A stretch of DNA of 64,000 nucleotides from positions 1 to 64,000 of the IMG/VR virus record IMGVR_UViG_3300046522_000316. One strand, 5' to 3'. Shown here one piece after another: positions 1 to 64,000 of the stretch. Position numbers and translations under genes: made by a program. Below the pieces are notes generated by a model. That model saw only the letters and a program-made list of their open reading frames with translations, had not been told where the DNA came from and did not search any database. Every line of letters begins with the position of its first letter. Within the stretch, counting starts at the first letter, position 1. The DNA comes from a virus (taxonomy: Duplodnaviria; Caudoviricetes).

Positions 1-2
1 TC

Positions 3-320
3 CCACAAACGTTCTTGACCGAATCGCTTTTGGAAATGGTCGCAGCCTTCTTGATAATAGGCGTCGAATTCCGCGAGTTTTTCAGTGTCGTTTTGATCGA
101 GAGCGGAACCGAACAACACCCAGCGCAAACCAGACAGGCGTGGCGAGTATGCCATTTCCATCATCTGGTCAGCTATTGCCTTGCCCAGTTCCTGCCAACG
201 TTCATCCGGAGTATCTGCCAGTTCCCGAATCAGTTCACGGTCGTGGCTGTTTTGTTTTCCGTCAGCAGCTTTCATCAAACGTGTTACGTGTTCCAACAAT
301 TCTTTCTTGTCATCGCTCAT
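3..320 (-). CDS. hypothetical protein, truncated by window edge
   Basis: ATG at 318-320, open to the edge (MSDDKKELLEHVTRLMKAADGK...); follows the 328-780 gene; not in the ORF track because no stop in window. Confidence 0.7.
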   Translation of the reverse strand, partial: MSDDKKELLEHVTRLMKAADGKQNSHDRELIRELADTPDERWQELGKAIADQMMEMAYSPRLSGLRWVLFGSALDQNDTEKLAEFDAYYQEGCDHFQKRFGQERLW

Positions 321-327
321 GGTTTTC

Positions 328-780
328 TCACGCGGCTAAAACGTCGGTGAAATACTTCGGATCGTTCGCAGCTTTTTGTGCATCAGCTTTGTCGATTCCT
401 GTTGCGATTGCGTAGGCGCGGACGGCGCAGAACATCGACCACTTTTGCCACGCCGGAACATTCAGCACGCCCATGGCTTCGAGGAAGATCAGGTCGCCAG
501 TTTTGCGCGTGACGTAAACGTTGATACCGTTCATATTTACAGTTCTGTAGCTGCAAATATAATCGTGAATTACCGCTGCCTTTCCGTACTTGCCATTTGG
601 CGGCAACAGCCAGCGAATCCACCACGGCACCGACGCCAGATCAGTACGATAACCGACCGGCACGCTCACAGTGATTCCAGATCCAAGCATGCCGATCAGG
701 TAGGCGAAAACCTGCCAGATAACATAATGAATTCCGTCGTCTTCAAATTCCGCCACAAGCGGGGAAGTAAAACTACTCAA
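328..780 (-). CDS. DUF1353-family protein
   Basis: VPVGYRTDLASVPWW...YGKAAVIHDY...DLIFLEAM matches the DUF1353 pattern. Confidence 0.8.
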   Translation of the reverse strand: MSSFTSPLVAEFEDDGIHYVIWQVFAYLIGMLGSGITVSVPVGYRTDLASVPWWIRWLLPPNGKYGKAAVIHDYICSYRTVNMNGINVYVTRKTGDLIFLEAMGVLNVPAWQKWSMFCAVRAYAIATGIDKADAQKAANDPKYFTDVLAA

Positions 781-1136
781 TTCACAAACTCCAGTTCAAA
801 CACCCACATGTAATTTCCACTTTCCACAATGGGGTTGAGGGCAACCGACTGGTGGAAAATGTATTCGCCAAGGGTGGCATTATCAGGAAACTTTCCGAAC
901 TGCGAAAAGTGTTTAGCATCCGAAGCAAAACCACGGATGATTTCGTGCTGGATCGGCGCCAGATGCGAAGCCGAAACTTCCGTCATAAAACGAACACGGG
1001 TACGGTTCTTTGCATAGGGCGTCAGCGACTCAACAGAAGCCACATCCTTGACGTAGGCCAACAACACTTGCCCGCCGATGGTCAGTTCGATTTCTTCGCC
1101 GTGTACCTGAACCTCTTTGAATTTTGCGTAGCTCAT
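777..1136 (-). CDS. hypothetical protein
   Basis: ATGA overlap with upstream stop at 1133-1136 favours start MSYAKF over 1217. Confidence 0.7.
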   Translation of the reverse strand: MSYAKFKEVQVHGEEIELTIGGQVLLAYVKDVASVESLTPYAKNRTRVRFMTEVSASHLAPIQHEIIRGFASDAKHFSQFGKFPDNATLGEYIFHQSVALNPIVESGNYMWVFELEFVN

Positions 1137-1471
1137 TCGTAAAGCCTCATGTGTACAGTCCACAAATACAGACCGCGTTCGTTGGTTAGGATTTCGATGG
1201 ACTCTGCAAATTGCCACGTGAAAGTGCCGGGCGTCCGAATGGAAAATTCAGCTGCCTTGAATTGCATCAATTGGTCGATCACGCTGTTTTGCAGGCGCAC
1301 CAGTTCTTTTGCTTCTGCTTGAATTTGAAACGACGCATGCAGATAACCATCGGCAATATCGGTGCCGAGTATCGCCGCGTCTGCTGTGTGGTTGTCGATG
1401 GAAACGCGCACGGTTCCTTTATGGTTCCGCACCGCATTCAAACGATCACGTACTTCGTGAAGAGTTGACAT
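1133..1471 (-). CDS. hypothetical protein
   Basis: 112 aa ORF tiling the operon. Confidence 0.7.
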   Translation of the reverse strand: MSTLHEVRDRLNAVRNHKGTVRVSIDNHTADAAILGTDIADGYLHASFQIQAEAKELVRLQNSVIDQLMQFKAAEFSIRTPGTFTWQFAESIEILTNERGLYLWTVHMRLYE

Positions 1472-1479
1472 GAAAATCC

Positions 1480-2121
1480 TTATTTAAATGCCGCGAATTT
1501 TACGAAACGTTTTTTGTGTTCTGCTTCCACGACACGCATACGTTTGTGCATGCCCTGCTTGGTGTCTGACGGAAGAGTGAACGTGATTTCAACCGAAAGA
1601 TCCGGCATGAAATTGCAGTCGATATCCGTCGCGTACCAGTGCTGCCCGCAGATCAGCGCGACCAATGCGTTGGCCCGTTGGAAGTTGTCACGGAGGAATT
1701 GATATTTTGCCATCAAAACTTTTTCGTCTTTGTTGACAACCTTCGTGCGTAACGTGATGTGCGGCGGGGCCGTAGGGTAGCGCAGGGACAAACCCATCCA
1801 AGTCATTTCGGTGCTTGGCATATCCTGCTGTGCATGCACCGGCTCCAACACAAAAGTTTCAGTATCCAAACGAACACACAGCAGTTTCTTTTTAGGCGGG
1901 TTCTTCGCACCGAGTACAAACGGCGGGAAGTAACTCATAAGATCCTGCACGAATTTCCGAAACTTGAGGTCGTACTTAAAATAGCTCAGGCGGTCGGCCA
2001 GTGGAACCGGGGGCGAAGCCGGGTAGTATTTTGGTTTGGGCGGCGGCTCTGCGAAGTAGTCTTCGGCATACCCAAATTCTTCCAGTTCCTCTTCCGTTTC
2101 TTCGTATAATTCTTCACACAT
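1480..2121 (-). CDS. hypothetical protein, acidic N-terminus
   Basis: 213 aa ORF tiling the operon. Confidence 0.7.
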   Translation of the reverse strand: MCEELYEETEEELEEFGYAEDYFAEPPPKPKYYPASPPVPLADRLSYFKYDLKFRKFVQDLMSYFPPFVLGAKNPPKKKLLCVRLDTETFVLEPVHAQQDMPSTEMTWMGLSLRYPTAPPHITLRTKVVNKDEKVLMAKYQFLRDNFQRANALVALICGQHWYATDIDCNFMPDLSVEITFTLPSDTKQGMHKRMRVVEAEHKKRFVKFAAFK

Positions 2122-2123
2122 TT

Positions 2124-2543
2124 TTAGATCCCCCTTGCCCCGAGATTCAAATCAACAAACAGACGGTCGTCGCCATGCAACGCAAACGCACACATGAGAA
2201 AATTGTGCCCTACAAATTTTACGTGCAGCGGATGGTCACACGCATAACGCCTCGAATAAAAATTTTGATCATATGCACGGGATTCATCCATCTGCCGCTT
2301 GAGGCTTTCGTACAGTGAGTCAAAAACTTTGCACCCGGAGCGTTCGATCATCAGTTGCACAGCGGGGAATGTTACCCGGCCCGCGCAATTATGTTCAGGC
2401 AACCACGTACAGCGTGCATCGTCCGTCAGTTCTGTTTTGTTGTACACGAAAGCGTGAACAGCGTGGCCGAAAAGGGGAAACGCGTAAGTCATGCCTTCCT
2501 TCGACAGCATCTGATAGACGCTGTTGATATCGTTCTTTTCCAC
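2124..2543 (-). CDS. hypothetical protein
   Basis: GTG at 2541-2543 with AGGA upstream; ORF track start 2549. Confidence 0.65.
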   Translation of the reverse strand: MEKNDINSVYQMLSKEGMTYAFPLFGHAVHAFVYNKTELTDDARCTWLPEHNCAGRVTFPAVQLMIERSGCKVFDSLYESLKRQMDESRAYDQNFYSRRYACDHPLHVKFVGHNFLMCAFALHGDDRLFVDLNLGARGI

Positions 2544-2572
2544 GGGCAAATTCCTGTATGGATCATGCCCTA

Positions 2573-2581
2573 TATTTACAG
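2573..2581 (-). promoter_or_regulatory. candidate phage promoter motif CTGTAAATA
   Basis: Intergenic, ~30 nt before start; identical copies at 40670 and 50759 in equivalent positions. Confidence 0.55.
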
Positions 2582-2595
2582 TTTCGGCCCCAATG

Positions 2596-2628
2596 AAAAA
2601 GCCCCTGAATCCAAAAGGAAACAGGGGC
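2596..2628 (-). terminator. intrinsic terminator
   Basis: GCCCCUG/CAGGGGC stem followed by U5 on minus strand, just after stop at 2634. Confidence 0.75.
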
Positions 2629-2633
2629 CGGGG

Positions 2634-3440
2634 TCAAACGTACACCAAAGTTTTTGCAACGAAGTTTTCGAACTTATGCAGCAGTACGAACGTCGCCCAA
2701 TTGGTCGTGGTGTATACAGCGTCACTGGTCAGCATCGCGCCATCTGCCATGTCAACGGCTTCAGCATCGAGCATCACAATGTTGAATTCCCATCCGTTTT
2801 TAAACACGGCGAAAATTGGAGCATCTGCAAACGTCGCAGAAACTACAACGCATTTATTCGTCTGGTCGTACCAGCACCCGCTGACCACAAGGCCTTCGAG
2901 TTCGGAACTGCCTTCAGAAATCAACGCTTCCACCGGCCCACGGAAAGTTTCCAGCTGATCGCCGTTGTGTAAAACAACACGGAAATCTGTTGAAGAATTC
3001 GTCAGCCAAACATTCCCTTCACCCACCGTTACAGTGTGCCATTCTGGCCCAATCAAGATCGTTCCCTGATCAGTACCGAACGCCGGGCCACCGATATTTC
3101 TGGCGCAAATAAAATTGCCAGTAAACTCATGAACAAGCGTCCAGTCTTCATCGAGTGCGTAAATCCCCACGCCATCAACACAAGCGTAAAACTTGTCTGC
3201 GAAAACAACGTGAGAAAACACTAAATCAACATCCATTGGTGTCCATTCGATTTTATCAACCGATTCGAACACACCGGAACCCACTGCAATGTAACGACCG
3301 TTTCCGGAAGCAACAGAAACAATGGACGCCGCAACAGACGCAGGTACGAAACCAGTAGACTGAACGAATAAACCGTTTCCATCATGGTCTGTACCTGAAC
3401 CACCGACAACATACGAACGTCGCGGAACAGGTTTTACGAC
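2634..3440 (-). CDS. C-terminal extension (268 aa, beta-rich, possibly propeller-like) reached by -1 frameshift from 3434-4357
   Basis: Frame open from 3464 to 2634; first start codon is a GTG at 3284 without clear SD; upstream gene ends GCA AAA AAG TCG TAA. Confidence 0.7.
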   Translation of the reverse strand, partial: VVKPVPRRSYVVGGSGTDHDGNGLFVQSTGFVPASVAASIVSVASGNGRYIAVGSGVFESVDKIEWTPMDVDLVFSHVVFADKFYACVDGVGIYALDEDWTLVHEFTGNFICARNIGGPAFGTDQGTILIGPEWHTVTVGEGNVWLTNSSTDFRVVLHNGDQLETFRGPVEALISEGSSELEGLVVSGCWYDQTNKCVVVSATFADAPIFAVFKNGWEFNIVMLDAEAVDMADGAMLTSDAVYTTTNWATFVLLHKFENFVAKTLVYV

Positions 3441-3446
3441 TTTTTT
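3393..3446 (-). other. -1 programmed frameshift signal (A AAA AAG plus 3' stem-loop)
   Basis: Heptamer 3440-3446; 7-nt spacer; stem ACCUG/CAGGU, CC/GG, CGAC/GUCG over 3393-3432. Confidence 0.7.
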
Positions 3447-4357
3447 GCGATTGTCGCCAACACTTCAACCGAAACAGCATCGCCGGTTTGCAGGCGCGGA
3501 CGTGCTTCCAGTTTCAGCGTGTAGAGGCCCAGCGGCACACCGTCTTCGGTACGTTCAACCGATGCCGGAAGCATGTGGTCGATGTACGGGAAAGTGTACT
3601 GCTGAATCATTTGGGTTACGCGGTGATCAGCATCGGTTGCCGAATCGCTAACGACGCGAATACCTTGGCTGTACCACGTGTAGTTTTTGCCTTTGCCGTC
3701 TGGCGTTGGCGTGTTCTGCAAATCCCATTTGATCGGTGCAGAATCGCCGTCCGGATCTACATCGAGGTAAAGGGAAATGTCGTACATTTCCGTAATGTCG
3801 TTTACGCCAGCCAACAGCGAACCGGCAGTCACGGCAAAAGTCCAACGCTCGCCCGGTTCCAGTTCGATATCAAAACCGTTTGCACCGTCACCGAAATATT
3901 CGATGTTGTTGTATTTGCGCACGGCCAAACCGAGTTCGATATTTGCGTTGGAACCCAACACGAAATCGTCAGCCGGATTGCCTACGCCAGCCAGCATATA
4001 ATTCTTGCCGCCGACTTCACGAACGAAAGTGGTTTCTGCTTTTGGTGCTTCGGTCAGCGGGCCATAAACGATACTGGCGAGCGGGCCGGTTGCAGACCAC
4101 GGGCCGAGGCAGATAAGAACATCACCGAAATAAAACGAAATGATCTTGCCGTCATTGCCTGCTTCGATTTGCGTCAGCACCGGAACTTCGGAAGAACCGT
4201 AATGGGACGCAACGGTTTTACGAAATGCGCCCGATTGTACAACCTCTTCCATTTCGGCTTCGGTCAGTTGAATGCGGCGAACATTCGAGGGATCGCCTTT
4301 GTCCTGCAAGGCTTCAATAATCTCGGCCCATACGCCCGAGTAGTTCTGGACATTCAT
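3434..4357 (-). CDS. putative virion structural protein (307 aa short form)
   Basis: AAGGA SD; preceded by GTAATTTAA motif; beta-rich acidic sequence; structural role is inference. Confidence 0.7.
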   Translation of the reverse strand: MNVQNYSGVWAEIIEALQDKGDPSNVRRIQLTEAEMEEVVQSGAFRKTVASHYGSSEVPVLTQIEAGNDGKIISFYFGDVLICLGPWSATGPLASIVYGPLTEAPKAETTFVREVGGKNYMLAGVGNPADDFVLGSNANIELGLAVRKYNNIEYFGDGANGFDIELEPGERWTFAVTAGSLLAGVNDITEMYDISLYLDVDPDGDSAPIKWDLQNTPTPDGKGKNYTWYSQGIRVVSDSATDADHRVTQMIQQYTFPYIDHMLPASVERTEDGVPLGLYTLKLEARPRLQTGDAVSVEVLATIAKKS

Positions 4358-4416
4358 TAAAGAATTCCTTTATTGGTGGAAAACATGTGCAAAACTTCTG
4401 CACGGAATACCTACCA

Positions 4417-4425
4417 TTAAATTAC
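4417..4425 (-). promoter_or_regulatory. candidate late promoter GTAATTTAA
   Basis: Exact copies at 17757, 24811, 38911, 60942, each upstream of a structural or head-region gene. Confidence 0.55.
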
Positions 4426-4676
4426 CCTTTAAAGGCAGAAATATCTCGAATGATTTCGCACATTAGCATATAGCCATCACGCAAAGTTTTCACACTGAAA
4501 TAAACGACCAGCATTGCGGCCACACTGAACGCAATGGAGTGCTTGAACATTTCGTGTTCTCGCATCCAGAACCAACCGGCTAGCGCCTTGAATGACAGGA
4601 ATGCAATCAGCGCCACCATGATTGCCATAGACAGCGGAATAAACACCAGCGAGCAACGTAAAACGAAAAGACGCAT
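4422..4676 (-). CDS. small membrane protein (about 2 TM)
   Basis: TAATG coupling at 4674-4678; hydrophobic stretches LVFIPLSMAIMVALIAFLSF and SIAFSVAAMLVVYF. Confidence 0.65.
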   Translation of the reverse strand: MRLFVLRCSLVFIPLSMAIMVALIAFLSFKALAGWFWMREHEMFKHSIAFSVAAMLVVYFSVKTLRDGYMLMCEIIRDISAFKG

Positions 4677-4933
4677 TAAAAGAAATCCGGTAAGTTTGGT
4701 TCGCGTTTGAATAGACGGCACACCGCCCATTTGAGAGTGACAAGGCAAACAGAAACCATGAATGCCAAAAAGAACAGGGGAACAATCGACGCGACAGTGT
4801 ACGTGCCGAAAAGTTCAATGTAGCGATTGTCTGCCTGACGCCACAACGTCATAAGCAGAATGCCCGCATGACAGAAACCAATTGCGGCCAAGGTACTGCA
4901 CAAGCAAGCAATCCAAATATAGAGCGCACGCAT
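4676..4933 (-). CDS. small membrane protein (about 2 TM)
   Basis: 85 aa, two long hydrophobic segments, AAGGA SD. Confidence 0.65.
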   Translation of the reverse strand: MRALYIWIACLCSTLAAIGFCHAGILLMTLWRQADNRYIELFGTYTVASIVPLFFLAFMVSVCLVTLKWAVCRLFKREPNLPDFF

Positions 4934-4962
4934 CAGGCTAATCCTTTTATGTTTTTATCCCA

Positions 4963-4997
4963 CAAAAAACGGGATCTACCGCAAGGCAAATCCCGTT
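4963..4997 (-). terminator. intrinsic terminator
   Basis: AACGGGAU/AUCCCGUU stem plus U tract after stop at 5008. Confidence 0.65.
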
Positions 4998-5007
4998 CGT
5001 TTGTTGC

Positions 5008-5292
5008 TTAGTCTTTTTTCTGGAACTTTTGGAACAACGGTTTCCAAACATCGGCAAAAGCGTGAATCAACCAGCAGTCAAACACCAGCATCAGAATCCA
5101 CCACGCGAAGGCCGCGAGGTTGTGCTGCAAGCTGATTTGCGTCACGGAACCGCCAGCAATTTGTGACACTTGCTTAACGATGAATTCGATTTGCAGACCG
5201 GGGGCGTTGTAAATATCCCAGCACAGCAAAAGAATGGCGATTGGCGACGCGCAGAAGGCCAGATATTTGAGTACGCTTTGATACTTGCTCAT
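5008..5292 (-). CDS. small membrane protein (about 2 TM)
   Basis: 94 aa, hydrophobic segments near both ends, AAGGA SD. Confidence 0.7.
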   Translation of the reverse strand: MSKYQSVLKYLAFCASPIAILLLCWDIYNAPGLQIEFIVKQVSQIAGGSVTQISLQHNLAAFAWWILMLVFDCWLIHAFADVWKPLFQKFQKKD

Positions 5293-5330
5293 GATGTTCC
5301 TTTGTTGATTTATGTTCTGTATGTTTACAG

Positions 5331-5504
5331 TTAATTCAGTTCACACACCAACCTGCAATAGCTGGTGTGTGCTTGCTGCATGGTCAGGCCGTAGCGGGCG
5401 TAGTAGCCCATCCAACTGTACGCCATGAACTCGCCGCTATTCAGGCAACGAATGCGGACTTTATTTCGGCGTGCTTTGGTTTCGCGATTGTCATGCGGCG
5501 CCAT
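5331..5504 (-). CDS. small basic hypothetical protein
   Basis: Fills gap between 5491 and 5292; start uncertain (5504 or 5528). Confidence 0.4.
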   Translation of the reverse strand: MAPHDNRETKARRNKVRIRCLNSGEFMAYSWMGYYARYGLTMQQAHTSYCRLVCELN

Positions 5505-5847
5505 TTTCGATCCTTTCGAAGTCGTCAATCATGCCGTTAGGAACCGACAGAATTTCACCTTCGGGCCGATTGAAAATAACATGCGTCGATGTGGAAATGT
5601 TCACGACCAAAACATCGTCGGTCGTCACACCATCCCACCAGTCGTTGGCCTTCACGCGATACTTTGCACCCTCTTCAAAACCCGGCAGAACAGGAGCCTT
5701 TTTCAGTTCCCGTTTCTGTTCGTCAGTGAGCGGCATAGCAGCGGCCACGGTGCTGCTGTCAGGAAGGCCAGAAGAAAACGAAAGGGCCTCGATTACTTCC
5801 CCGACGAATTCCGCAACGCCTTCAAACAAACCATCGAAATCGTCCAT
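5491..5847 (-). CDS. hypothetical protein
   Basis: 118 aa ORF in operon. Confidence 0.65.
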   Translation of the reverse strand: MDDFDGLFEGVAEFVGEVIEALSFSSGLPDSSTVAAAMPLTDEQKRELKKAPVLPGFEEGAKYRVKANDWWDGVTTDDVLVVNISTSTHVIFNRPEGEILSVPNGMIDDFERIENGAA

Positions 5848-5853
5848 GGGGCC

Positions 5854-6597
5854 TCACAGCATTTTCGGAGAGACTGGAACCGCCGCCTGATTCATGTATT
5901 TTCCTTTGCGATCCGCGTAGGAAATTTCACATTCTTCGTCGGAGCCGAGGAACAGAATTTGCGCGCAGCCTTCGCCCGCATAAATCTTCGCAGGCAACGG
6001 CGTTGTGTTGGAAAATTCCAACGTCAAACTTCCAGTCCACTCAGGCTCTAGAGGCGTGACGTTTACGATGATGCCGCAGCGGGCATACGTCGATTTGCCG
6101 AGGCAGATAACCAGCGTGTCGCGGTCGATGTTGAATTGCTCAGGCGTGTTTGCCAGCGCGAAAGAATTCGGCGGAATGATGATCGCATCGCCGTCGTTCA
6201 CGTGCTTGGTCACGAAGTTATCGTCGGTGAAGTTTTTCGGATCGACGACCGTGTTGTTGATGTTGGTGAAAATCTTGAATTCGTTACCGCAACGAATGTC
6301 GTAGCCGTAGGAACTCAGGCCGTAGGGAATGATGCTGCGCACAGAACGTTCGCCGTCACCGTCGCCAATGGCTTTGTATTCGACGGACGAAATTTGTTTG
6401 TCAGAAAAAGGCGAAATCATCGGAGTGTGTTCGATGAAACGTTTGCTGATCACACGCGAGCCGGTAGGAGGCAGGGCCAGCAAATCGAAGGCACGGTGCG
6501 AACCAACCCACGCATAGAATTCACCGTTAACCAGAAACGCTTCCCGCGTCGGCTGGCACATCCGCTTGATCCAGCGATCCGACTTAATTCCCGACAT
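5854..6597 (-). CDS. dcd: dCTP deaminase
   Basis: [70 protein letters not shown]. Confidence 0.95.
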
Positions 6598-6814
6598 TTT
6601 TTGCACCCTCTACCTGTTCAGTTTTTGGCAACAGCGCTTTGATGTGAACGCGGCCACCGATGTAATGCCAATCGACACGGACGCCGAGCGTCTGAGAAAA
6701 CGCCTGACAGATATGTTCTGCCGTGTGCTTTGGAATGTCGAACATGCCGACGCTAACACCATGATCGAAAATTTCCTGATTGCATGGCGGTAATTCGTTG
6801 GAAGTTTCGTGCAT
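6584..6814 (-). CDS. hypothetical protein
   Basis: 76 aa ORF in operon. Confidence 0.6.
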
Positions 6815-6821
6815 ATCGACC

Positions 6822-7181
6822 TCAGTTGGCAGTCACGGGATTGTTGATGTTTTGAATGGCGGCAAGAAATTTCTTCGTCACCAAACTGGAATACATTTTA
6901 TCGGAATCCATAGCGCACGCCGCGCCCTGCAATTCGTTCAGAAGGTCGGTCAGCAATTTAACCGACTGCGCATTCTGATTTGCAACCTGTGCATTCTGAT
7001 TTGCAACATGGTTTACCGTGTGGCGCTGTGCGTGGCGTGTCACCAGTCGAATCACAGCGTCACGATGCAAATAATCCCCGGCGAATTGCCCGGAAAGAAC
7101 CAACGGCGTCGTGTGGTAAATATCATCTAGCAAGGGATCAAACGGGCCACCGCCCGGAATTCCCGGTTCACCTTTATTCAT
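6822..7181 (-). CDS. hypothetical protein
   Basis: 119 aa, contains VANQNAQ twice. Confidence 0.65.
   Translation of the reverse strand: MNKGEPGIPGGGPFDPLLDDIYHTTPLVLSGQFAGDYLHRDAVIRLVTRHAQRHTVNHVANQNAQVANQNAQSVKLLTDLLNELQGAACAMDSDKMYSSLVTKKFLAAIQNINNPVTAN
6970..7007. repeat. in-frame tandem duplication, 21-nt period
   Basis: gcattctgatttgcaac at 6970-6986 and 6991-7007. Confidence 0.85.
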
Positions 7182-7369
7182 TTCTCACCCGCTTTGCGCA
7201 CGTGCATAATATCCAGTGCGTACAATGGTTCGATACCGATAGCGCCATGCAAATAAACGCAGCTTACGCTATCGGCGTGTTCAAACTTTATGACCTGTAT
7301 TCCTAGCTTATTTACAGTTTCTTCCACATGGCTAGGTTGGTCGTGGTTGTCGATATAGACTTCGATCAT
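7178..7369 (-). CDS. hypothetical protein
   Basis: 63 aa, coupled to neighbours by TAATG/ATGA overlaps. Confidence 0.6.
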   Translation of the reverse strand: MIEVYIDNHDQPSHVEETVNKLGIQVIKFEHADSVSCVYLHGAIGIEPLYALDIMHVRKAGEK

Positions 7370-8643
7370 TAGGTGAAGTTTCGGCTGCTTGTGTTGACGC
7401 CGGAAGTCGATGCGCTTCCAGTCTTCTTGGGTGCTGACGTGCCCGCAGGATTACCCGCTTCAGTGAGGAACGGACGATACAGATAAAACAGTTCTGCGTA
7501 TTTCTTCCCGCCCTTCACCATGATCGTTTTACCGCCGACAACATAACGCCCGGCGATATCGTTTGGTGTTGGTGCAGCAGGGCCTTTTGCACCCGCGCCC
7601 TGTTGGTAATCAATCGACTGAAACGATTGAATTTCCGTTGCAGTATCCGACAGCGCAATCACGCTTTCGCTGAACATGGAAAGCAACCGAACGTTTTGGT
7701 AATAGGCGCGTTCGTATTTTTCGTGAATGTTGAAACCTTCGTCGGGGCCAGTGCCCGGATCAAGGCCGCTATAGGTCACACGGGCGCCGCGTTCTTTTAA
7801 CTCCGCTGCCACTTCCATATTCACCGGAACACCAGCAGCGCCGGGCGCCGTAATGTCCATGGATTCAATGGAGAATGTTCCGTTATTGTCCGATCCGAAA
7901 TCGTGCCCGAACAATTTGTGGCCGTAGTTGACGTAGTGAGAAAACAGGCCGGAATAACTTCGGTCTTTTGCTGCACGAACGTCAACTGATTTACCGCTGG
8001 CACCGGCGCCGTCTTTGTTGTGAACCAATGTGTTTTTCGGTTCTTCTTTTAGGACTGCCATCAGGTCTTTGTAAACCAGTGTGCCGTCCATGCGTACAAT
8101 GCGCGCCATGCAACTTTCGTCGCTCATGTATCCACGCATCGCCACGTCTTCAGAAAATGACATGCGGGTCTGGCTCACGTTCAACCAAACCTGTGTGTCT
8201 TTCGGTGCGCCGGTCGGGCCTTCAAAACGCAGGCCGGAACGTTCCGCAATTTGTTGCAGAACATTTGCAGTGTGTCCCTCGAAAGATTCCGTCATGGAAC
8301 CTGCACCGAATTTCGGTGAATCGAGAATGCACGCGACGTGAATAACTTTACCGCTGGAGTTCCTTGGACGGCCCCAACCGAATACGCGAAATTTCATTTC
8401 CGGCGCAGTGTCGGCGGTTTTTCCCAAGCGAATAGAAATCGTGGTGCCTTCCTTGAGATTGAGGTCACGGCTCAAGGTTTCTTTTTCGTCGTACAGACTA
8501 AGTTTCATAGTCGGTAGACCCATACCGAAACCTTCCATGATCCAGATATTTTCGATCATGTTCATGGAAGGGGGCATGGGGCTTCCCGCAATATCCAGCG
8601 TGCAAAACGCCATGCCTTCAATGTTTAGGGACGCTTGAGCCAT
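7369..8643 (-). CDS. putative baseplate hub protein (T4 gp27 / phage late control D-like)
   Basis: Size, beta-rich, SFEGHTANVLQQIAERSGL motif, position in the baseplate block. Confidence 0.55.
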   Translation of the reverse strand: MAQASLNIEGMAFCTLDIAGSPMPPSMNMIENIWIMEGFGMGLPTMKLSLYDEKETLSRDLNLKEGTTISIRLGKTADTAPEMKFRVFGWGRPRNSSGKVIHVACILDSPKFGAGSMTESFEGHTANVLQQIAERSGLRFEGPTGAPKDTQVWLNVSQTRMSFSEDVAMRGYMSDESCMARIVRMDGTLVYKDLMAVLKEEPKNTLVHNKDGAGASGKSVDVRAAKDRSYSGLFSHYVNYGHKLFGHDFGSDNNGTFSIESMDITAPGAAGVPVNMEVAAELKERGARVTYSGLDPGTGPDEGFNIHEKYERAYYQNVRLLSMFSESVIALSDTATEIQSFQSIDYQQGAGAKGPAAPTPNDIAGRYVVGGKTIMVKGGKKYAELFYLYRPFLTEAGNPAGTSAPKKTGSASTSGVNTSSRNFT

Positions 8644-8661
8644 ATCCTTTTTCTCTTTTGT

Positions 8662-8991
8662 TTACAGGGTTACGACGACGCTGGAATTAGCGCCAGTTTT
8701 CGCCCGTTGTAGGCGCGTACTCATTTCGTTGATATCTGGAATTTTGATCTTCGTATTTTCTACGATTTCCCAAATGTCCATGTACCCGTTGTAAATCATG
8801 ATCGCTTTCCACCACTTCGCATTCCGGTACACGTTATATGCGATCAGGGCAGGGTTGAATTGCTCTGTAGCATTTACAGTATATTGGCGATACGAAGTGG
8901 TGCCTTCGATTGCTTCGTAGGAGGGATCAAGCAGTGGGTCAACGCCGTATTCATCCACAATCACAAATTCACGCTGATCATAAACCGGCAT
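8662..8991 (-). CDS. LysM-like baseplate wedge protein (T4 gp53-like)
   Basis: PALIAYNVYRNAKWWKAIMIYNG...NTKIKIP pattern. Confidence 0.7.
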   Translation of the reverse strand: MPVYDQREFVIVDEYGVDPLLDPSYEAIEGTTSYRQYTVNATEQFNPALIAYNVYRNAKWWKAIMIYNGYMDIWEIVENTKIKIPDINEMSTRLQRAKTGANSSVVVTL

Positions 8992-9003
8992 ACGTCACTT
9001 CCT

Positions 9004-9720
9004 TTAAAGCATGGTGAAGAATTTATCGAGGTCTTCTTTCGTGGTTGTCCAGAAAGCTTCGAACTCAACGTTAACAGTTGCCGCAATCGGGTTGCCCGCT
9101 TGGTCAAACTGCGAATCGAAAGTTGTGTGTACGCTGTTGATAATACACGGCGTAAATTTCAAAAACCTTCCGACGCGCAAAGTGATTTCGTCACCGCCCA
9201 ATTGCACACCGCCCGAGAAGTCACCGGCCAGAAGCGCAGTGGTGTTACCCACGTGCGGCCCCGGCGCAACCAACGTACCCGCCGCACTTTCTGAAGGTGC
9301 TGCAAGTTGCGTTAGCTTTTTGATTTTATCGGTAACTTCCCAATACGCGCTGTCGTGCGCAACAATCACAAACGGAATCGAAATGGTCATCGCAGAACCC
9401 GACGACCAAACCGAACCCGAAAGATATTTCATAATCGACGTTACGCCCGTGGACGCACGCAGCACGTCTTCTGCTGTACCTGCTGCGCCGCCCATGCCCG
9501 CTGCATCACCGGCAATCTGAGAAAGCGGTTTTGCAAACGGACGGTCGTAAGTAGAAGCCAAAGAAAAGCCGAAGTTTTCAGGCAACGGCGTATCCAGTGT
9601 TAAGTAGCTCGCCCCTTCGCGGCGCACGTCCAGTTGAATCGTGTAGATACTGGAAATTTCCGGTTTGGATCGAGAACCGCTGGGGATTTTTGGGTTGTAC
9701 GGATTTGCGATAATTCCCAT
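9004..9720 (-). CDS. putative tail tube initiator / baseplate protein
   Basis: Tube-fold-like C-terminus (PCIINSVHTTFD...PIAATVNVEFE); position after tape measure. Confidence 0.55.
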   Translation of the reverse strand: MGIIANPYNPKIPSGSRSKPEISSIYTIQLDVRREGASYLTLDTPLPENFGFSLASTYDRPFAKPLSQIAGDAAGMGGAAGTAEDVLRASTGVTSIMKYLSGSVWSSGSAMTISIPFVIVAHDSAYWEVTDKIKKLTQLAAPSESAAGTLVAPGPHVGNTTALLAGDFSGGVQLGGDEITLRVGRFLKFTPCIINSVHTTFDSQFDQAGNPIAATVNVEFEAFWTTTKEDLDKFFTML

Positions 9721-12700
9721 TTAAACCATTCCCATATTTACGAACAAAAGTCCGAAGTCATCCATCATCGCCGGAACGTCGTCGATTTGGGGCATTTCGT
9801 TTTTCGCACCGCCAGCACCACCGCCACCAGAACCACCACCGCCCGCTGCTGCACCAGCACCGCCGTCAGCTTGCGGAACATCAGTGGAAGCAATCGAAAC
9901 TTTTTGCACACCGTCAAAAGTATTTCTTTCGACAGATTCAGGTGCGGGAGTCGAGACTGCTTGTGCAGGTGCAGACATTGGTGAAATCGGAGTAGCGCCC
10001 GCACTTTTTGTAACCACTGGCGCATCGTTGTTGTAATACGTTGGACTCGCTGGCGACATTGCTGCCACTGGTGCATTCAACGAAGAAACACCGATTTGAT
10101 CCGTGGAAGTTACGGCAGGCCCGTCGTATGTAACTTTCTGGCCGTTCATAATTTTCGGACGTTCCGAATACGGCACGGTTTCCGCAGGCGGTTCATCACC
10201 ACCAAAGAAACTACCGATTTTATCTGCTGCACCATTCACAAGTTTTCCGAAACTCGGCAGGCCAGAAGACAAGCGCGGAATTTGTGGAATACCCGGAATA
10301 CGCGAAAGCTCACGCAGACCCGGAACCTTATTGAAAACGCCTTGAACTTTCGAATCAACGCCACGCAATGCACCATCAACGCCGGGCGCCATGGAACCGA
10401 AAGAACCGAGGCCATAAACGCTACCGATTTTTGTAATGGCTCCAGTTACCGCACGCCCGGTTTGTGTTTGCGAAACAGGGCGCGCACGTTGGGAATATCC
10501 GGGTGAACCCGGCGAACCCATTGTTTGACCCATTTGCCCGTTGCGCTGCGACCACGTACCGCCACCGGGTGTTCCGGGTGCCCCTGCGCGTGGGGTATCA
10601 GTGCGAACGCCACGACCTGAATTAAATTCCCCGTAAGGATTTCCGTTCACGTCCACGCCGCCAGTTTTCTTGTACGTGCCTTCTGGATTTGGCAGACCGC
10701 CCGGAGTTACGACCGGCACGTCACCCATCACGTTTACAGACGGCGGAATTGCTTCCGTTTTTATTTCGTGATTTTCTGGTGTAGTTTCTGGCCCTTCCTC
10801 TTTTTCGTCTACCTCTTCCTCTTCTTCCTCTTCCTCAATTTTTTCCTTGCCACCGGCCACACCAGATTTAACAACCGTGCCGCCACCGGCTTCGTCTGCG
10901 CCAGATGTTGTGGCTTTTCCGCCCGGCGCAGCACCAGCACCTTTCGTATTTTCTTCAGCGGAATTTGCTGCAACAGCTTTTGCCGCTGTATCCATTTCCG
11001 CAGTTGCTTGTTGCATCAATTGCGGAGCAGCACCAGCTGCTTTCGTTTCAGGTGCGGAACCACCACCTTTTGCACCACCGATTAATTCGACGTGCCACGG
11101 TTCATTGGAAAGCGGTCGGTGAAAACCGTATTTCTTGAACAGGCCTGTGCTTTCCATTTTCCCCGCAGAATCGCGGTCAATGTCGATTGCAAAACCGGAT
11201 TCGTGCCGCGACGTACCGGGACGTGCAACGCGTTTGGTATTGCGACCGTATTTAATCCACAGTTGTTCCTGTTCTGCACGGGTACGGAAAGCCGACGCAA
11301 CTTTAACTTGAGTGCCGCCGTTGTTCTGAACCCAATCGCCAACCATCGTGTAAAAGGCCTGCTTGAATTTATCATTCAGGCCGCTCATGTTCACGGAATT
11401 ATCGTTTGGAATTGTGTTCTTTTGTCCGAGTGCATAAAGCGCACCGTCACCCGGACTAAGCATTTCCGCAGCAGTACCGCCGCCAGCTTCGTCGCCTGCG
11501 CCAGTTGTTGCGCCACCACCGCCAGAAGTTGGAGCCATAACGCCGACAGTGCCATTCGACGCAGCGCCCGTACCGCCGCCACCCGATGGTTGACCACCGT
11601 AAGCACCGATCATTTTCTGCGAATATTGCGCACCAATTCCGGAACCATCTTTTGCAGCAGAACCCGGCCCGGCTTTTTCTTCGTTGAGCATTCCCAACAG
11701 CGCAGCTTTTTCAGTACCCGCACGTTTGTAAACGGCTTCCTGCGTTGCTTTGTCGCTGGAACGGAAACGAGTCGAAACCGTATTGGCCCGCGTTTCTTGG
11801 ATATAGTCGATCAGTGTCGCATCGTCCATTTCCGCGATATCACGGTTGCCGAATGCATCACCCAAAACAGATTTACCGGTGGGAACACCGTACTGAACCG
11901 ACACAGAATAAAGCGCTTCTTTCAAAGCACGCGAACGCTTATCCAGATCGACGCCGTATTGTTTGGTGAACCACTCGGCCAGCGGATCATAGTGCGATTT
12001 GGTTGTGAATTTTTGTTGCGCTTTGTCGAAGTTTTCACCATCACGACCGGCGACTTCTTTGTACTTCGCATCGAACTCTTTCGAGCCGGGCGCCAGTCCT
12101 CGGAAATCGTTGTAATACTGCTGACCTTCCTCAGAACGCAGGAACGCGGTCATGGTGCCAGCTTTCGAACTCAGCTGGTGTTTGCCGTAGGAAACGCCGC
12201 CGTTATCACCCTTGCCACTCGAAACGGTGCCGACGCCTTTTCCGCCAGATTCAAACGCAGCACTAACCGAACCGAAATCTTGATGGCGTGCTTTTTCGCC
12301 AATCATTTTTCCTTGTGCGGCGCGTCCGTCTTGGCGTGCAAAATTGTCGCTTGGAGAATTTCCTTGATCAGGACGGAATTTGTCCTGAAGCCAATCCTGA
12401 CCTCCTTGCCAACCTTTGCGCAATGTACCCGCTTCGCTTTTTTCAAACGTTGCATTGTCGTACATCGCATCCATGGCTTTACCGCCATAGTACGCAGTTG
12501 CTAGCGCGAGAATCGGCCCGAGCGCAGCAGCACCCATACCAGCAGCACGGCCACCAAAACCACCGAGGCCACCGGGCGATCCTGCACCGCCGCCCATACC
12601 CGGAACACCGCCGCCAATGCGTTGCAATTTCGGGCCGTTGCGTTTGAAGCGACCGAGTTTATCGCGTTCCTGTTTCGACGCACGTTCACGCTGCTGATCA

Positions 12701-13266
12701 CGACGCTTTTCACGGATATCATCCATGATTGTGCGACGGCGTTCCTGTGCAGCCAATTGTTTGTCATTTACGCGGCTGAATTCGCCTTCGTAAGTGTTGC
12801 CCTGAATTTTCGGCTCAGGTTTGGTCGCTTGCTTCTGCATGAATTCGGAAAGGCGAGTAATCACGTCCGACACGTCTTGCAACGCGCCCAACTGATCCTG
12901 CATCAAACCGGATTGTTGTTGCAGCAAATTCGATTGTTTATTCGACGCCATTACCTGCGTGCGGATAACTTGCGTCTGTCCGTCGATGGCGTCGGCGTTC
13001 GAGCGATCCTGCGATTGATTCGGTTGCGTGCGAACCGCAGGAACATTCGATTTATTTTGCTGATTTTGTTTCTGATCAGCGCGACCGGTGCGTGCGTAGG
13101 AATGGCGTTTCTGCCCCGACAATTTCACGTCATCATCTTGCGCAACGTGAGAGTGCTGCATCAGTCGCGGTTTGGTTTCAGTCCGACGCTTTGGCCCAAC
13201 TTCGCGTTCGTTCTTTTCTGTCGCGTGTTTATCGACAATTTCGTTTAATTGGTCTAGAGCAGCCAT
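9721..13266 (-). CDS. tape-measure/hub-like tail protein with two peptidoglycan hydrolase domains
   Basis: Coiled-coil N-terminus; lysozyme-like SAAFESG...GGVSYGKHQL; M15 peptidase SAFRT...PGTSRHESGFAIDI...EPWHVE; Gly-rich linkers. Confidence 0.75.
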   Translation of the reverse strand: MAALDQLNEIVDKHATEKNEREVGPKRRTETKPRLMQHSHVAQDDDVKLSGQKRHSYARTGRADQKQNQQNKSNVPAVRTQPNQSQDRSNADAIDGQTQVIRTQVMASNKQSNLLQQQSGLMQDQLGALQDVSDVITRLSEFMQKQATKPEPKIQGNTYEGEFSRVNDKQLAAQERRRTIMDDIREKRRDQQRERASKQERDKLGRFKRNGPKLQRIGGGVPGMGGGAGSPGGLGGFGGRAAGMGAAALGPILALATAYYGGKAMDAMYDNATFEKSEAGTLRKGWQGGQDWLQDKFRPDQGNSPSDNFARQDGRAAQGKMIGEKARHQDFGSVSAAFESGGKGVGTVSSGKGDNGGVSYGKHQLSSKAGTMTAFLRSEEGQQYYNDFRGLAPGSKEFDAKYKEVAGRDGENFDKAQQKFTTKSHYDPLAEWFTKQYGVDLDKRSRALKEALYSVSVQYGVPTGKSVLGDAFGNRDIAEMDDATLIDYIQETRANTVSTRFRSSDKATQEAVYKRAGTEKAALLGMLNEEKAGPGSAAKDGSGIGAQYSQKMIGAYGGQPSGGGGTGAASNGTVGVMAPTSGGGGATTGAGDEAGGGTAAEMLSPGDGALYALGQKNTIPNDNSVNMSGLNDKFKQAFYTMVGDWVQNNGGTQVKVASAFRTRAEQEQLWIKYGRNTKRVARPGTSRHESGFAIDIDRDSAGKMESTGLFKKYGFHRPLSNEPWHVELIGGAKGGGSAPETKAAGAAPQLMQQATAEMDTAAKAVAANSAEENTKGAGAAPGGKATTSGADEAGGGTVVKSGVAGGKEKIEEEEEEEEVDEKEEGPETTPENHEIKTEAIPPSVNVMGDVPVVTPGGLPNPEGTYKKTGGVDVNGNPYGEFNSGRGVRTDTPRAGAPGTPGGGTWSQRNGQMGQTMGSPGSPGYSQRARPVSQTQTGRAVTGAITKIGSVYGLGSFGSMAPGVDGALRGVDSKVQGVFNKVPGLRELSRIPGIPQIPRLSSGLPSFGKLVNGAADKIGSFFGGDEPPAETVPYSERPKIMNGQKVTYDGPAVTSTDQIGVSSLNAPVAAMSPASPTYYNNDAPVVTKSAGATPISPMSAPAQAVSTPAPESVERNTFDGVQKVSIASTDVPQADGGAGAAAGGGGSGGGGAGGAKNEMPQIDDVPAMMDDFGLLFVNMGMV

Positions 13267-13272
13267 GCGGTT

Positions 13273-14241
13273 TTACCTTCTTCTGGTGCCCATCACAGGT
13301 TTACCACCGTTCTGTTGTGCTTTTGCTTTTTGTTCCGCTTCGCGCCGGTCAGCTGCCAAAGTGGAATGGTGATAGAGGAACATACGCACCGGCATATTCA
13401 TATCAGGCATAACCCCGAATTGCGACATGAGGTTGTAGCACATTACATAAACGTCTTTGTCGGAATTATCCGCAAAGAAGCTCAGCATTGATGGACTCGA
13501 TTCGTGGAACATTACGTGGTTGCATTGACCGCAACGCAGCCGCACTTTTTCCGTGACGCCGTGGAACCATTTCGTTTTTACTTTCTCGATTTCTTGAAAG
13601 AGTTCCATGTCAGGCTGCGCCATCAGATAGGCCAGCTTTGCCCGGTACGTTTTACCCTGCTTGACCCAACGCGCAATGTCGCCCACATATTTGAAATGCG
13701 GGAAATCTGAAACATGTTCGTAGTAGTCGGTCAGGGTGCCTACGCGAGGCAAAGAAATCTTCGGATGAACAAGACGGTTATTGTCGTCGTCCAAAGTGTT
13801 CAGCTTGATTTCGGTTTGTGGAACAATTTCAGACTGCGTGAAGCCGCACGGTTGCAACTTAAACCCCAACCGTTTTGCATCCTTGGCCGTCACGCCGAAA
13901 CCGATATTGTTTTTGCTGTTCACGTACACCATGTTGTTGCAGGTGTATTGCGCACGAACAGGAAAATCAGGGAAAGAACTTTTGCGCAGACGGGCCATGA
14001 TGTACATGAAATCGCCGTCTGTTAATTCGTTTACGTCGATGTTGCAGCACATTTGCACCGCACGAATAATGTGCTGGTGGGGCCGCGTCTTCGCCGTCAT
14101 ACCAGTGTGCAGCAGCGGCAATTCTTTCAGGACAAATTGCCGCAAATAAATGCGATCAAAACTATAGAAGTCATCCAGCGCGGGGTTGCCAGTCAGTAAG
14201 TCCCCGACTTCAATAGAGAGCGCGTCCAGATCGTCGCTCAT
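13273..14241 (-). CDS. putative baseplate hub assembly protein (T4 gp26/gp51-like), C-terminal CxxC
   Basis: LTDGDFMYIMARLR shared with neighbour; CGQC; position between tube and tape measure. Confidence 0.55.
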   Translation of the reverse strand: MSDDLDALSIEVGDLLTGNPALDDFYSFDRIYLRQFVLKELPLLHTGMTAKTRPHQHIIRAVQMCCNIDVNELTDGDFMYIMARLRKSSFPDFPVRAQYTCNNMVYVNSKNNIGFGVTAKDAKRLGFKLQPCGFTQSEIVPQTEIKLNTLDDDNNRLVHPKISLPRVGTLTDYYEHVSDFPHFKYVGDIARWVKQGKTYRAKLAYLMAQPDMELFQEIEKVKTKWFHGVTEKVRLRCGQCNHVMFHESSPSMLSFFADNSDKDVYVMCYNLMSQFGVMPDMNMPVRMFLYHHSTLAADRREAEQKAKAQQNGGKPVMGTRRR

Positions 14242-15023
14242 TACACGAAGAACGAATGTGCATCGACCGTTACATCGAACGCGTGTTCACGTGCGCATTT
14301 CTTGCACTTTTTGTGAATGCGTTGCAGCACGCCGTGGTCAAACTGGAAATGTGCGCGGCTGGCTTTATCGAACAAATCCATGTCGATATTGTCGAGCGAG
14401 TTCAAACGTTCGTGCAGAGTTTTGCCTTCGCGCAGATAACGCACGGGGCCAATCACTTTCTGATTACGCACGTCGGCCCCGAGTTCCTTGTAGGCCACCA
14501 GATCGCGCACGCGTGGATAATCCAACGCCGGATCAAGTTCGGATTCGTCCATATATTTCAGCGTGAATTCTTCGAACGAAACGGTTTGGTTATTGTATTC
14601 GTCGCAGTCGTGTTCGAGCCAGCTGATCTTGCTTGGATCTTCCATGAGCGCTTCGGCTTCCGTGCCACGCGCTTCGAAGTATTGCTCGGTCATGCTGTCG
14701 ATTTCTTCCATCGTGTACAGCTTACCGCTTTCATCGCCTTCGCGAGTGAAAACAATACCGGTGCATTCCCATTCACAAAAGATCGGGAGGTCACGCGAAT
14801 AAAAACGCAGCCACGCCAAGATGTAATAAAAATCACCATCGGTCAGCTGGTTTACATCGAAGTCCATAACCTGCCCAACAGCTTCGATCATCGGCTTATC
14901 GTTTTGGGTCAGAATCGCTTCGGAAAGAAACGGCAAATGACGTGGACGAAAAGGATTGACCTCAATTGTTTTGACAGCGTAAGGAATCCCACGGGACGGC
15001 AGATTAGAACTATCGAATTTCAT
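14241..15023 (-). CDS. putative baseplate hub assembly protein (T4 gp26/gp51-like), C-terminal CxxC
   Basis: NLPSRGIPY, LTDGDFYYILAWLR, CKKC. Confidence 0.55.
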   Translation of the reverse strand: MKFDSSNLPSRGIPYAVKTIEVNPFRPRHLPFLSEAILTQNDKPMIEAVGQVMDFDVNQLTDGDFYYILAWLRFYSRDLPIFCEWECTGIVFTREGDESGKLYTMEEIDSMTEQYFEARGTEAEALMEDPSKISWLEHDCDEYNNQTVSFEEFTLKYMDESELDPALDYPRVRDLVAYKELGADVRNQKVIGPVRYLREGKTLHERLNSLDNIDMDLFDKASRAHFQFDHGVLQRIHKKCKKCAREHAFDVTVDAHSFFV

Positions 15024-15523
15024 TCGTATGTCACCCTATCAATTGCAAAGTTTTGTTGAATCTTGATTGCTTGACCGCCGTTGTTCACTAAGCCGATGGG
15101 GCTTGTGGTGGTAGGCCAAACGTCTTCCAGCGTTACAGTCATGATCGGCGTGTCTGTCGTGCGCCCATCAGTCAGAGCAAATTTCATGTTGCGTTTGTAA
15201 TTCCCCGGCAGGTAATAATAACCTTCCGTTGGATGCATTACACGATTGCGCCAGTCGTCCACGTATTTAAAACTGCGCATCGAAACGTCTTCGTAAAAAG
15301 TAATGTCGAATGCACCCAGTTCACGAAAGCCGGGATATTGCGCAAAACGACCGGCCATGAAAACTGGTTTCATGTTGATCGACGGAACTGGCAGCGTTAC
15401 CGTTTCGACATACGACGGATCGAGGTCGAAAGGCAGTTCAACGCAGTACCAATAAAAATCCAGCATCGGGCTTCTGTCGCCCGAACGTTTTTCTATAAAT
15501 TCTTCGAGCGTAAGGATCGGCAT
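15020..15523 (-). CDS. tail tube-like protein (second copy)
   Basis: ITFYED...WRNRV...YKRN...LEDVWPTTTSPI resembles T4 gp19/gp54 fold; GGAG SD before 15523. Confidence 0.65.
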   Translation of the reverse strand: MPILTLEEFIEKRSGDRSPMLDFYWYCVELPFDLDPSYVETVTLPVPSINMKPVFMAGRFAQYPGFRELGAFDITFYEDVSMRSFKYVDDWRNRVMHPTEGYYYLPGNYKRNMKFALTDGRTTDTPIMTVTLEDVWPTTTSPIGLVNNGGQAIKIQQNFAIDRVTYE

Positions 15524-15543
15524 TTTCAGACTCCACACAAGCG

Positions 15544-15578
15544 AAAAAAGCCCAATGGAAAAAATCCACCGGGCTTTT
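15544..15578 (-). terminator. intrinsic terminator after tube gene
   Basis: AAAAGCCC/GGGCUUUU stem plus U tract. Confidence 0.7.
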
Positions 15579-15584
15579 CGCGAA

Positions 15585-16094
15585 TCAGATAATGCGCTCT
15601 ACATAGCCGTAGGCGAAGGTCGCATCCTGACGCAATGCTTGACCACCCGCACCTTCAAAGGCGTATTCGGAAATTTCGGTCGGGAACATCCGGTGAATAT
15701 TCCACGCCGCCGCATCCGCACCAGTCTGGTCGAAAACAGTCAGTTGCGCGGTACGCATATACGCATCGTGGAAACCACCGGTTTGCGTTTGCGTTGCGCG
15801 ACCAACTGCCGCCCAGTCTTTCAGAGCCTGATAAGTGCGCGCATCGTAAACTTCGTGCAGCGCCACGGTCATGCTATGGCTGAAGGTTTTACGTGCAGCA
15901 AAAATCAGTTTGTGGCCGAACAATTCGACCTCAACAGTTTGCAGAGAGGCGCCGGGCAGGGAAGCACCCAAGCACTGAATCCGCAATTGACGACCGTCGC
16001 CACCGCCCGGAATGTCAGTGAACAAAAGTTCAAAGTTGTCATTCAGCATCGGGTCGAGCAGGCTATACGCTTCGTCCAACGTTACTTTAGGCAT
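15585..16094 (-). CDS. tail tube protein
   Basis: Directly after sheath; T4 gp19-like motifs (ASLPG...VELFG, MFPTEISEYAF). Confidence 0.8.
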   Translation of the reverse strand: MPKVTLDEAYSLLDPMLNDNFELLFTDIPGGGDGRQLRIQCLGASLPGASLQTVEVELFGHKLIFAARKTFSHSMTVALHEVYDARTYQALKDWAAVGRATQTQTGGFHDAYMRTAQLTVFDQTGADAAAWNIHRMFPTEISEYAFEGAGGQALRQDATFAYGYVERII

Positions 16095-16121
16095 AAATCA
16101 CCTTTTTTCCATGTTGGATAA

Positions 16122-17714
16122 TTAAGCCGCGATTTGTTCCACGGCGGTACTGAGTTGGCCGGTAGCCGCAACGGTCGTGGTGAATTTAATCCGCTTCGCA
16201 TAACGAGTCGGCTGAATCACGTAAACCAGTGCAACGTCACCAGCGGCAATTTGCGATTTCGGGTTGGTATTCTTGTCGCAATACACCGCCGAGTAATACA
16301 AACCGCGTTGGCCTTTGATCGGCGTCAGGATGCGTTCCACGATACCTTTCAATTGCGCCCACAGGAATTCATCGTTCGGATCGAACAGGCCGACCAGAAC
16401 GTCATATTTCGCAGTGGTTTCGATCAAGTTGATCAGACGACGAACCGGAACATCTTGCAGCGCAGATTTTTGCGATTGCAAAGTCTGTGCGCCCCACACG
16501 CAATAACCGTAACCGGCTTGCTTGTGGATCATGTTGATTTGGTTTTGGTCGAGGATGTTCCGCTCAGGCAGCGAGTAACGGTGACGCGTGCCGCTGATTT
16601 CGGTAATCACACCACGAACAACACCAGCCGGTGCCCAAAACACATCCCGCGCTTCGTCAGACTGTGCGAACACAGCAGCGACAGCACCGGAACACGGCAC
16701 GTAGACTTCTTGGTTGTCGTCGGTAACTTCCAGAATATCCGAGCAATAAAGCGCGGCGAAACTGGTGTTCGTGTTCAGAACGTTACGGCGGTAATTCACC
16801 GCACGCGTTACCGTTTGTTGATCGGATGGAATGTCGAGGATCGCGAAACAATCCCGGCGAGTTTCCGCCAGCTGAATCATTTCTTGATGGATACCCGCGT
16901 CGGCGTAACCGGCGTTGATCAGCAAACGAATTTCGAAATCATCTTCGTTTTCGAATGCGCCCCAACCTTCGATGATATCGCCAGTGTTTGCCACACGACC
17001 GTTATCGCCGTAGGACAAATCGACTTCCACGATTGCGTTGATCAACCGTTTTGCGCCGCCCGAATTGATGTATTCCGGGTGCGAAGTATTCGGTTTAAAA
17101 CGAATGCGCGATTCGAGGTTTTCCAACTGGTACGCGATGCTCAGTTGACGACGTTGGCCGTCCACTTTTTCACGCAGAGTGCCACGGTAGGTTTCGACCG
17201 GGACGCTCATGTTGGTTTCGAAAACTTGCAAAACAAATTGTTCGTTTTCGATATCGTTCACGTCCGGATACATCAAGACGCGAAGCTGGTTGTTCCACGT
17301 GCCGGGATCAGCGCCGTAAATCAAACCGATTTCATCAGGCAGTTGATTGTGTTCGGTTGCCGGATCGAGATAGCCTTGCGTTGCCGCTTTGGCAGTTGCG
17401 AAACCGTCTTTCGTAACAACAGAACCGGAACCATAATTGGCTTCGGTATCAACGCGATAAAACCAAAGACGCTGCGCTTTTTTCAGGAAGCGTTCAGCGG
17501 CGAAATGGCCGAAGGTAAGCGATGCATCACGCAAGCCAAATTTGGCTCGGAAATCACCCACGCTAGTAACAAGCGTCGGTACTCCAACACGTCCGCGATT
17601 GGATTCACTTACCATGGCCCCCGTGGTCGGGTAGGTAGACGATGCGGATTGCGAGTTATCCACTTCACCGCCATACACACCCGCCGACGTATTACTGCCG
17701 TTTTGTAGGGTCAT
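16122..17714 (-). CDS. tail sheath protein 1
   Basis: SAGVYGGEVD N-terminus; FWAPAGVVRG; WGAQTL...VPVRRL...FDPND; GGAG SD before ATG 17714. Confidence 0.9.
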   Translation of the reverse strand: MTLQNGSNTSAGVYGGEVDNSQSASSTYPTTGAMVSESNRGRVGVPTLVTSVGDFRAKFGLRDASLTFGHFAAERFLKKAQRLWFYRVDTEANYGSGSVVTKDGFATAKAATQGYLDPATEHNQLPDEIGLIYGADPGTWNNQLRVLMYPDVNDIENEQFVLQVFETNMSVPVETYRGTLREKVDGQRRQLSIAYQLENLESRIRFKPNTSHPEYINSGGAKRLINAIVEVDLSYGDNGRVANTGDIIEGWGAFENEDDFEIRLLINAGYADAGIHQEMIQLAETRRDCFAILDIPSDQQTVTRAVNYRRNVLNTNTSFAALYCSDILEVTDDNQEVYVPCSGAVAAVFAQSDEARDVFWAPAGVVRGVITEISGTRHRYSLPERNILDQNQINMIHKQAGYGYCVWGAQTLQSQKSALQDVPVRRLINLIETTAKYDVLVGLFDPNDEFLWAQLKGIVERILTPIKGQRGLYYSAVYCDKNTNPKSQIAAGDVALVYVIQPTRYAKRIKFTTTVAATGQLSTAVEQIAA

Positions 17715-17756
17715 GGACTTTCTCCAGTAATCTCCCAAATCGTTTCGGGATTACTA

Positions 17757-17765
17757 TTAAATTAC
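17757..17765 (-). promoter_or_regulatory. candidate late promoter GTAATTTAA
   Basis: About 43 nt upstream of sheath 1 start. Confidence 0.55.
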
Positions 17766-19117
17766 GCTTTAATCAAAGTGCAGCGAACGACATTTTCAGA
17801 CGTAAGCTTAATGGTTCCAGCAAAAGATCCATTCAAAAAGAAATGGCCGTTTACCGTCATTTTAACCGGTGCGCTTTGAACGCCCGCATCCGGGTCTTGT
17901 GTATCGGGTGCCGGACATTCGGCCATTGGTGGGCGAATCAATTCCAGCGTTTTCGTTACGGGTGTAATGCCCTGCGTGTATTCGATTACAACAGGCTGGC
18001 CCGGCAATCCGATGTGGTGAAACGTCGGAAAAGAAATGCCGTATTTGCCAGAATAATTGAAACCGAGTTGATCCAACGGATAGGTAAAAACTGCACCGGT
18101 GAATTGATTGCGGAACACTACGGATTTGCTATTGCCTTCGCTGTTGTCCGTGATTACCACAGAGAACGGCTGCGTGATATCGACCTGTGTCACGGATTCG
18201 ATTACAGCAGGCGGCGCAGGACTCACGGTTACATCAACAGAAATTTCCTGCAATTGACCGTAAATATCTTTGCCGAATGTCGTGACGCGAATCACGTCGT
18301 TGTCATTCACTGCGAGCGCTGTTTCGCCATCGTCGAAAGTTAATTCGATTGGAACGAATGCACTGTGCAGAACTTGCTTTGTCGAACCGCTGCGCACGTT
18401 GGTGATTTGCGCATAAGGCTGTTGCGGATTACGCACACGGAAATTCAGGAAACCACCAAACACAACAGTGGTCGGAACTTCAATCGTGGTCGGTTCGAAA
18501 TCCAGCGTCACAACCTGATCTTTCGTAATCACACGCGATTTGCCGGTGGCGTCGAATTGCTCTTCATAAGTGAATCGCAAAATGTCGTCTTTGCGGCAGA
18601 ACATCATGCCGTCGAAATCGACGCCGGTTGCGTCATTGTTTTGCGTCTGCAAAAAGCTTTCGTAAACGCCCTGCGAACTACGGATCAGCGACACTTCCTC
18701 AGTTTCACCAGTCCGCATATTCTGCACGGAAATAGTGATTGGAGCCGGGGTGAAAATGTCGGGGTCGGTGACTTTGCAGGTCACGAAACGGCTGGCGTTT
18801 GCCACACCGATTTCAATCGTCGCGTCGAAAAAGATTTGCTCGGATCGTACTTCAGGTTCAGGGATCAAACCGAAGGCCACCATTTCAATCTGGATCGGAT
18901 GCGGACACTGAATAGAAAGAATGTTATGCACATCCTTAATTGTGTACGGATTATCAGGGCCGATCGTGATATCTTTTTGCTCCAATGTTGCTTCCGTTAC
19001 TTTGGTTGCAACACTGAATGCGTTAATGCCTGTGCGCCGGGTATTATCCACCAGAAATTGGCGCATTTCTGTCACGACGGTGCGTGCTGGTGGCTTGTAT
19101 ATTTGAATCGGTTTCAT
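17762..19117 (-). CDS. putative virion protein with Ig-like beta repeats
   Basis: 451 aa, V/T-rich strands, in tail operon. Confidence 0.6.
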   Translation of the reverse strand: MKPIQIYKPPARTVVTEMRQFLVDNTRRTGINAFSVATKVTEATLEQKDITIGPDNPYTIKDVHNILSIQCPHPIQIEMVAFGLIPEPEVRSEQIFFDATIEIGVANASRFVTCKVTDPDIFTPAPITISVQNMRTGETEEVSLIRSSQGVYESFLQTQNNDATGVDFDGMMFCRKDDILRFTYEEQFDATGKSRVITKDQVVTLDFEPTTIEVPTTVVFGGFLNFRVRNPQQPYAQITNVRSGSTKQVLHSAFVPIELTFDDGETALAVNDNDVIRVTTFGKDIYGQLQEISVDVTVSPAPPAVIESVTQVDITQPFSVVITDNSEGNSKSVVFRNQFTGAVFTYPLDQLGFNYSGKYGISFPTFHHIGLPGQPVVIEYTQGITPVTKTLELIRPPMAECPAPDTQDPDAGVQSAPVKMTVNGHFFLNGSFAGTIKLTSENVVRCTLIKA

Positions 19118-19836
19118 ACGTCACCCGCCGTTTGAAGAATGGAGATTTCTTCGTCAGTAACATTGCCGTCAGGATTAACCACGACAGCGTTGAAAGTGAC
19201 TTCCCCGCGATTGTTGATCTTGGAGATTTGTTTCTCGACGCCCGTCCACGTGTTGGAAGTACACGAAAAAGTCAGATCAAAACCTTCAGGGTCAACTTCG
19301 TTTTCTTTGTCGGCCCGTGGGATTGCGATTTCTTTTGTGTCCATCACAATATCAACAAAGCTACTGGCCTTGCCGCTGGTGATACGCACGTTGAGGGCCT
19401 TGGAATCAATGAGAATCAGGGCCTCCCCGATAAAGCGAATTGCGTCCACGTAATCGTTGGTGATGTAGTGGAATTCGTAACGGATTTGAATAGGGAAATA
19501 ATGCAGTCTGGTGATTTGGCTGTTGCTGCCATCCAGAACATCCCCGGTGCCGCGCCGACGAAGCGTAGGCGACAGCAAATGCGATTCAGTTTTTGCGATG
19601 CTGTTCACGCTCACGTATGCATACGGAAACGACGGCTCCATTTTGGAACGCAGAAGTTGCTTCACATCGTTGTTGTGAACGAACGGCAAATCTTGAAGCT
19701 TAAAATATCTTTTGAACGATGCGCGAATTGCAGCAAACGACGTAAACAAATGCGTCTGCTTGAAACTCTGATTGCCCAGTAGGTCACGACTTTTTAATGC
19801 GTCACGCAACTTTTCACGGGCTGGCGTATCAGTCAT
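19114..19836 (-). CDS. putative tail terminator / sheath stabiliser (T4 gp15-like)
   Basis: FPYAYVS...PIQIRYEFHYIT pattern; between head and sheath genes; GGAGG SD. Confidence 0.55.
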   Translation of the reverse strand: MTDTPAREKLRDALKSRDLLGNQSFKQTHLFTSFAAIRASFKRYFKLQDLPFVHNNDVKQLLRSKMEPSFPYAYVSVNSIAKTESHLLSPTLRRRGTGDVLDGSNSQITRLHYFPIQIRYEFHYITNDYVDAIRFIGEALILIDSKALNVRITSGKASSFVDIVMDTKEIAIPRADKENEVDPEGFDLTFSCTSNTWTGVEKQISKINNRGEVTFNAVVVNPDGNVTDEEISILQTAGDV

Positions 19837-19855
19837 TTTTTCTGCCTCCAAAAAC

Positions 19856-19891
19856 AAAAAAGGCCGTCGTGATTTCTCACAGCGGCCTTTT
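19856..19891 (-). terminator. intrinsic terminator
   Basis: AAGGCCG/CGGCCUU stem, GUGA-GAAA-UCAC cap, U tract. Confidence 0.75.
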
Positions 19892-19893
19892 CG

Positions 19894-20430
19894 TTACAGC
19901 GGTATCCTGATACGGCCCGGAATTAGCGGTTGCATCGCTTGGGCTGGCGCTCGAATTACCAACGATTCATCATCGTAGGGTTCAAGGTCAACCGAAGCAA
20001 AAGCCGATAGTTGTGGATCGAGGATTATTACTTCGCCCTCTTCCAAATACTGCTTTTGTGCGTAGACAGCGGACGCCATCGACATAATCTGCCGAAGCGC
20101 CACGCTATCAGTTCCATGCAACGATGGGTTGATGGAATTTTCCGAATTTGGAGCAGTACCGAATTTAGTAACGGTTGGACTTGTTTCTTCAACGTAATCG
20201 ACAAAACTGTCGAGTCCGTCAACTTGCCCTTCGTTACCACCTTCAGCAAGCGGAACCGTCGAGCATTGATTCTGTACCGGGGCGCAGGTCAATGCAGGAA
20301 GTAGCGAACTGTTCAGGATCGAAGAAAATTCATCGCAATTGCAAATCTGTTTAAGCACTTGCACTGCCAATTCGTCTCTTCCGTTTTTGCAACACAATGC
20401 CGCAAGTGAAAAAAGAGCCTGAATGTCCAT
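19894..20430 (-). CDS. hypothetical head-region protein
   Basis: 178 aa, GGAG SD, directly after MCP. Confidence 0.7.
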   Translation of the reverse strand: MDIQALFSLAALCCKNGRDELAVQVLKQICNCDEFSSILNSSLLPALTCAPVQNQCSTVPLAEGGNEGQVDGLDSFVDYVEETSPTVTKFGTAPNSENSINPSLHGTDSVALRQIMSMASAVYAQKQYLEEGEVIILDPQLSAFASVDLEPYDDESLVIRAPAQAMQPLIPGRIRIPL

Positions 20431-20510
20431 CTTTTAATCTCCAGAAGAATCTGACGCCGATCAAAACTTAAAGGGGCGCTCCTTTTTATTTTAATCGGCG
20501 CGGAGATTAA

Positions 20511-21620
20511 TTAACGAACCAGACGCTTACCTTTCACGACGGAACGGTTGTTGGCGAGAACGAACGAGAACGCTTCGGACAGCATCCAGCCTTTAGCGGT
20601 AGAACCTTCGTGCGCGTAGTCAACCGGACGGGATTGGATACCGCCGCGAGTCGAGTAGGCAGCGTGGTGTTCAGGGCTGGCAACAACGTAGATTTCGCCA
20701 CGTTCCAGAACCTTTTGGTTCGGTGCGCGGAAACCATCGGTCAGCAGTTGCAGACCAACCAGCGTACCCAGCTGGCCGTTCAGAGCCAAGTCGTACTTGG
20801 TGATCGGATCGAGCATGGTTGCGAAATCGTTCGAACCGATGATATCCGACCAGTAGTCGTTGGAAATGATCGCGGTAGTTGCTGGCAGATTCCAGTCGGT
20901 TACAGCGGTGCGCAGACGACCAAGGTTTTTGGTGGTCAGTTCGCCAGCGATGTATTCGATTGGGTTCATCATGCCAACGGTTGCGTCAGCAGCGATTTTC
21001 CACAGACGGTCTTCCTGAACCATCATGCTTTGCAGCGCGTCGTTGTAAGCGTGTTCCAGCAGATCGCCCGAAACCTGTTCCATGTCCAGCGCGTTTACGC
21101 GAACGTTGGCGATGATTTCGAATTCGGCAGGCAGGAATTGACGAGCGCGAATGTTCTGGTAGCCGACGCCAGCAGGGCCGGTGGCAACAACTGCCATCGA
21201 ATCATGCGGAGGCATTGGAACGCGTTGAACTTCGCCCTGACGCAGAGTGTTACCTTGCGAAAGTTTACGCAGGAAACCATCACGCTCGGATTGCTCGTAA
21301 ACCTGTTGCGCGATGTTCGCGCCCAGTGCTTGCCAGTTTTCGTCGGAAGCCATTGCTTCGCGCATGATTTCGCGACGTTGTTCGCGTTGTTCTTTGCTCG
21401 AAGCGGTGGCGATTTGTTGTTCAGGAACAACGATGCCCTTTTGCACGGCGTCCATCAGACGACCGATTTGTTGGGCGAGGTCTTTGCTGTCGGAGGCGTT
21501 GAATTCGCCAGTGGCGGAACTCAGAGCCAGCGAACCACCTTTCGAATAGCGCAGTTCGTCGAGCGGGGAACCGTCACGCAGAACCATCCGTGCGCCTTGA
21601 ATTTTGTTTGGGGTGAACAT
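20511..21620 (-). CDS. major capsid protein
   Basis: 369 aa; HK97-like organisation inferred from sequence pattern; strong codon bias; follows scaffold and decoration genes. Confidence 0.8.
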   Translation of the reverse strand: MFTPNKIQGARMVLRDGSPLDELRYSKGGSLALSSATGEFNASDSKDLAQQIGRLMDAVQKGIVVPEQQIATASSKEQREQRREIMREAMASDENWQALGANIAQQVYEQSERDGFLRKLSQGNTLRQGEVQRVPMPPHDSMAVVATGPAGVGYQNIRARQFLPAEFEIIANVRVNALDMEQVSGDLLEHAYNDALQSMMVQEDRLWKIAADATVGMMNPIEYIAGELTTKNLGRLRTAVTDWNLPATTAIISNDYWSDIIGSNDFATMLDPITKYDLALNGQLGTLVGLQLLTDGFRAPNQKVLERGEIYVVASPEHHAAYSTRGGIQSRPVDYAHEGSTAKGWMLSEAFSFVLANNRSVVKGKRLVR

Positions 21621-21657
21621 ATGTTATTTCTCCAAGAATTTTTCGAACGGTTCGCGA

Positions 21658-22398
21658 TTAAGCGTTGGTGATTTTGACGACCAGCGGGCCGTAGGAAGCT
21701 GCGTCTTGTACTGGGGTTTGCAGAACCAGAACAGTGTTCACGGTTTCGCCGGGGCCGGAAGTGGTGAACTTGCCGTCAACGCCCAGTTTCGGACGCAGAG
21801 CGGTAGACCAGTCGGCAGCGGCGTCGTAGAAAGTGGTAGCGACTTGTTCAGCGCGGGTCAGGACGGCAATGCGGCCCAGTTCCGAACTCGACAGGCCACC
21901 GATTGGCGCATCACCGCGAATGGTTTTGGCTTCGGAAACGGTCGGTTCGTACATGAATTGCACGAACAATTCTTTGCCGGTATCGCCCGGAACAGCGGCA
22001 GCGCCGCCATCAACAGCAGGAGTGCCGGTGAAGAAATACAGTTTGGTGCCGACGCTTTGCACTTTGCCATCGACTGGCGCAGCAGCGGAAATTTCCAGAG
22101 TTTCGCCGCCGACTTTAACCAGCATTTGGCCGTTCAGTGGCAGGCGACCGAGGTCAACAACGCCGCTTTCCGGAACGATGGTGTCTGCAACGATTTTCGG
22201 CAGGAACGAAGGCGGGGTATTACGGTTAACCGAAATACCGGCGAAGATTTCGCCAACAACGCCTTGCGAAGGACGTACATAAGTACGGCCATTTACTTTC
22301 GAGAAAACGAGCGCTTGGCCGTCTTCACGCAGGTCGAGGCCGGGTTCAACGTCGCGGAATTCGGTGTTGAATGCGCGAGTGTATTTATCAACGATCAT
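21658..22398 (-). CDS. putative capsid decoration/cement protein
   Basis: Directly upstream of MCP, beta-rich, high codon bias. Confidence 0.6.
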   Translation of the reverse strand: MIVDKYTRAFNTEFRDVEPGLDLREDGQALVFSKVNGRTYVRPSQGVVGEIFAGISVNRNTPPSFLPKIVADTIVPESGVVDLGRLPLNGQMLVKVGGETLEISAAAPVDGKVQSVGTKLYFFTGTPAVDGGAAAVPGDTGKELFVQFMYEPTVSEAKTIRGDAPIGGLSSSELGRIAVLTRAEQVATTFYDAAADWSTALRPKLGVDGKFTTSGPGETVNTVLVLQTPVQDAASYGPLVVKITNA

Positions 22399-22415
22399 TG
22401 GGAGTTTCTCCGTTA

Positions 22416-24353
22416 TCAGAACAGTTTCAAGCCGGTCAGCTTGGTTTTGAAATCATTTTGCGGTTGCTGTGCCGAAGCGGTTGCGACCACGTTTTCTTGT
22501 TGCACTTGCGCTGGAGTTTGCACCGGACGGCCCACCGAAATCGAAGACGCGGTAGCCACGTTTTTCGGTTCGATTTGAGTCACGGCGGTCGCCATCTGGT
22601 TTTGAACGACTTGATCGAAGTTCATGATTTCGCCAGCCTTCGCCAAAATCGACGCATGGTATTCAGGCGAATGATCAATGAACGCACGTTGCAGAAGTTC
22701 TTCAGCACCGGACAGGCCGATGGATTCCAGACTGGAAGCGAGCGCGGTCACAATCGGGTTGTTCAGGTCACGGAAATAACCGGTGTTAATACCGTGTGCA
22801 GCCGTCGCCAAAGCCGATTCGTAGCGGGTTGCGAGTTCCGATTTATCGCGTGCGGTTGCTTCAGCCAGCACGTTACCCTGTTCGGTAACTTGCGATTTGA
22901 TTTGTTCCGCAACAACCTGTTCGATTTGCAGAACTGGTTTGATTTCTTCGAAACGCAGTTGTTGCAGTGCAGCAGGCACGCCCTGTTCGCTGGCAATTGC
23001 TTTGAAAGCACGGCCAATTGCTGGATCAGCAAAAGTAGCCGGATTTTCCGAAGCAGAAGCGATTGCTTTTGCGAAAGGAATACCGTTATGGAATGCCATC
23101 CACGTAGGTTCGCCTTGGACGTTACCTACATAATTAACATCAACAGTATTTTCCTTCATGTCCGAAGACGCGATGGAAACGAAAGATGCGGTTACTTCAA
23201 CCGGCGCCACAACTTCAGGCGTAGCGGCCACAACAGGTGCGGCGGCAGCGGCTGGTTGTTCAGCGTTGGTTTCTGCGTTGGTTTCAGCATTTGCAACGGC
23301 GGCATTTTGCTCGGCCAATTGCTCAGCTTCGGTTTTCGCGCTTGCGGTAGCCATTTCAGGTTTTACCTTTTTACGAACGCCGCCTTTTTTCTTGCCTTTC
23401 GAAGCAGCGAGGCCCAAAGAAAGATCGTCGTCATCGTCTTCTTCCTCTTCCTCTTCTTCCTCTTCTTCCTCGTCGTCCGTTTCTTCTTCCTCTTCCTCTT
23501 CTTCCTCGAATTCTTCGTCGTCGTCGTCTTCCTCTTCTTCCTCTTCTTCGTCATCCGAAGCTTTGGCAAGGAAATCGGCGCTCGCAGTAGCTTTTTGCTC
23601 TGCGCTCATTTCGTCTTCCGGATCAACCAGACCCATGTTGGTCACGGGGCAGAAAATCGGAGATTGGTTGCTGGCGACAATGTGCATTTCCGGGCCTTCG
23701 TCAGAAGCAGTAACCAGATAATGCACTTTCATTTTGCCGTCTTCGGTGGCAGCGGATGCCACGGCGAGTTGTGGCACATAACCTTCAACTTTTTCAGCTT
23801 CGATATTCTTGTAAATGTCGAAGTTGATTGGTTGGTTGGAAATGACCATAACGTCATCGCATTTCGCGGCAAAAGTTTCGCCTTCGCCGGATGCCAGAGC
23901 GCGGAATGCTTCAACAGCAGAAACGCGGTCGGTTGCTACGGCGAGCAGCAATTCTTTTGGTTGGTTGTTCTTTTTCAAGTCAGCGTCTTCCATTTGGGGG
24001 AGGTCGGAAGCGCAAGCCGGGCATTTATCCAACAGTTCGAGACTGTCGGTGATAACGTGTGCGCCGCAACCGCTGGAGCAGGCTTGATAGAACGCGTCCA
24101 TATCCTCTTCAGCATTCGAGGCTACGGCCACCATTTCATGCTTTTCGTCTTCCGGAACGGCAACCATTTCTTCACCGTTCAACGGGTTCAGAAGTTGCAA
24201 ATCGGATTGGGCGGTAGCAATGGCGAACGCGCCATCTTTACTTTCCAAAACGCGATAAGTACCCGAAGCGACAGCGCTGAAAAGTTCCACTGCTTGCTCT
24301 TGGTTATCAGCCATAACGACGATGCCGCGCAGGCGCGAATTTCGTTTCGACAT
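22416..24353 (-). CDS. putative scaffolding / prohead core protein
   Basis: 645 aa, poly-D/E tract, Ala-rich helical C-terminus, CxxC motifs, many AxAS motifs. Confidence 0.6.
   Translation of the reverse strand: MSKRNSRLRGIVVMADNQEQAVELFSAVASGTYRVLESKDGAFAIATAQSDLQLLNPLNGEEMVAVPEDEKHEMVAVASNAEEDMDAFYQACSSGCGAHVITDSLELLDKCPACASDLPQMEDADLKKNNQPKELLLAVATDRVSAVEAFRALASGEGETFAAKCDDVMVISNQPINFDIYKNIEAEKVEGYVPQLAVASAATEDGKMKVHYLVTASDEGPEMHIVASNQSPIFCPVTNMGLVDPEDEMSAEQKATASADFLAKASDDEEEEEEEDDDDEEFEEEEEEEEETDDEEEEEEEEEEEDDDDDLSLGLAASKGKKKGGVRKKVKPEMATASAKTEAEQLAEQNAAVANAETNAETNAEQPAAAAAPVVAATPEVVAPVEVTASFVSIASSDMKENTVDVNYVGNVQGEPTWMAFHNGIPFAKAIASASENPATFADPAIGRAFKAIASEQGVPAALQQLRFEEIKPVLQIEQVVAEQIKSQVTEQGNVLAEATARDKSELATRYESALATAAHGINTGYFRDLNNPIVTALASSLESIGLSGAEELLQRAFIDHSPEYHASILAKAGEIMNFDQVVQNQMATAVTQIEPKNVATASSISVGRPVQTPAQVQQENVVATASAQQPQNDFKTKLTGLKLF
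23420..23555. repeat. low-complexity GAA/GAG/GAC codon tract (poly-Glu/Asp)
   Basis: Encodes DDEEEEEEEDDDDEEFEEEEEEEEETDDEEEEEEEEEEEDDDDD. Confidence 0.9.
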
Positions 24354-24422
24354 GGTTCACTCCATTTAAGAGTTTGTGGGTTTTTATACCTCACGTTTAA
24401 AAATTACAAAGTTCAGAAAACT

Positions 24423-24785
24423 TCAGAGTAGTTTCAACAGCAGCCCACGAACCTTACGGCAAATCGCTTGCACAGAATCGTGCGCGGTAAACCCTTCGTA
24501 TTTCGTGTGTTCGCCATTAATATCCGTTTCACCCTCGTAATGCCAATTCGTTTCTTCAAGGGTGAATTGAATGCTACCCGTACCCATATCAGAAACAAAA
24601 TCAACGCGAGCGCTGTGATGCGGTTTACCGTTGCCTACGTGATCGTACTTGATATCGCATTTAATCAGACCCTTTCGGATTTCCTGAATGTTGTGCAATT
24701 GGTGTTTCAAGCTGCGAAGATCGAAGGTTTTCGGCTGGTGCATATCAGACAATGGCGAGGCTGCTAACGCGATAAATACTTCCAT
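24423..24785 (-). CDS. hypothetical, possible internal head protein
   Basis: 120 aa, N-terminus MEVFIALAAS, AAGGAG SD, GTAATTTAA upstream. Confidence 0.7.
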   Translation of the reverse strand: MEVFIALAASPLSDMHQPKTFDLRSLKHQLHNIQEIRKGLIKCDIKYDHVGNGKPHHSARVDFVSDMGTGSIQFTLEETNWHYEGETDINGEHTKYEGFTAHDSVQAICRKVRGLLLKLL

Positions 24786-24810
24786 TAGCAGGCTCCTTGA
24801 TGCTACATGT

Positions 24811-24819
24811 TTAAATTAC
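24811..24819 (-). promoter_or_regulatory. candidate late promoter GTAATTTAA
   Basis: Intergenic, about 26 nt before start 24785. Confidence 0.55.
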
Positions 24820-24839
24820 CCCGAACAGAAATTTTGGAC

Positions 24840-24877
24840 AAAAAAAAGCCCACACAGGCGGGGGAACCTGAGTGGGC
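24840..24877 (-). terminator. intrinsic terminator
   Basis: GCCCAC/GUGGGC and CAGG/CCUG stems followed by long U tract. Confidence 0.75.
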
Positions 24878-24946
24878 TAAATGCTGTGACATAAAGAGAT
24901 ACAACAAGCCTACCCTCGTAGACTATTAATAAATTAGTGACGTTTT

Positions 24947-25207
24947 TCAGATGTGTTTCAATGCGTATTCAAACGATTCCATTACCGCCAATTCCTGCAC
25001 GGTTACTTCGCCTTTCGAACGCCGAGGGTTTCCACACATCACGCAGTTTGATTGACCGCAATTGAATGCATTCCGTTTATTCCATTTGTTCGATGGTTTA
25101 ATCGCTGCATCACGTTGCGGGTAATGGTTCCAATCAGTTACACGTTTCTTAATCACGCGTGCATCATGGAACCGCTGCAATTGTTTCTGTTCTTTGTTTG
25201 AAGACAT
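24947..25207 (-). CDS. small basic Cys-motif (putative Zn-binding) protein
   Basis: C-x4-C-x2-CGNPR motif, K/R-rich, 86 aa. Confidence 0.7.
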   Translation of the reverse strand: MSSNKEQKQLQRFHDARVIKKRVTDWNHYPQRDAAIKPSNKWNKRNAFNCGQSNCVMCGNPRRSKGEVTVQELAVMESFEYALKHI

Positions 25208-25214
25208 TCGTTTA

Positions 25215-25262
25215 ATCTACATTCGGCCCACCCCGGAATGGAATGGGCTATCGCATGTAGAT
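25215..25262 (-). promoter_or_regulatory. structured 5' leader hairpin
   Basis: AUCUACAU/AUGUAGAU outer stem; GCCCAUUCC/GGGGUGGGC inner stem (G-U pairs only on minus strand); ends 7 nt before ATG 25207. Confidence 0.5.
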
Positions 25263-25272
25263 CATTGAATGA

Positions 25273-25368
25273 TTACCAGCCGGTTGACCAATCATCACGA
25301 TCATCATCCTTTGGCGGATCTTGATTTTTCGTTTTGGAATCACGCGGTGTTTCTTCGTAGGTTTTCAT
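25273..25368 (-). CDS. 31-aa small ORF
   Basis: ATG abuts TAA of 25369 gene; MKTYEETPRDSKTKNQDPPKDDDRDDWSTGW. Confidence 0.4.
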   Translation of the reverse strand: MKTYEETPRDSKTKNQDPPKDDDRDDWSTGW

Positions 25369-26187
25369 TTAAACAGCTTTCGGATCGAGAATAATATCCC
25401 CGATTGCGGAAACATAAGACGGATCACCGAATCCCTGTTTGTAACCGTCTTGGCCGTGACGACCACCGACGTTTTCCAGCAGCGACAATTCAAACCCGGT
25501 GATATTCATGCAACGACGATAAGCCAAACGACCATCAGTCAATTGATACGTCGGTTTGCCGGGGCGCGTATGGGAACACGGACTGCCAATCCCTTTACCG
25601 GCGATATGCCCGCAAATAGAACAGGCATACGCGCTGTACATCATGCCCATGGAATACGTGTTCAATTCGCGTTTTAAAACACGCGCACAACGAACCTGAT
25701 CACGCGTGCGGTCGAGTGCCGCCAGCATTACCAGTTTCTGAATGTTTTTGAACTTCGTCGGGCGCATAAACGTACCGAAAATCAGACCACGAACCCATTC
25801 AGGTTTGTGCTGGTGTTCGATATACATCGGTCGGCCTTCCCACGTTTTGTAAGCCATGCGTGCGCACGGTTCATTCCACGCGGTGAATTGTTTCAGGTCT
25901 ACGGAATCCCCGTTGGTATTGGGAATGCGCGTAACCATTGCAGGCACAGTGACCAGAATGTAATCGTTAATATTGCGCGAAAGATTGTGATATTCCGCAG
26001 CACGTTGCAACCACGTATTCGCTTCCAGTGTTTCCGCTTCACCAGTGCCCGAAATGGCAGCGCTGATTGGCAATTGGCCGGATTCGTTCAGGCGTGCGCC
26101 GTTGAGTTCAACCGTAGAAATAGGCGTGCCGAGATTAAACCCGACCGCCATATTCCCAAGATCATTTCCGTATTGATCAACAATCAT
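25369..26187 (-). CDS. putative prohead maturation protease
   Basis: IEHQH (His) and YSMG (Ser) spacing as in HK97/herpes-type proteases; CSICG...C..H; in head module. Confidence 0.55.
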   Translation of the reverse strand: MIVDQYGNDLGNMAVGFNLGTPISTVELNGARLNESGQLPISAAISGTGEAETLEANTWLQRAAEYHNLSRNINDYILVTVPAMVTRIPNTNGDSVDLKQFTAWNEPCARMAYKTWEGRPMYIEHQHKPEWVRGLIFGTFMRPTKFKNIQKLVMLAALDRTRDQVRCARVLKRELNTYSMGMMYSAYACSICGHIAGKGIGSPCSHTRPGKPTYQLTDGRLAYRRCMNITGFELSLLENVGGRHGQDGYKQGFGDPSYVSAIGDIILDPKAV

Positions 26188-26519
26188 TGTTTGCCTCCAG
26201 TGTAATGATCACGCACCCACTGGCGGGCGTCTGCGATTGCCAGTTTATTCGGATTATTCAGACTCAATAATCCTTCGTCACTTTGCGTCACATGCACGTT
26301 TGGATTTTCTTCATCCAGTTCATGATCATGGTCGAAAGGATCGAATTGTTTGTGGTGGATTTTTGCAGTCCACATTGCGGTTTGGTGCGAACGGTTTGCG
26401 CTTTCGTCGGGCACAGAGGCAAGGGTTGCAATGCGTTTATCGCCATCGCAAACCCAAACCGTGGTGCGCTCATGCATGGGCAAATGACGTTCGTCAGGAT
26501 CACTCAAAAACGTGAGCAT
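26184..26519 (-). CDS. hypothetical protein
   Basis: 111 aa, GGAGG SD. Confidence 0.7.
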   Translation of the reverse strand: MLTFLSDPDERHLPMHERTTVWVCDGDKRIATLASVPDESANRSHQTAMWTAKIHHKQFDPFDHDHELDEENPNVHVTQSDEGLLSLNNPNKLAIADARQWVRDHYTGGKQ

Positions 26520-26527
26520 ATTGCCTC

Positions 26528-27847
26528 CTAAAGAACGGAACGGTAATCGAAATCGCCGTCGTAACGAATGTAGAAATTGTTATCGAATTTGCCCAACGTT
26601 GCACGGCCTTTACCATTGTCGAAATGGTACGCAACCTGATCACCATCCTCGGTGGCGCTGACCATGTAACCCATGCGTTTGAAAAGCTTTTCCAGCGTCG
26701 GATAACCGCCGTCACAACTGAACGAAACGCCGTCGCCTTGCGGTGTGTAATCGCGGCAATGTGCGTAGCTCAGCAGGTAACGCAATTCGGCAAATTCCGG
26801 TTTCAACGCAGAGGCCGAAGCGCCAGCAAATACTTCGTCGCGTTGTTCTTGGAAATCTTTCACCGAATGGTATTTCAGCATATCCGTCACATGATCCAGA
26901 ATCAGGCCGATGGTTTCAGCATCAGACATTTCCGTGGATTTGTTCGGAGTAAATACCGAAGACGCAGCGGCTTTGAAATCTTCGCTGTTCTTCTTCGCAC
27001 GTTTTTCGGCTTCTTTCTTTTTCTTCGCGAGAGCAGCCAAATCATCCTGCGTAGTTTTACGCTTCTGAGTCAACGGTTCATCATCGTCAACATCGGCGCC
27101 ATTTGCTTTACGTTCTGCACGACGTTTCTTTTCACGCGCAGCACGCAATTCATCAATGTCATCGCGCAGGTTTTTACCGTGCTTGGAACCGGCCCACACG
27201 TTGAACAAAGTAGCACCCAGCAGCACGCCCAAAGGCGCAGCAGCCATACCCGCAGCCAACACACCAGCACCCAACAGGGCCATGGTTGCAACGCCACCTA
27301 AAACGCGGTGCATTGCGTGTTTCTGCGTGGTACTCATATCGTCCGGATGTTGTTCACCCGAAACCAAATCACGCACGGCCCCAAGGCCTTTGTTGTACAT
27401 GTTCGGCAGTTTCTTTTGCTGTTCGCGAACGACTGCAACGATATCCTTTTTGTTCTTCTGAATGTTGTCAGAAGCTTCGCGAAGGTGTTCGTCTTTTACG
27501 CTGTCGAGCGCTTGCAAAGAACTTGGATTGATTACCGCGACATTCGATTTGTTGAAATCGGAAATATCTTTGCGGGTTGCGATTCGCTGACGTTGCTTTT
27601 GAATTTCGTCTTCGTCTTTGAATCGCTTAGCGCCCGTTGGTGCAGGCGCTTTCTTTTCGATGTTGTCCGGATCTTCCTTTCCGGTCATGAGGAAACGGTG
27701 GCTCGAATGCGGATAAAGTTTAATGTAACGCTCTTTTCCGCTCTTCGAAAGTTTTAGAAACTCACCCTTGCTCAGGCGTTTCTGCCACGTCGCCATTTCC
27801 TTCACGTGCGATTCGTCCTTGAACGCCCACGCTAGAGCAATAATCAT
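26528..27847 (-). CDS. hypothetical protein with central hydrophobic hairpin, possible internal/ejection protein
   Basis: 439 aa; VLGGVATMALLGAGVLAAGMAAAPLGVLLGATLF; N-terminus MIIALAWA. Confidence 0.65.
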   Translation of the reverse strand: MIIALAWAFKDESHVKEMATWQKRLSKGEFLKLSKSGKERYIKLYPHSSHRFLMTGKEDPDNIEKKAPAPTGAKRFKDEDEIQKQRQRIATRKDISDFNKSNVAVINPSSLQALDSVKDEHLREASDNIQKNKKDIVAVVREQQKKLPNMYNKGLGAVRDLVSGEQHPDDMSTTQKHAMHRVLGGVATMALLGAGVLAAGMAAAPLGVLLGATLFNVWAGSKHGKNLRDDIDELRAAREKKRRAERKANGADVDDDEPLTQKRKTTQDDLAALAKKKKEAEKRAKKNSEDFKAAASSVFTPNKSTEMSDAETIGLILDHVTDMLKYHSVKDFQEQRDEVFAGASASALKPEFAELRYLLSYAHCRDYTPQGDGVSFSCDGGYPTLEKLFKRMGYMVSATEDGDQVAYHFDNGKGRATLGKFDNNFYIRYDGDFDYRSVL

Positions 27848-28919
27848 AGAAGACTTCCTGAATTCGTTGGTTCAATTTCACAACGTCAGTTGCGATATCG
27901 ACCGGAATATCACCGCCCAAATGCATGCTCAGCAAATTGTCACGATGCTTTGCAGCGAAACGGTAATGTCCGAGTTGTTGGTAGCAGGCCATAAGCATGT
28001 GATCACACCACGTGCCCGCGTAATACATGTCCTCGAAAATCATGTCGTAATCAGGCTTTTCGATTTCCATTGCGGATTTAACGCACGATACCGCGTGTTC
28101 GTATTTCCCCTGCTGGAAATAATACTGCGCGAGGTGACAGAATGGTTCACGGATATTGTTGCAATGTTGAATTGCGTGACGATACCACCATTCAATTGTT
28201 GCGAAATCCTGCGACATACGCGCAATGCGCATGCAGCTATCAGCACGGAACGGCGGGAAAGGCTCGATTTCCGTGTGCTGTTGAAAAAGTGGATTCGCCA
28301 TAGAGAAATTACCCATCGCGTAATATTCGCGAGCGAGGTACGCAATGTTCCGCGCATCGTTCGGATTTTCTTCGTAGGCAATTTTCAGCAAATCAATGTA
28401 ATGTCCCGGCGCTTTTGGTTCGCCGTAATGCACGACCATGATCGGCAGGGTAGGCTTCTTTCCAGCTTCCTGCGCGATCAGTATTTCGTGGACTGGATAT
28501 TGCCATGCACAGGTATTGCGGCGATGAATCGCAAGACGCGGATAGGACATTAAAATGTTCCCATGTTCGTCGTGCGAATAAACCAGCGTGTAGTTGGCCG
28601 TAGTCATTTCGTCTGTGAATTGTGTTTCGATTACTTCCCGCCAGTCGGGGGACAAACGTTCATCGAAATCGAGAGAAATGCAAACGTCGTAGTCGTCAGG
28701 AATATATGCCATTGCCTCATTACGGGCGTGGTCGAACCGGAATGTTTTACCGGTGTGCATCTGGTTGACTACAGCGCCGCCCGCTTCCAGCAGGCCTATT
28801 GTGGCGTCTTTGCTCCCAGTGTCCAGAACAAAGATGCCGTCTGCATCCTTCACATTTTCCAGCCAAGTTTCGATTTGGTTTTGTTCATCACGCGCAATTG
28901 CGTACACGGCAATTTTCAT
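27762..28919 (-). CDS. glycosyltransferase family 2 with TPR repeats
   Basis: IAVYAIARDE...VLDTGSKDAT, FDHARN, SLDFDE (DxD); helical Tyr/Ala repeats. Confidence 0.85.
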   Translation of the reverse strand: MKIAVYAIARDEQNQIETWLENVKDADGIFVLDTGSKDATIGLLEAGGAVVNQMHTGKTFRFDHARNEAMAYIPDDYDVCISLDFDERLSPDWREVIETQFTDEMTTANYTLVYSHDEHGNILMSYPRLAIHRRNTCAWQYPVHEILIAQEAGKKPTLPIMVVHYGEPKAPGHYIDLLKIAYEENPNDARNIAYLAREYYAMGNFSMANPLFQQHTEIEPFPPFRADSCMRIARMSQDFATIEWWYRHAIQHCNNIREPFCHLAQYYFQQGKYEHAVSCVKSAMEIEKPDYDMIFEDMYYAGTWCDHMLMACYQQLGHYRFAAKHRDNLLSMHLGGDIPVDIATDVVKLNQRIQEVFYDYCSSVGVQGRIAREGNGDVAETPEQG

Positions 28920-28922
28920 TTT

Positions 28923-29240
28923 TTACTTAACCCGCTGTTGATCGAAAGCCGAAATGCTTTCCATGATGGATTTGACAAGCCCGGTTGCGCCCTCCGCACT
29001 AGGCGGGAATTTAACGGCGTTCGGCCACTGCACACTGCGATAGTGGTTGTTCGTTTTCACGTCGGAAATGCCCCATGCATCCTGACGTTCCAGAGTCACG
29101 ACCGCAAGGCCGTTCTGTTCGCCGTAAACCATCAGGCTCAGGCGAGCCGGAAGGTCGGGCTTTTCGTGATGCTCCACAAGTTTTACGTCGTAGGGATATT
29201 CGCGTGTCAGCATTTGTTGCACGGTTGCTACGGTGTTCAT
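28923..29240 (-). CDS. hypothetical protein
   Basis: 105 aa ORF in operon. Confidence 0.7.
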   Translation of the reverse strand: MNTVATVQQMLTREYPYDVKLVEHHEKPDLPARLSLMVYGEQNGLAVVTLERQDAWGISDVKTNNHYRSVQWPNAVKFPPSAEGATGLVKSIMESISAFDQQRVK

Positions 29241-29243
29241 TGG

Positions 29244-31184
29244 TTAAATTCCGTATTTGTTGCGAAAAGTGTTGATCGTTTGAATTGGTATTTTCAAGGA
29301 GTCTGCTTCGGCGGTCTTTTTATTTGAAGCCGATTCATCCTTCACGATCAGCAGTGTCGCCTGCTTAACCGTAGAGGCGATCTTACCACCGTTTGCAATA
29401 ATCCATTTTTCCGCTTCTGCATCGCGAACGGAAGTGAACAACACGGACTGACCTTTCATTTTGGAACCAACTACTTCCGCTTTTTTAGCCGCAATAAGTT
29501 TAATCCCATTGCGCTTGCAGAATTTGACGAATGCGTTCAGGTTCCCGGCAATCTGGTCAGCCAGTTTATCGAAACCTTTGATATCCCTTACACGCCGCGC
29601 CAACTGCGAATCGTCCCAAGTTGTTTCGAGCAATTCGGGAATGCCATCGAACAGAAGTTGCAGACGTTTTTCAGCGATGCCCTCACCAAAAGCGGCAGAA
29701 CCTTGAGCAACGTTTAGGAATGTCATTTTGGATTTTGTGGACTTCAGGGCCTTGTGCAATTTCACGGCAGAAGTTTCGCCGTAAGCTGGCAGGTTCTTGA
29801 TATCGGCCAAATCCATATCGAGGATTTTCTTCACGGTGTCGTAACCGGCGTCTACAAGCTTGGTGACAACACCTTGCTTAACGCCGTCAACTTCCAACAC
29901 GGTGAAAAAGTACGTCAGTTCTTTAATCGTGCGCAGGTTGGATTTCCCATCATGCACCGCGTAAAGAAATGCGCCTTTTACTTTGTACGGAACGTCGGGC
30001 ACGGCTGGCTTTTTCGCAGCTTCCACAACTTCCATGATGTACGGGATTACGTCGCCCGAACGCACGCAACGAATGACCGCGCCTTTGTTCAGCGGACGCG
30101 GTTTATACGGCGGCTTGCCACCGTTTTTCTTCACGTCTTCTTGGCTGTAACCGTTTTTGATGTAATCGTAATTGTGCGCCGTAAAACTGGTGACGCTCAC
30201 ACCGCCAATAATGGTCGGTTCGATCTTGATTACCTGCGTGAGTTTTCCGAGGCGTGATTCCTCGAACACCACGTCGATTACATGCACAACAACAGAGTTT
30301 GCAATGCTGTTGATTTTGAATGCGTAGGCGTGTTCCGGATAACCGGTGCCCGCTTTGTATTTGACGTTCTGCGCCATCACAACGCCGTCGATATCCCGGC
30401 CCGCTTCTTTCTTCCGCTGGTCGTGGTATTTCTCCATCGACTCTTGCGTGATTTTCTTCACCACAATGTGCGGCACCACATCGAATTTGTAGCGTTCGAG
30501 AATCGCCAACTGTTCGTTGAGTGGAATGCCTGCACCTTTGCCCAAAAGAATTTCGTAGCAGATGGTACGGAATTTCTTCGCATGCTCATGCACTACGTCC
30601 CGGTTGAGCAAACCACCGGCTGTGTTGCGGCCAGTCTTGTCGTCAGGGAAATATTTCTTGAACGTGGTTTTATCAATCGTGAATTCCGCACGGACAATGA
30701 AACGCCCTTTGTACGGAATTGACTTCGGAATTTTGAGGTGCGGAATAATCTTCGACACGTTCTTACCGACCGTGCCTTTCTTACCGCGAGTGGTCGCCAG
30801 AATCGGCACACCATCTTGATAAGTGATGGACAAGGAAATTCCGTCTTCCTTGTCGCTCAGAGTGAAGCTGGTTGCCTTCATAAAAGCGAGGCGGCGACTT
30901 TCCGTCAGCGTGTGGAACTTATCGAGACTTGCCATCGGAACTTCGAGAACGATATCGACGTTTTTAACACCGCCAACATCCTTTGCGCTTTTCGCACGTT
31001 TCGTAATCGACCAACGATAATCATCCATGATATCGAAGATTTCATCCGAAACAACTTCCTGATTTGCACGATATCTTTCGTCCAACTCTTTCAGGATTTC
31101 GTTCAGCTTTGGAAGTGTGTACGACTTCGCGAACGCTAGTGGATCGCGGCGCATTGCTCGCTTTTGTTCAAGCGTGAATTTCAT
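29244..31184 (-). CDS. ligA: NAD-dependent DNA ligase
   Basis: KEDG adenylation motif, ATTRG, DIDGVV, AYAFK, VRSGDVIPYI, HhH repeats, C-terminal BRCT. Confidence 0.92.
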   Translation of the reverse strand: MKFTLEQKRAMRRDPLAFAKSYTLPKLNEILKELDERYRANQEVVSDEIFDIMDDYRWSITKRAKSAKDVGGVKNVDIVLEVPMASLDKFHTLTESRRLAFMKATSFTLSDKEDGISLSITYQDGVPILATTRGKKGTVGKNVSKIIPHLKIPKSIPYKGRFIVRAEFTIDKTTFKKYFPDDKTGRNTAGGLLNRDVVHEHAKKFRTICYEILLGKGAGIPLNEQLAILERYKFDVVPHIVVKKITQESMEKYHDQRKKEAGRDIDGVVMAQNVKYKAGTGYPEHAYAFKINSIANSVVVHVIDVVFEESRLGKLTQVIKIEPTIIGGVSVTSFTAHNYDYIKNGYSQEDVKKNGGKPPYKPRPLNKGAVIRCVRSGDVIPYIMEVVEAAKKPAVPDVPYKVKGAFLYAVHDGKSNLRTIKELTYFFTVLEVDGVKQGVVTKLVDAGYDTVKKILDMDLADIKNLPAYGETSAVKLHKALKSTKSKMTFLNVAQGSAAFGEGIAEKRLQLLFDGIPELLETTWDDSQLARRVRDIKGFDKLADQIAGNLNAFVKFCKRNGIKLIAAKKAEVVGSKMKGQSVLFTSVRDAEAEKWIIANGGKIASTVKQATLLIVKDESASNKKTAEADSLKIPIQTINTFRNKYGI

Positions 31185-32482
31185 AGACGTTTCCCAGCAG
31201 TCATTTCAAGGTCGGCGGCCTTTTCCAAAACCTTGTCCAGTTCAGAGCCATGCATCAGGCGCCCGACCGAAACAGATTTCAATTGCCGCAAGTCTTCCCC
31301 GGCATGCACTTTGTAATGACGCAACGATTTGGTGTCTTCATTGTAAAGCACAAGCGTGTCAGACATGCCGTGTTCTTCAATGCTGACGATTACCCACTCG
31401 GCGTTATCCCGCGCAACCAGCACTTGCCCTTCTTGTGCCAATACCGCAGTTTCATCATCGACTGGTTCACCGTCTTCGTCGGTTTCCTGATCTTTGTGGA
31501 AATCCATTTCTGGATCTTCCTCTTCCTCAAAGTCTTCGTCTTCCAAAGGAGTAATACCCGGTTCTTCTCCTTTATTTACAGTATTGCCTCCGCTTTCCTC
31601 GGGGAAATCTTCCTGTTCGATTGGCGGATTCAGCAGATTTTCTTCGTCTTCCGGTTCGAAAGCGAAATCTTCGTCGATATCTTTGTAATCGAAAGTGGTC
31701 ACAAGCGGTTTGTTTCGCACCACATGTTTTGCACTTTCCGATTCGCCAGTTTTGGTCTGGCGCGGCAGCGGAACATCGCGTGGCTTGCGTGGAATTTTAA
31801 TCGCACGCGGACGCTTGGGAAGTTCTTTTGCCAGTTCTGCAAATTCGACGATGCCGGTCTGCTGTTGGGCACGTGGTTCAATGTCGGTATTGTTCGTGAT
31901 TTGTTCGTACAGTTCGTGCGCAATCAACACGCGTTCGCCGTTCGGCATAATCACGTAACCGCCATGGGATTTACGCAGGTAGCGCAGGCCCACAACGTCA
32001 CCGGTTTTCAAAGTAGAACGGGAAGTCCCGTAATGCTTCGTGGTCACGGTGATGTTATGCATTACCTTTCGCCACTGGTAATCGTCGCGGTCGTAACTGT
32101 GAACTTCGCGGGGTTTGCTCGGACTCACATAATACTGCGATTCTTGACGATCATTTTCCAGTTGGTTTTTGCGCATGTACTGGTGCCGGGCGCCTTCTTT
32201 CTTTGGCGCTTCCGGAATCCCTTTGTACTCTTTGAATTGCTTGATGAATTTATCGACCTGTTCCTGCTTGATCGACCGATAAATCTTTTGCGGATATTTG
32301 GCGAGTACCACTTGATACGCGCCAGCGGTTGGCCCCCGTGTTGCTTTTCGGAAACCAACCAAATCGTCAGCCTCGACCGTGACAGGCGTATCGTCCAGCC
32401 GCAACTTAAAACTTTTACCCGCGTTGTACATCCATTCGAACTGCTTGAAATCAGCAGGTGATGCGGCAAGGGAAATAATCAT
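31181..32482 (-). CDS. hypothetical protein, possible internal head protein
   Basis: 433 aa, N-terminus MIISLAAS, acidic linker. Confidence 0.7.
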   Translation of the reverse strand: MIISLAASPADFKQFEWMYNAGKSFKLRLDDTPVTVEADDLVGFRKATRGPTAGAYQVVLAKYPQKIYRSIKQEQVDKFIKQFKEYKGIPEAPKKEGARHQYMRKNQLENDRQESQYYVSPSKPREVHSYDRDDYQWRKVMHNITVTTKHYGTSRSTLKTGDVVGLRYLRKSHGGYVIMPNGERVLIAHELYEQITNNTDIEPRAQQQTGIVEFAELAKELPKRPRAIKIPRKPRDVPLPRQTKTGESESAKHVVRNKPLVTTFDYKDIDEDFAFEPEDEENLLNPPIEQEDFPEESGGNTVNKGEEPGITPLEDEDFEEEEDPEMDFHKDQETDEDGEPVDDETAVLAQEGQVLVARDNAEWVIVSIEEHGMSDTLVLYNEDTKSLRHYKVHAGEDLRQLKSVSVGRLMHGSELDKVLEKAADLEMTAGKRL

Positions 32483-34146
32483 GTCACAATAATCTCTTTC
32501 GTCGCGGTGACTGTTTCGTGTTGGAGTGTATAGGAAGTTTGCAGCGTGTACGTGCCCGGAACGGTTGCGGTTACAACACCGAGAACGATTGAAACGTTGT
32601 CGTCAGAACACCAACACAACGCGCTGGCTGTGCGCTCGGAACCATCGCTGAATTCGACCAGCGCCTGATATTGCGTAGGCACCAACACACGGAACGTTTC
32701 CGGCCCGGTAATGCGGGCATGGATTGGATACGTGCGATTGTCGATAATGGTCACGGGCAAACTTGCTTCCAATTCAACACCGCTAATTGACAGCGTGGCG
32801 TAAACAGTCAGTTCTGCCGTTTCCATTACCTGCACCGCGTGAAGAATTCCAGCATTGGTAATCGACGCGATATGGTTATTGGAAAGTGTCCACTTAGCAG
32901 GCAGCACAATGTCTGTACCGTCCGCATAAACAACGTGGAATTTCAGCGACTGGTATTCACCGACGTACATTGGCGAGCGCAATTCAATCCACGCGCTGAC
33001 AGGCAGCGTAGCGGACGGCACAACGTCAATGGTTTTGAAAGCCGAAAGGTTTTCGTACTGCGCCATGAAATTTACAGGTGTTTCCGCATCAACTTTTGGC
33101 GCTGCATAAAACTGGTTGCCATCGTCAAGGGCGCCCGCGCTTGTCACCGTGTGGATCTTCGCGGTAACGGCCTTGCGTGTCCCGTCGCTAAAAATCAGCG
33201 TGGTGTAATACTGCACGACCAGACCTTCACGAACTTTCGAAGGGCCTTCAATCTCCAGCGATTCGGCGCGCACGGTCAAACCGACGACGCTCAATTCAAC
33301 TGAAGCGCTGGTAATAATTCCATCGTATTCGAAGACGCCAATAATCGTGGTGGTTTCCACGCCTTCGACTGCGTTGGCACAAAATGCACCATTGCAGGAA
33401 ATCGTACCGGCTTCGGGATTGGTGCTGACCCAAGTCGCAACAACCTCGTTATTTTTGCCGTTATCGAAAAGAACGTCGAGGCCAAAACTGGCACGCGCAC
33501 GTTCCATAACAATTGACGGCCCGATCACAAAAGCCCTGACCGGATAAATTGCAGAATCGACAACCAGAATGTCCATGAAAATCTGGCGCGTTGCACCGTT
33601 CTCCGTGTAGGAGGCGGTAAAGCGAACCATTGCAGAGCCGCGAATCTTTTGGAAATGCGCAAGGCCCGTCACGTCAATTGTGGCAACGCTTGGGCGGCTG
33701 GAAACAAAGGTAGTCGGAACAACAATTGCGCTCGAACCGTTATCGTAATGCGCAGTGATAACGTAGGATTCGATTGTGTTTTTCTCCACCTCGGTTTTAC
33801 CGGCGATGGAAATAGAAATAAGGGCGGGCGGTGTATCAATATCCCGCACATTAATAACAACTGTTGCAGTCAGCGTGGAATCCGATCCCGCGTGATAATA
33901 CCTGCATAACGCCTGAACCGGGCGCGTGCCCGTTTGTACAGAACCAGCAGTAAATAAACCACTCGGAGTTATCGTGCCGTACTGTTCGGAAGCAACAGAC
34001 CATTCTGCCTCGACTTCGTGTTGCGAATTGTCGTCAAAAGTAACGACGGCCCGCATTTGAAAAGTCGAACGCTCCGCTATTGGAGCACTGGGGCCAACCA
34101 AATCCAATTGGACAGGCCACAGTTCCTCAAAGCTAGTATCGGCCAT
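32479..34146 (-). CDS. virion protein made of about 6 Ig-like (Big_2-type) repeats
   Basis: Recurring I-x-GP...Y-x-A...F-x-DG...A-x-W; GGAG SD before 34146. Confidence 0.75.
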   Translation of the reverse strand: MADTSFEELWPVQLDLVGPSAPIAERSTFQMRAVVTFDDNSQHEVEAEWSVASEQYGTITPSGLFTAGSVQTGTRPVQALCRYYHAGSDSTLTATVVINVRDIDTPPALISISIAGKTEVEKNTIESYVITAHYDNGSSAIVVPTTFVSSRPSVATIDVTGLAHFQKIRGSAMVRFTASYTENGATRQIFMDILVVDSAIYPVRAFVIGPSIVMERARASFGLDVLFDNGKNNEVVATWVSTNPEAGTISCNGAFCANAVEGVETTTIIGVFEYDGIITSASVELSVVGLTVRAESLEIEGPSKVREGLVVQYYTTLIFSDGTRKAVTAKIHTVTSAGALDDGNQFYAAPKVDAETPVNFMAQYENLSAFKTIDVVPSATLPVSAWIELRSPMYVGEYQSLKFHVVYADGTDIVLPAKWTLSNNHIASITNAGILHAVQVMETAELTVYATLSISGVELEASLPVTIIDNRTYPIHARITGPETFRVLVPTQYQALVEFSDGSERTASALCWCSDDNVSIVLGVVTATVPGTYTLQTSYTLQHETVTATKEIIVT

Positions 34147-34172
34147 GAGAAAATATTCTCCATATTCAACGG

Positions 34173-34208
34173 AAAAAGCGGGGTGCCCAAAATAAATGGA
34201 CAACCCGC
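34173..34208 (-). terminator. intrinsic terminator
   Basis: GCGGG/CCCGC stem plus U5. Confidence 0.6.
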
Positions 34209-34215
34209 CTTCACG

Positions 34216-36543
34216 TTACACGTATTTAATGGAGTATTGGTTTGTACGTGGGCTGAACTCCGGAAGAGTCGTTGCCTCGTTACGAACAATAATCCACGGA
34301 CGTACTCCGGTGCCGTCATCGTATTGCACGGTCAGAGTTTTCGGCAGGTTCGCGTCGTAGCCCGGCAGACCTTCTTCGTTACCGATTACATCGTTGCGGT
34401 AATTGATACCGTCGAAAGTAACGTTGAAAGAATTCTGCAAGTCCACGATGAACGTGTCGCCAGCGCGAGCATCCCACATCACGTAAACATAATCGTCCAC
34501 GGTGATAATGGTTTCGATGTTTTTCGCAACGCCATCGGTAGTGATATCGAGGGTGTTGGTCATTACTTTCGTAACGAAATCATCGAGGCCAGTCCAATGG
34601 GTGTACTGTTTGCCGGACGGCGACGTTTCTTCGGTCACACCGTAATCGCGTTCTTCTTGAGTAATTTCGCTGGCGATTGGGCCACCAGTAAATTGCTTGT
34701 TGGAGAACATCGCAACGCCATAACGCAGCGGCGGAATTACAACCACGCCAGTTTCGACGGTGATTGCTTTGGTCGCGTTCAAGTTAATGCCGTCTTCAGT
34801 GTAGGTCGTGCGAACGTTTACAGCACCGTTTGCAACACCAGTCACATTGCCTTCAGCATCAACGGTTGCCTTCGAAGTATCCGAAGTTGTCCAAGTGCCC
34901 GGAATCTTGTCCACGTGCGAACCATCGCTATAAGTGACGGTGTAAACGTAGGCTTTGGTTTCCAGTGGCGCGAGCGAATTCGGGCCGGTGATTGCACCCG
35001 ATACAGGCCAGTTTTTCGTGTCCGCAATCGCGATGGTTTTCTTCGCGGTAATGGTCACGCCGTTTTGGGTGTACGAAACGTTCACTTCAACGGATTTGCT
35101 GCCCGGCGCAGTCAATGGTTTTGCAGTCAACAAACCGCTTTGATCAATGGTCGCATAAGTACCAGAGGTCAGAGTCCACAGCGCGTTCACATCTGCTTCG
35201 GAAGCATCAGAGAAAACAACGTGTGCATTCAGGTCGATAGACGCAGCCTGATCAACAGTGTTCGGGCCGGTGATAGTGATTGTGTTCGGGTAAACAGCCG
35301 GGTCTTTGATTACCACAGCTTTCGTCGCGGTACGGGTCACACCAGCGCTTGCGTAAGTTGCCGACAAGTTAGTGGAAACGTCGCGAATTTGTTGCGGACG
35401 CGGAGTCAACACACCACCAACAAAAGAACCTGCGTTCGAATTGCTGGAAATAAACGCGTTCGGCGTTACGGTGGCGGTCGAACCGTCGCTGTAAGTTGCC
35501 AAAACGGTGTAGGTGCCGATTTCCGATTTCAGGAATTGCGACGGGCCAACGATTTCGATGTGGTCAAGCAGAACCAAATCCGGATCGCCAATAATGGTAA
35601 TCACGAAATCAACGAAAACAGTGTCGCCACTTTCCGGATGTTTCCAACTGGCGCGAACAGTAACCGGCGTATCAATTGCAACCAAACCAGCGTGGAAAAC
35701 GCCAGTAGCCGCATTGATCGAACCGTGTTCTTCGTTGTTGGTGATTGTCCACGTTGCCTGCACGCTGAAAAACTTCGTGCCGTCATCCATGGTCACATCG
35801 GCGCGCAATACGTGGTTAGTGTTGCCAACCACTTTTTCAGCCGGGCCAGTAACCGCAATGGAAACAGGACGCGGGCCGATGTACGCGAATTCCGTGGTAG
35901 GCGGCAACCATTCAGCGATGAAATTTCCGTCCGGCAATTCTTCGGTGATAAACATCAAGCAACCATTGCCCGGATCGGTGCCGTTTACGGTCACGTAATT
36001 TTCCGAACCGTCACCAGCGGAAAGCATGGTGCGTGGAACGTCGCCGTGGCTGTGCGGAAGCGGGTCACGTTCGTCGCTCATGCGCGTATCGTTATCACCA
36101 ACGATGATCGGAAGCAGCGGATCAACAATCACAGAATTCTGCGAAAGTTTCACACCACCGAAACGATCTTTCGAAGCCAGCGGCGGACGGAAATCAGGCA
36201 CTGCGCCCAAAATCGGATCAGCTTCTTTTTTGAAAAACTGTTCTTCGTTGAAAATTTCTTCAACGGTGGAAAGAACCGCCCACGATCCACGATAATCCTT
36301 GTCGTCGTATTTTTCTGCATCAACACGGCGCATCAGGACTTTGTAATCTTCGTGGTTTGGATCAGCGTTGATCCACGTCACGTTATACGGAACGGTCAAG
36401 GTATCCGGTTCGAGAAGAGAAACGAGGACAGAGAATTTCTTCCCATTGCCCTCGACAATAATCTCGACCGGGTTGAATTTCGAGAGGCCGCGATAGTTCA
36501 AAGCAATCGCGATTTTCTCGTCAACAAACTCGGTCAGTGTCAT
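34216..36543 (-). CDS. tail fibre-like protein with Ig-like repeats
   Basis: Fibre-type motif ASKDRFGGVKLS...HSH followed by 4-5 Ig-like repeats. Confidence 0.7.
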   Translation of the reverse strand: MTLTEFVDEKIAIALNYRGLSKFNPVEIIVEGNGKKFSVLVSLLEPDTLTVPYNVTWINADPNHEDYKVLMRRVDAEKYDDKDYRGSWAVLSTVEEIFNEEQFFKKEADPILGAVPDFRPPLASKDRFGGVKLSQNSVIVDPLLPIIVGDNDTRMSDERDPLPHSHGDVPRTMLSAGDGSENYVTVNGTDPGNGCLMFITEELPDGNFIAEWLPPTTEFAYIGPRPVSIAVTGPAEKVVGNTNHVLRADVTMDDGTKFFSVQATWTITNNEEHGSINAATGVFHAGLVAIDTPVTVRASWKHPESGDTVFVDFVITIIGDPDLVLLDHIEIVGPSQFLKSEIGTYTVLATYSDGSTATVTPNAFISSNSNAGSFVGGVLTPRPQQIRDVSTNLSATYASAGVTRTATKAVVIKDPAVYPNTITITGPNTVDQAASIDLNAHVVFSDASEADVNALWTLTSGTYATIDQSGLLTAKPLTAPGSKSVEVNVSYTQNGVTITAKKTIAIADTKNWPVSGAITGPNSLAPLETKAYVYTVTYSDGSHVDKIPGTWTTSDTSKATVDAEGNVTGVANGAVNVRTTYTEDGINLNATKAITVETGVVVIPPLRYGVAMFSNKQFTGGPIASEITQEERDYGVTEETSPSGKQYTHWTGLDDFVTKVMTNTLDITTDGVAKNIETIITVDDYVYVMWDARAGDTFIVDLQNSFNVTFDGINYRNDVIGNEEGLPGYDANLPKTLTVQYDDGTGVRPWIIVRNEATTLPEFSPRTNQYSIKYV

Positions 36544-36552
36544 GACGATTCC

Positions 36553-37197
36553 TTATTTCTGAATGTCGGTAGAAGTCAGCTGGCGCCATACAGCGTTGCC
36601 ATTACCGTTCGCGATCAGAGTTGCGCCAACAACCGGCGTTGCACTGCCGGAAATGGTAATCACGGTGGTTTTGGTTTTCAGCTGCGTAGCCGGTTTTTCC
36701 GGGTGCGTGTGTTCGGTTGGTTTACGCGGATCGGAAAGACGCGGATCACCTTCACCAACAGCAATCGGGTTTGCCGGGCTGACAGGGGCAACGCTCAATT
36801 TCGCGATGCCGAGAATATCTTTCGTCGCGCCCGGAATCGGATCGAGTTGCGCCAAAATTGCCGAATCTTCCGCGTCGTAGAATTGGTCTACGTCGTATTC
36901 AGCCATGGTGTCGATCACTTCCCACGTGTGGGTCGTGCCAGCGGCCACATCAGGCTCTTTCGAAACGCGACGGCGCGCAGTGTTGTAATACGGGCCGTGG
37001 TTTGGGTTGAAATCGAACCAGATCACATTGAGTGGCAGAATTTCGTTGTACGGTTCGGTAAGCGCGCACACGGTGGTATGCACGCGGCGAACTGTCGAGT
37101 TCTGCACACGGATCGGAATCGGATTGGTTTCATCCAGATTCTGAATGTCCGAAATCACGCGAAAAGAATCGCGGATATCTACGAGTTGTTTTTCCAT
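36553..37197 (-). CDS. short fibre/collar-like protein, paralogue of the N-terminus of 34216-36543
   Basis: ATKDILGIAKLS...DPRLSDPRKPTEHTH aligns with neighbour. Confidence 0.7.
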   Translation of the reverse strand: MEKQLVDIRDSFRVISDIQNLDETNPIPIRVQNSTVRRVHTTVCALTEPYNEILPLNVIWFDFNPNHGPYYNTARRRVSKEPDVAAGTTHTWEVIDTMAEYDVDQFYDAEDSAILAQLDPIPGATKDILGIAKLSVAPVSPANPIAVGEGDPRLSDPRKPTEHTHPEKPATQLKTKTTVITISGSATPVVGATLIANGNGNAVWRQLTSTDIQK

Positions 37198-37202
37198 TGG
37201 AA

Positions 37203-38843
37203 TTAATTCTCTTGGAAGCTGATAGAGGAACCGAAATTGCGGATATCGGCGGTCAGGGAAGCACGGCGGGCCGGAATGCTCGGGTCGATAACGAAATCGA
37301 GGTTGATATCGTTATTCGCGATATCTGCCGGTTTGTTGTTACGGCTGTCGCAAATGGTTTCCCATTCGTACAAACCGCGACCGCGTTTTACCGTTGCTGC
37401 TTCGGCGTCCACGATGTTTTTCAGCTGCTTGCGTTCGTAATCGTCGGCAGGGTTGAAAACCGATGGCAGGAAAGCACGACGAATCATTGCTTTGATGCCG
37501 TTTACCAGACGACGCACGTTCACGTTCTGGAAACCAGACGCGAAGTTTTGCAGGGTCAGCTGTTCCATGATCACGAAACCACGGCCCGGAATTCGACGCA
37601 CGTAGTTGATTTGCGCCTGTTCCAAAGCGTTGCGTTCGCGCAGGCTGTATTTCTTGGAAAGATCCGTGACTTTTACCTGACCACGATTCAAACCAGCCGG
37701 TGCCCAGTAGTAGGCACGCACGCGGTCGGTGTACGCGTATTGCGCAGCAACCAAACCGGAAATCGGGCAAAAGAATTTCTTGCCGGAAACGTCGTCGGTA
37801 ATCTGACCACGCGGGCCGTACATTGCCGAGTAGCTGGAACTCAGGTTCAGGATATTGCGGCGGTAGTTCACAGCACGCGAAACTTCTTCGTATTCGTGCG
37901 GCAAATCAACAACCGAAATCGCGTCACCGCGTGCAGTTGCTACGGCGTCAATGCGACGGTGAATGATCGGGTTTTCGTAACCGCAACCAACCAGCAATTG
38001 CACTGCGAATTGATCGGTATCGTCGATGCCTTCCCACGCGTTGCTAACTTCGGCCACGGTTGCGCGCACGCCATCGGCGCCGCCATCCAGACGTTCGAAA
38101 GCGGAAGTGCGGATTTCAACCGGTGGGCAAAGCGAATTGTTTTTCACTTTGATGTATTGCGAGAATGCGTTTACACGCGACTCGACAAACATCTGATTGC
38201 CTTCGCCATCCAGTTCGAATTTACGCGAACACAGATACGATTCAACCGGAATGCTGGCGCTGCCCTGATAGTTCAGGAAAACTTCCAGATAGAAATGCGT
38301 CGGGTCATTGAATTCACCGACTTCGGTTCCTTCCGGGTTTGCCGGGCGAACCAATACAGTCAGTGCGCCAGCCCAATCGCCGGGGCTATTCGCGCAAACG
38401 TAAAGCAAAGCGTTTTTAACGCCCGGCTCATTTACGTTGAAACCCAACACGTCGAGCGGATTCCCCAATACGCCTTGCGGTTTGTTGGTTCCATCGTCGA
38501 AATTCACCAGTTTAATAACTGGTTCCAATGCAGCGCTATCGTCAACCGAAAGGTAGGCGCCAGCGGTGCGGGCGGTATCGGCGTTTACTGCGCGTTTAAT
38601 CCACATTGCGGTTTGCACCAAAACGTGTTCTGCGCAATGCATGCCGTAGCCGTATTTGGAATAGTTCTTGTCACCGAACTTTTCCTTCAAATCTTGCGTA
38701 TCGGTAACGTAAATCCATTCCGACGTAGAGCCGCGAGCGGACTCGATCACAGCAGCCGCAATAGAGCTAATGACCGGCGAACCGCGTTGACTTACGTCGC
38801 GATCCTGATCATAAACCCCAGCGCTGGAGTTTGTAAAAGCCAT
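37203..38843 (-). CDS. tail sheath protein 2
   Basis: SAGVYDQDRD; YWAPAGLNRG; QNVNVRRL...FNPAD. Confidence 0.9.
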   Translation of the reverse strand: MAFTNSSAGVYDQDRDVSQRGSPVISSIAAAVIESARGSTSEWIYVTDTQDLKEKFGDKNYSKYGYGMHCAEHVLVQTAMWIKRAVNADTARTAGAYLSVDDSAALEPVIKLVNFDDGTNKPQGVLGNPLDVLGFNVNEPGVKNALLYVCANSPGDWAGALTVLVRPANPEGTEVGEFNDPTHFYLEVFLNYQGSASIPVESYLCSRKFELDGEGNQMFVESRVNAFSQYIKVKNNSLCPPVEIRTSAFERLDGGADGVRATVAEVSNAWEGIDDTDQFAVQLLVGCGYENPIIHRRIDAVATARGDAISVVDLPHEYEEVSRAVNYRRNILNLSSSYSAMYGPRGQITDDVSGKKFFCPISGLVAAQYAYTDRVRAYYWAPAGLNRGQVKVTDLSKKYSLRERNALEQAQINYVRRIPGRGFVIMEQLTLQNFASGFQNVNVRRLVNGIKAMIRRAFLPSVFNPADDYERKQLKNIVDAEAATVKRGRGLYEWETICDSRNNKPADIANNDINLDFVIDPSIPARRASLTADIRNFGSSISFQEN

Positions 38844-38910
38844 GGGTGAATCCCCTTATATGGTTGGAATACGGGAAATTAAGAATCGCGAATAAACGCA
38901 TTTCCTGTAT

Positions 38911-38919
38911 TTAAATTAC
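38911..38919 (-). promoter_or_regulatory. candidate late promoter GTAATTTAA
   Basis: Intergenic, upstream of sheath 2. Confidence 0.55.
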
Positions 38920-38939
38920 GCAAAGGGGATTTCAGGCAA

Positions 38940-38963
38940 CAAAAAAGGGGCCATATAGGCCCC
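38940..38963 (-). terminator. intrinsic terminator
   Basis: GGGGCC/GGCCCC stem plus U6. Confidence 0.7.
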
Positions 38964-38987
38964 CGCTTTGTATTGCATTTGTAATGA

Positions 38988-39767
38988 TTAATCAGCGAAG
39001 AATTCATCATCGCTTTGTTCGAGTTCGGCATTCAATTCACGTTGCCGCGCATCCTCTTTCAGGTAGCGTTTAAACAGAACGATTGCCCACGCTTCATTGC
39101 CATCACGCCATTCGAGAATCGCCGGGGTGAATGGCTTTTCCATAAGGAATGCCATATGGCGCAGGATTTGCGAATGACGTTTACGCATAAACGATTCAAT
39201 GTAATCCGGAATCTTGTGCGGTTCGTGGCGAAAGATTCGCAGCTTCACGTAACTGAATACCAACGCTTCCAGATTGTCGTCTTCCATGAACTCGGTTGAT
39301 TCGTGGAATATTGCAACGATTTTCTGTTTGTCGGCGGCACTGAAACGCATGATCTTGTCGGGATGCGACAGCTGTTTAATCATGCGGTAGATTTCGTCAA
39401 TCGCGACGGTCTGCTCTTCTTCCTTTTTCTTTCTTACAGGCTCATTCGGATTGTTCGGATCATACTCAATCTCTTCCTCAAAATATTCGTTGTCATCACG
39501 ACGATTTTTATTCGGATCGAAATCGTCAAGGGCTGCGATCTTTGCTTTAATGATTCCCCGGCGCATATCCTCCGGTGGCAGATCCATATCCGCATCGACT
39601 TCCTCTTCGTCGTCGCCATCCTCTTCAATGCCGTCGCACATACCGCCGAGCGCGTGTTCGCATTTGGCGCTAAGCCAGCTGTAACCATGCTCAAGCATTT
39701 CAATAAACTTGTGCAGGTTCTCTTCGTCGGTTTTGATTTCTTCGAATTTCTTGAGTGAAATTGTCAT
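38988..39767 (-). CDS. J-domain-like (DnaJ type III) protein
   Basis: IYRMIKQLSHPDK followed by helix IVAIFHESTEF. Confidence 0.65.
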   Translation of the reverse strand: MTISLKKFEEIKTDEENLHKFIEMLEHGYSWLSAKCEHALGGMCDGIEEDGDDEEEVDADMDLPPEDMRRGIIKAKIAALDDFDPNKNRRDDNEYFEEEIEYDPNNPNEPVRKKKEEEQTVAIDEIYRMIKQLSHPDKIMRFSAADKQKIVAIFHESTEFMEDDNLEALVFSYVKLRIFRHEPHKIPDYIESFMRKRHSQILRHMAFLMEKPFTPAILEWRDGNEAWAIVLFKRYLKEDARQRELNAELEQSDDEFFAD

Positions 39768-40633
39768 AGCATGTCCATCAAGTCGGCCTTATCACTGCGC
39801 TTGCTGTTCAACATAAAAGCAAACTGCATTGGCATTCGCATTTTCTCCGCAAAGAACGTAACCGGGTCGCACCCGTTCACTACAACGATTCGCGGAATGT
39901 TATCGTATTTCTCAAGAAGGTCACGCACCTTTTCGAGTTTGTGTGGCGTGGAATCCGGCCCCACGTTTGCAATGATCAACATCGAAATATTGCGGCGTTG
40001 TTTTTCATCGCGTAATTCGTCTTGATACCCGCCCATAACCCGGTGCCAGATCGGAAGCAGTTTCCCTTTGTGCGAACCGGAACGCTGCTGATCAATGGCG
40101 GCATCCATGATGCTCATTGCCATAAACTTTGCGCGTTCATCGGTAGCCATGGAACCAATGCCGATAATGGGCGAACCGTGTAGCGGATTTGTCAGCATGC
40201 GATAACAGGATTCAATCTGTCGCTTCACACTGGTTTTTGCAATCTGGTAATCCTCCGGCAACCATTTCGGCACCATCGGAGTAATGGAGACAAGCGCGTC
40301 ATCTAGCAGGAACGGGCTGCGCATTACTTGCAATGCAGTCCCGTCCACGCCTTGAGCTTTCAGCAGTTTTACACGATCCGATTCAAACCGGAATTTCAGA
40401 GTTGGTGCAGGCATCCGCGCTGGTGCCGACACTTTCCCTTTCGGTTTTTTAATGCTGTTTACTTTCTCCACTACGGCGCGTTTACGCGGCTTGATGGAAC
40501 TGACTTTTTCTTGCTCCTTGCTTGCCTCTTCTTCCAACCGCTCGAACTTCAATTTCTTGAGCGGTTTTTCTTCCTTAAATTTCAGTTCCGAGGACAAGCT
40601 GCGTTTCTTGACTGGCTTCAATTCCTTTGCCAT
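39764..40633 (-). CDS. hypothetical protein, possible degenerate P-loop/AAA+ fold
   Basis: PIIGIGSMATDERAK strand-loop-helix, MLIIANVG, RIVVVNG; no intact GKT. Confidence 0.55.
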   Translation of the reverse strand: MAKELKPVKKRSLSSELKFKEEKPLKKLKFERLEEEASKEQEKVSSIKPRKRAVVEKVNSIKKPKGKVSAPARMPAPTLKFRFESDRVKLLKAQGVDGTALQVMRSPFLLDDALVSITPMVPKWLPEDYQIAKTSVKRQIESCYRMLTNPLHGSPIIGIGSMATDERAKFMAMSIMDAAIDQQRSGSHKGKLLPIWHRVMGGYQDELRDEKQRRNISMLIIANVGPDSTPHKLEKVRDLLEKYDNIPRIVVVNGCDPVTFFAEKMRMPMQFAFMLNSKRSDKADLMDML

Positions 40634-40669
40634 CAGAGTGTCCTGTAGTGTAGGTGGATGGATATGGTA

Positions 40670-40678
40670 TATTTACAG
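40670..40678 (-). promoter_or_regulatory. candidate phage promoter motif CTGTAAATA
   Basis: About 37 nt before start 40633. Confidence 0.5.
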
Positions 40679-40830
40679 TATTCGACCGCCCTGTAATATC
40701 CGTGGCGCAGTCTGCACGCATACGTTGAAGCGTGTCAGACATAGCCGCATTAAAGCGCGCAAGGTGGATTTCCATTTCTTCCATCTGGATTTGCGGCCAG
40801 CCGTTTTCGGGTACGGTGCAACCGCGAACA

Positions 40831-41181
40831 CTACGGATATTTTGCAAAGCGCGCCTCCATTTCTTCACGATGAAATTCGAACGTTTCTTGCGAAACTTCC
40901 ACAGTGCGACCATCGGCGTAACCGATTTTAAAAACCGGCATTCCGTTAGGGCCACTCGGATCAGCGATCAGTTCCACAACCAAATTGCGGTCAGTGGTTT
41001 GGTGCTGCACAATGACAATACCGCCGCCGACCGTGTAATGCACCTGTTCGCCTTCGCGAAGCTTGGGAACGTAGCGGGACATTTGGCCGCGTGGCATTAC
41101 CTGAACGTGATCAAGTTCGCGCTGTTCGTATTTACCGTTCGCACAAACATTGAGCATTTGTCGTTCGTGTTCCAGTTCCAT
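40831..41181 (-). CDS. hypothetical protein
   Basis: 116 aa; start may be internal. Confidence 0.55.
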   Translation of the reverse strand: MELEHERQMLNVCANGKYEQRELDHVQVMPRGQMSRYVPKLREGEQVHYTVGGGIVIVQHQTTDRNLVVELIADPSGPNGMPVFKIGYADGRTVEVSQETFEFHREEMEARFAKYP

Positions 41182-41419
41182 ACATCACCTCGTCAAAAGG
41201 GTGTGGAATATCAAAAGTTTTCAGAGCCTGACGCATGCCCGCATCAAAGCCCGATGGGTCAATGCCGCTCGAATCACACTCAGCCCACAACCGATTATTT
41301 TCCATCATGTTGTGTTTTCCGTGCTTGCGCAATTCGGAACGAACATAAGCAACACCCGCGTCGAAGTCTTCTTCGTAATTGCGGATGCCAAAAAGTTTAC
41401 GCAGAATTTCCTTTATCAT
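41132..41419 (-). CDS. hypothetical protein
   Basis: MIKEILRKLFG start minimises overlap. Confidence 0.6.
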   Translation of the reverse strand: MIKEILRKLFGIRNYEEDFDAGVAYVRSELRKHGKHNMMENNRLWAECDSSGIDPSGFDAGMRQALKTFDIPHPFDEVMYGTGTRTTNAQCLCER

Positions 41420-41723
41420 AAGTCGGTTTCCCATCGACGCACTTTGGCCGATTATCAGGGAACGCAGGATCATCGAGAACTCGAAGAATCCCTACGTCAA
41501 GCCACGTTGTCCATTGCCCACATTTCCCGCATTTAAGCTGATCGTGTTGCATGGTTGGAGTATTTGCTTTCATTTCTGCCCAGCAATTGTCGGGCATGTT
41601 GGAATCCCACGTCTTGCAATGTGGGCAGCACTGCGAAGAATAGCGCTGTTCACCAATCACTTTTCGTTCGCCACGTTCGGCCCAGCTTTTGAGCCATTTA
41701 TAAAAACGCTTACGAATTGCCAT
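41397..41723 (-). CDS. Zn-ribbon hypothetical protein
   Basis: CPHC...CGKC. Confidence 0.65.
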   Translation of the reverse strand: MAIRKRFYKWLKSWAERGERKVIGEQRYSSQCCPHCKTWDSNMPDNCWAEMKANTPTMQHDQLKCGKCGQWTTWLDVGILRVLDDPAFPDNRPKCVDGKPTYDKGNSA

Positions 41724-41981
41724 TTAGCATTCCTTCAGTTTTTTAGTCGTGGCTGCGATAGCCCGGTTACGATGCTTTGCGGCCCGGCGTTCGGCGCGAT
41801 TGCCTGCCGGGTGTGCTGTGCCAATGATTGGTGCTGGCAGCAGCGCCGCAACATCTTCCCCCGCATCCCGACGTGCCTGCAATTCTTTGAAATGATGCAA
41901 ACGGTCGCGTGCCTCTTCTGCCGTTAGTTGCAATATTTCTGCGTCGGTCAACATTCGTGTGAAATGCGGATCAGGATTCAT
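41724..41981 (-). CDS. small hypothetical protein with NRAERR motif
   Basis: 85 aa; similar to neighbour. Confidence 0.65.
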   Translation of the reverse strand: MNPDPHFTRMLTDAEILQLTAEEARDRLHHFKELQARRDAGEDVAALLPAPIIGTAHPAGNRAERRAAKHRNRAIAATTKKLKEC

Positions 41982-42221
41982 TTATTTTCCCCGGTGTTTC
42001 ATTGCGCGACGTTCAGCACGGTTCGGCTTGCGGCCACGCGTGAACAGTTCGTTGGTGTTTACCGCGACGATATCCGGGTTCAACATCTTCAGAAATTTCA
42101 GACCGGCTTCACGATCCGTTGCCATCAGTTGACGCAGGGAATCAGCGAGCGCTTTTTCCTGTTCTTCCTTCGACATTTTCAGGATTTCTTGCTCGGTCAG
42201 TATTCCTTGTTTTTCTTCCAT
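41982..42221 (-). CDS. small hypothetical protein with NRAERR motif
   Basis: 79 aa; similar to neighbour. Confidence 0.65.
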   Translation of the reverse strand: MEEKQGILTEQEILKMSKEEQEKALADSLRQLMATDREAGLKFLKMLNPDIVAVNTNELFTRGRKPNRAERRAMKHRGK

Positions 42222-43879
42222 TTCGATTTTCTCTCAGCCTTGTTTTCGTTGTTCCGCTTTTTGATGCCAGCACTCAGTTTGCCGAACATCCCGCCGAACA
42301 TGCTTTGCCCATCGTTGTGTGCGACTTTGGAAACTACAACTTCCTGTTCTGGATCGAAGTCTTCGCCAATATCACGTTTAACATTTCGCAGCCATTGCGT
42401 CATGCGTTCTGCCGCAACTTCGGTTGGCTGGTGTTTGAATTCAATCGCCTGCTTCCACGTGTTCGCGCAATATTTCAATGAGGCCTGCGCGCCGGTGTCC
42501 ACGAAGAAACGAATCACCGGTTGGCGCTTGTCAGGATCAGGCGTCAAAATACGCGAACTTTCCTGTTTCCAGTTTGGCTCGTTATTCATCGGCATGACGT
42601 AGTACAGGCACGACCACGGTTTGATGTTGATACCACGTTGCAGCAATCGACGGATACCTACAACCACGCGAATTTTACGCTCGGACGCCAGCTGTTTAAT
42701 CCGGTCACGATCCAACTTGTTTTTCTTGCCACCGCCACCAACGAACGCGGCTGCGACTTCGTAACCGACAATCGTATTTACACGTTTGACGATTTCGAAA
42801 ATGTGATCCTTGAAATGGCAGGGAATCACAATACTGTGCCCGGCCTCAAGGTCTTTCAGAATCCACTGAATAATGAAATCGTTTCGCTTCTTGTTATTCG
42901 CCAGCGATTTGCCAAGCTTCACAAAGCCCGGCTTGCCTTTGAATACACCTTTCGATTTCATGCCGGTATCGACGGCGAGCATTTTCGCCACCAGCTGCGC
43001 ACGCAGGATTTTGGATTTGACTTCACCGATTACAAGCGTGGTGATTTTGTCTTTTCCGTCCTTACGTTTTTCCGTACCGGTACAGCCGAAACGGTAACGC
43101 ATTTTCAGATTGTTCATGACGTTTGCAAACTCCGGGGCGCCGGTCGCTTGCACTTCGTCCACTACCACAGTGCCGAACGTTTTGTTGCAGGCCTTCAACA
43201 GCTTGCGGCCATTCTTGCTCAGGAAACTTTGGTAGGTGATGATCCCGATTTGAATGTCTTCGAGGTCTTCGATTTTCTTGATAAAACCGTAAAGCTTTTT
43301 GCCTGTCTTTTCCTGCAATGCTGGCAGGTTGGTAGACTCTTCGATATCCCCGATGAACTGATTCAGGAAGTCGTATTGGTCGGCCATCAACAGGACTTTG
43401 TGCCCAAGTTCAATTGCCAGTTTTAGTGCAGTAAGCGATTTACCGGAACGGGGCGGAAGCACGAAAAGGCCGTACTTGGCCTCTTTCATTCGCTTAACGG
43501 TTTTCACCTGATAGCTGAACCAGTCGCGGTCTTCGCCAAGGTTGATTTTTACTTTGTAATCGAAGGGAGAACGAGTGCGCTTATCCACGATTTTGTAATC
43601 GTCGAAATCAATGCGCATTTTTGCTTCGATGTTTTGCCGGTCGCCCAGTGGCAGGCCGATGTACTCTTTATTCCCGATTACAGCGGGCCGGGCCAGCCGG
43701 TACGAACCGTTAAAGTTCTCGCAACCCTTACAGGCTGCTACCGGGCGTTCTGGCCGTAGCTCGCAACTTCGACAACCCTGATCGGAAAAGAAGTCATGAG
43801 AATATTCCTTCGTGACTAGCCTTTCCTTCAGGTCGAATTTCGGAATGTACATCTTATCCGATACGATTATTTTTCCCAT
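42197..43879 (-). CDS. superfamily 2 DNA helicase (UvsW-like) with N-terminal Zn finger
   Basis: PPRSGKS, VVVDEVQ, GCTGT, LQRGINI; CRSC...CKGC. Confidence 0.9.
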   Translation of the reverse strand: MGKIIVSDKMYIPKFDLKERLVTKEYSHDFFSDQGCRSCELRPERPVAACKGCENFNGSYRLARPAVIGNKEYIGLPLGDRQNIEAKMRIDFDDYKIVDKRTRSPFDYKVKINLGEDRDWFSYQVKTVKRMKEAKYGLFVLPPRSGKSLTALKLAIELGHKVLLMADQYDFLNQFIGDIEESTNLPALQEKTGKKLYGFIKKIEDLEDIQIGIITYQSFLSKNGRKLLKACNKTFGTVVVDEVQATGAPEFANVMNNLKMRYRFGCTGTEKRKDGKDKITTLVIGEVKSKILRAQLVAKMLAVDTGMKSKGVFKGKPGFVKLGKSLANNKKRNDFIIQWILKDLEAGHSIVIPCHFKDHIFEIVKRVNTIVGYEVAAAFVGGGGKKNKLDRDRIKQLASERKIRVVVGIRRLLQRGINIKPWSCLYYVMPMNNEPNWKQESSRILTPDPDKRQPVIRFFVDTGAQASLKYCANTWKQAIEFKHQPTEVAAERMTQWLRNVKRDIGEDFDPEQEVVVSKVAHNDGQSMFGGMFGKLSAGIKKRNNENKAERKSKWKKNKEY

Positions 43880-43891
43880 GCACTCACTTCG

Positions 43892-44320
43892 TTAAAACTT
43901 CGGATAAAGGTGGCGGTATTCCTCCGTCATACTGAATTCGCTACCGATGTGAATATTGAAACGATATTCGCTGTCGGCGGTCATCCTGTTAACGCAGTCG
44001 ATCAAGTCTTTGGCGGGCCAGTTACGGGCGTAAACATTCATGCGGGTACGTGGTGTATTTACAGTCTCCAGCGCCCGCACACAATGCAGAAAAACTTCGT
44101 CGAGATTCGTATAGGTCGCGACCACAAGGGCCGGGCAACCTTTGTGGAAAAGCACCGGCACAATCGGATCGTCTTCCGAAAACAATTCGTGATGATCGCC
44201 GGTTTTAAATTGCTGCATCGTCGTGTACAAAGTCCACGATGGTTTCGGGCCGGGCAGCATTACCACGGGCGGCGCGCTATTCGGGAAACCTTCCTGCCGC
44301 GTCCATTCGATTTTATCCAT
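43892..44320 (-). CDS. hypothetical protein
   Basis: Start MDKIEW at 44320. Confidence 0.6.
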   Translation of the reverse strand: MDKIEWTRQEGFPNSAPPVVMLPGPKPSWTLYTTMQQFKTGDHHELFSEDDPIVPVLFHKGCPALVVATYTNLDEVFLHCVRALETVNTPRTRMNVYARNWPAKDLIDCVNRMTADSEYRFNIHIGSEFSMTEEYRHLYPKF

Positions 44321-44636
44321 TGAGGTATGTCCCAAGAATTGGATTGTGGGCCAGCGTGATTTGCGGAAGTTCGGTAAACACATAATTCTGTGCCGTGCGA
44401 ATAATTCCGTGATTTGCCAACTGCAATTCGAACACGATGAAAGTTCCTTCCGGGTAGGAATCCACCATGTTGTGCATCAGCGGCCACAAATCGTGAACGT
44501 CATCCAGTTGGTGCTGGAAAACTTCGTTGAAACGGTCACGGCAATGGCTGAACATACTGCGCAGGGTATCGGGATGCATCGTGTGATCATGCACCACGAC
44601 CAGAACGCGCTTTGTCGTTACGGTAGTCACATTCAT
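44313..44636 (-). CDS. hypothetical protein
   Basis: 107 aa ORF in operon. Confidence 0.65.
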   Translation of the reverse strand: MNVTTVTTKRVLVVVHDHTMHPDTLRSMFSHCRDRFNEVFQHQLDDVHDLWPLMHNMVDSYPEGTFIVFELQLANHGIIRTAQNYVFTELPQITLAHNPILGTYLNG

Positions 44637-44947
44637 TTCAAACCACCAATCATTTTCCGTTGATAATCGTCCAGTTCAAACACGACGGACAGCCCACGTT
44701 CCAGCAGCGCGAAAACAATCCCGCGCAACATGTTCAGGTCTTCGGTATAAACCGCGACCAGCACAGGTTCCTTAGAGGCATTCGTGTACTCTGCAATTTC
44801 GTCATGAAATTGTTGAAGGTCGTCGGTCGAACCTTCGGTATCCAGCATGATAATGCTGTTGCACCGATTGATGCGAGTGCCGAGATAGCGCTCGTAAAGT
44901 TCGTCGTTGGAAACTTCTTTTTCTGCGTACACAAATGCCGTGTTCAT
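44633..44947 (-). CDS. hypothetical protein
   Basis: 104 aa, ATGA coupling. Confidence 0.65.
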   Translation of the reverse strand: MNTAFVYAEKEVSNDELYERYLGTRINRCNSIIMLDTEGSTDDLQQFHDEIAEYTNASKEPVLVAVYTEDLNMLRGIVFALLERGLSVVFELDDYQRKMIGGLK

Positions 44948-45489
44948 AGGATTACTTGCTCCGGTCTGGAAAGAACTTTAATGACCTCGACAAGGTTCTT
45001 AAACATAAAGCCTGCCTTGTCGATATCTTCGATAACAATGCTCGCGGATTTCTCCAGCGTTTTTACTTCGTCGTAGAAGTCGTAGAAATCACGCATCACG
45101 GCTTCCACAAATGCTTTACGTTCAGCCTGTGCGCCGACGCGTTTCAAAGTGTCGCCGTATTCGGCACACAGATAATCGCGCAGCTTCGACAACGTGCGTT
45201 CCATGGCGTTGCTGATCTTCGTACATTGTCCGAGGATTTCAGCGCAACGGCTGCGCGTAGACTGGTCTTGCAACATCGCTTCACAAACTTTTTCAGGGAA
45301 TGAACGCGTGCGTTTGCGTTTCAGTTCGCGGGTCAGTCGTGTGGTGTGAAGGCGTTGCAATTCTTCGTGGTATTCTTCGAAGTCGATGTTGTACGCCGGG
45401 TTGCCCCGGAAGTTTTCGAGGAATTGCTGATAGCGCTGATTCTTTTTAATCACGCGCCGCATTGCCTTCAACTCTTCACGATTACTCAT
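44944..45489 (-). CDS. helical coiled-coil protein, possibly UvsY-like recombination mediator
   Basis: All-helical 181 aa near helicase; family call is weak. Confidence 0.45.
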   Translation of the reverse strand: MSNREELKAMRRVIKKNQRYQQFLENFRGNPAYNIDFEEYHEELQRLHTTRLTRELKRKRTRSFPEKVCEAMLQDQSTRSRCAEILGQCTKISNAMERTLSKLRDYLCAEYGDTLKRVGAQAERKAFVEAVMRDFYDFYDEVKTLEKSASIVIEDIDKAGFMFKNLVEVIKVLSRPEQVIL

Positions 45490-45865
45490 TCACGTCCTCT
45501 TCCGGCGCCAGCTGCGTGCCGAAGTGTCCCGACATTGTGATGGTGATTTCCGCAACGCTCAACACGAATTCTTGATTGATTTCGGTCAGGTTGGAATATT
45601 CAGGCTCAGCCCACGGAAAGATCCGCCAGTTCTCGCGATACCAGATACCGGCCTCGAAAGGTTCTGCGTCCTCTTCGCTTTCGAACTGTGCGCGATGTTC
45701 GTAAACAGCTTCGCACAATTCACGGATCGAATCGGAATAACGTTCGCGATCCACTTCCGTTTGCTGATCCCAGTTCGGGTAATGCTTGATCCCGCAAACC
45801 TTGGCAAACGTGTAGATCATCGAACACAAAAGTTCTGCGTGTTCGGGTTCTTCGAAGTAGCGCAT
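45482..45865 (-). CDS. hypothetical protein
   Basis: 127 aa ORF in operon. Confidence 0.65.
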   Translation of the reverse strand: MRYFEEPEHAELLCSMIYTFAKVCGIKHYPNWDQQTEVDRERYSDSIRELCEAVYEHRAQFESEEDAEPFEAGIWYRENWRIFPWAEPEYSNLTEINQEFVLSVAEITITMSGHFGTQLAPEEDVNE

Positions 45866-46312
45866 TTATGTGGCCTCAGTCACAAGGTAAGGGGAAACCG
45901 CGTTGCCGCTGATTGCCAGTACCGAACCTGCTGTGCTTTTGAATAGTTGGAGTTTTTGTCGGTGCGATGTGATCGGGTGCGGGCGGTAGTCGTGTTTCTC
46001 TTTTTTGTTGCAGGAAATAATCAACTTGTGCGCCGCAAGCTCAACCTTTGACACGTCCGTGATAACGAACAGATGGCCGTAAATGGAACGACGTTTATTC
46101 ACGAAGTTATACATTTTACAGAATCTGTTCAGTACCTCGGGATTTTCGTAGTCGATCATGACAGGCTGATCAACCAACTGGCGAAAGAACAGTCCGATAT
46201 GGTGGCCGTCGTGGGCCGTGCCGAAATCTTCGAACGTATCAACTTGGGCGACCGTGTGACTGAACGTATCGGCCAAGCTGAAAATCGGACTGATATTACT
46301 TCGCTTCATCAT
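45866..46312 (-). CDS. hypothetical protein
   Basis: 148 aa ORF in operon. Confidence 0.65.
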   Translation of the reverse strand: MMKRSNISPIFSLADTFSHTVAQVDTFEDFGTAHDGHHIGLFFRQLVDQPVMIDYENPEVLNRFCKMYNFVNKRRSIYGHLFVITDVSKVELAAHKLIISCNKKEKHDYRPHPITSHRQKLQLFKSTAGSVLAISGNAVSPYLVTEAT

Positions 46313-47438
46313 AGGTGCCGACCAACGTTAGCGTTCCGTCATCGACTTTCGTAACGAGGCGATAGGCAGACATTGCGCCCGGCACCTTGTAGAAATTCAT
46401 GTCGATTTCAATACCGGAAACTTTGTTGAAAAGATCCATGAAAATACGTGGGTCAACACGAATGTCCATGGGTTTGCCTGTCACGTTCGCTTTGAATTCG
46501 TCGGATACCTTGCCGCCCTTACCCTGCACGCTCATGATCGTTTTGCCTTTGCTGAAAGCGAGCGCCATTTTCGTTTCGCCATCGGACAGAACCGACATGT
46601 TCGAAACGGCAGAAACTGCTTTCGTGTCAAAGGTCATTGCGCTCATGACTTTCATTTCATCCAGCGCTTTGTTGTACTGCACCGCCTGCCCCACTTCGCC
46701 ATAAATCAACTGGCCTTCGGGAATCGACACGGTGAAGTCAGCACCAGTTGCACGGAACCGACCAGAGTCTACCGAGAAACTGATTTTATCCGCCTGAATG
46801 AATTTCTCGATTACGCTGAATGCCTTGGCAGGCAATGCGCTTTTCAACGGCGTCGAGTTTTTCACTTTGGTTTTGAACAGAGCGACGTGGTGTTCATCAT
46901 GGCAATAAACGCGCATGATTTTTTCACCGATTTCAAAGATGATCGGGAGTTCCGATGCACCGTAGAAGTCGGTCAGTCGCACACGCTTTACCGCATCGCG
47001 CAATTTGGTCACAACGTCTTTCGGCATCGGATCAGTCTTGCGCCCGACCAACTGGTGTTCGAGCATTTGAATGTCGTCGGCGTCGAATTCCGTCACGTTC
47101 AGTTGCGCTTTGAAATTGCCTTTCTTTTCCTTGAAAGCGATTTGACCGCCCCCGGTTTTGAACAGGCAATCGGCCCGCGTTTTCAGCAGGCCAATCAGCG
47201 TCGGCGCGTCGATTTTCACGGTGCCCGATTTGGTAGCTTCGCCGGGGATCTTGGCACAGGCCAGCGCGTCAGTTGACGAACCGATCAGATAAATACCTTT
47301 GCCCTTCTGCGTAGCCAGAACGAATTTCGCATCGTCCGCTTTGATGTACGTTGTTACGTTGATGATGTTGGAAAGTGTCGAGGCAAATTCTTTGCCGTTA
47401 CACTCGAATTCCAGTTCGTTGCCTTCGATCAATTTCAT
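46296..47438 (-). CDS. DNA polymerase sliding clamp (beta-clamp-like)
   Basis: 380 aa, three-domain alpha/beta pattern, IRVDPRIFMDLF C-terminal motif, next to polymerase. Confidence 0.65.
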   Translation of the reverse strand: MKLIEGNELEFECNGKEFASTLSNIINVTTYIKADDAKFVLATQKGKGIYLIGSSTDALACAKIPGEATKSGTVKIDAPTLIGLLKTRADCLFKTGGGQIAFKEKKGNFKAQLNVTEFDADDIQMLEHQLVGRKTDPMPKDVVTKLRDAVKRVRLTDFYGASELPIIFEIGEKIMRVYCHDEHHVALFKTKVKNSTPLKSALPAKAFSVIEKFIQADKISFSVDSGRFRATGADFTVSIPEGQLIYGEVGQAVQYNKALDEMKVMSAMTFDTKAVSAVSNMSVLSDGETKMALAFSKGKTIMSVQGKGGKVSDEFKANVTGKPMDIRVDPRIFMDLFNKVSGIEIDMNFYKVPGAMSAYRLVTKVDDGTLTLVGTYDEAK

Positions 47439-47749
47439 TGTAAGGAATATCCGAAAATAGGTGCATGATCGTAACCGATCAGCTGGATTAACAGGCTCAG
47501 TTCGCCAGTCTCAACACACTGCGCCACCACATCCTGCCACGCGAAAACCAATTTGAATTTCGTGAGTACCTGACCTTCCAAAATATCCAGAAGTTCGTCC
47601 ACTGATTCTTGGTTCGCGTAGACAGGCATATCGGTGTCGTCGGCCTGAAGGTTGCGAATCAACTGCTGCAAGAATTGGCACAGGTCGGAAAGGCGCGGAT
47701 CATTAATGTCCGCACCAATCACCGTTGCCGAAAACTGCGTGATAAGCAT
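47435..47749 (-). CDS. hypothetical protein
   Basis: MLITQF start avoids overlap with polymerase. Confidence 0.6.
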   Translation of the reverse strand: MLITQFSATVIGADINDPRLSDLCQFLQQLIRNLQADDTDMPVYANQESVDELLDILEGQVLTKFKLVFAWQDVVAQCVETGELSLLIQLIGYDHAPIFGYSLQ

Positions 47750-47760
47750 ACCTGAAACGT

Positions 47761-50724
47761 CTACGCCTTCGCTGTGATCTTCACACCCTGACTCTTCCAG
47801 AATTTCTGCTGTTTCAAAGCCCATTCAGGTGCGTCCTCTTTCATGCGCGCCATGATTTGTTTGAACGTGGCGTTCGGATCAAGATCGTAGCCGAGGTCGT
47901 CGCGTTGGCCTTTGAGAGTTTTCATCAGCACTTCGTTGAAAGCGTATTTATCTTTCGTCTTGAAATCACCGGTCAACGCGTAATTCCAACCTTCGCACTT
48001 GTCGAGCGAGTGGCCGAATTCAAAGTCGATTTCCAATTGGATATCAAACTTGAAGTTGTGACGTTTAATCATTTCGCGTTCTACGTCGTGAGTCAGTCCC
48101 TCTTCGATCATCTGAATTGCCAGCCAAATGTCTTGGTAAGCGCAGGAGAATTCAAGGGAGTCGTGTACGCTGTTCGCCTGAATGAAATCAGGATAGTGAC
48201 CGGTCTTCTGGAAATGCTCAAACCGGCGACGTTCGATGCAGCGCGCACCCGTCATCATGAAATCAGAACCCATGCCCTGTACTGGACTATTTACAGATTG
48301 CCGTTCCGCACGCGACGTGATGTTGCCCGCGTCTTCGTGAGAGTTCGGCGTGATCAGGCCCCACAGGTTACGGCGACGGCCTACAGGCGATTCCACATAC
48401 AAATGCTTGCGTGCGTGTGCCTTGGCCTTATCGAACCACTTACCGCCGACCGGGAATCGTTTAAAGAATTGTGTTGTCAATTCCTCAACCATTTCGACCG
48501 TGGCGTTGATGGACTTCGCTGTACCTTTCGCGCCTTGCTGGTAAATCAAACCGAAAATTACTTGCTTAACGGCTTGACGCATTACCTTGTCAACTTCCTC
48601 GATTGCTTTCCGGAAGAAGAACGCGGCGTTGATCTTGTGAACGTCACCCTTGAGGTCGATTTCCTTGGCAAGATCCATCGTCGGTTTGCGTTTGAATTTC
48701 TCACGCAATTTCAAACCGATCCGGAATGCTTCCGCTACCGCGCTGTCGCCAGAAATCAACGACCAGCAGCGTACTTCGTGCGCCGAGTAGTCCACCTTAA
48801 TAATTATTCGACCGTCCGGTGCAATGAACAATCGTTTAATCAGTTTACCCATTTCACTACGCGACGGAATTGTCTGCAACGTAGGATCGCGGGCCGATGT
48901 TCGACCTGTAACCACGTCGAGATAACCGAACCGAGGCCGCATGCAGCGGTCGAATCGGAAGTCTTCGTCTTCGCCCCATTTTTTAATGAAGCTCTTCACA
49001 TACGCGTTGTAAAGTTTTTCGATCTTCGTCAGTTCCGTGAACAGCTTAATTTCCGGAACGTCTTCGTATTTCTTTTGGAAGTCTTTGTCGATCTTGCCCA
49101 AGCCCTTTTTGTTCATCGTCAGGGGCTTGAGTTTCAGCACTTCGAAGAACAGCAGCTGCTTGTGTTCCTCCTTGTTAATCTTGAAGAGCTTCGTTTTCGT
49201 TCGACCGAATAGACCCATGGCCGGGACGCCCGAGCGTTTGGCAAGAAGCTTGTTAGCTTTCTGTACCCCCTCGGATTCGTACAGCGCTTTAAGCACGCGG
49301 TTTTTCTCGCGCACAATATGCGAGTCTTTCGACTTGAGTTTGAACAGCCAGTCGATATCGACATACGAGCCATTGAACTCAAGGTTAGACAGCGTGTGAA
49401 TCTGATCGCTAAGCTGTTCGGTAACGAGCGAGAAATACTTGTCGTAACCGATTGTCTTCGCGTATTTCATCTGCAATTTTTGAATGTGCAGCAGGACGAT
49501 TACGTCGAGGGCCATGTACGTTAAAACCGGCCCTTCCAAATCCATGTCCGCGATGAATGCTCGCTGTTCCTTACCGAAGTCGGATTCGTAATAGGCGCGA
49601 CAGCCATACTGCATGCAGATATTGAGCAACGAGTAATAGTTCCGCCCGCTGATCCCTTGAATCGTTTTGTGGTTTTCATCCTTGGCGAATTCCGCCGAGA
49701 TAACACACCACAGCGGCGTCTTGAAATAACGAACGCCAAGGTCACGACGCGCAGCGATCAGGTCGAACGCGGCGTTTGCGTAGAGATTGTATTTGTTCTT
49801 CGATTTGTGTTCGAAGTAATCACGCAATTTCTCTTTGATGTACGCAAGTTCTTTCGGGAGGAACGGCGTGTCCTTATGCAGGAATGGCAGGATGTACGCC
49901 TTCCCCGTTTCAGTCGCGAACTGCCACGTCACCGTGTAGTTCTTTCGCCGTTTCAGACTTCGGGCCTCCGTGTCGATTGACACGACTTCCGCGTTGGTAA
50001 TGTCCTTCAACATTTTGTCGAATTTCTTAATCGTATCAACCATCACGATTTTGTAATCCAACTTCGGAACCTTGTACATCATCTTGCCGTCGTTAAGACA
50101 GGTCGTCAGGTTCCGCGCCACGTACCCGGCTGCTGCCATCGTGTCATCGGATTTCTGCAATGACCGAAGCGACAGTGTAGAGACGTGATTGAATTTGTGC
50201 GTGTCGCCTTTTACCGTGACCTTGGCTTTGATCGGCACACCGTAAAAGTGCTGCCACAAAATACCGCGTTCACTTTTGTGCTGCGAAATGAAATCGCCGC
50301 TGATTGCTTTGGTCGGGTCAGGCCCGAACGTCACAACCGTATCCGGTTTGTAAACCGAGATAATGTATTCCAGACGCTTTTTGAATTCCTGCTGTGCCAG
50401 TTCCACAAACGCAGGCGCACCGCCTACGGTTTTGAAGCTGTGATAACTCATGCACAACCAGTTGTAATCATCGAGCTTGTGCGGTGCTTTGTTAAAGTTC
50501 TCTGCCAACTCAAAAAGGTTTGACATGAGGTCGCCGGTTGCACCATCGAGAATGCGATTCTTCCGCATGGCCTCGCCCGGCATATAGTCCAACACAAACA
50601 GAATTTTCCCACGAGCTTTTTTCGTAACGTGCTTGGCGAGTTCCACACCATCGAAGCTAGTAATCTCGTACTGCTTCAGCGCCTTACTATACTTGTGTTT
50701 AAATTCTACATATTCACACTTCAT
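47761..50724 (-). CDS. polA: family A DNA polymerase with 3'-5' exonuclease and N-terminal UDG-like domain
   Basis: SIDTE (exo I); TGRTSARDPTLQTIP; VDYSAHEVR (A); KQVIFGLIY (B); VHDS (C). Confidence 0.93.
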   Translation of the reverse strand: MKCEYVEFKHKYSKALKQYEITSFDGVELAKHVTKKARGKILFVLDYMPGEAMRKNRILDGATGDLMSNLFELAENFNKAPHKLDDYNWLCMSYHSFKTVGGAPAFVELAQQEFKKRLEYIISVYKPDTVVTFGPDPTKAISGDFISQHKSERGILWQHFYGVPIKAKVTVKGDTHKFNHVSTLSLRSLQKSDDTMAAAGYVARNLTTCLNDGKMMYKVPKLDYKIVMVDTIKKFDKMLKDITNAEVVSIDTEARSLKRRKNYTVTWQFATETGKAYILPFLHKDTPFLPKELAYIKEKLRDYFEHKSKNKYNLYANAAFDLIAARRDLGVRYFKTPLWCVISAEFAKDENHKTIQGISGRNYYSLLNICMQYGCRAYYESDFGKEQRAFIADMDLEGPVLTYMALDVIVLLHIQKLQMKYAKTIGYDKYFSLVTEQLSDQIHTLSNLEFNGSYVDIDWLFKLKSKDSHIVREKNRVLKALYESEGVQKANKLLAKRSGVPAMGLFGRTKTKLFKINKEEHKQLLFFEVLKLKPLTMNKKGLGKIDKDFQKKYEDVPEIKLFTELTKIEKLYNAYVKSFIKKWGEDEDFRFDRCMRPRFGYLDVVTGRTSARDPTLQTIPSRSEMGKLIKRLFIAPDGRIIIKVDYSAHEVRCWSLISGDSAVAEAFRIGLKLREKFKRKPTMDLAKEIDLKGDVHKINAAFFFRKAIEEVDKVMRQAVKQVIFGLIYQQGAKGTAKSINATVEMVEELTTQFFKRFPVGGKWFDKAKAHARKHLYVESPVGRRRNLWGLITPNSHEDAGNITSRAERQSVNSPVQGMGSDFMMTGARCIERRRFEHFQKTGHYPDFIQANSVHDSLEFSCAYQDIWLAIQMIEEGLTHDVEREMIKRHNFKFDIQLEIDFEFGHSLDKCEGWNYALTGDFKTKDKYAFNEVLMKTLKGQRDDLGYDLDPNATFKQIMARMKEDAPEWALKQQKFWKSQGVKITAKA

Positions 50725-50758
50725 AGAATTACCCGAGAGGGGATTTAGGCCTATGCTA

Positions 50759-50767
50759 TATTTACAG
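50759..50767 (-). promoter_or_regulatory. candidate phage promoter motif CTGTAAATA
   Basis: Intergenic, about 35 nt before polymerase start. Confidence 0.55.
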
Positions 50768-50782
50768 TTTTGCCCCGCAACG

Positions 50783-50816
50783 AAAAGGCCCCCGAATCCG
50801 AATGGAAACGAGGGCC
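50783..50816 (-). terminator. intrinsic terminator
   Basis: GGCCC/GGGCC stem plus U4; same internal design as 2601-2628. Confidence 0.65.
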
Positions 50817-50821
50817 ATGAT

Positions 50822-51307
50822 TCAAAACAGCTTCACCATTCGAAGAATATCCGATAGGCGACTGTCGTATTGCTCAGGTGTCGGATAGCAACACCAGCGG
50901 CGGCTAAGCGTGCGCAACGTATCAGTCGCTAACAGCTTGTCGCCTAGTTGCGTGTACACTTCCCAATTGATCGGAAGTTCATAAACGCTTTTTTCACCGC
51001 CCGACAAAATAACCATTGGCCGGTGATGTGGTGCAGCGTCGATGAATCCGACAAAGCGCGGGCTTTCACGCCACATCATCAGCGCCGCTTCGGTGTCTGG
51101 AATTTCAACGGTTGTCACACCGTCTTCCAAACCTTCGATTCGTGGCCCCCAAAATTCACCAGAACCCAAACCGAAGAAACCGAAAATGTCCGACGTTTCG
51201 TGACCCGCGATCAATTGAGGAAAGTTCGTGGTCAAGATCCGATAATGCGTGTTGTTGCCTTTGATGTACGCGTAGTGAAATGCTACGTCACTCTTGTGCA
51301 TCGTCAT
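50822..51307 (-). CDS. hypothetical protein
   Basis: GGAG SD before MTMHK at 51307. Confidence 0.65.
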   Translation of the reverse strand: MTMHKSDVAFHYAYIKGNNTHYRILTTNFPQLIAGHETSDIFGFFGLGSGEFWGPRIEGLEDGVTTVEIPDTEAALMMWRESPRFVGFIDAAPHHRPMVILSGGEKSVYELPINWEVYTQLGDKLLATDTLRTLSRRWCCYPTPEQYDSRLSDILRMVKLF

Positions 51308-51689
51308 CGGAACTCTCCGAATCATCCACCACAACGACCGGCTTTTTGTCCGGCTGCTTTGGTGGGTTGGTTGGCTGCGTGGTGCGTGTGCGCGAACGGA
51401 TAATTTCTGCCGCTTTTTCCGGGGTCATCTGGCGGTGGTTAAGCACCTTCTTTTCCCAGTACAAACCTTTCGGCAGTTTTTCATTCAGCGAGAACGGCAG
51501 GCCGTTCGCGGGAATGCCCGGCACATACGAATCGTGGAATTCGAAATCGCGCTTTGCCTTGATTGTGGCATCGCTCCAAATCCCGTCGATTGCACCGTTG
51601 TAGTAACCGAGAAACGCAAGCACGACTTGCTGCGCCATCAGTTCCATTTTTCCAGTTTGCATGTTTTTCTCCAGCGTTAAATGGGCCAT
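51288..51689 (-). CDS. peptidoglycan-binding domain protein
   Basis: QQVVLAFLGYYNGAIDGIWSDATIKAKRDF = PG_binding_1 pattern; alternative start 51662. Confidence 0.75.
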   Translation of the reverse strand: MAHLTLEKNMQTGKMELMAQQVVLAFLGYYNGAIDGIWSDATIKAKRDFEFHDSYVPGIPANGLPFSLNEKLPKGLYWEKKVLNHRQMTPEKAAEIIRSRTRTTQPTNPPKQPDKKPVVVVDDSESSDDDAQE

Positions 51690-51704
51690 CCTTGGCCCTA
51701 CCGA

Positions 51705-54700
51705 TTAACGGGTTTTGTATTTGAAGGTAAGCTCAGACAATTCTTTCAGCGCCTGATCTTTGTTCTGCACGGTGACGCTGCGCGCAACTTCTGCAACCTT
51801 CGCTTTCAGGTCGGTTTTATTCTTCCCGAAATACATCCATTCGCCGTCAGACTTCAGCCACTTCGCACCCGAGTTCGGAACAACTTTGCCGAGGTGCTTA
51901 ATGATGCCGGGGTTAGTCCGCAAGTCCACGCAAAGCATCACGTGTTCTTCGGTGAAGATCGGGAACAGACGCAGTTCACGGCGGTTGCTGCTCATGCGTT
52001 TCTGCACGCTGAAGAACGCAGGCAATTCACTTACCGGCGCCAGTTCCAAGCGATACCACAACTTGTGTTTATTTGCCTGACCTTCGTCGAACGCGCTGTT
52101 AATCGCAGCGAACATATCGTTCAGCTTTTGATTCACTTCGAAGTTGTCATAAACCCAGTCGTAAATTGCGTGGAATTTCTTCTTGTTCGAAACGTTGATG
52201 TACGCGTAAGCCGGTGTGAATTTGAAGCCCTGTTTCTTCAGATCCACTTCGCCCGATTCCACGATTGCTTCCAGTGTTGCGAAGCCGTGGTAGTAGGCAG
52301 GATACAGAGAAATTTCGGTAGCTTCGATTTCTTCTTCCGGCTCTTCAGGGAAATCCTCCTGCTCAACAATGACGCCGACTTTCGGATTGTCGGTCGGACG
52401 CAATTTCTTGCCGCCGCCGATTTTCACCGTACCGCCAGTTTCGTAAATGCCTTCGTTGAGTGGACGCCCTTTCTTTTCGTTCTCCGTGCGTTTCTCGCCG
52501 TCCTTCGCTTCCTTCTTGATAACGCGGATTTTTTCGCCTTCTTGTTTCTTCCGGATGCGCTCTTCGCGTTCTTCCTGCTCCGCTTGTTTGCGCTGCTGTT
52601 CTTCCAAGCGCTTTTGGCGGGCCGCGCCGCGTTTCTCTTCGGTGTCAGTACCAGCCAGCGACACGTCAAAGAATTGCGCGTCTTGCTCAGGCGAAATATT
52701 CTTCTGCGCAAGGTAAGCCATGTTCACTTGAACCGTCACACGCCCCGGCATACCGGCAGGTGGATTTTTCAAATTCACAATGAGGCTAGAAAGCTTACCG
52801 CCACGGGTGTTAAAGCCAACGATACGCCCGGTGCCCCATTCGGTAACAACAGGTTTCGTGCGCAATTTTTCGCTGAAGTTTTTCACGATTTCCGGATCAC
52901 GCAGCAGAACTTCAACGTTCAACAGACCCCAGTTGTGGTGGTCAGGAATTGGTTGGTTTGCAACGAACGGCACCAGTTCCATACGGGCCGAGCCTTCCAG
53001 ATTTGGAGCGCCTTCAATCGGCAACATATCCGCTTTCATCGAATTGCGCATTTCTGCGAATTCTTTTGCTTCCACGGCGTTGAGGCGACGATATGCGTCT
53101 TCCATTTCGTTGAAAGGTTCGTCGTCGAGGCCAGCGGTCGATGCAAGCATGTCCACACTGAGTGCCAAACGACGGTCGTCTTTTTCCGTTGGAACATTCA
53201 CAGAAGCCAGCAATTCTTTGTACAACGGATTCGCTGCTTCGGTGATTCGAGCAACACCAAAAGTTTTGGAAATAACACGCGCCAGTTTCGGCACTTCCAT
53301 GGTGTTGTCGGCCAGTACCCAATCCAGATAAACCACGTCACGGGTCAAACCGCCTTCGCCTTTCGCCGCTGCAATCGCGCCCTTAGCATCCGGACGCCAC
53401 ACACGCGCAGCAGTTTGCGACAAAGCACCCGGCCCCCATGGGGCTTCTGCACGAATCATTCGGCTTGCCAATTGAAGGTTGTGACCTTCGGACATGCCTT
53501 GTTCGTTCGCAATCAGAATTTGTACGCGATCATCGGTTTTGAAATCGTTGAAAGCTTTTACGCGATCAGGTTCGTCGCCGGTAAACTTCACCGCCATCGC
53601 CTGATAGTTCGGTGGCAATGCATCAAACACAGCCCGCGCACTTGCGTTGTAACGCGTGATAATGATCAGCTTGCCCTTCGGTTCTGGCTTCCAATAATCT
53701 GGAGCTTCGACCGGAGTTTTCGATTGAACGTTATCGGGAATTGCTACGCGAGTTTCGCCCGGATTATATTTCCGTGCGACATACAGCTGGCCTTCGAAAT
53801 CAACGAGGTCGAGTTCGATGTAGCGTGTGCCACGGCGCCATTTCTGCGGGTTGAAGTGCTTGGCTGCGAGGTTCGCGATGTACTTCGCTTTACGCGAAAT
53901 AAACCCTTCACCCATATTGCCGAAAACTTCGGTGTAGGCTTCGTCTTCCTGCGGGCAGATAATCAGGCGTTCGAAACGCGCAATGTTTTTCTCCCACAAT
54001 TTCTGCGCGATTGCTTCGCCGGAGAAGTCGGAGTCGTTATCGACGAATTTATCGCCGCTACCTTCCTTGCCGTTTTCTTCCTCTTCGTCGTCGCTGTCGT
54101 CGCCACCGTTTTTCTCTGCAAGCGCTTCAGCTTTCGCTTTCTGGCGCAGCAGCGGTTCCATTTCTTCCAAGGTACGGTCGAGAACCAAACGGTACAATTG
54201 TTCGTGCAGTTTTTGCTGTTCGATTTCGGCAGGCGATGTTCCGTCGGCGCCGTCGTAGTCCACCATTGGAACCGGGTGGAAACTTTCGATAGCGGACGGC
54301 AGCATGTAGGCCCAATCCTTTTTCTCTTTCACAATAAACGAAATATAGTGACCGAGTTTATCGACAGCACGTTTACCGTTGAGCGGGGTGTAGGTGGTAA
54401 TGATGCGATCACCAATTTTCACCAGACCGCTATCTTTTTCCGCTTCTTGATCAGGCTTGATATTCGCGATATCACCAGCACGGAAAACGTGCGGCGCTTT
54501 CAACGCGATTTGACCTTCGATATCTTTCGCCCGGTCAGGCATGATCGTACCAGTCAGCAGGCGCAGCCATTTGACAGTGGTCGAAGAGGTAATGATTTTT
54601 ACTGCACGGTGACGCGCAGATTTAAACGATTTCAAGTTATGCGATTCGTCGATGGCAACATAGTTGCAACCGAGTTTACGAATCAACTCAAGGTTTTGCG

Positions 54701-57700
54701 AGAAGTTAACCTGCGCGTTACCGATACACACGCGGGTGTTTCGGCCCTGAACGAAAGTCATCGAACTGATAAAAATCGTGTTCGGTGGAGCGTTGACCGC
54801 CAGATCACTCAGGCGTTTTTCACCAACGGTTTTCATCCAGCGAGTCAGTACAGCGGAACTGATCGGAAATGCGTTCCAATTGGAGCCTTGGAAATATTTC
54901 ATTTCCTCACACCAAGTGTTGATCAGACCGTTAGGGCAAATAACCAACGGACGTACAACGACGCCAGCTTCTTTCATGTCTGCCATGAGGCAAGCAATGT
55001 CGATAATGCCTTGACCGGTTTTACCACCGCCCGGCGCCAGCGCCAGAATTGCGAAGTTTGGCGGATTCTTTTTACGCAGCGAACTTTGCACCGCTTCTTG
55101 GTGCGGGAAAATTGCACGGTCTTCACCGATTTTCCCCGGCATCTTGATATCTTCGGCGCTAAACGATGGATCGGGCTGGATAGACTCAGCCTGTTCCGTT
55201 GCTTCTGCGAAAATCGTTTCCGCATTTGGTGCATATTTCCCGAGCATTACAGCGAACGGCAGAACGTCACGGTACAGAGTGGCGTTGGCCTGTAGCGGCA
55301 TGCTGATCGAGAAATTCTGGCCCGGACGATCAGGCATTTCGCCCAAATTCACAGTGGCCTGACCAGCGCGAGCATTCGCGTAGTGTTCGATTTCAACACT
55401 GTTGATCGCGTCGAGGATTTGCTTGAAAACTTGCCCACCGAAATAACGGAACAGGCGCGCAAATTCTGCGGCGGTAGAAATCGTGGTGTTGAAATAATCC
55501 GGATGGTTTTCCAGTTCGAGCGATACTTCCGATGCACGCGGAGTTTTATCACCGTTGCGCAAATTCTCGAAAGTTTCGTTCCACAGGTGCGTGCCCTGTG
55601 CGCCGGAAGCCATGTCCATTGCAGTTTCCAACAGGCTTTGAATCACGCCGCGAGTGTTGCCCTTTGCGCGATCCGGAAGCGTGCCTTCTGGTGTCAGAAA
55701 CTTGATGTAATCCGGACTGAAATCGAAACCCGGTTCGGTCGGCAGCTTCGAATAATTCAGGGCGCGCATTGCACTGCCCAACAATTCCGGAAGCTTTGGC
55801 ACTTTGTTATCGACGTAGGCCAACCGCATGTAGAGGTTGATCAGGTTCGAAGCCAATCCGCTTTTCGCGAATTTCAAATGGTCATCAGCGGCACCGTAAA
55901 GGTCTTCTGCGCGCTTGTACGCCCACGCGGTATGTTCGCCGTGGTTCAGCGTGTACATGGATTGCGCAAACGAACGCTTCATTGGTGTTTCGCCATCTTT
56001 GGCAAGGTTGAAACCCAGCCAGTCAGCGATTGCCAAAGAATCCGGAGTTACTGCACCGACCGAAGTCGAAGTAACAGTGCGGCCCGGTGTGTCGGTTGCC
56101 TGAATGTTGATCCCGAAGTCCCAATCAAAACCGAGGGAACAGCCGTCGAAATCGTTCAGGTCTTTTACAAGTTCCTGCATGCGCTGCAAATCTTGCGCAT
56201 CAACCCACGGCCATTTTTCTTCGCGGGGTTCGGCTTGGAAAGCAGCCAAAGGAATTTCGTTGCGGCTCAACAGTTCCAGCAATTCTTCCGAAACTTTCTC
56301 GAAATCTTCGGCCAGAGTAGTTTTTTGCAGCGCGTCGATACTCGGACGAACAGCCATCGTGCCTTGCGGCGTGATGAACATGTTTTCCGCGTTACCTTTG
56401 GTACGTTCAACAACGTAACCGAATTGTTCACGCAGCGCCGGGATACGTTTCAGCGTGGAAGCGCTGGTCGCGTAACGCGGGATATGATCCATGTGAATTG
56501 CTTTGGTGTTGGTAATCTTGTAAGCCTTACCGGTGCCCGTTACTTTCGCACGCAGAACCTGCGCGATGTACAGAGAGAACCAAGAATTCGCACGGGTCAA
56601 ACTTGCGCGTTCGTTGGCCGGAGTTTGCGAAACAAAATGCGCGATATCCGATTCCAGCGTGAAGCGGATCGAAGTACGAACGGTGATGTTCAGCAATTCC
56701 GATTCGGGAGTAATCTTCGGGCGTTCGCCGTTCAATTGCTCTTCGATTTTCGCATTAACTGCGGTCGGACTCAGCGCCTGTTCGTTGAACGCTGGTTTGG
56801 TGTTGCGCAGTTTTTCAGTCAGTTTTTTAACAGCGTGGCTCGGCTGTTTAATCAGTTCGATTTGCAGGAACTGATCAGCGAACGGGTTGGACACAACCAT
56901 GTCGGTGACGATTTCACCGGCAGTCGGCATTTTCAGGCCGGTGTGTTTAGTCCAGATTTTTTCAACGTCGCTGAATTTGGTATTGAGTGGAACGCCACGG
57001 TGAATCATGCGCTCGCTGCTGGCAGTGGTGCCAAACAGGAACATGTGAATTTCACGCGCTGCTGCCAAAATCTTTTCGCCCATCGACGATTGCCATGTGC
57101 CTTTGCGGCGCATTTCAGTCAGTGGGAAATCGTTGTTGGTTTCCAGATATTCGCTGCGACCGAGTTCGAAGTCGGACACACCGAAATACGGGGCAGGCAA
57201 ACCTTCTTTTTCAGGGTCAGCACCGGCACCCATCAGCACCACGTCGAGGCCTTCGTTATAGCGCTTCGAGCGATAAACGTTGTGGAAGCTGTGCGCGGTA
57301 CGACGCGAAGCACGCAGGAAGTTTACAACGTCTTCCTGAATGGAACCGGATGTACGCTTCGAATGGAACACTTGCACAAAAATCGAAGCAATCAATTCTT
57401 CGTTCTGTTCATCGGTGTTCATCGACATGGTGTTTGCACGGCCCATACAGATACGGGCGAAACGCAAAAACATGTTGAGGTTGGAAGTTACGTCGCTCAA
57501 CGATTCCAGAATGGGAACCAGAAAGTTCCGTTCTTTTTTCGGGTAGAAAAAGGATTCGTATTCGAGGTTTCGCGCAGGCTCCAGCGAGACGGTACGAATA
57601 GATTTTACGAATTCGGAACTTTCGTCACCTTGTTCGTCATCGTCATCATCGTCGCCGTCTTCGTCGCCGTTCGCACGGGCGTAGGCGCTCAGCTGTTCGG

Positions 57701-57785
57701 AAAGTTCTTCCTGCTGTTGAAGTTCCATGCGCTTTTTACGCAAAGCATCTGCGATTGGGTTTTCACGCCACTGTACACGATTCAT
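51705..57785 (-). CDS. very large SNF2-like helicase (2026 aa)
   Basis: ALAPGGGKT, AIDESH, LLTGT, SEGHNLQ, QTAARVWR. Confidence 0.85.
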   Translation of the reverse strand: MNRVQWRENPIADALRKKRMELQQQEELSEQLSAYARANGDEDGDDDDDDEQGDESSEFVKSIRTVSLEPARNLEYESFFYPKKERNFLVPILESLSDVTSNLNMFLRFARICMGRANTMSMNTDEQNEELIASIFVQVFHSKRTSGSIQEDVVNFLRASRRTAHSFHNVYRSKRYNEGLDVVLMGAGADPEKEGLPAPYFGVSDFELGRSEYLETNNDFPLTEMRRKGTWQSSMGEKILAAAREIHMFLFGTTASSERMIHRGVPLNTKFSDVEKIWTKHTGLKMPTAGEIVTDMVVSNPFADQFLQIELIKQPSHAVKKLTEKLRNTKPAFNEQALSPTAVNAKIEEQLNGERPKITPESELLNITVRTSIRFTLESDIAHFVSQTPANERASLTRANSWFSLYIAQVLRAKVTGTGKAYKITNTKAIHMDHIPRYATSASTLKRIPALREQFGYVVERTKGNAENMFITPQGTMAVRPSIDALQKTTLAEDFEKVSEELLELLSRNEIPLAAFQAEPREEKWPWVDAQDLQRMQELVKDLNDFDGCSLGFDWDFGINIQATDTPGRTVTSTSVGAVTPDSLAIADWLGFNLAKDGETPMKRSFAQSMYTLNHGEHTAWAYKRAEDLYGAADDHLKFAKSGLASNLINLYMRLAYVDNKVPKLPELLGSAMRALNYSKLPTEPGFDFSPDYIKFLTPEGTLPDRAKGNTRGVIQSLLETAMDMASGAQGTHLWNETFENLRNGDKTPRASEVSLELENHPDYFNTTISTAAEFARLFRYFGGQVFKQILDAINSVEIEHYANARAGQATVNLGEMPDRPGQNFSISMPLQANATLYRDVLPFAVMLGKYAPNAETIFAEATEQAESIQPDPSFSAEDIKMPGKIGEDRAIFPHQEAVQSSLRKKNPPNFAILALAPGGGKTGQGIIDIACLMADMKEAGVVVRPLVICPNGLINTWCEEMKYFQGSNWNAFPISSAVLTRWMKTVGEKRLSDLAVNAPPNTIFISSMTFVQGRNTRVCIGNAQVNFSQNLELIRKLGCNYVAIDESHNLKSFKSARHRAVKIITSSTTVKWLRLLTGTIMPDRAKDIEGQIALKAPHVFRAGDIANIKPDQEAEKDSGLVKIGDRIITTYTPLNGKRAVDKLGHYISFIVKEKKDWAYMLPSAIESFHPVPMVDYDGADGTSPAEIEQQKLHEQLYRLVLDRTLEEMEPLLRQKAKAEALAEKNGGDDSDDEEEENGKEGSGDKFVDNDSDFSGEAIAQKLWEKNIARFERLIICPQEDEAYTEVFGNMGEGFISRKAKYIANLAAKHFNPQKWRRGTRYIELDLVDFEGQLYVARKYNPGETRVAIPDNVQSKTPVEAPDYWKPEPKGKLIIITRYNASARAVFDALPPNYQAMAVKFTGDEPDRVKAFNDFKTDDRVQILIANEQGMSEGHNLQLASRMIRAEAPWGPGALSQTAARVWRPDAKGAIAAAKGEGGLTRDVVYLDWVLADNTMEVPKLARVISKTFGVARITEAANPLYKELLASVNVPTEKDDRRLALSVDMLASTAGLDDEPFNEMEDAYRRLNAVEAKEFAEMRNSMKADMLPIEGAPNLEGSARMELVPFVANQPIPDHHNWGLLNVEVLLRDPEIVKNFSEKLRTKPVVTEWGTGRIVGFNTRGGKLSSLIVNLKNPPAGMPGRVTVQVNMAYLAQKNISPEQDAQFFDVSLAGTDTEEKRGAARQKRLEEQQRKQAEQEEREERIRKKQEGEKIRVIKKEAKDGEKRTENEKKGRPLNEGIYETGGTVKIGGGKKLRPTDNPKVGVIVEQEDFPEEPEEEIEATEISLYPAYYHGFATLEAIVESGEVDLKKQGFKFTPAYAYINVSNKKKFHAIYDWVYDNFEVNQKLNDMFAAINSAFDEGQANKHKLWYRLELAPVSELPAFFSVQKRMSSNRRELRLFPIFTEEHVMLCVDLRTNPGIIKHLGKVVPNSGAKWLKSDGEWMYFGKNKTDLKAKVAEVARSVTVQNKDQALKELSELTFKYKTR

Positions 57786-58198
57786 GCGTCGTCCTCAGAA
57801 ATCACGCCTTCGGTTTGAATGATGCTGGCCCACGTTGGGTTCGGCTCACGTTTTTGTTCAACCGCCAGTTTTACCAGCGCTTGAGCCATGGCGTTACGCA
57901 CGTGCGGATCAGGTTCATCTGCGAAGGGTTGCAAATTGTAGAAGCTGTACAGGTTGTTGTATTCCTGCAAACGGAAAGCAACGAGCAAACTTTCGATTGC
58001 TTCTTTCATATCGAAAGTCGGCGGGGGCAAATCCGGAACGTATTCGGCATAGGCTTCGTCTGCCAAATCCTGAATATCATTGCGCAGCACTTCGGACAGA
58101 TGCAGAATTGCTTTCAGTTTCTGTTCAGGCGGCGCATCGCCCTTTTTGATAATGGTCAGGATACTTTCGATCCCATCCAGAGCGGTACTAAGGCTCAT
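57782..58198 (-). CDS. hypothetical protein
   Basis: 138 aa, ATGA coupling both sides. Confidence 0.7.
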   Translation of the reverse strand: MSLSTALDGIESILTIIKKGDAPPEQKLKAILHLSEVLRNDIQDLADEAYAEYVPDLPPPTFDMKEAIESLLVAFRLQEYNNLYSFYNLQPFADEPDPHVRNAMAQALVKLAVEQKREPNPTWASIIQTEGVISEDDA

Positions 58199-58878
58199 TG
58201 CAAGTCTCCAATTGAGGCCCTTCGCCAGACGGCTAAGAGTTCTTTTTCTAGAAGCGGGTAATGCGGCATTTCTGTCAGAAAGAAAACCTCATATTTCAAA
58301 TAGAGGTGATCGCCCTTCAGGCGCGCAATGCTGATTTTCATGTCGCGATTTAAAACCACCACGTTTTCCTGCCACGGCTTTACCTGTCGGATCGTTCCGG
58401 GGCAGCGATCAGTTACGATGGTCACGGCTTCACCGCCACGCATTACTTTGCGGCGATCAAGTTTCAGTGAGTCAGGAAGTTCCTTTAGCACTTTCACTTG
58501 CACCATTCGATTCAGCAAATAATCGAGGGAGAACCGTTGAGCCTTCATTTTCACTTGGCCCACGATTTTGAAACCGTGAACAACGTTGGTCATGTCATCG
58601 GAATCAAACACGATTTCAAACGTATGCTTTTGCGGCTTCAGGTGATACAAAAGAAACTTGGAATGCAGCGCGCTACTGAAGGCGGCGTACAGTTTATTTA
58701 CAGTAAAGAAATCCTTCAAATTGTGGAGCGTTTTGACTTTTACCCCGGCCTGACGCAAAAGGATTCGAAAACCTTCTTTCAAAACTTTAGGGTCAAGCTT
58801 TTGTACATCGGGTAATTCTAAAAACGCTTCCCACGATCCGGCAAATTCCGGATCAATGTCAGGTGGCATCTTTAGCAT
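58195..58878 (-). CDS. hypothetical protein
   Basis: 227 aa ORF in operon. Confidence 0.7.
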   Translation of the reverse strand: MLKMPPDIDPEFAGSWEAFLELPDVQKLDPKVLKEGFRILLRQAGVKVKTLHNLKDFFTVNKLYAAFSSALHSKFLLYHLKPQKHTFEIVFDSDDMTNVVHGFKIVGQVKMKAQRFSLDYLLNRMVQVKVLKELPDSLKLDRRKVMRGGEAVTIVTDRCPGTIRQVKPWQENVVVLNRDMKISIARLKGDHLYLKYEVFFLTEMPHYPLLEKELLAVWRRASIGDLQ

Positions 58879-59212
58879 CTTTTTTCTTCTTCGCTAGGAT
58901 TAGATGTTTGGAATGTCGGCTACTGTGCTGGGCAGCATGGCAGTCGGCGCAAAGGGTACGCAGGTTGTGCATTACGGTTTGCCCACCGGATGCAACAGGG
59001 CGAATATGATCGACCTGCAAATACGTTGTGTTGGGGCATTTGGTGCATTTGTTCCCGTCGCGTTTAATCACCTTCGCACGGATTGTCATCCACTCACTGC
59101 GGTCGCCGTAAACGGTTGCAGAAGCACGACGAACTTTTGCCACAACTTTTGCTTTCTTCGGCCCGCTTGCAACACTCTTAACCCGCTTGGGGGCGACACG
59201 CGTGGGCCTCAT
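58859..59212 (-). CDS. HNH endonuclease
   Basis: RDGNKCTKC...VDHIRPVASGG...NLRTLCADCHAAQH. Confidence 0.9.
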   Translation of the reverse strand: MRPTRVAPKRVKSVASGPKKAKVVAKVRRASATVYGDRSEWMTIRAKVIKRDGNKCTKCPNTTYLQVDHIRPVASGGQTVMHNLRTLCADCHAAQHSSRHSKHLILAKKKKDAKDAT

Positions 59213-59997
59213 ATCAATACCTTCCGCATCCGATCCAGTGCTTTTGGATATTCTTCGGTGACAGATGCCGCCGCTTCACCCAAAGTATTTTTCAGTTTCT
59301 TTTCCACTTCCGAACGCTGGTCTTCGTTCTTAATGAACTTGGTGATTGCGCCCATCATGTGGAAATAAATATCGGTGAAAGCCTGCGCCACAATCTGCTG
59401 ATACGGGCGCATTACAATCGCTTCCAGTTCGGAAATCTGTGCAGAAATATCGCGAGTGGCACGCAGGTCTGCGATCACTTCACGAATCTGCGAATAGATG
59501 GTGTTCAACGCATAAACGTCTTTGTTGTAAATGCGATCTTCCATCTGTTCTTCGAGACGTTGAGCAGTCTGAATCAGTTGCTCAAAAATACGGCGAGTTT
59601 CCGCATCGTATTCATCGACCGGGGCCGGGAGGTGAACGTATTCTTCCACCGCTGCAAGCGTGGTGGCTTTGCCTTTCGCTTTCTTTTTCAACGCTACAGA
59701 ACCAGCAGGCAGCGCGATTTCTTTACTCAGCGATTTAGGGCCGGGAATCAACTGGCCTTCCAGCGCTTTCTTTTTCTTTTTCTTGATTGGATCTTGGCCG
59801 ACTTTGTAAGTGTTATCTTCGATCACGATTGGTTCGTGTTTTTCGACTTTAACCTTTTTCTTTTTCTTAACGGATGGGCCACGACCTTCGTCAAGGTGTT
59901 TATTGCGAAGCTTACCGCGATCATCAACGCTAATGCCGTCGTCATCGCCGCCACGCACGGTGCGCACTTTCACACCAGAACTTTTTACCTTAGCCAT
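59209..59997 (-). CDS. hypothetical protein with Lys-rich N-terminus and helical C-terminus (terminase small subunit is one possibility)
   Basis: 262 aa; family call is speculative. Confidence 0.6.
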   Translation of the reverse strand: MAKVKSSGVKVRTVRGGDDDGISVDDRGKLRNKHLDEGRGPSVKKKKKVKVEKHEPIVIEDNTYKVGQDPIKKKKKKALEGQLIPGPKSLSKEIALPAGSVALKKKAKGKATTLAAVEEYVHLPAPVDEYDAETRRIFEQLIQTAQRLEEQMEDRIYNKDVYALNTIYSQIREVIADLRATRDISAQISELEAIVMRPYQQIVAQAFTDIYFHMMGAITKFIKNEDQRSEVEKKLKNTLGEAAASVTEEYPKALDRMRKVLI

Positions 59998-60026
59998 GCA
60001 TTCCCCCTAACCGCCGCCAAACCGAC

Positions 60027-60047
60027 AAAAGGGGGCGCATGGCCCCC
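60027..60047 (-). terminator. intrinsic terminator
   Basis: GGGGGC/GCCCCC stem plus U4. Confidence 0.6.
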
Positions 60048-60069
60048 TCTTGAATTTCCCGCTTTTTGT

Positions 60070-60915
60070 TTAGAAGAAAACGTGACCGCGAACGCGAGTC
60101 ATGAACTCTTCGAAGTAGGCCGGGCGGCGTGCGAAAACGCGGCTGTAGAACGAAGAGAAACGATCAACGTCAGCAGCCGATGCAACGGCGATGGAATCTT
60201 GAATTTCTTCTTCTTCCAGTTCGACGGCGCCAGCGGTAACAACGATCATTTCGCGATGCACGGTTTCGGTTTGGCCGTTCGGGCGAACAACGAAAATGTC
60301 CGGGGTTGGCGAACCGTCTTCGTGGTCGATGGAAGCGCAGGCAATACCCATTTGCAGGTCAGCCGATTGCTGCGAAACGTAGGTGATAAGGTCGCCGCCT
60401 TCCACCATTGCGCGATCCTGCGAGGATTGCACGTGCAGGTTTTTGTTGTTGAAATCGTTCACGTCCGATTTGGCAACGGCCAGCAATTGCTGCATTACCA
60501 GAGTGTCGTCAGCGCAAACGGATTTAACCATTACTTCGCCGGTTGCGGTTTTGCGCAGAGTCCACAGATTTTCGTCTGCGTCCATGTACATGTTGGCCGC
60601 AACGGCCTTGTAGTTCGGGCGGTTGCCATCGTTCAGAACAACGCGTTCGGAAACGACGCCGACGATACCTTCGAAGTGATGCAGGGTCGGTTCAGCGGCC
60701 AGCGAAACGAACGAACCGTGAATCGGGGAAACGCCTTTGAATTGCGCTTTGATACCGGCGAAAACTTGTTCAGCAGTTGCGCCAGCAGAAGCAACGGCGA
60801 CAACGCGCATGAAACGGTCGTCGATTGGAAAGGCTTCGCGAATTTCTACTTTGGTTACGGCGGTTTTGCCGGAAGTAACCAGCGCATCGCGGGCTTTGGT
60901 AGCGTTGAAAGTCAT
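60070..60915 (-). CDS. putative head structural/internal protein
   Basis: 281 aa, own GTAATTTAA motif, GGAG SD, three AxAS motifs, strong codon bias. Confidence 0.65.
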   Translation of the reverse strand: MTFNATKARDALVTSGKTAVTKVEIREAFPIDDRFMRVVAVASAGATAEQVFAGIKAQFKGVSPIHGSFVSLAAEPTLHHFEGIVGVVSERVVLNDGNRPNYKAVAANMYMDADENLWTLRKTATGEVMVKSVCADDTLVMQQLLAVAKSDVNDFNNKNLHVQSSQDRAMVEGGDLITYVSQQSADLQMGIACASIDHEDGSPTPDIFVVRPNGQTETVHREMIVVTAGAVELEEEEIQDSIAVASAADVDRFSSFYSRVFARRPAYFEEFMTRVRGHVFF

Positions 60916-60941
60916 GTGGTAAATCTCCAGAGGATGTATTG

Positions 60942-60950
60942 TTAAATTAC
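60942..60950 (-). promoter_or_regulatory. candidate late promoter GTAATTTAA
   Basis: Intergenic, about 27 nt before start 60915. Confidence 0.55.
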
Positions 60951-60952
60951 GT

Positions 60953-61336
60953 TTATTCAGTGTCGCGGGGCACGAAGATTACTTTGCCCATTGTTTCCGG
61001 GCTTTTGTCTTTCAAATGCGGAGCCATGAAACCATCGGTGTAAATGGAACAACCCGCCAATTGGCCGAGGGTGCCGTCCAATACCAAATCGTGTTCCACG
61101 CTTGGATCGAAGTATTCAGCGCATTCATTGGAACCGATAATGTCCGACCACGGTTTAGCGTGCATCAGCACATATTTCGATTTGCGGAGAAGTTTACGCG
61201 CCTCTTCCATATTCTTGAAAATGGTATCGTCCACGATGATCCCTTTTTCGAGAGCTTCTGGAAGACGTTGGAAATACGAGGAATTTTCCAATGCGAGTTT
61301 ATCTTCGAGTTGTGCCTGCGTCATTTGATCGTTCAT
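60953..61336 (-). CDS. truncated paralogue of the major capsid protein
   Basis: 25 of 44 residues identical without gaps to MCP segment WSDIIGSN...TDGFxAP; track start 61396 overlaps upstream gene. Confidence 0.8.
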   Translation of the reverse strand: MNDQMTQAQLEDKLALENSSYFQRLPEALEKGIIVDDTIFKNMEEARKLLRKSKYVLMHAKPWSDIIGSNECAEYFDPSVEHDLVLDGTLGQLAGCSIYTDGFMAPHLKDKSPETMGKVIFVPRDTE

Positions 61337-61358
61337 GCTCTTTATGCCCCTTGTCACA

Positions 61359-62576
61359 TTAAAAGAAATTGCGGAAGAATCCGCCGGTAGATCCACGCCC
61401 CGGATAACCCGGAATGCGAGTCATCGCGGTGTTCGAAATTCCGAGAATACCGAACGCACGACTTGAATCAATGAAACCACCACCCACACTGCCATCGCCG
61501 CCCAAAGCACCAGCACGGCCCAACAGTTTTTTCAGCGGTTTTACTTGGCTTTCGATTTGCGCATCAATGCGGCCCAATGCACTTTCAATTGCCGGTGTGC
61601 GGTCAACGTTCAGGCTGACAGTTTGCCCGCCGAAATCAAACGCTAACGAACCTTCTGCCAAGTTCTGCGAACCTAATGCGTAGATTGCACTACAGGTCAG
61701 CCACGCATCGAGCAAAGGCCCTTGCATGTTGGTGCCGGTAAAGTTCGTGATATTCGGAAGCAATCCGTTGAAGAAACTCAGACCACGCGAGAGATATTCC
61801 ATGATATCGGATTGCGTGTATTCCAGTTCCGGAATAATGTTCGCAACCCGCGCACGGTTAATGTAATCCTCAAGCTGTCGGCTGGCCGTAAGAATCTGCG
61901 GCGTGATTGCCCACACTTTGTAAGTCAGCGTAGTTTTCGCAATCTTCCGGGCCGGGGTATGATCCACCAGCATCGTCAGAGGAAACATTTGCGGACTGCC
62001 AATAATTGCAGGCATGTCGATCACGGTACGCTTATTCATCCGTTCGATTTTAATCGCAGGATCTTCAACGTTCCAATCTGCAAAAACCGTTTTGTTGTTG
62101 TAGTACAGCGAGACAGTCAGCGTATCGCCTTCTTTCTCTTTTCTGGCGGCTGTACCTTTCGCCAAATCGGCTTTCTTCGCAGGCACTGGCGGTTTGTACG
62201 TGACCGGCACCGTTAATTGCATGCGCGTATCACGTCCGCAAATGATAACCACGTCTGCTTCACGACCGAGGGTCGCGGGTTCAACTGTGATTTTCGTTCG
62301 TGCCTGATATTGCCCGGTATCAGATTCAAATGACCAACGGGCGGTTAATTCGACCGCATCGCGCAAATCCATATTCGGGATCGGTAGGTCTGCGATCCAG
62401 TGGCCGGGCATGCTTTGATACGGCTTCGCGTAAACTTCTGCAATTACCGATTTGTCAGTATCGAATAAACGAACGAGCGGTGCCGGTGTGTTTTCCGTTG
62501 GGATTACCGGATCGTCGAAGTCATCGAAAAACTCTTCGGTGATTGAACAGGTTGCGCCTTCGTGAACGGTGGTCAT
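61359..62576 (-). CDS. putative neck / head-tail adaptor protein
   Basis: Beta-rich N-terminus plus helical C-terminus with FDFGGQTVSLN; adaptor-like pattern. Confidence 0.5.
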   Translation of the reverse strand: MTTVHEGATCSITEEFFDDFDDPVIPTENTPAPLVRLFDTDKSVIAEVYAKPYQSMPGHWIADLPIPNMDLRDAVELTARWSFESDTGQYQARTKITVEPATLGREADVVIICGRDTRMQLTVPVTYKPPVPAKKADLAKGTAARKEKEGDTLTVSLYYNNKTVFADWNVEDPAIKIERMNKRTVIDMPAIIGSPQMFPLTMLVDHTPARKIAKTTLTYKVWAITPQILTASRQLEDYINRARVANIIPELEYTQSDIMEYLSRGLSFFNGLLPNITNFTGTNMQGPLLDAWLTCSAIYALGSQNLAEGSLAFDFGGQTVSLNVDRTPAIESALGRIDAQIESQVKPLKKLLGRAGALGGDGSVGGGFIDSSRAFGILGISNTAMTRIPGYPGRGSTGGFFRNFF

Positions 62577-63478
62577 TCCACAACCCCTTGAGACAGGTTT
62601 TTCGCCAGCGTCTCAATATCTTGCAATGCGGATTCTTCCAAAGGCAGCAGCGCGGCTAGGCCAGCTTCCTCGGGTTCGATTTTGTTCTGCACATAACGCA
62701 GGATAAATTCGCGCAATTGATCGAGCGCTTCCCCTTCGTACTGTGCGTAATATTTACTGCGTCGGCGCATTGGCAGATTCGGTGCAATAAAGCGGACGTA
62801 ATATTCAATGAATTTTGGCGTCCATTCTACGTGCAGCAAATCGGGCATTCGCTTCCAGAAATCCAGAACGTATTTCCAATCCTCCATCGCCGTATAAAAC
62901 ATGGCGCGAGGAATATTCTGGTACAGGAGTTTTCCAGCAGTGGATTCAACGCCACCGGTGTAACCGTTCATTTGTCGAATAATCGCTTTCGTGTATCCGC
63001 CTGCAATGTCGTACAAATACCGCTGATCACGTTCCATCATTTGCTGCATGCGCGCACGTGTCAGGATGTTCAACGGAATCGAAATGCTAATGAAATCTGC
63101 GGACTGATTATCGGCAGTTCCCCAAATGGCGGTGTAGCCACGCATCCACGTTTGATGCGCAACCTTTTCCACATCGGCATTATTGCGAAGTGTCCGGGCG
63201 AACGTGAACACAAGGCCAGTGCGCCGGACTTCTTTCGGGGGCATATCGACAAGGCCTACGCTCATGTTGTTGTACATCGACCAGATGTTCACCAACGTAA
63301 ACGAGGTTTTAAAGATGAACGCCATCGGCGTTTTCTTCAATGATTCTTCGACATAATCGAGAACCATTTTAATGTCGATCAGGTAACGGTCGGTGTTATA
63401 GGTGGTGATGTAATTATCGCCGCCACGGGGCCAAGCCGAAAGACGAAAATCTAACGGCTTGGAAATGAAGTAGTGCAA
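62573..63478 (-). CDS. hypothetical protein
   Basis: 301 aa ORF in operon. Confidence 0.7.
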   Translation of the reverse strand: MHYFISKPLDFRLSAWPRGGDNYITTYNTDRYLIDIKMVLDYVEESLKKTPMAFIFKTSFTLVNIWSMYNNMSVGLVDMPPKEVRRTGLVFTFARTLRNNADVEKVAHQTWMRGYTAIWGTADNQSADFISISIPLNILTRARMQQMMERDQRYLYDIAGGYTKAIIRQMNGYTGGVESTAGKLLYQNIPRAMFYTAMEDWKYVLDFWKRMPDLLHVEWTPKFIEYYVRFIAPNLPMRRRSKYYAQYEGEALDQLREFILRYVQNKIEPEEAGLAALLPLEESALQDIETLAKNLSQGVVE

Positions 63479-64000
63479 TTACTTCAGCGTCAGGCTGTAG
63501 GAGTGAACGTTCTGGTCAATGTTGCGCAGCGAACGCACATAACCTTTCTTCAACAGCGCTTTGACTTGTGGCAGGCCGTCGAAGATCCGAATAACCTGCG
63601 CCTGAATCTCACGATCATCGTCAGGGAATTCGAGAATAACTTCGTTATCTTCCACGTTAACGCCGGACACGCCTTCGATGGCGGAAAGCCGCGTGGTGAC
63701 TTCAGTCGCGTCGAGGTTGAGGTCTGCTTTGGTGGCAAACATCACAACGTCATGGCGAGCGATTTCGCGGTCGATATCTTTGACGAAATTCTTCGCGATT
63801 GCGGCGGTGTTTTCGCCTTTGATTTCGGTGCCGAGGTTGTACAGGTACGGCAGCGCCACGCGATCCAAAATGTTCACGTAGGTGCGAATTGCGAACGCAC
63901 TTTCGGTTGGTTCCAGACGCGCAGTAACCACGACGACCAGCGCCTTGTGGAAACCTTCGCTGAAATTGCGCCAGTGCGTAACGTCGCAGTTCAACACGAA
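63479..64000 (-). CDS. hypothetical protein, 5' end outside window
   Basis: Frame open to window edge; track start at 63997 is probably internal. Confidence 0.65.
   Translation of the reverse strand, partial: FVLNCDVTHWRNFSEGFHKALVVVVTARLEPTESAFAIRTYVNILDRVALPYLYNLGTEIKGENTAAIAKNFVKDIDREIARHDVVMFATKADLNLDATEVTTRLSAIEGVSGVNVEDNEVILEFPDDDREIQAQVIRIFDGLPQVKALLKKGYVRSLRNIDQNVHSYSLTLK

Follow-up and report, generated by a model that had tools for sequence, protein, structure and literature searches.

The heptamer A AAA AAG, followed by a 3' stem-loop, serves as a -1 frameshift site in E. coli dnaX and in insertion sequences of the IS3 family such as IS911 and IS150. Frameshifting also extends the virion proteins of several phages, including the capsid proteins 10A/10B of T7 and T3 and the capsid and tail proteins of the Listeria phages A118 and PSA. 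Ig-like domains were reportedly described as additions to phage structural proteins by Fraser et al. in 2006. The mechanism is an established one, and so is the recoding of phage structural genes to give proteins with appended domains. The instance described here is unannotated in the record of any relative. A search of the literature on frameshifting in Lu11-like or jumbo phages found nothing relevant, and the papers on the phages PaBG and PA5oct make no mention of this gene.

Here we describe a junction between two reading frames in a 64-kb stretch of viral DNA from a rhizosphere metagenome, which is referred to as the window. The window is matched at approximately 70% nucleotide identity by HRDY3 and Lu11, which are Pseudomonas jumbo phages. 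The best explanation of the junction is very probably a programmed -1 ribosomal frameshift of the dnaX/IS3 type, by which a 307-aa protein and a propeller-bearing 574-aa protein would be made. Presented are the anatomy of the junction, its conservation among relatives, the other explanations that could be offered for it and its relationship to known recoding systems.

The 0-frame ORF (P0001) begins with the ATG at 4357, occupies 3434..4357 on the minus strand and encodes 307 aa, with a helical N-terminal part and an Ig-like beta-sandwich. Its 3' end reads GCA AAA AAG TCG TAA. The slippery heptamer A AAA AAG thus lies at 3440..3446 (minus strand) in the X XXY YYZ phase, and the 0-frame stop TAA (3434..3436, minus strand) is one codon past it. 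The -1 frame is open from 3464 to 2634, with a TGA at 2636-2634, and reads KK-VVKPVPRRSYVVGGSG... once the shift has been made. The extension encoded past the shift site (P0002; 2634..3440, minus strand) has 268 codons and the TGA and is predicted to comprise a proline-rich basic linker and then a BNR/Ycf48-like beta-propeller. The long product is predicted to have 306 + 268 = 574 aa. The earliest ATG, GTG or TTG in this frame of the window is the GTG at 3284, which is 52 codons past the shift site. A hairpin that is a candidate stimulator of the shift (3393..3432, minus strand) starts 7 nt past the heptamer and consists of a 5-bp outer stem followed by a 4+4-bp inner stem. The earlier note on this DNA had placed the heptamer at 3440-3446 and the open -1 frame from 3464 to 2634, both correctly, and its reading of 52 codons without a start before GTG 3284 was also right. 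The sequence AAAAAAG is not rare, with 18 copies in the window. The copy at 3446..3440 is the one of these 18 that joins a long upstream 0 frame (308 codons) to a long downstream -1 frame (268 codons).

The junction was compared with those of Lu11, HRDY3, one IMG/VR contig and ten metagenomic loci, which makes 13 loci and approximately 11 distinct sequences. The heptamer is identical and in phase at all 13 (14 with the window), across upstream proteins whose identity goes down to 53% (L005 and L013) and 47% (L017). The 0-frame stop follows one codon past the heptamer in the relatives and directly past it in Lu11. In every one of the 13, the -1 frame stays free of stops over 275-281 aa, and an in-frame start codon first appears 38-100 codons into the open frame, at places that are non-homologous among the relatives. 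The earlier note had proposed conservation of the heptamer and of the start-less frame as a check of its reading, and had held that a heptamer missing from homologues would speak against it. Both features are kept in the 13 loci, and no frameshift-type locus lacks the heptamer.

Conservation of the protein in the -1 frame starts exactly at the slip-site lysines (KK-V-x-K/T-P-x-P...VVGGSGT). The -1 reading 5' of the heptamer is not conserved across the aligned relatives. Invariant residues run throughout the start-less part of the alignment. In the start-less stretch beyond the hairpin, the differences at the three codon positions are 0.24/0.19/0.55, and in the rest of the extension they are 0.34/0.28/0.57. 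The wobble pattern of the start-less stretch thus equals that of the remaining extension, and the stretch is therefore very probably translated in the -1 frame. These conserved residues and wobble-dominated differences agree with the claim that the 52 codons before the GTG look like ordinary coding sequence. The extension as a whole is under purifying selection across the clade. It had also been expected that standard annotation would call two unrelated genes, and the GenBank records of Lu11 and HRDY3 do list the two as separate hypothetical genes and leave the gap between them unannotated. The starts given to the downstream CDS differ and are arbitrary, so that Lu11_0041 has 229 aa and the HRDY3 CDS has 178 aa. 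The HRDY3 record also contains an antisense ORF over the downstream CDS, which is probably spurious.

The slip site is embedded in a zone of constraint at the nucleotide level. Synonymous identity is 0.85-0.94 in segments from -4 to about +17-25 codons around the slip site, compared with 0.56 overall, and the peak at the junction is unique because no other segment in the approximately 580 aligned codons exceeds 0.85. Third-position differences fall to 0.24 in this zone. The hairpin overlaps these frozen synonymous sites. In the window it folds at -17.1 kcal/mol with z = -2.0 in a 55-nt context (RNAfold), and in all seven of the frameshift-type relatives folded it begins exactly 7 nt past the heptamer, with energies of -15 to -23 kcal/mol. 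Folding thus bears out the stem-loop that had been read from the window at 3393-3432, 7 nt past the heptamer, and its position is kept in the 7 relatives. The energy z-scores are modest, at -1.4 to -2.1 in most relatives and -3.6 in L017. L005, L016 and L017 have other inner-stem sequences but keep the pairing, and 98% of the core-stem cells of the alignment can pair versus 27-47% when the partner is slid. Two-sided compensatory changes were not found in the hairpin by RNAalifold and pair counting on the alignment of relatives. The variation is one-sided throughout (A-U to G-U, U-A to U-G, G-U to G-C); hence there is no formal covariation, and the structure is supported by conservation. The arms of the hairpin also encode the conserved residues P-x-P and GG-x-G. 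A conserved Shine-Dalgarno-like (GGAGG-like) enhancer at the dnaX-type distance (approximately 10 nt 5') is absent among the aligned relatives. Some relatives only have a GAGGT approximately 18 nt upstream of the heptamer.

Both reading frames lie between one upstream motif and one terminator. The putative promoter motif GTAATTTAAT (4416..4425, minus strand) precedes the ATG by approximately 60 nt, and all frameshift-type relatives keep TAATTTAA in this position. The window has four copies of GTAATTTAAW, all on the minus strand, where 0.17 would be expected. The other three precede two tail-sheath paralogues and an operon containing the major head protein gene. This is circumstantial evidence, on which the frameshift gene is plausibly co-regulated with structural genes. 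Directly after the stop of the extension there is an intrinsic terminator with a GC stem and a T-run (2596..2628, minus strand; read from the sequence). Every relative likewise has a stem and T-run behind the extension, usually with the abundant CTGTAAATA motif after it. Neither a terminator nor a promoter motif was found between the two reading frames. The motif upstream and the terminator after the extension indicate that the two frames form one transcription unit.

A search of the extension profile against 1.8 billion representatives retrieved a 582-aa protein, P0028 (contig L015), which is one uninterrupted ORF covering both parts. It aligns with the upstream protein over residues 1-305 (44% identity) and with the extension over residues 305-581 (34%). 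The two parts meet at the slip-site lysine, in a junction sequence that differs and has neither the heptamer nor an A-run. Because P0028 is fused and collinear through the junction, the two parts can be taken to function as one polypeptide. This counts against two separate genes, in which the downstream ORF would be translated alone, beginning at GTG 3284 or at a non-canonical codon. The GenBank records of Lu11 and HRDY3 imply that arrangement, every relative has a start that gene callers pick up, and GTG 3284 is indeed present in the window. However, the called starts are the non-homologous ones described above, deep in the open frame. The window has no ATG, GTG or TTG from the heptamer to GTG 3284, and the 52 codons before that GTG are conserved as protein, differ mainly at wobble positions and contribute strands to the predicted propeller. 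Independent translation of the downstream frame is accordingly very improbable. The existence of one fused distant relative, together with the indel-prone nature of homopolymers, could also suggest an indel introduced by sequencing or assembly, or a fused gene that broke recently and whose 3' part is a pseudogene. The earlier note had held that fused homologues would point to such an indel. One distant fused homologue was found, but the indel reading does not follow from it, since the A-run is absent there and 13 loci keep the frameshift. The differing junction of P0028 also rules out that its ORF is simply the frameshift gene with a miscounted homopolymer. At the junction of the window, contigs assembled in independent studies read across with 0 inserted or deleted letters. 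The same frame arrangement recurs in 14 loci from isolates and unrelated metagenomes, and the extension is maintained by purifying selection. An artefact or a decaying gene therefore deserves almost no credence. At one further locus, L004 (43% identity), the short protein occurs alone, with neither heptamer nor extension, and the short form is thus viable by itself.

Slippage of a different kind would place the event in transcription. RNA polymerase would add one A on the run of six, and a subset of the mRNA would encode the fusion in a single frame. The site is a homopolymer run and an extra A would give an identical fusion protein, both of which are compatible with this explanation. Efficient transcriptional slippage in bacteria needs A/T runs of approximately 8-9 or more, and the run here has only six A. 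The final G of the heptamer is invariant in 14 of 14 loci, although AAA would be synonymous and would lengthen the run. The conserved hairpin at 7 nt and the frozen synonymous sites that continue for approximately 60-75 nt downstream play no part in transcriptional slippage. One contig from a cDNA library spans the run with its length unchanged; this carries little weight, since minor variants are lost from contigs and DNA may be present in the library. We consider transcriptional slippage unlikely, and the slippage is probably ribosomal in nature.

Under programmed ribosomal frameshifting, one protein in two forms would be made from the single transcription unit that would run from the motif at 4416-4425 to the terminator at 2596-2628. 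Most ribosomes would stay in the 0 frame and stop at the TAA at 3436-3434, giving the 307-aa protein. This form would be an Ig-like beta-sandwich of the type of the virion proteins PAU gp9 and PA5oct gp383. A fraction of the ribosomes would pause at the hairpin and slip back by one base on A AAA AAG, with the tRNA-Lys in the P and A sites re-pairing on AAA AAA. Slipped ribosomes would read 268 more codons in the -1 frame and produce the 574-aa fusion, in which a flexible Pro/Lys/Arg linker would be followed by the propeller. The two products of 307 and approximately 574 aa that the earlier note had proposed are supported by the conservation of the heptamer, the start-less frame, the synonymous sites and the position of the hairpin.

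The earlier reading had described the extension as beta-rich and possibly propeller-like and had called for structure prediction. The model that was made is an all-beta propeller with pLDDT 85 and pTM 0.84. Its residues 1-14, which follow the shift and are rich in Pro, Lys and Arg, are disordered and linker-like. Residues 18-60, encoded upstream of GTG 3284, form propeller strands in the model. Kelch and WD40 propellers of the PDB match the model (E approximately 1e-6), as do clusters of the ESM Atlas assigned to DUF6242_C, Beta-prop_HVO_0234 and PSII_BNR (Ycf48/BNR), with TM 0.74-0.81. The profile of the extension also matches repeat proteins carrying DUF6242. No Pfam family is above threshold for P0002. 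The extension is confidently predicted by modelling to be a six- or seven-bladed BNR/Ycf48-like beta-propeller, and it is at best a distant relative of the BNR/Ycf48-like (DUF6242_C, HVO_0234-like) family.

The upstream protein has 22 homologues of 306-309 aa each. Its model (pLDDT 77) shows two N-terminal helices and an Ig-like sandwich. Foldseek gave no clear match for it in the PDB, VIA-align returned generic Ig-like sandwiches only (Z 5-6.7), and PHROGs and Pfam contain no significant family for the 307-aa protein or the extension. Sequence comparison was more specific. Residues 118-304 of P0001 are homologous to the N-terminal region of gp9 of the Sphingomonas phage PAU (hhalign 98.5%, tblastn E 7e-11) and to the C-terminal domain of gp383 of the Pseudomonas phage PA5oct (hhalign 97.9%, tblastn E 7e-7), and a BFVD search agrees with these homologies. 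The GenBank note of PAU gp9 is 'capsid decoration protein (banana)', and PA5oct gp383 is annotated as 'structural protein, ESI-MS/MS'. Arch-like extra density has been described on PAU capsids, although the gene is not named there (PMC5646251). The genes that flank the locus code for dCTP deaminase, a DUF1353 protein and small unknown ORFs and form no obvious structural module. The description of the product as a late virion protein thus has indirect support. It agrees with the homology to PAU gp9 and PA5oct gp383 and with the shared promoter-like motif, and the neighbours, which are not structural, speak against it. On this evidence, a location of the gene product on the virion, probably on the capsid surface, is about evenly balanced between true and false. 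Both forms would be on the virion, probably at the capsid surface, and the propeller would be a binding module carried by some copies only, in line with the substoichiometric display proposed in the earlier note.

The frameshift has consequences for annotation across the clade. Lu11, HRDY3 and many soil and rhizosphere metagenomic relatives list two unrelated hypothetical genes in place of what is very probably one, the second of which is short by 38-100 codons. The junction provides a well-supported and testable recoding site for a group of phages without a described one. It also suggests a protein in two forms, possibly on the virion surface, with the propeller of the long form as a candidate adhesin. 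We tentatively suggest that the frameshift of the Lu11-like jumbo phages may serve to set the stoichiometry of a protein that decorates the capsid surface. Most copies would be plain, and a set fraction would carry an outward-facing BNR-like propeller that might bind a host or environmental glycan. Lineages would have toggled among three states, namely no extension (L004), regulation by frameshifting (the Lu11 clade, L016 and L017) and constitutive fusion (L015). This proposal is speculative and is less likely to be right than wrong. If it is true, these phages form a natural series in which the tuning of virion surface composition by recoding can be tested. The series of absent, frameshifted and fused extensions also makes it possible to ask why phages place such extensions under the control of recoding.

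Among the known systems, dnaX and the IS3 family are the closest in the signal itself. They share with the phage the identical heptamer and its phase, a 3' hairpin that follows at a short distance and a stop that closes the 0 frame soon after the site. The dnaX shift yields a shortened product (tau to gamma) and makes use of an upstream Shine-Dalgarno-like enhancer, which was not found in the phage. The OrfAB proteins of IS3 elements are more alike in outcome because the shift extends the product, as it would in the phage by 268 residues.

Conserved -1 frameshifting in a tailed phage that yields a short and a long product in fixed ratio is also the pattern of lambda G/GT. A lambda-type tail assembly chaperone was rejected because the gene context is wrong. 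The gene is not between tail tube and tape measure, and its neighbours encode dCTP deaminase and DUF1353. Product sizes and folds differ as well, and there is no homology (no PHROG or Pfam match).

In protein architecture the locus resembles PAU gp9 and PA5oct gp383, with which it shares the homologous beta-sandwich domain of approximately 180 aa. PAU gp9 likewise has a long C-terminal continuation past this domain. However, it is a single 768-aa ORF with no frameshift. Kinship between the C-terminal part of PAU gp9 and the propeller extension was ruled out, as the two are unrelated on comparison. PA5oct gp383 stops at the same point as the 0-frame product and has no frameshift.

The systems of T7/T3 and of A118/PSA are similar in the design of their products, of which the short one predominates and the longer one adds a C-terminal domain to the same N-terminal body, and in a context that is likely to be the virion surface. 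They differ in that the module here is predicted to be a whole beta-propeller of approximately 255 aa and not a short tail or an Ig domain. Unlike the cases in which an Ig-like domain is appended, the base protein of this phage is already Ig-like, and its place on the virion is a putative one.

Two short motifs recur on the minus strand of the window. The first, CTGTAAATA, occurs nine times against 0.14 expected in the 64 kb (534-542, 2573-2581, 7309-7317, 31573-31581, 40670-40678, 44056-44064, 48288-48296, 50759-50767 and 58695-58703). In the window and in most relatives, a copy lies approximately 20 nt past the intrinsic terminator of the frameshift unit. In the record of the Pseudomonas jumbo phage Lu11 the similar sequence ACTGTAAATGG carries the label 'putative middle/late promoter'. 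The second promoter-like motif, GTAATTTAAW, has four copies against 0.17 expected (4416-4425, 17756-17765, 24810-24819 and 38910-38919). One copy lies ahead of the frameshift gene, one ahead of each of the two tail-sheath paralogues and one ahead of the operon that includes the gene for the major head protein (20514-21620). CTGTAAATA likely represents a phage promoter class separate from GTAATTTAAW.

The tail-sheath paralogues, both on the minus strand (16125-17714 and 37206-38843; PHROG 23, E values of 2e-73 and 7e-60), are carried by a single phage genome at a separation of 20 kb.

The 5' leader of the 307-aa gene contains a small minus-strand hairpin (4387-4403), with the GTAATTTAAT motif on one side of it and the ribosome-binding site on the other. 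A hairpin also occupies the equivalent place in the relatives' loci L001, L002, L005, L007 and L009-L014; its sequence varies among them and its position is constant. In one of these loci (L007 1-1052) the gene for dCTP deaminase, which lies upstream of the frameshift unit, contains an intein; its 608-aa product is ordered DCD, Intein_splicing, DCD.

In phage HRDY3 a 47-aa ORF (XDJ15263.1; L001 4735-4878) is annotated antisense within the extension frame. It is probably a spurious gene call that arose from overlooking the frameshift.

The most distant homologue of the 307-aa protein (L004 2501-3681; 43% identity) has neither the slippery heptamer nor the predicted beta-propeller extension. It is flanked by dCMP deaminase and dUTPase_2 genes, a gene order unlike that of the Lu11 clade.

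Follow-up and report, generated by a model that had tools for sequence, protein, structure and literature searches.

Bacteriophage T4 carries, besides the gene for its major capsid protein (MCP) gp23, a paralogue encoding the vertex protein gp24, a full-length HK97-fold subunit that builds the pentons. On the host side, the bacterial sensors Avs7, Avs8, Avs10 and Dsr1 sense the axial (A) domain of the MCP (10.64898/2026.01.04.697583), in a study that covers host sensors and full MCP triggers and reports no phage-encoded A-domain fragment. Bacterial sensors of conserved phage structural folds have been described only recently, and an essential capsid interface cannot simply change to escape them. 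Furthermore, the parts of a study of fast-evolving phage accessory genes on which we draw propose that such genes mostly antagonise host defences or other viruses (10.1101/2023.04.06.535777).

Here we analysed 64,000 nucleotides (the window) of a jumbo phage of ~314 kb, related to the Pseudomonas phages HRDY3 (~80% DNA identity), Lu11 and PaBG. The group to which these relatives belong has been described (PMC7412058); no mention of HRDY3 was found in the literature. Directly after a head-tail connector gene the window encodes a small protein of 127 residues (P0001), hereafter mini:

61359..62576, minus strand: upstream neighbour, head-tail connector protein, 405 aa (phrog_17327)
61337..61358, minus strand: spacer of 22 nt from the connector stop to the mini start, with a conserved, ribosome-site-like GGGG...AAAG
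60953..61336, minus strand: free-standing A-domain gene (mini), 127 aa, ATG at 61336 and stop at 60955-60953, coordinates including the stop
60070..60915, minus strand: downstream neighbour, 281-aa protein (phrog_17573), 37 nt past mini, with two A-V-A-S motifs

The stand-alone, intact frame described in the sequence-only reading is thus borne out, and the orthologues are intact as well. A GTG start at 61396 was rejected, as it overlaps the connector gene and all orthologues start 19-22 nt past the connector stop. No separate promoter for mini was seen in the 22-nt spacer. A terminator-like hairpin at 61384-61371 was likewise dismissed: it is weak, it falls within the coding sequence of the connector, and sites of this kind occur no more often than by chance. 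In every contig examined the gene order is a 301-aa gene, the connector, mini, the 281-aa gene, a gene of ~260 aa, an HNH endonuclease and later an SNF2 helicase. The 262-aa protein two genes downstream of mini (window 59209-59997, minus strand), after which the HNH endonuclease gene comes in the relatives, has two runs of 5 or 6 lysines near its N-terminus. A 528-aa open frame antisense to the 281-aa and 262-aa genes (window 59359-60945, plus strand) is most likely not a gene, because it matches no family and the genes that it overlaps are conserved.

The window MCP was identified by phrog_2522 (3.7e-116), by the NCBIfam family NF042927 'HK97-fold major capsid protein' (286.9 bits) and by its solved relative Gp27 (PDB 6wkk). 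The regions which it shares with mini are as follows:

20511..21620, minus strand: MCP, 369 aa, HK97 fold (phrog_2522, NF042927, 6wkk)
20679..20882, minus strand: MCP residues 247-314, A-domain segment homologous to mini (BLASTP, hhalign)
60968..61180, minus strand: mini residues 53-123, core homologous to the MCP A-domain (hhalign, NF042927, AF2 secondary structure)
60956..61021, minus strand: mini residues 106-127, family-specific axial loop and last strand, 80% mean identity among alleles and the most conserved block, unlike the MCP

BLASTP aligned mini 63-109 with MCP 257-303 without gaps (26/47 identities, E 4e-16); this is the alignment that the sequence-only reading had reported as 25/44 identities between 61019-61150 and 20721-20852, and its coordinates are correct. 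That reading had also taken the flanks to be unrelated. Profile-profile comparison (hhalign) extends the homology to mini 53-123 = MCP 247-314 (99.4%, E 3.6e-21), so this holds only in part. Residues invariant in MCPs are kept in mini (W63, D65, D77-P78, G88, G91 and T100-D101). The core runs through a strand, a helix with W-S-D-I-I-G-S-N, a hairpin, a strand, the axial loop and the last strand, a succession that we take, from the motif pattern, to be the A-domain core of the HK97 fold. Of the full fold (N-arm, E-loop, P-domain with spine helix, A-domain), homology in mini is confined to the A-domain core; as had been proposed, a protein of ~127 aa that covers only part of the HK97 fold cannot form a shell. 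Mini matches NF042927 with 31.4 bits, under the whole-protein cut-off of 80 and only at profile positions 158-219 of 280, and phrog_2522 only at positions 208-256 of 318. Pfam matched neither mini nor the MCP, and in Pfam, PHROG and NCBIfam mini matches no family except the MCP, none of these families setting A-domain minis apart from MCPs. A six-frame HMM search of the 64-kb window found no further A-domain copy. Mini is a free-standing copy of the A-domain core of a Lu11/PaBG-type HK97-fold capsid protein, placed after N-terminal helices.

Structure modelling agrees with this assignment at the level of secondary structure. An AF2 model built from 40 sequences (pLDDT 89, pTM 0.81) has the secondary structure of the A-domain core, and gave no Foldseek match at E <= 1e-3. 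Its best VIA scores included lambda gpE (Z 4.8), 3bqw (Z 4.6) and Pelota C-domains (Z 4.9), the capsid matches being sub-threshold and mixed with Pelota/eRF1 C-domains. The first AF2 model (9 sequences, pLDDT 70) had no matches in Foldseek PDB or in VIA wide. Co-folding of MCP 76-369 with mini, both given as alignments, scored 0.00 and carries no weight for or against binding.

Outside the core, a second and weaker resemblance to the MCP was found near the N-terminus, a further qualification of the claim that the flanks are unrelated:

61232..61276, minus strand: mini residues 21-35, conserved helix motif YFQRLPEALEKG..., 75% mean identity among alleles, resembling the MCP propeptide helix
21417..21494, minus strand: MCP residues 43-68, N-terminal (propeptide) helix, which reappears at the N-terminus of longer mini alleles

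In mini itself the likeness is slight (residues 24-35 against MCP 54-65, E 0.022) and it becomes clearer in the longer alleles (P0011 residues 2-40 against MCP 43-91, E 3e-5). Comparisons with 6wkk and NF042927 place the start of the mature MCP core near residue 77-80, and maturation costs the PaBG MCP ~20% of its mass (PMC7412058); the MCP-like helix therefore belongs to the removed propeptide. Judged from these alignments, the mini family looks like an MCP that kept its propeptide helix and its A-domain and lost everything between and after them. A short motif, A-[TV]-A-[ST], occurs 15 times across the window ORFs of at least 120 aa: eight occurrences lie in a highly acidic protein of 645 aa adjoining the head genes (window 22416-24353, minus strand), two in the 281-aa protein, and one at MCP residues 71-74, just ahead of the mature core. 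This is probably the prohead-protease cleavage motif of the Lu11-like phage group, and the acidic protein probably serves as a scaffold or core component that is cleaved into fragments.

Relatives of mini were found at the same place, directly after the connector and before the 281-aa gene, in the contigs L002-L010 and L018. Eight metagenomic orthologues (P0004-P0011) of 126-173 aa are 52-75% identical to mini and all intact, and the window protein has the features that the family shares, namely the A-domain module, the conserved N-terminal helix and the conserved block of axial loop and last strand. Two members are tandem forms. In Pseudomonas phage Lu11, gp106 (YP_006382636.1; L002:3878-4741, NC_017972) has 287 aa in two tandem A-domain modules, 54% and 41% identical to mini over 104-111 residues; the other double stands at the mini locus of contig L018. 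RefSeq labels gp106 as 'major head protein' and GenBank as 'hypothetical protein'. The RefSeq name is misleading, because two tandem A-domains cannot build a shell; the true Lu11 MCP is encoded elsewhere in the record. Among 50,697 phage records, Lu11 alone has a free-standing copy of the A-domain. No description of a free-standing capsid A-domain or of a phage-encoded capsid decoy was found in the literature; the statement that no equivalent is described accordingly stands for publications, while gp106 had been deposited in GenBank, unrecognised. In HRDY3, only 59 nt separate the connector from the 281-aa gene (L001:3905-3963, PQ015379). The frame in this spacer reads ...EFKQFVI-stop, and 19 of 19 nt match the last codons of the C-extended alleles, a remnant from which we conclude that mini was deleted in HRDY3 and thus that it is dispensable.

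The breadth of the family was assessed by searching a profile of nine alleles against 1.84 billion representatives, which gave 99 matches at E <= 0.001. Tandem and single forms came first, followed by ~15 more distant stand-alone proteins of 107-151 aa, and then by true MCPs of 350-390 aa that matched only profile positions 55-112; the WD40 giants P0028 and P0064 were set aside as spurious repeat matches. In all, ~20 further clusters, at the 50% identity level, belong to the free-standing A-domain family. A tree was calculated from the shared core, with an alignment of 77 columns only; in it a branch with support 96/78, present in 98% of bootstrap trees, separates 32 MCPs from all of the minis. 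Mini therefore did not arise by recent copying of the window MCP, and of the earlier description as a mini-paralogue the derivation from an MCP stands while the recent origin from the phage's own MCP does not. The family is old and is found in Lu11-like jumbo phages, and its origin falls, in the tree, outside the sampled MCP radiation.

Several distant members lie outside head gene clusters. P0017 (151 aa) is encoded between thymidylate synthase (thyA) and DHFR, and the next gene (L016:4449-5174) contains two weak A-domain-like stretches (protein E 5.6e-7), which suggests an A-domain array in this thyA-DHFR operon. P0021 stands amid small genes near a Tad2-like gene (anti-Thoeris family), P0018 near a DNA methylase and a ParB-like gene, and P0016 in a run of small genes without known function. 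The distant stand-alone A-domain genes at L012:1-475 and L014:2220-3227 lie within runs of small genes on the same strand, among them a Tad2-like gene, a DNA methylase and a ParB-like gene.

The contigs L008 and L010 derive from nearly the same phage as the window, with dS of 0.06 in the connector, 0.035 in the 281-aa gene and 0.01 in the 301-aa gene and with proteins 99-100% identical. Their minis, in contrast, share only 56% and 64% protein identity with that of the window (dS 1.26 and 1.74). Break points were located by a 60-nt sliding DNA comparison of the window with both contigs: identity falls from 98-100% to ~60-65% at ~61330 and is back at 98-100% at ~60963 in L008 and at 61007 in L010, so that the edges of the cassette coincide with those of the ORF. 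Contigs from two other public samples show the same replacement, with flanks that differ at 8-14 positions; in one of them 61031-61324 is replaced by 418 other letters and in the second the replaced stretches are 61040-61359 and 60951-61008. The allele of the window itself recurs, with 2 differences, in a further sample. Sequencing runs labelled as RNA contain small shares of the window only. The high dS of mini indicates that old alleles are exchanged, rather than that the gene mutates rapidly in place. The nearby HNH endonuclease was ruled out as the cause of the swapping, since it is separated from the cassette by two genes that are 99% conserved. The mini locus is a dispensable, polymorphic cassette at which deeply diverged alleles recombine between near-identical phages and at which tandem doubling or deletion is possible; a variable gene between conserved core genes of close relatives, it has the make-up of a hypervariable accessory cassette.

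Each allele is under purifying selection. Pairwise dN/dS is 0.19-0.33 in mini against ~0.09-0.18 in the neighbours, and mini evolves faster than they do (dN ~0.37 against ~0.12). Mean identity among the alleles is high in four blocks, 21-35 (75%), 53-69 (71%), 84-105 (64%) and 106-127 (80%), and low in the blocks 1-20 (30%), 36-52 (44%) and 70-83 (44%). That mini is a decaying or functionless remnant of a capsid-gene duplication might be argued from its faster evolution and from its deletion in HRDY3, but it is very improbable and largely refuted: none of the nine single-domain alleles and neither tandem form is disrupted, dN/dS remains low, conserved blocks reach 71-80% identity, and the family has ~20 more clusters and an origin, in the tree, outside the sampled MCP radiation. 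Neutral evolution, absence in relatives and annotation as a known family, which the sequence-only reading had named as grounds for giving it up, were not what we found, given dN/dS of ~0.2-0.33, nine alleles and two tandem forms intact, and no separate family annotated.

Mini is dispensable and stands amid conserved genes, its old alleles circulate, it is found duplicated in tandem and it has paralogues in accessory loci; this is the pattern of a gene engaged in conflict. Among the functions that had been listed for mini, a decoy fits the new evidence best in our analysis, and we put the probability that mini serves as a decoy or competitor directed at host sensors of the MCP A-domain (Avs7, Avs8, Avs10, Dsr1) at roughly 35%. 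In such a scheme mini would be made alongside the late head proteins and would do its work in the cytoplasm instead of the shell. Mini would present the conserved penton- and hexon-forming face of unassembled MCP without the P-domain, E-loop and N-arm, and could thereby occupy or titrate A-domain sensors of the Avs7, Avs8, Avs10 or Dsr1 type without offering the full contact needed for their activation, and the pressure from the sensors would keep many mini alleles circulating. The restriction of the homology to the A-domain core, the conservation of a family under selection, the swapping, the change in copy number and the relatives in non-structural loci would all count in favour of a decoy. 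Against it, a free A-domain might set a sensor off instead of blocking it, and the position in a late head/neck operon also fits a role in the virion or in assembly. Moreover, the two most conserved blocks (21-35 and 106-127) are family-specific and not MCP-like, so that mini may have something else than an MCP sensor as its main partner.

The operon position also speaks for an assembly factor with the MCP or the scaffold of the phage itself as its binding partner. As a holdase, timing factor or modulator of size or vertices, such a factor might cover the face with which unassembled MCP forms capsomers, or its propeptide-like helix might compete for the scaffold. The conserved A-domain interface residues and the presence of that helix agree with such a role, and tandem doubles would mimic two adjacent subunits. 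We nonetheless consider it rather unlikely: against a background of highly conserved MCP and flanking head genes, mini differs by ~40% between near-identical phages, which the partner of a constant MCP should not do, HRDY3 manages without mini, and paralogues occur in nucleotide-metabolism and accessory loci.

A minor virion protein, be it a decoration, a capsomer-centre plug or a portal-vertex adaptor on or in the head, seems unlikely to a somewhat greater degree. Its gene would suitably lie between the connector gene and that of a probable protease-processed head protein, and surface-exposed decoration proteins can be variable and dispensable. Mini, however, resembles no decoration family in Pfam, PHROG or NCBIfam and lacks the A[TV]A[ST] motif found in the probable processed head proteins, and its relatives include members of non-structural operons. 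States with one, two or no modules are hard to square with a fixed site in a lattice, and since mini is single, double or absent and differs by ~40% between near-identical phages, a fixed structural role is unlikely; the deletion in HRDY3 and the strong variation between near-identical phages thus speak against the capsomer plug or vertex adaptor proposed earlier.

Conflict might also be waged with other viruses. The Gag-derived restriction factors Fv1 and enJS56A1, which act in retroviruses, provide the model of a dominant-negative capsid fragment, and mini could similarly poison the capsid assembly of co-infecting relatives. The deep allelic diversity within one phage species and the retained capsomer-forming face would suit such a weapon, yet it would have to spare the phage's own, nearly identical MCP and has no known precedent in phages, and we regard it as improbable.

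Returning to the decoy, we advance only tentatively the wider proposal that Lu11-like jumbo phages encode diversifying A-domain decoys which would blunt receptors (Avs7, Avs8, Avs10, Dsr1 or similar) for the capsomer-forming face of the unassembled capsid protein. If this is true, it would be the first example of molecular self-mimicry by which a phage counters the sensing of a structural protein, and mini, dispensable, rapidly exchanged and encoding exactly the sub-domain that the sensors grip, is a concrete candidate answer to how phages could escape them. Even if the decoy reading is wrong, an HK97-fold sub-domain can stand as a protein in its own right and be under selection as such, and the label 'major head protein' on Lu11 gp106 misleads.

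Compared with known systems, mini has the A-domain core in common with the HK97-fold MCPs of the Lu11/PaBG group (phrog_2522, NF042927, 6wkk Gp27), but it is without their N-arm, E-loop and P-domain and their C-terminal part, has a longer axial loop peculiar to the family, and is an accessory, polymorphic gene where the MCP is a core gene. Like T4 gp24, it is a second capsid-derived gene in one genome; unlike gp24, with its full-length, penton-forming fold, it has 127 aa, comprises one sub-domain and is dispensable. Lu11 gp106 shares both the domain and the locus, between the connector gp107 and gp105, and differs in carrying two modules in tandem (287 aa) where the window mini has one (127 aa). 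With the fast-evolving accessory and counter-defence loci, as presented in the parts of 10.1101/2023.04.06.535777 used here, mini shares the setting of a variable gene amid conserved core genes, with presence or absence and turnover of alleles; it differs from them in its derivation from a structural protein, apparently not reported in those parts, and in that its counter-defence role is putative. Finally, the sub-domain gripped by Avs7, Avs8, Avs10 and Dsr1 (10.64898/2026.01.04.697583) is the same sub-domain that mini encodes.
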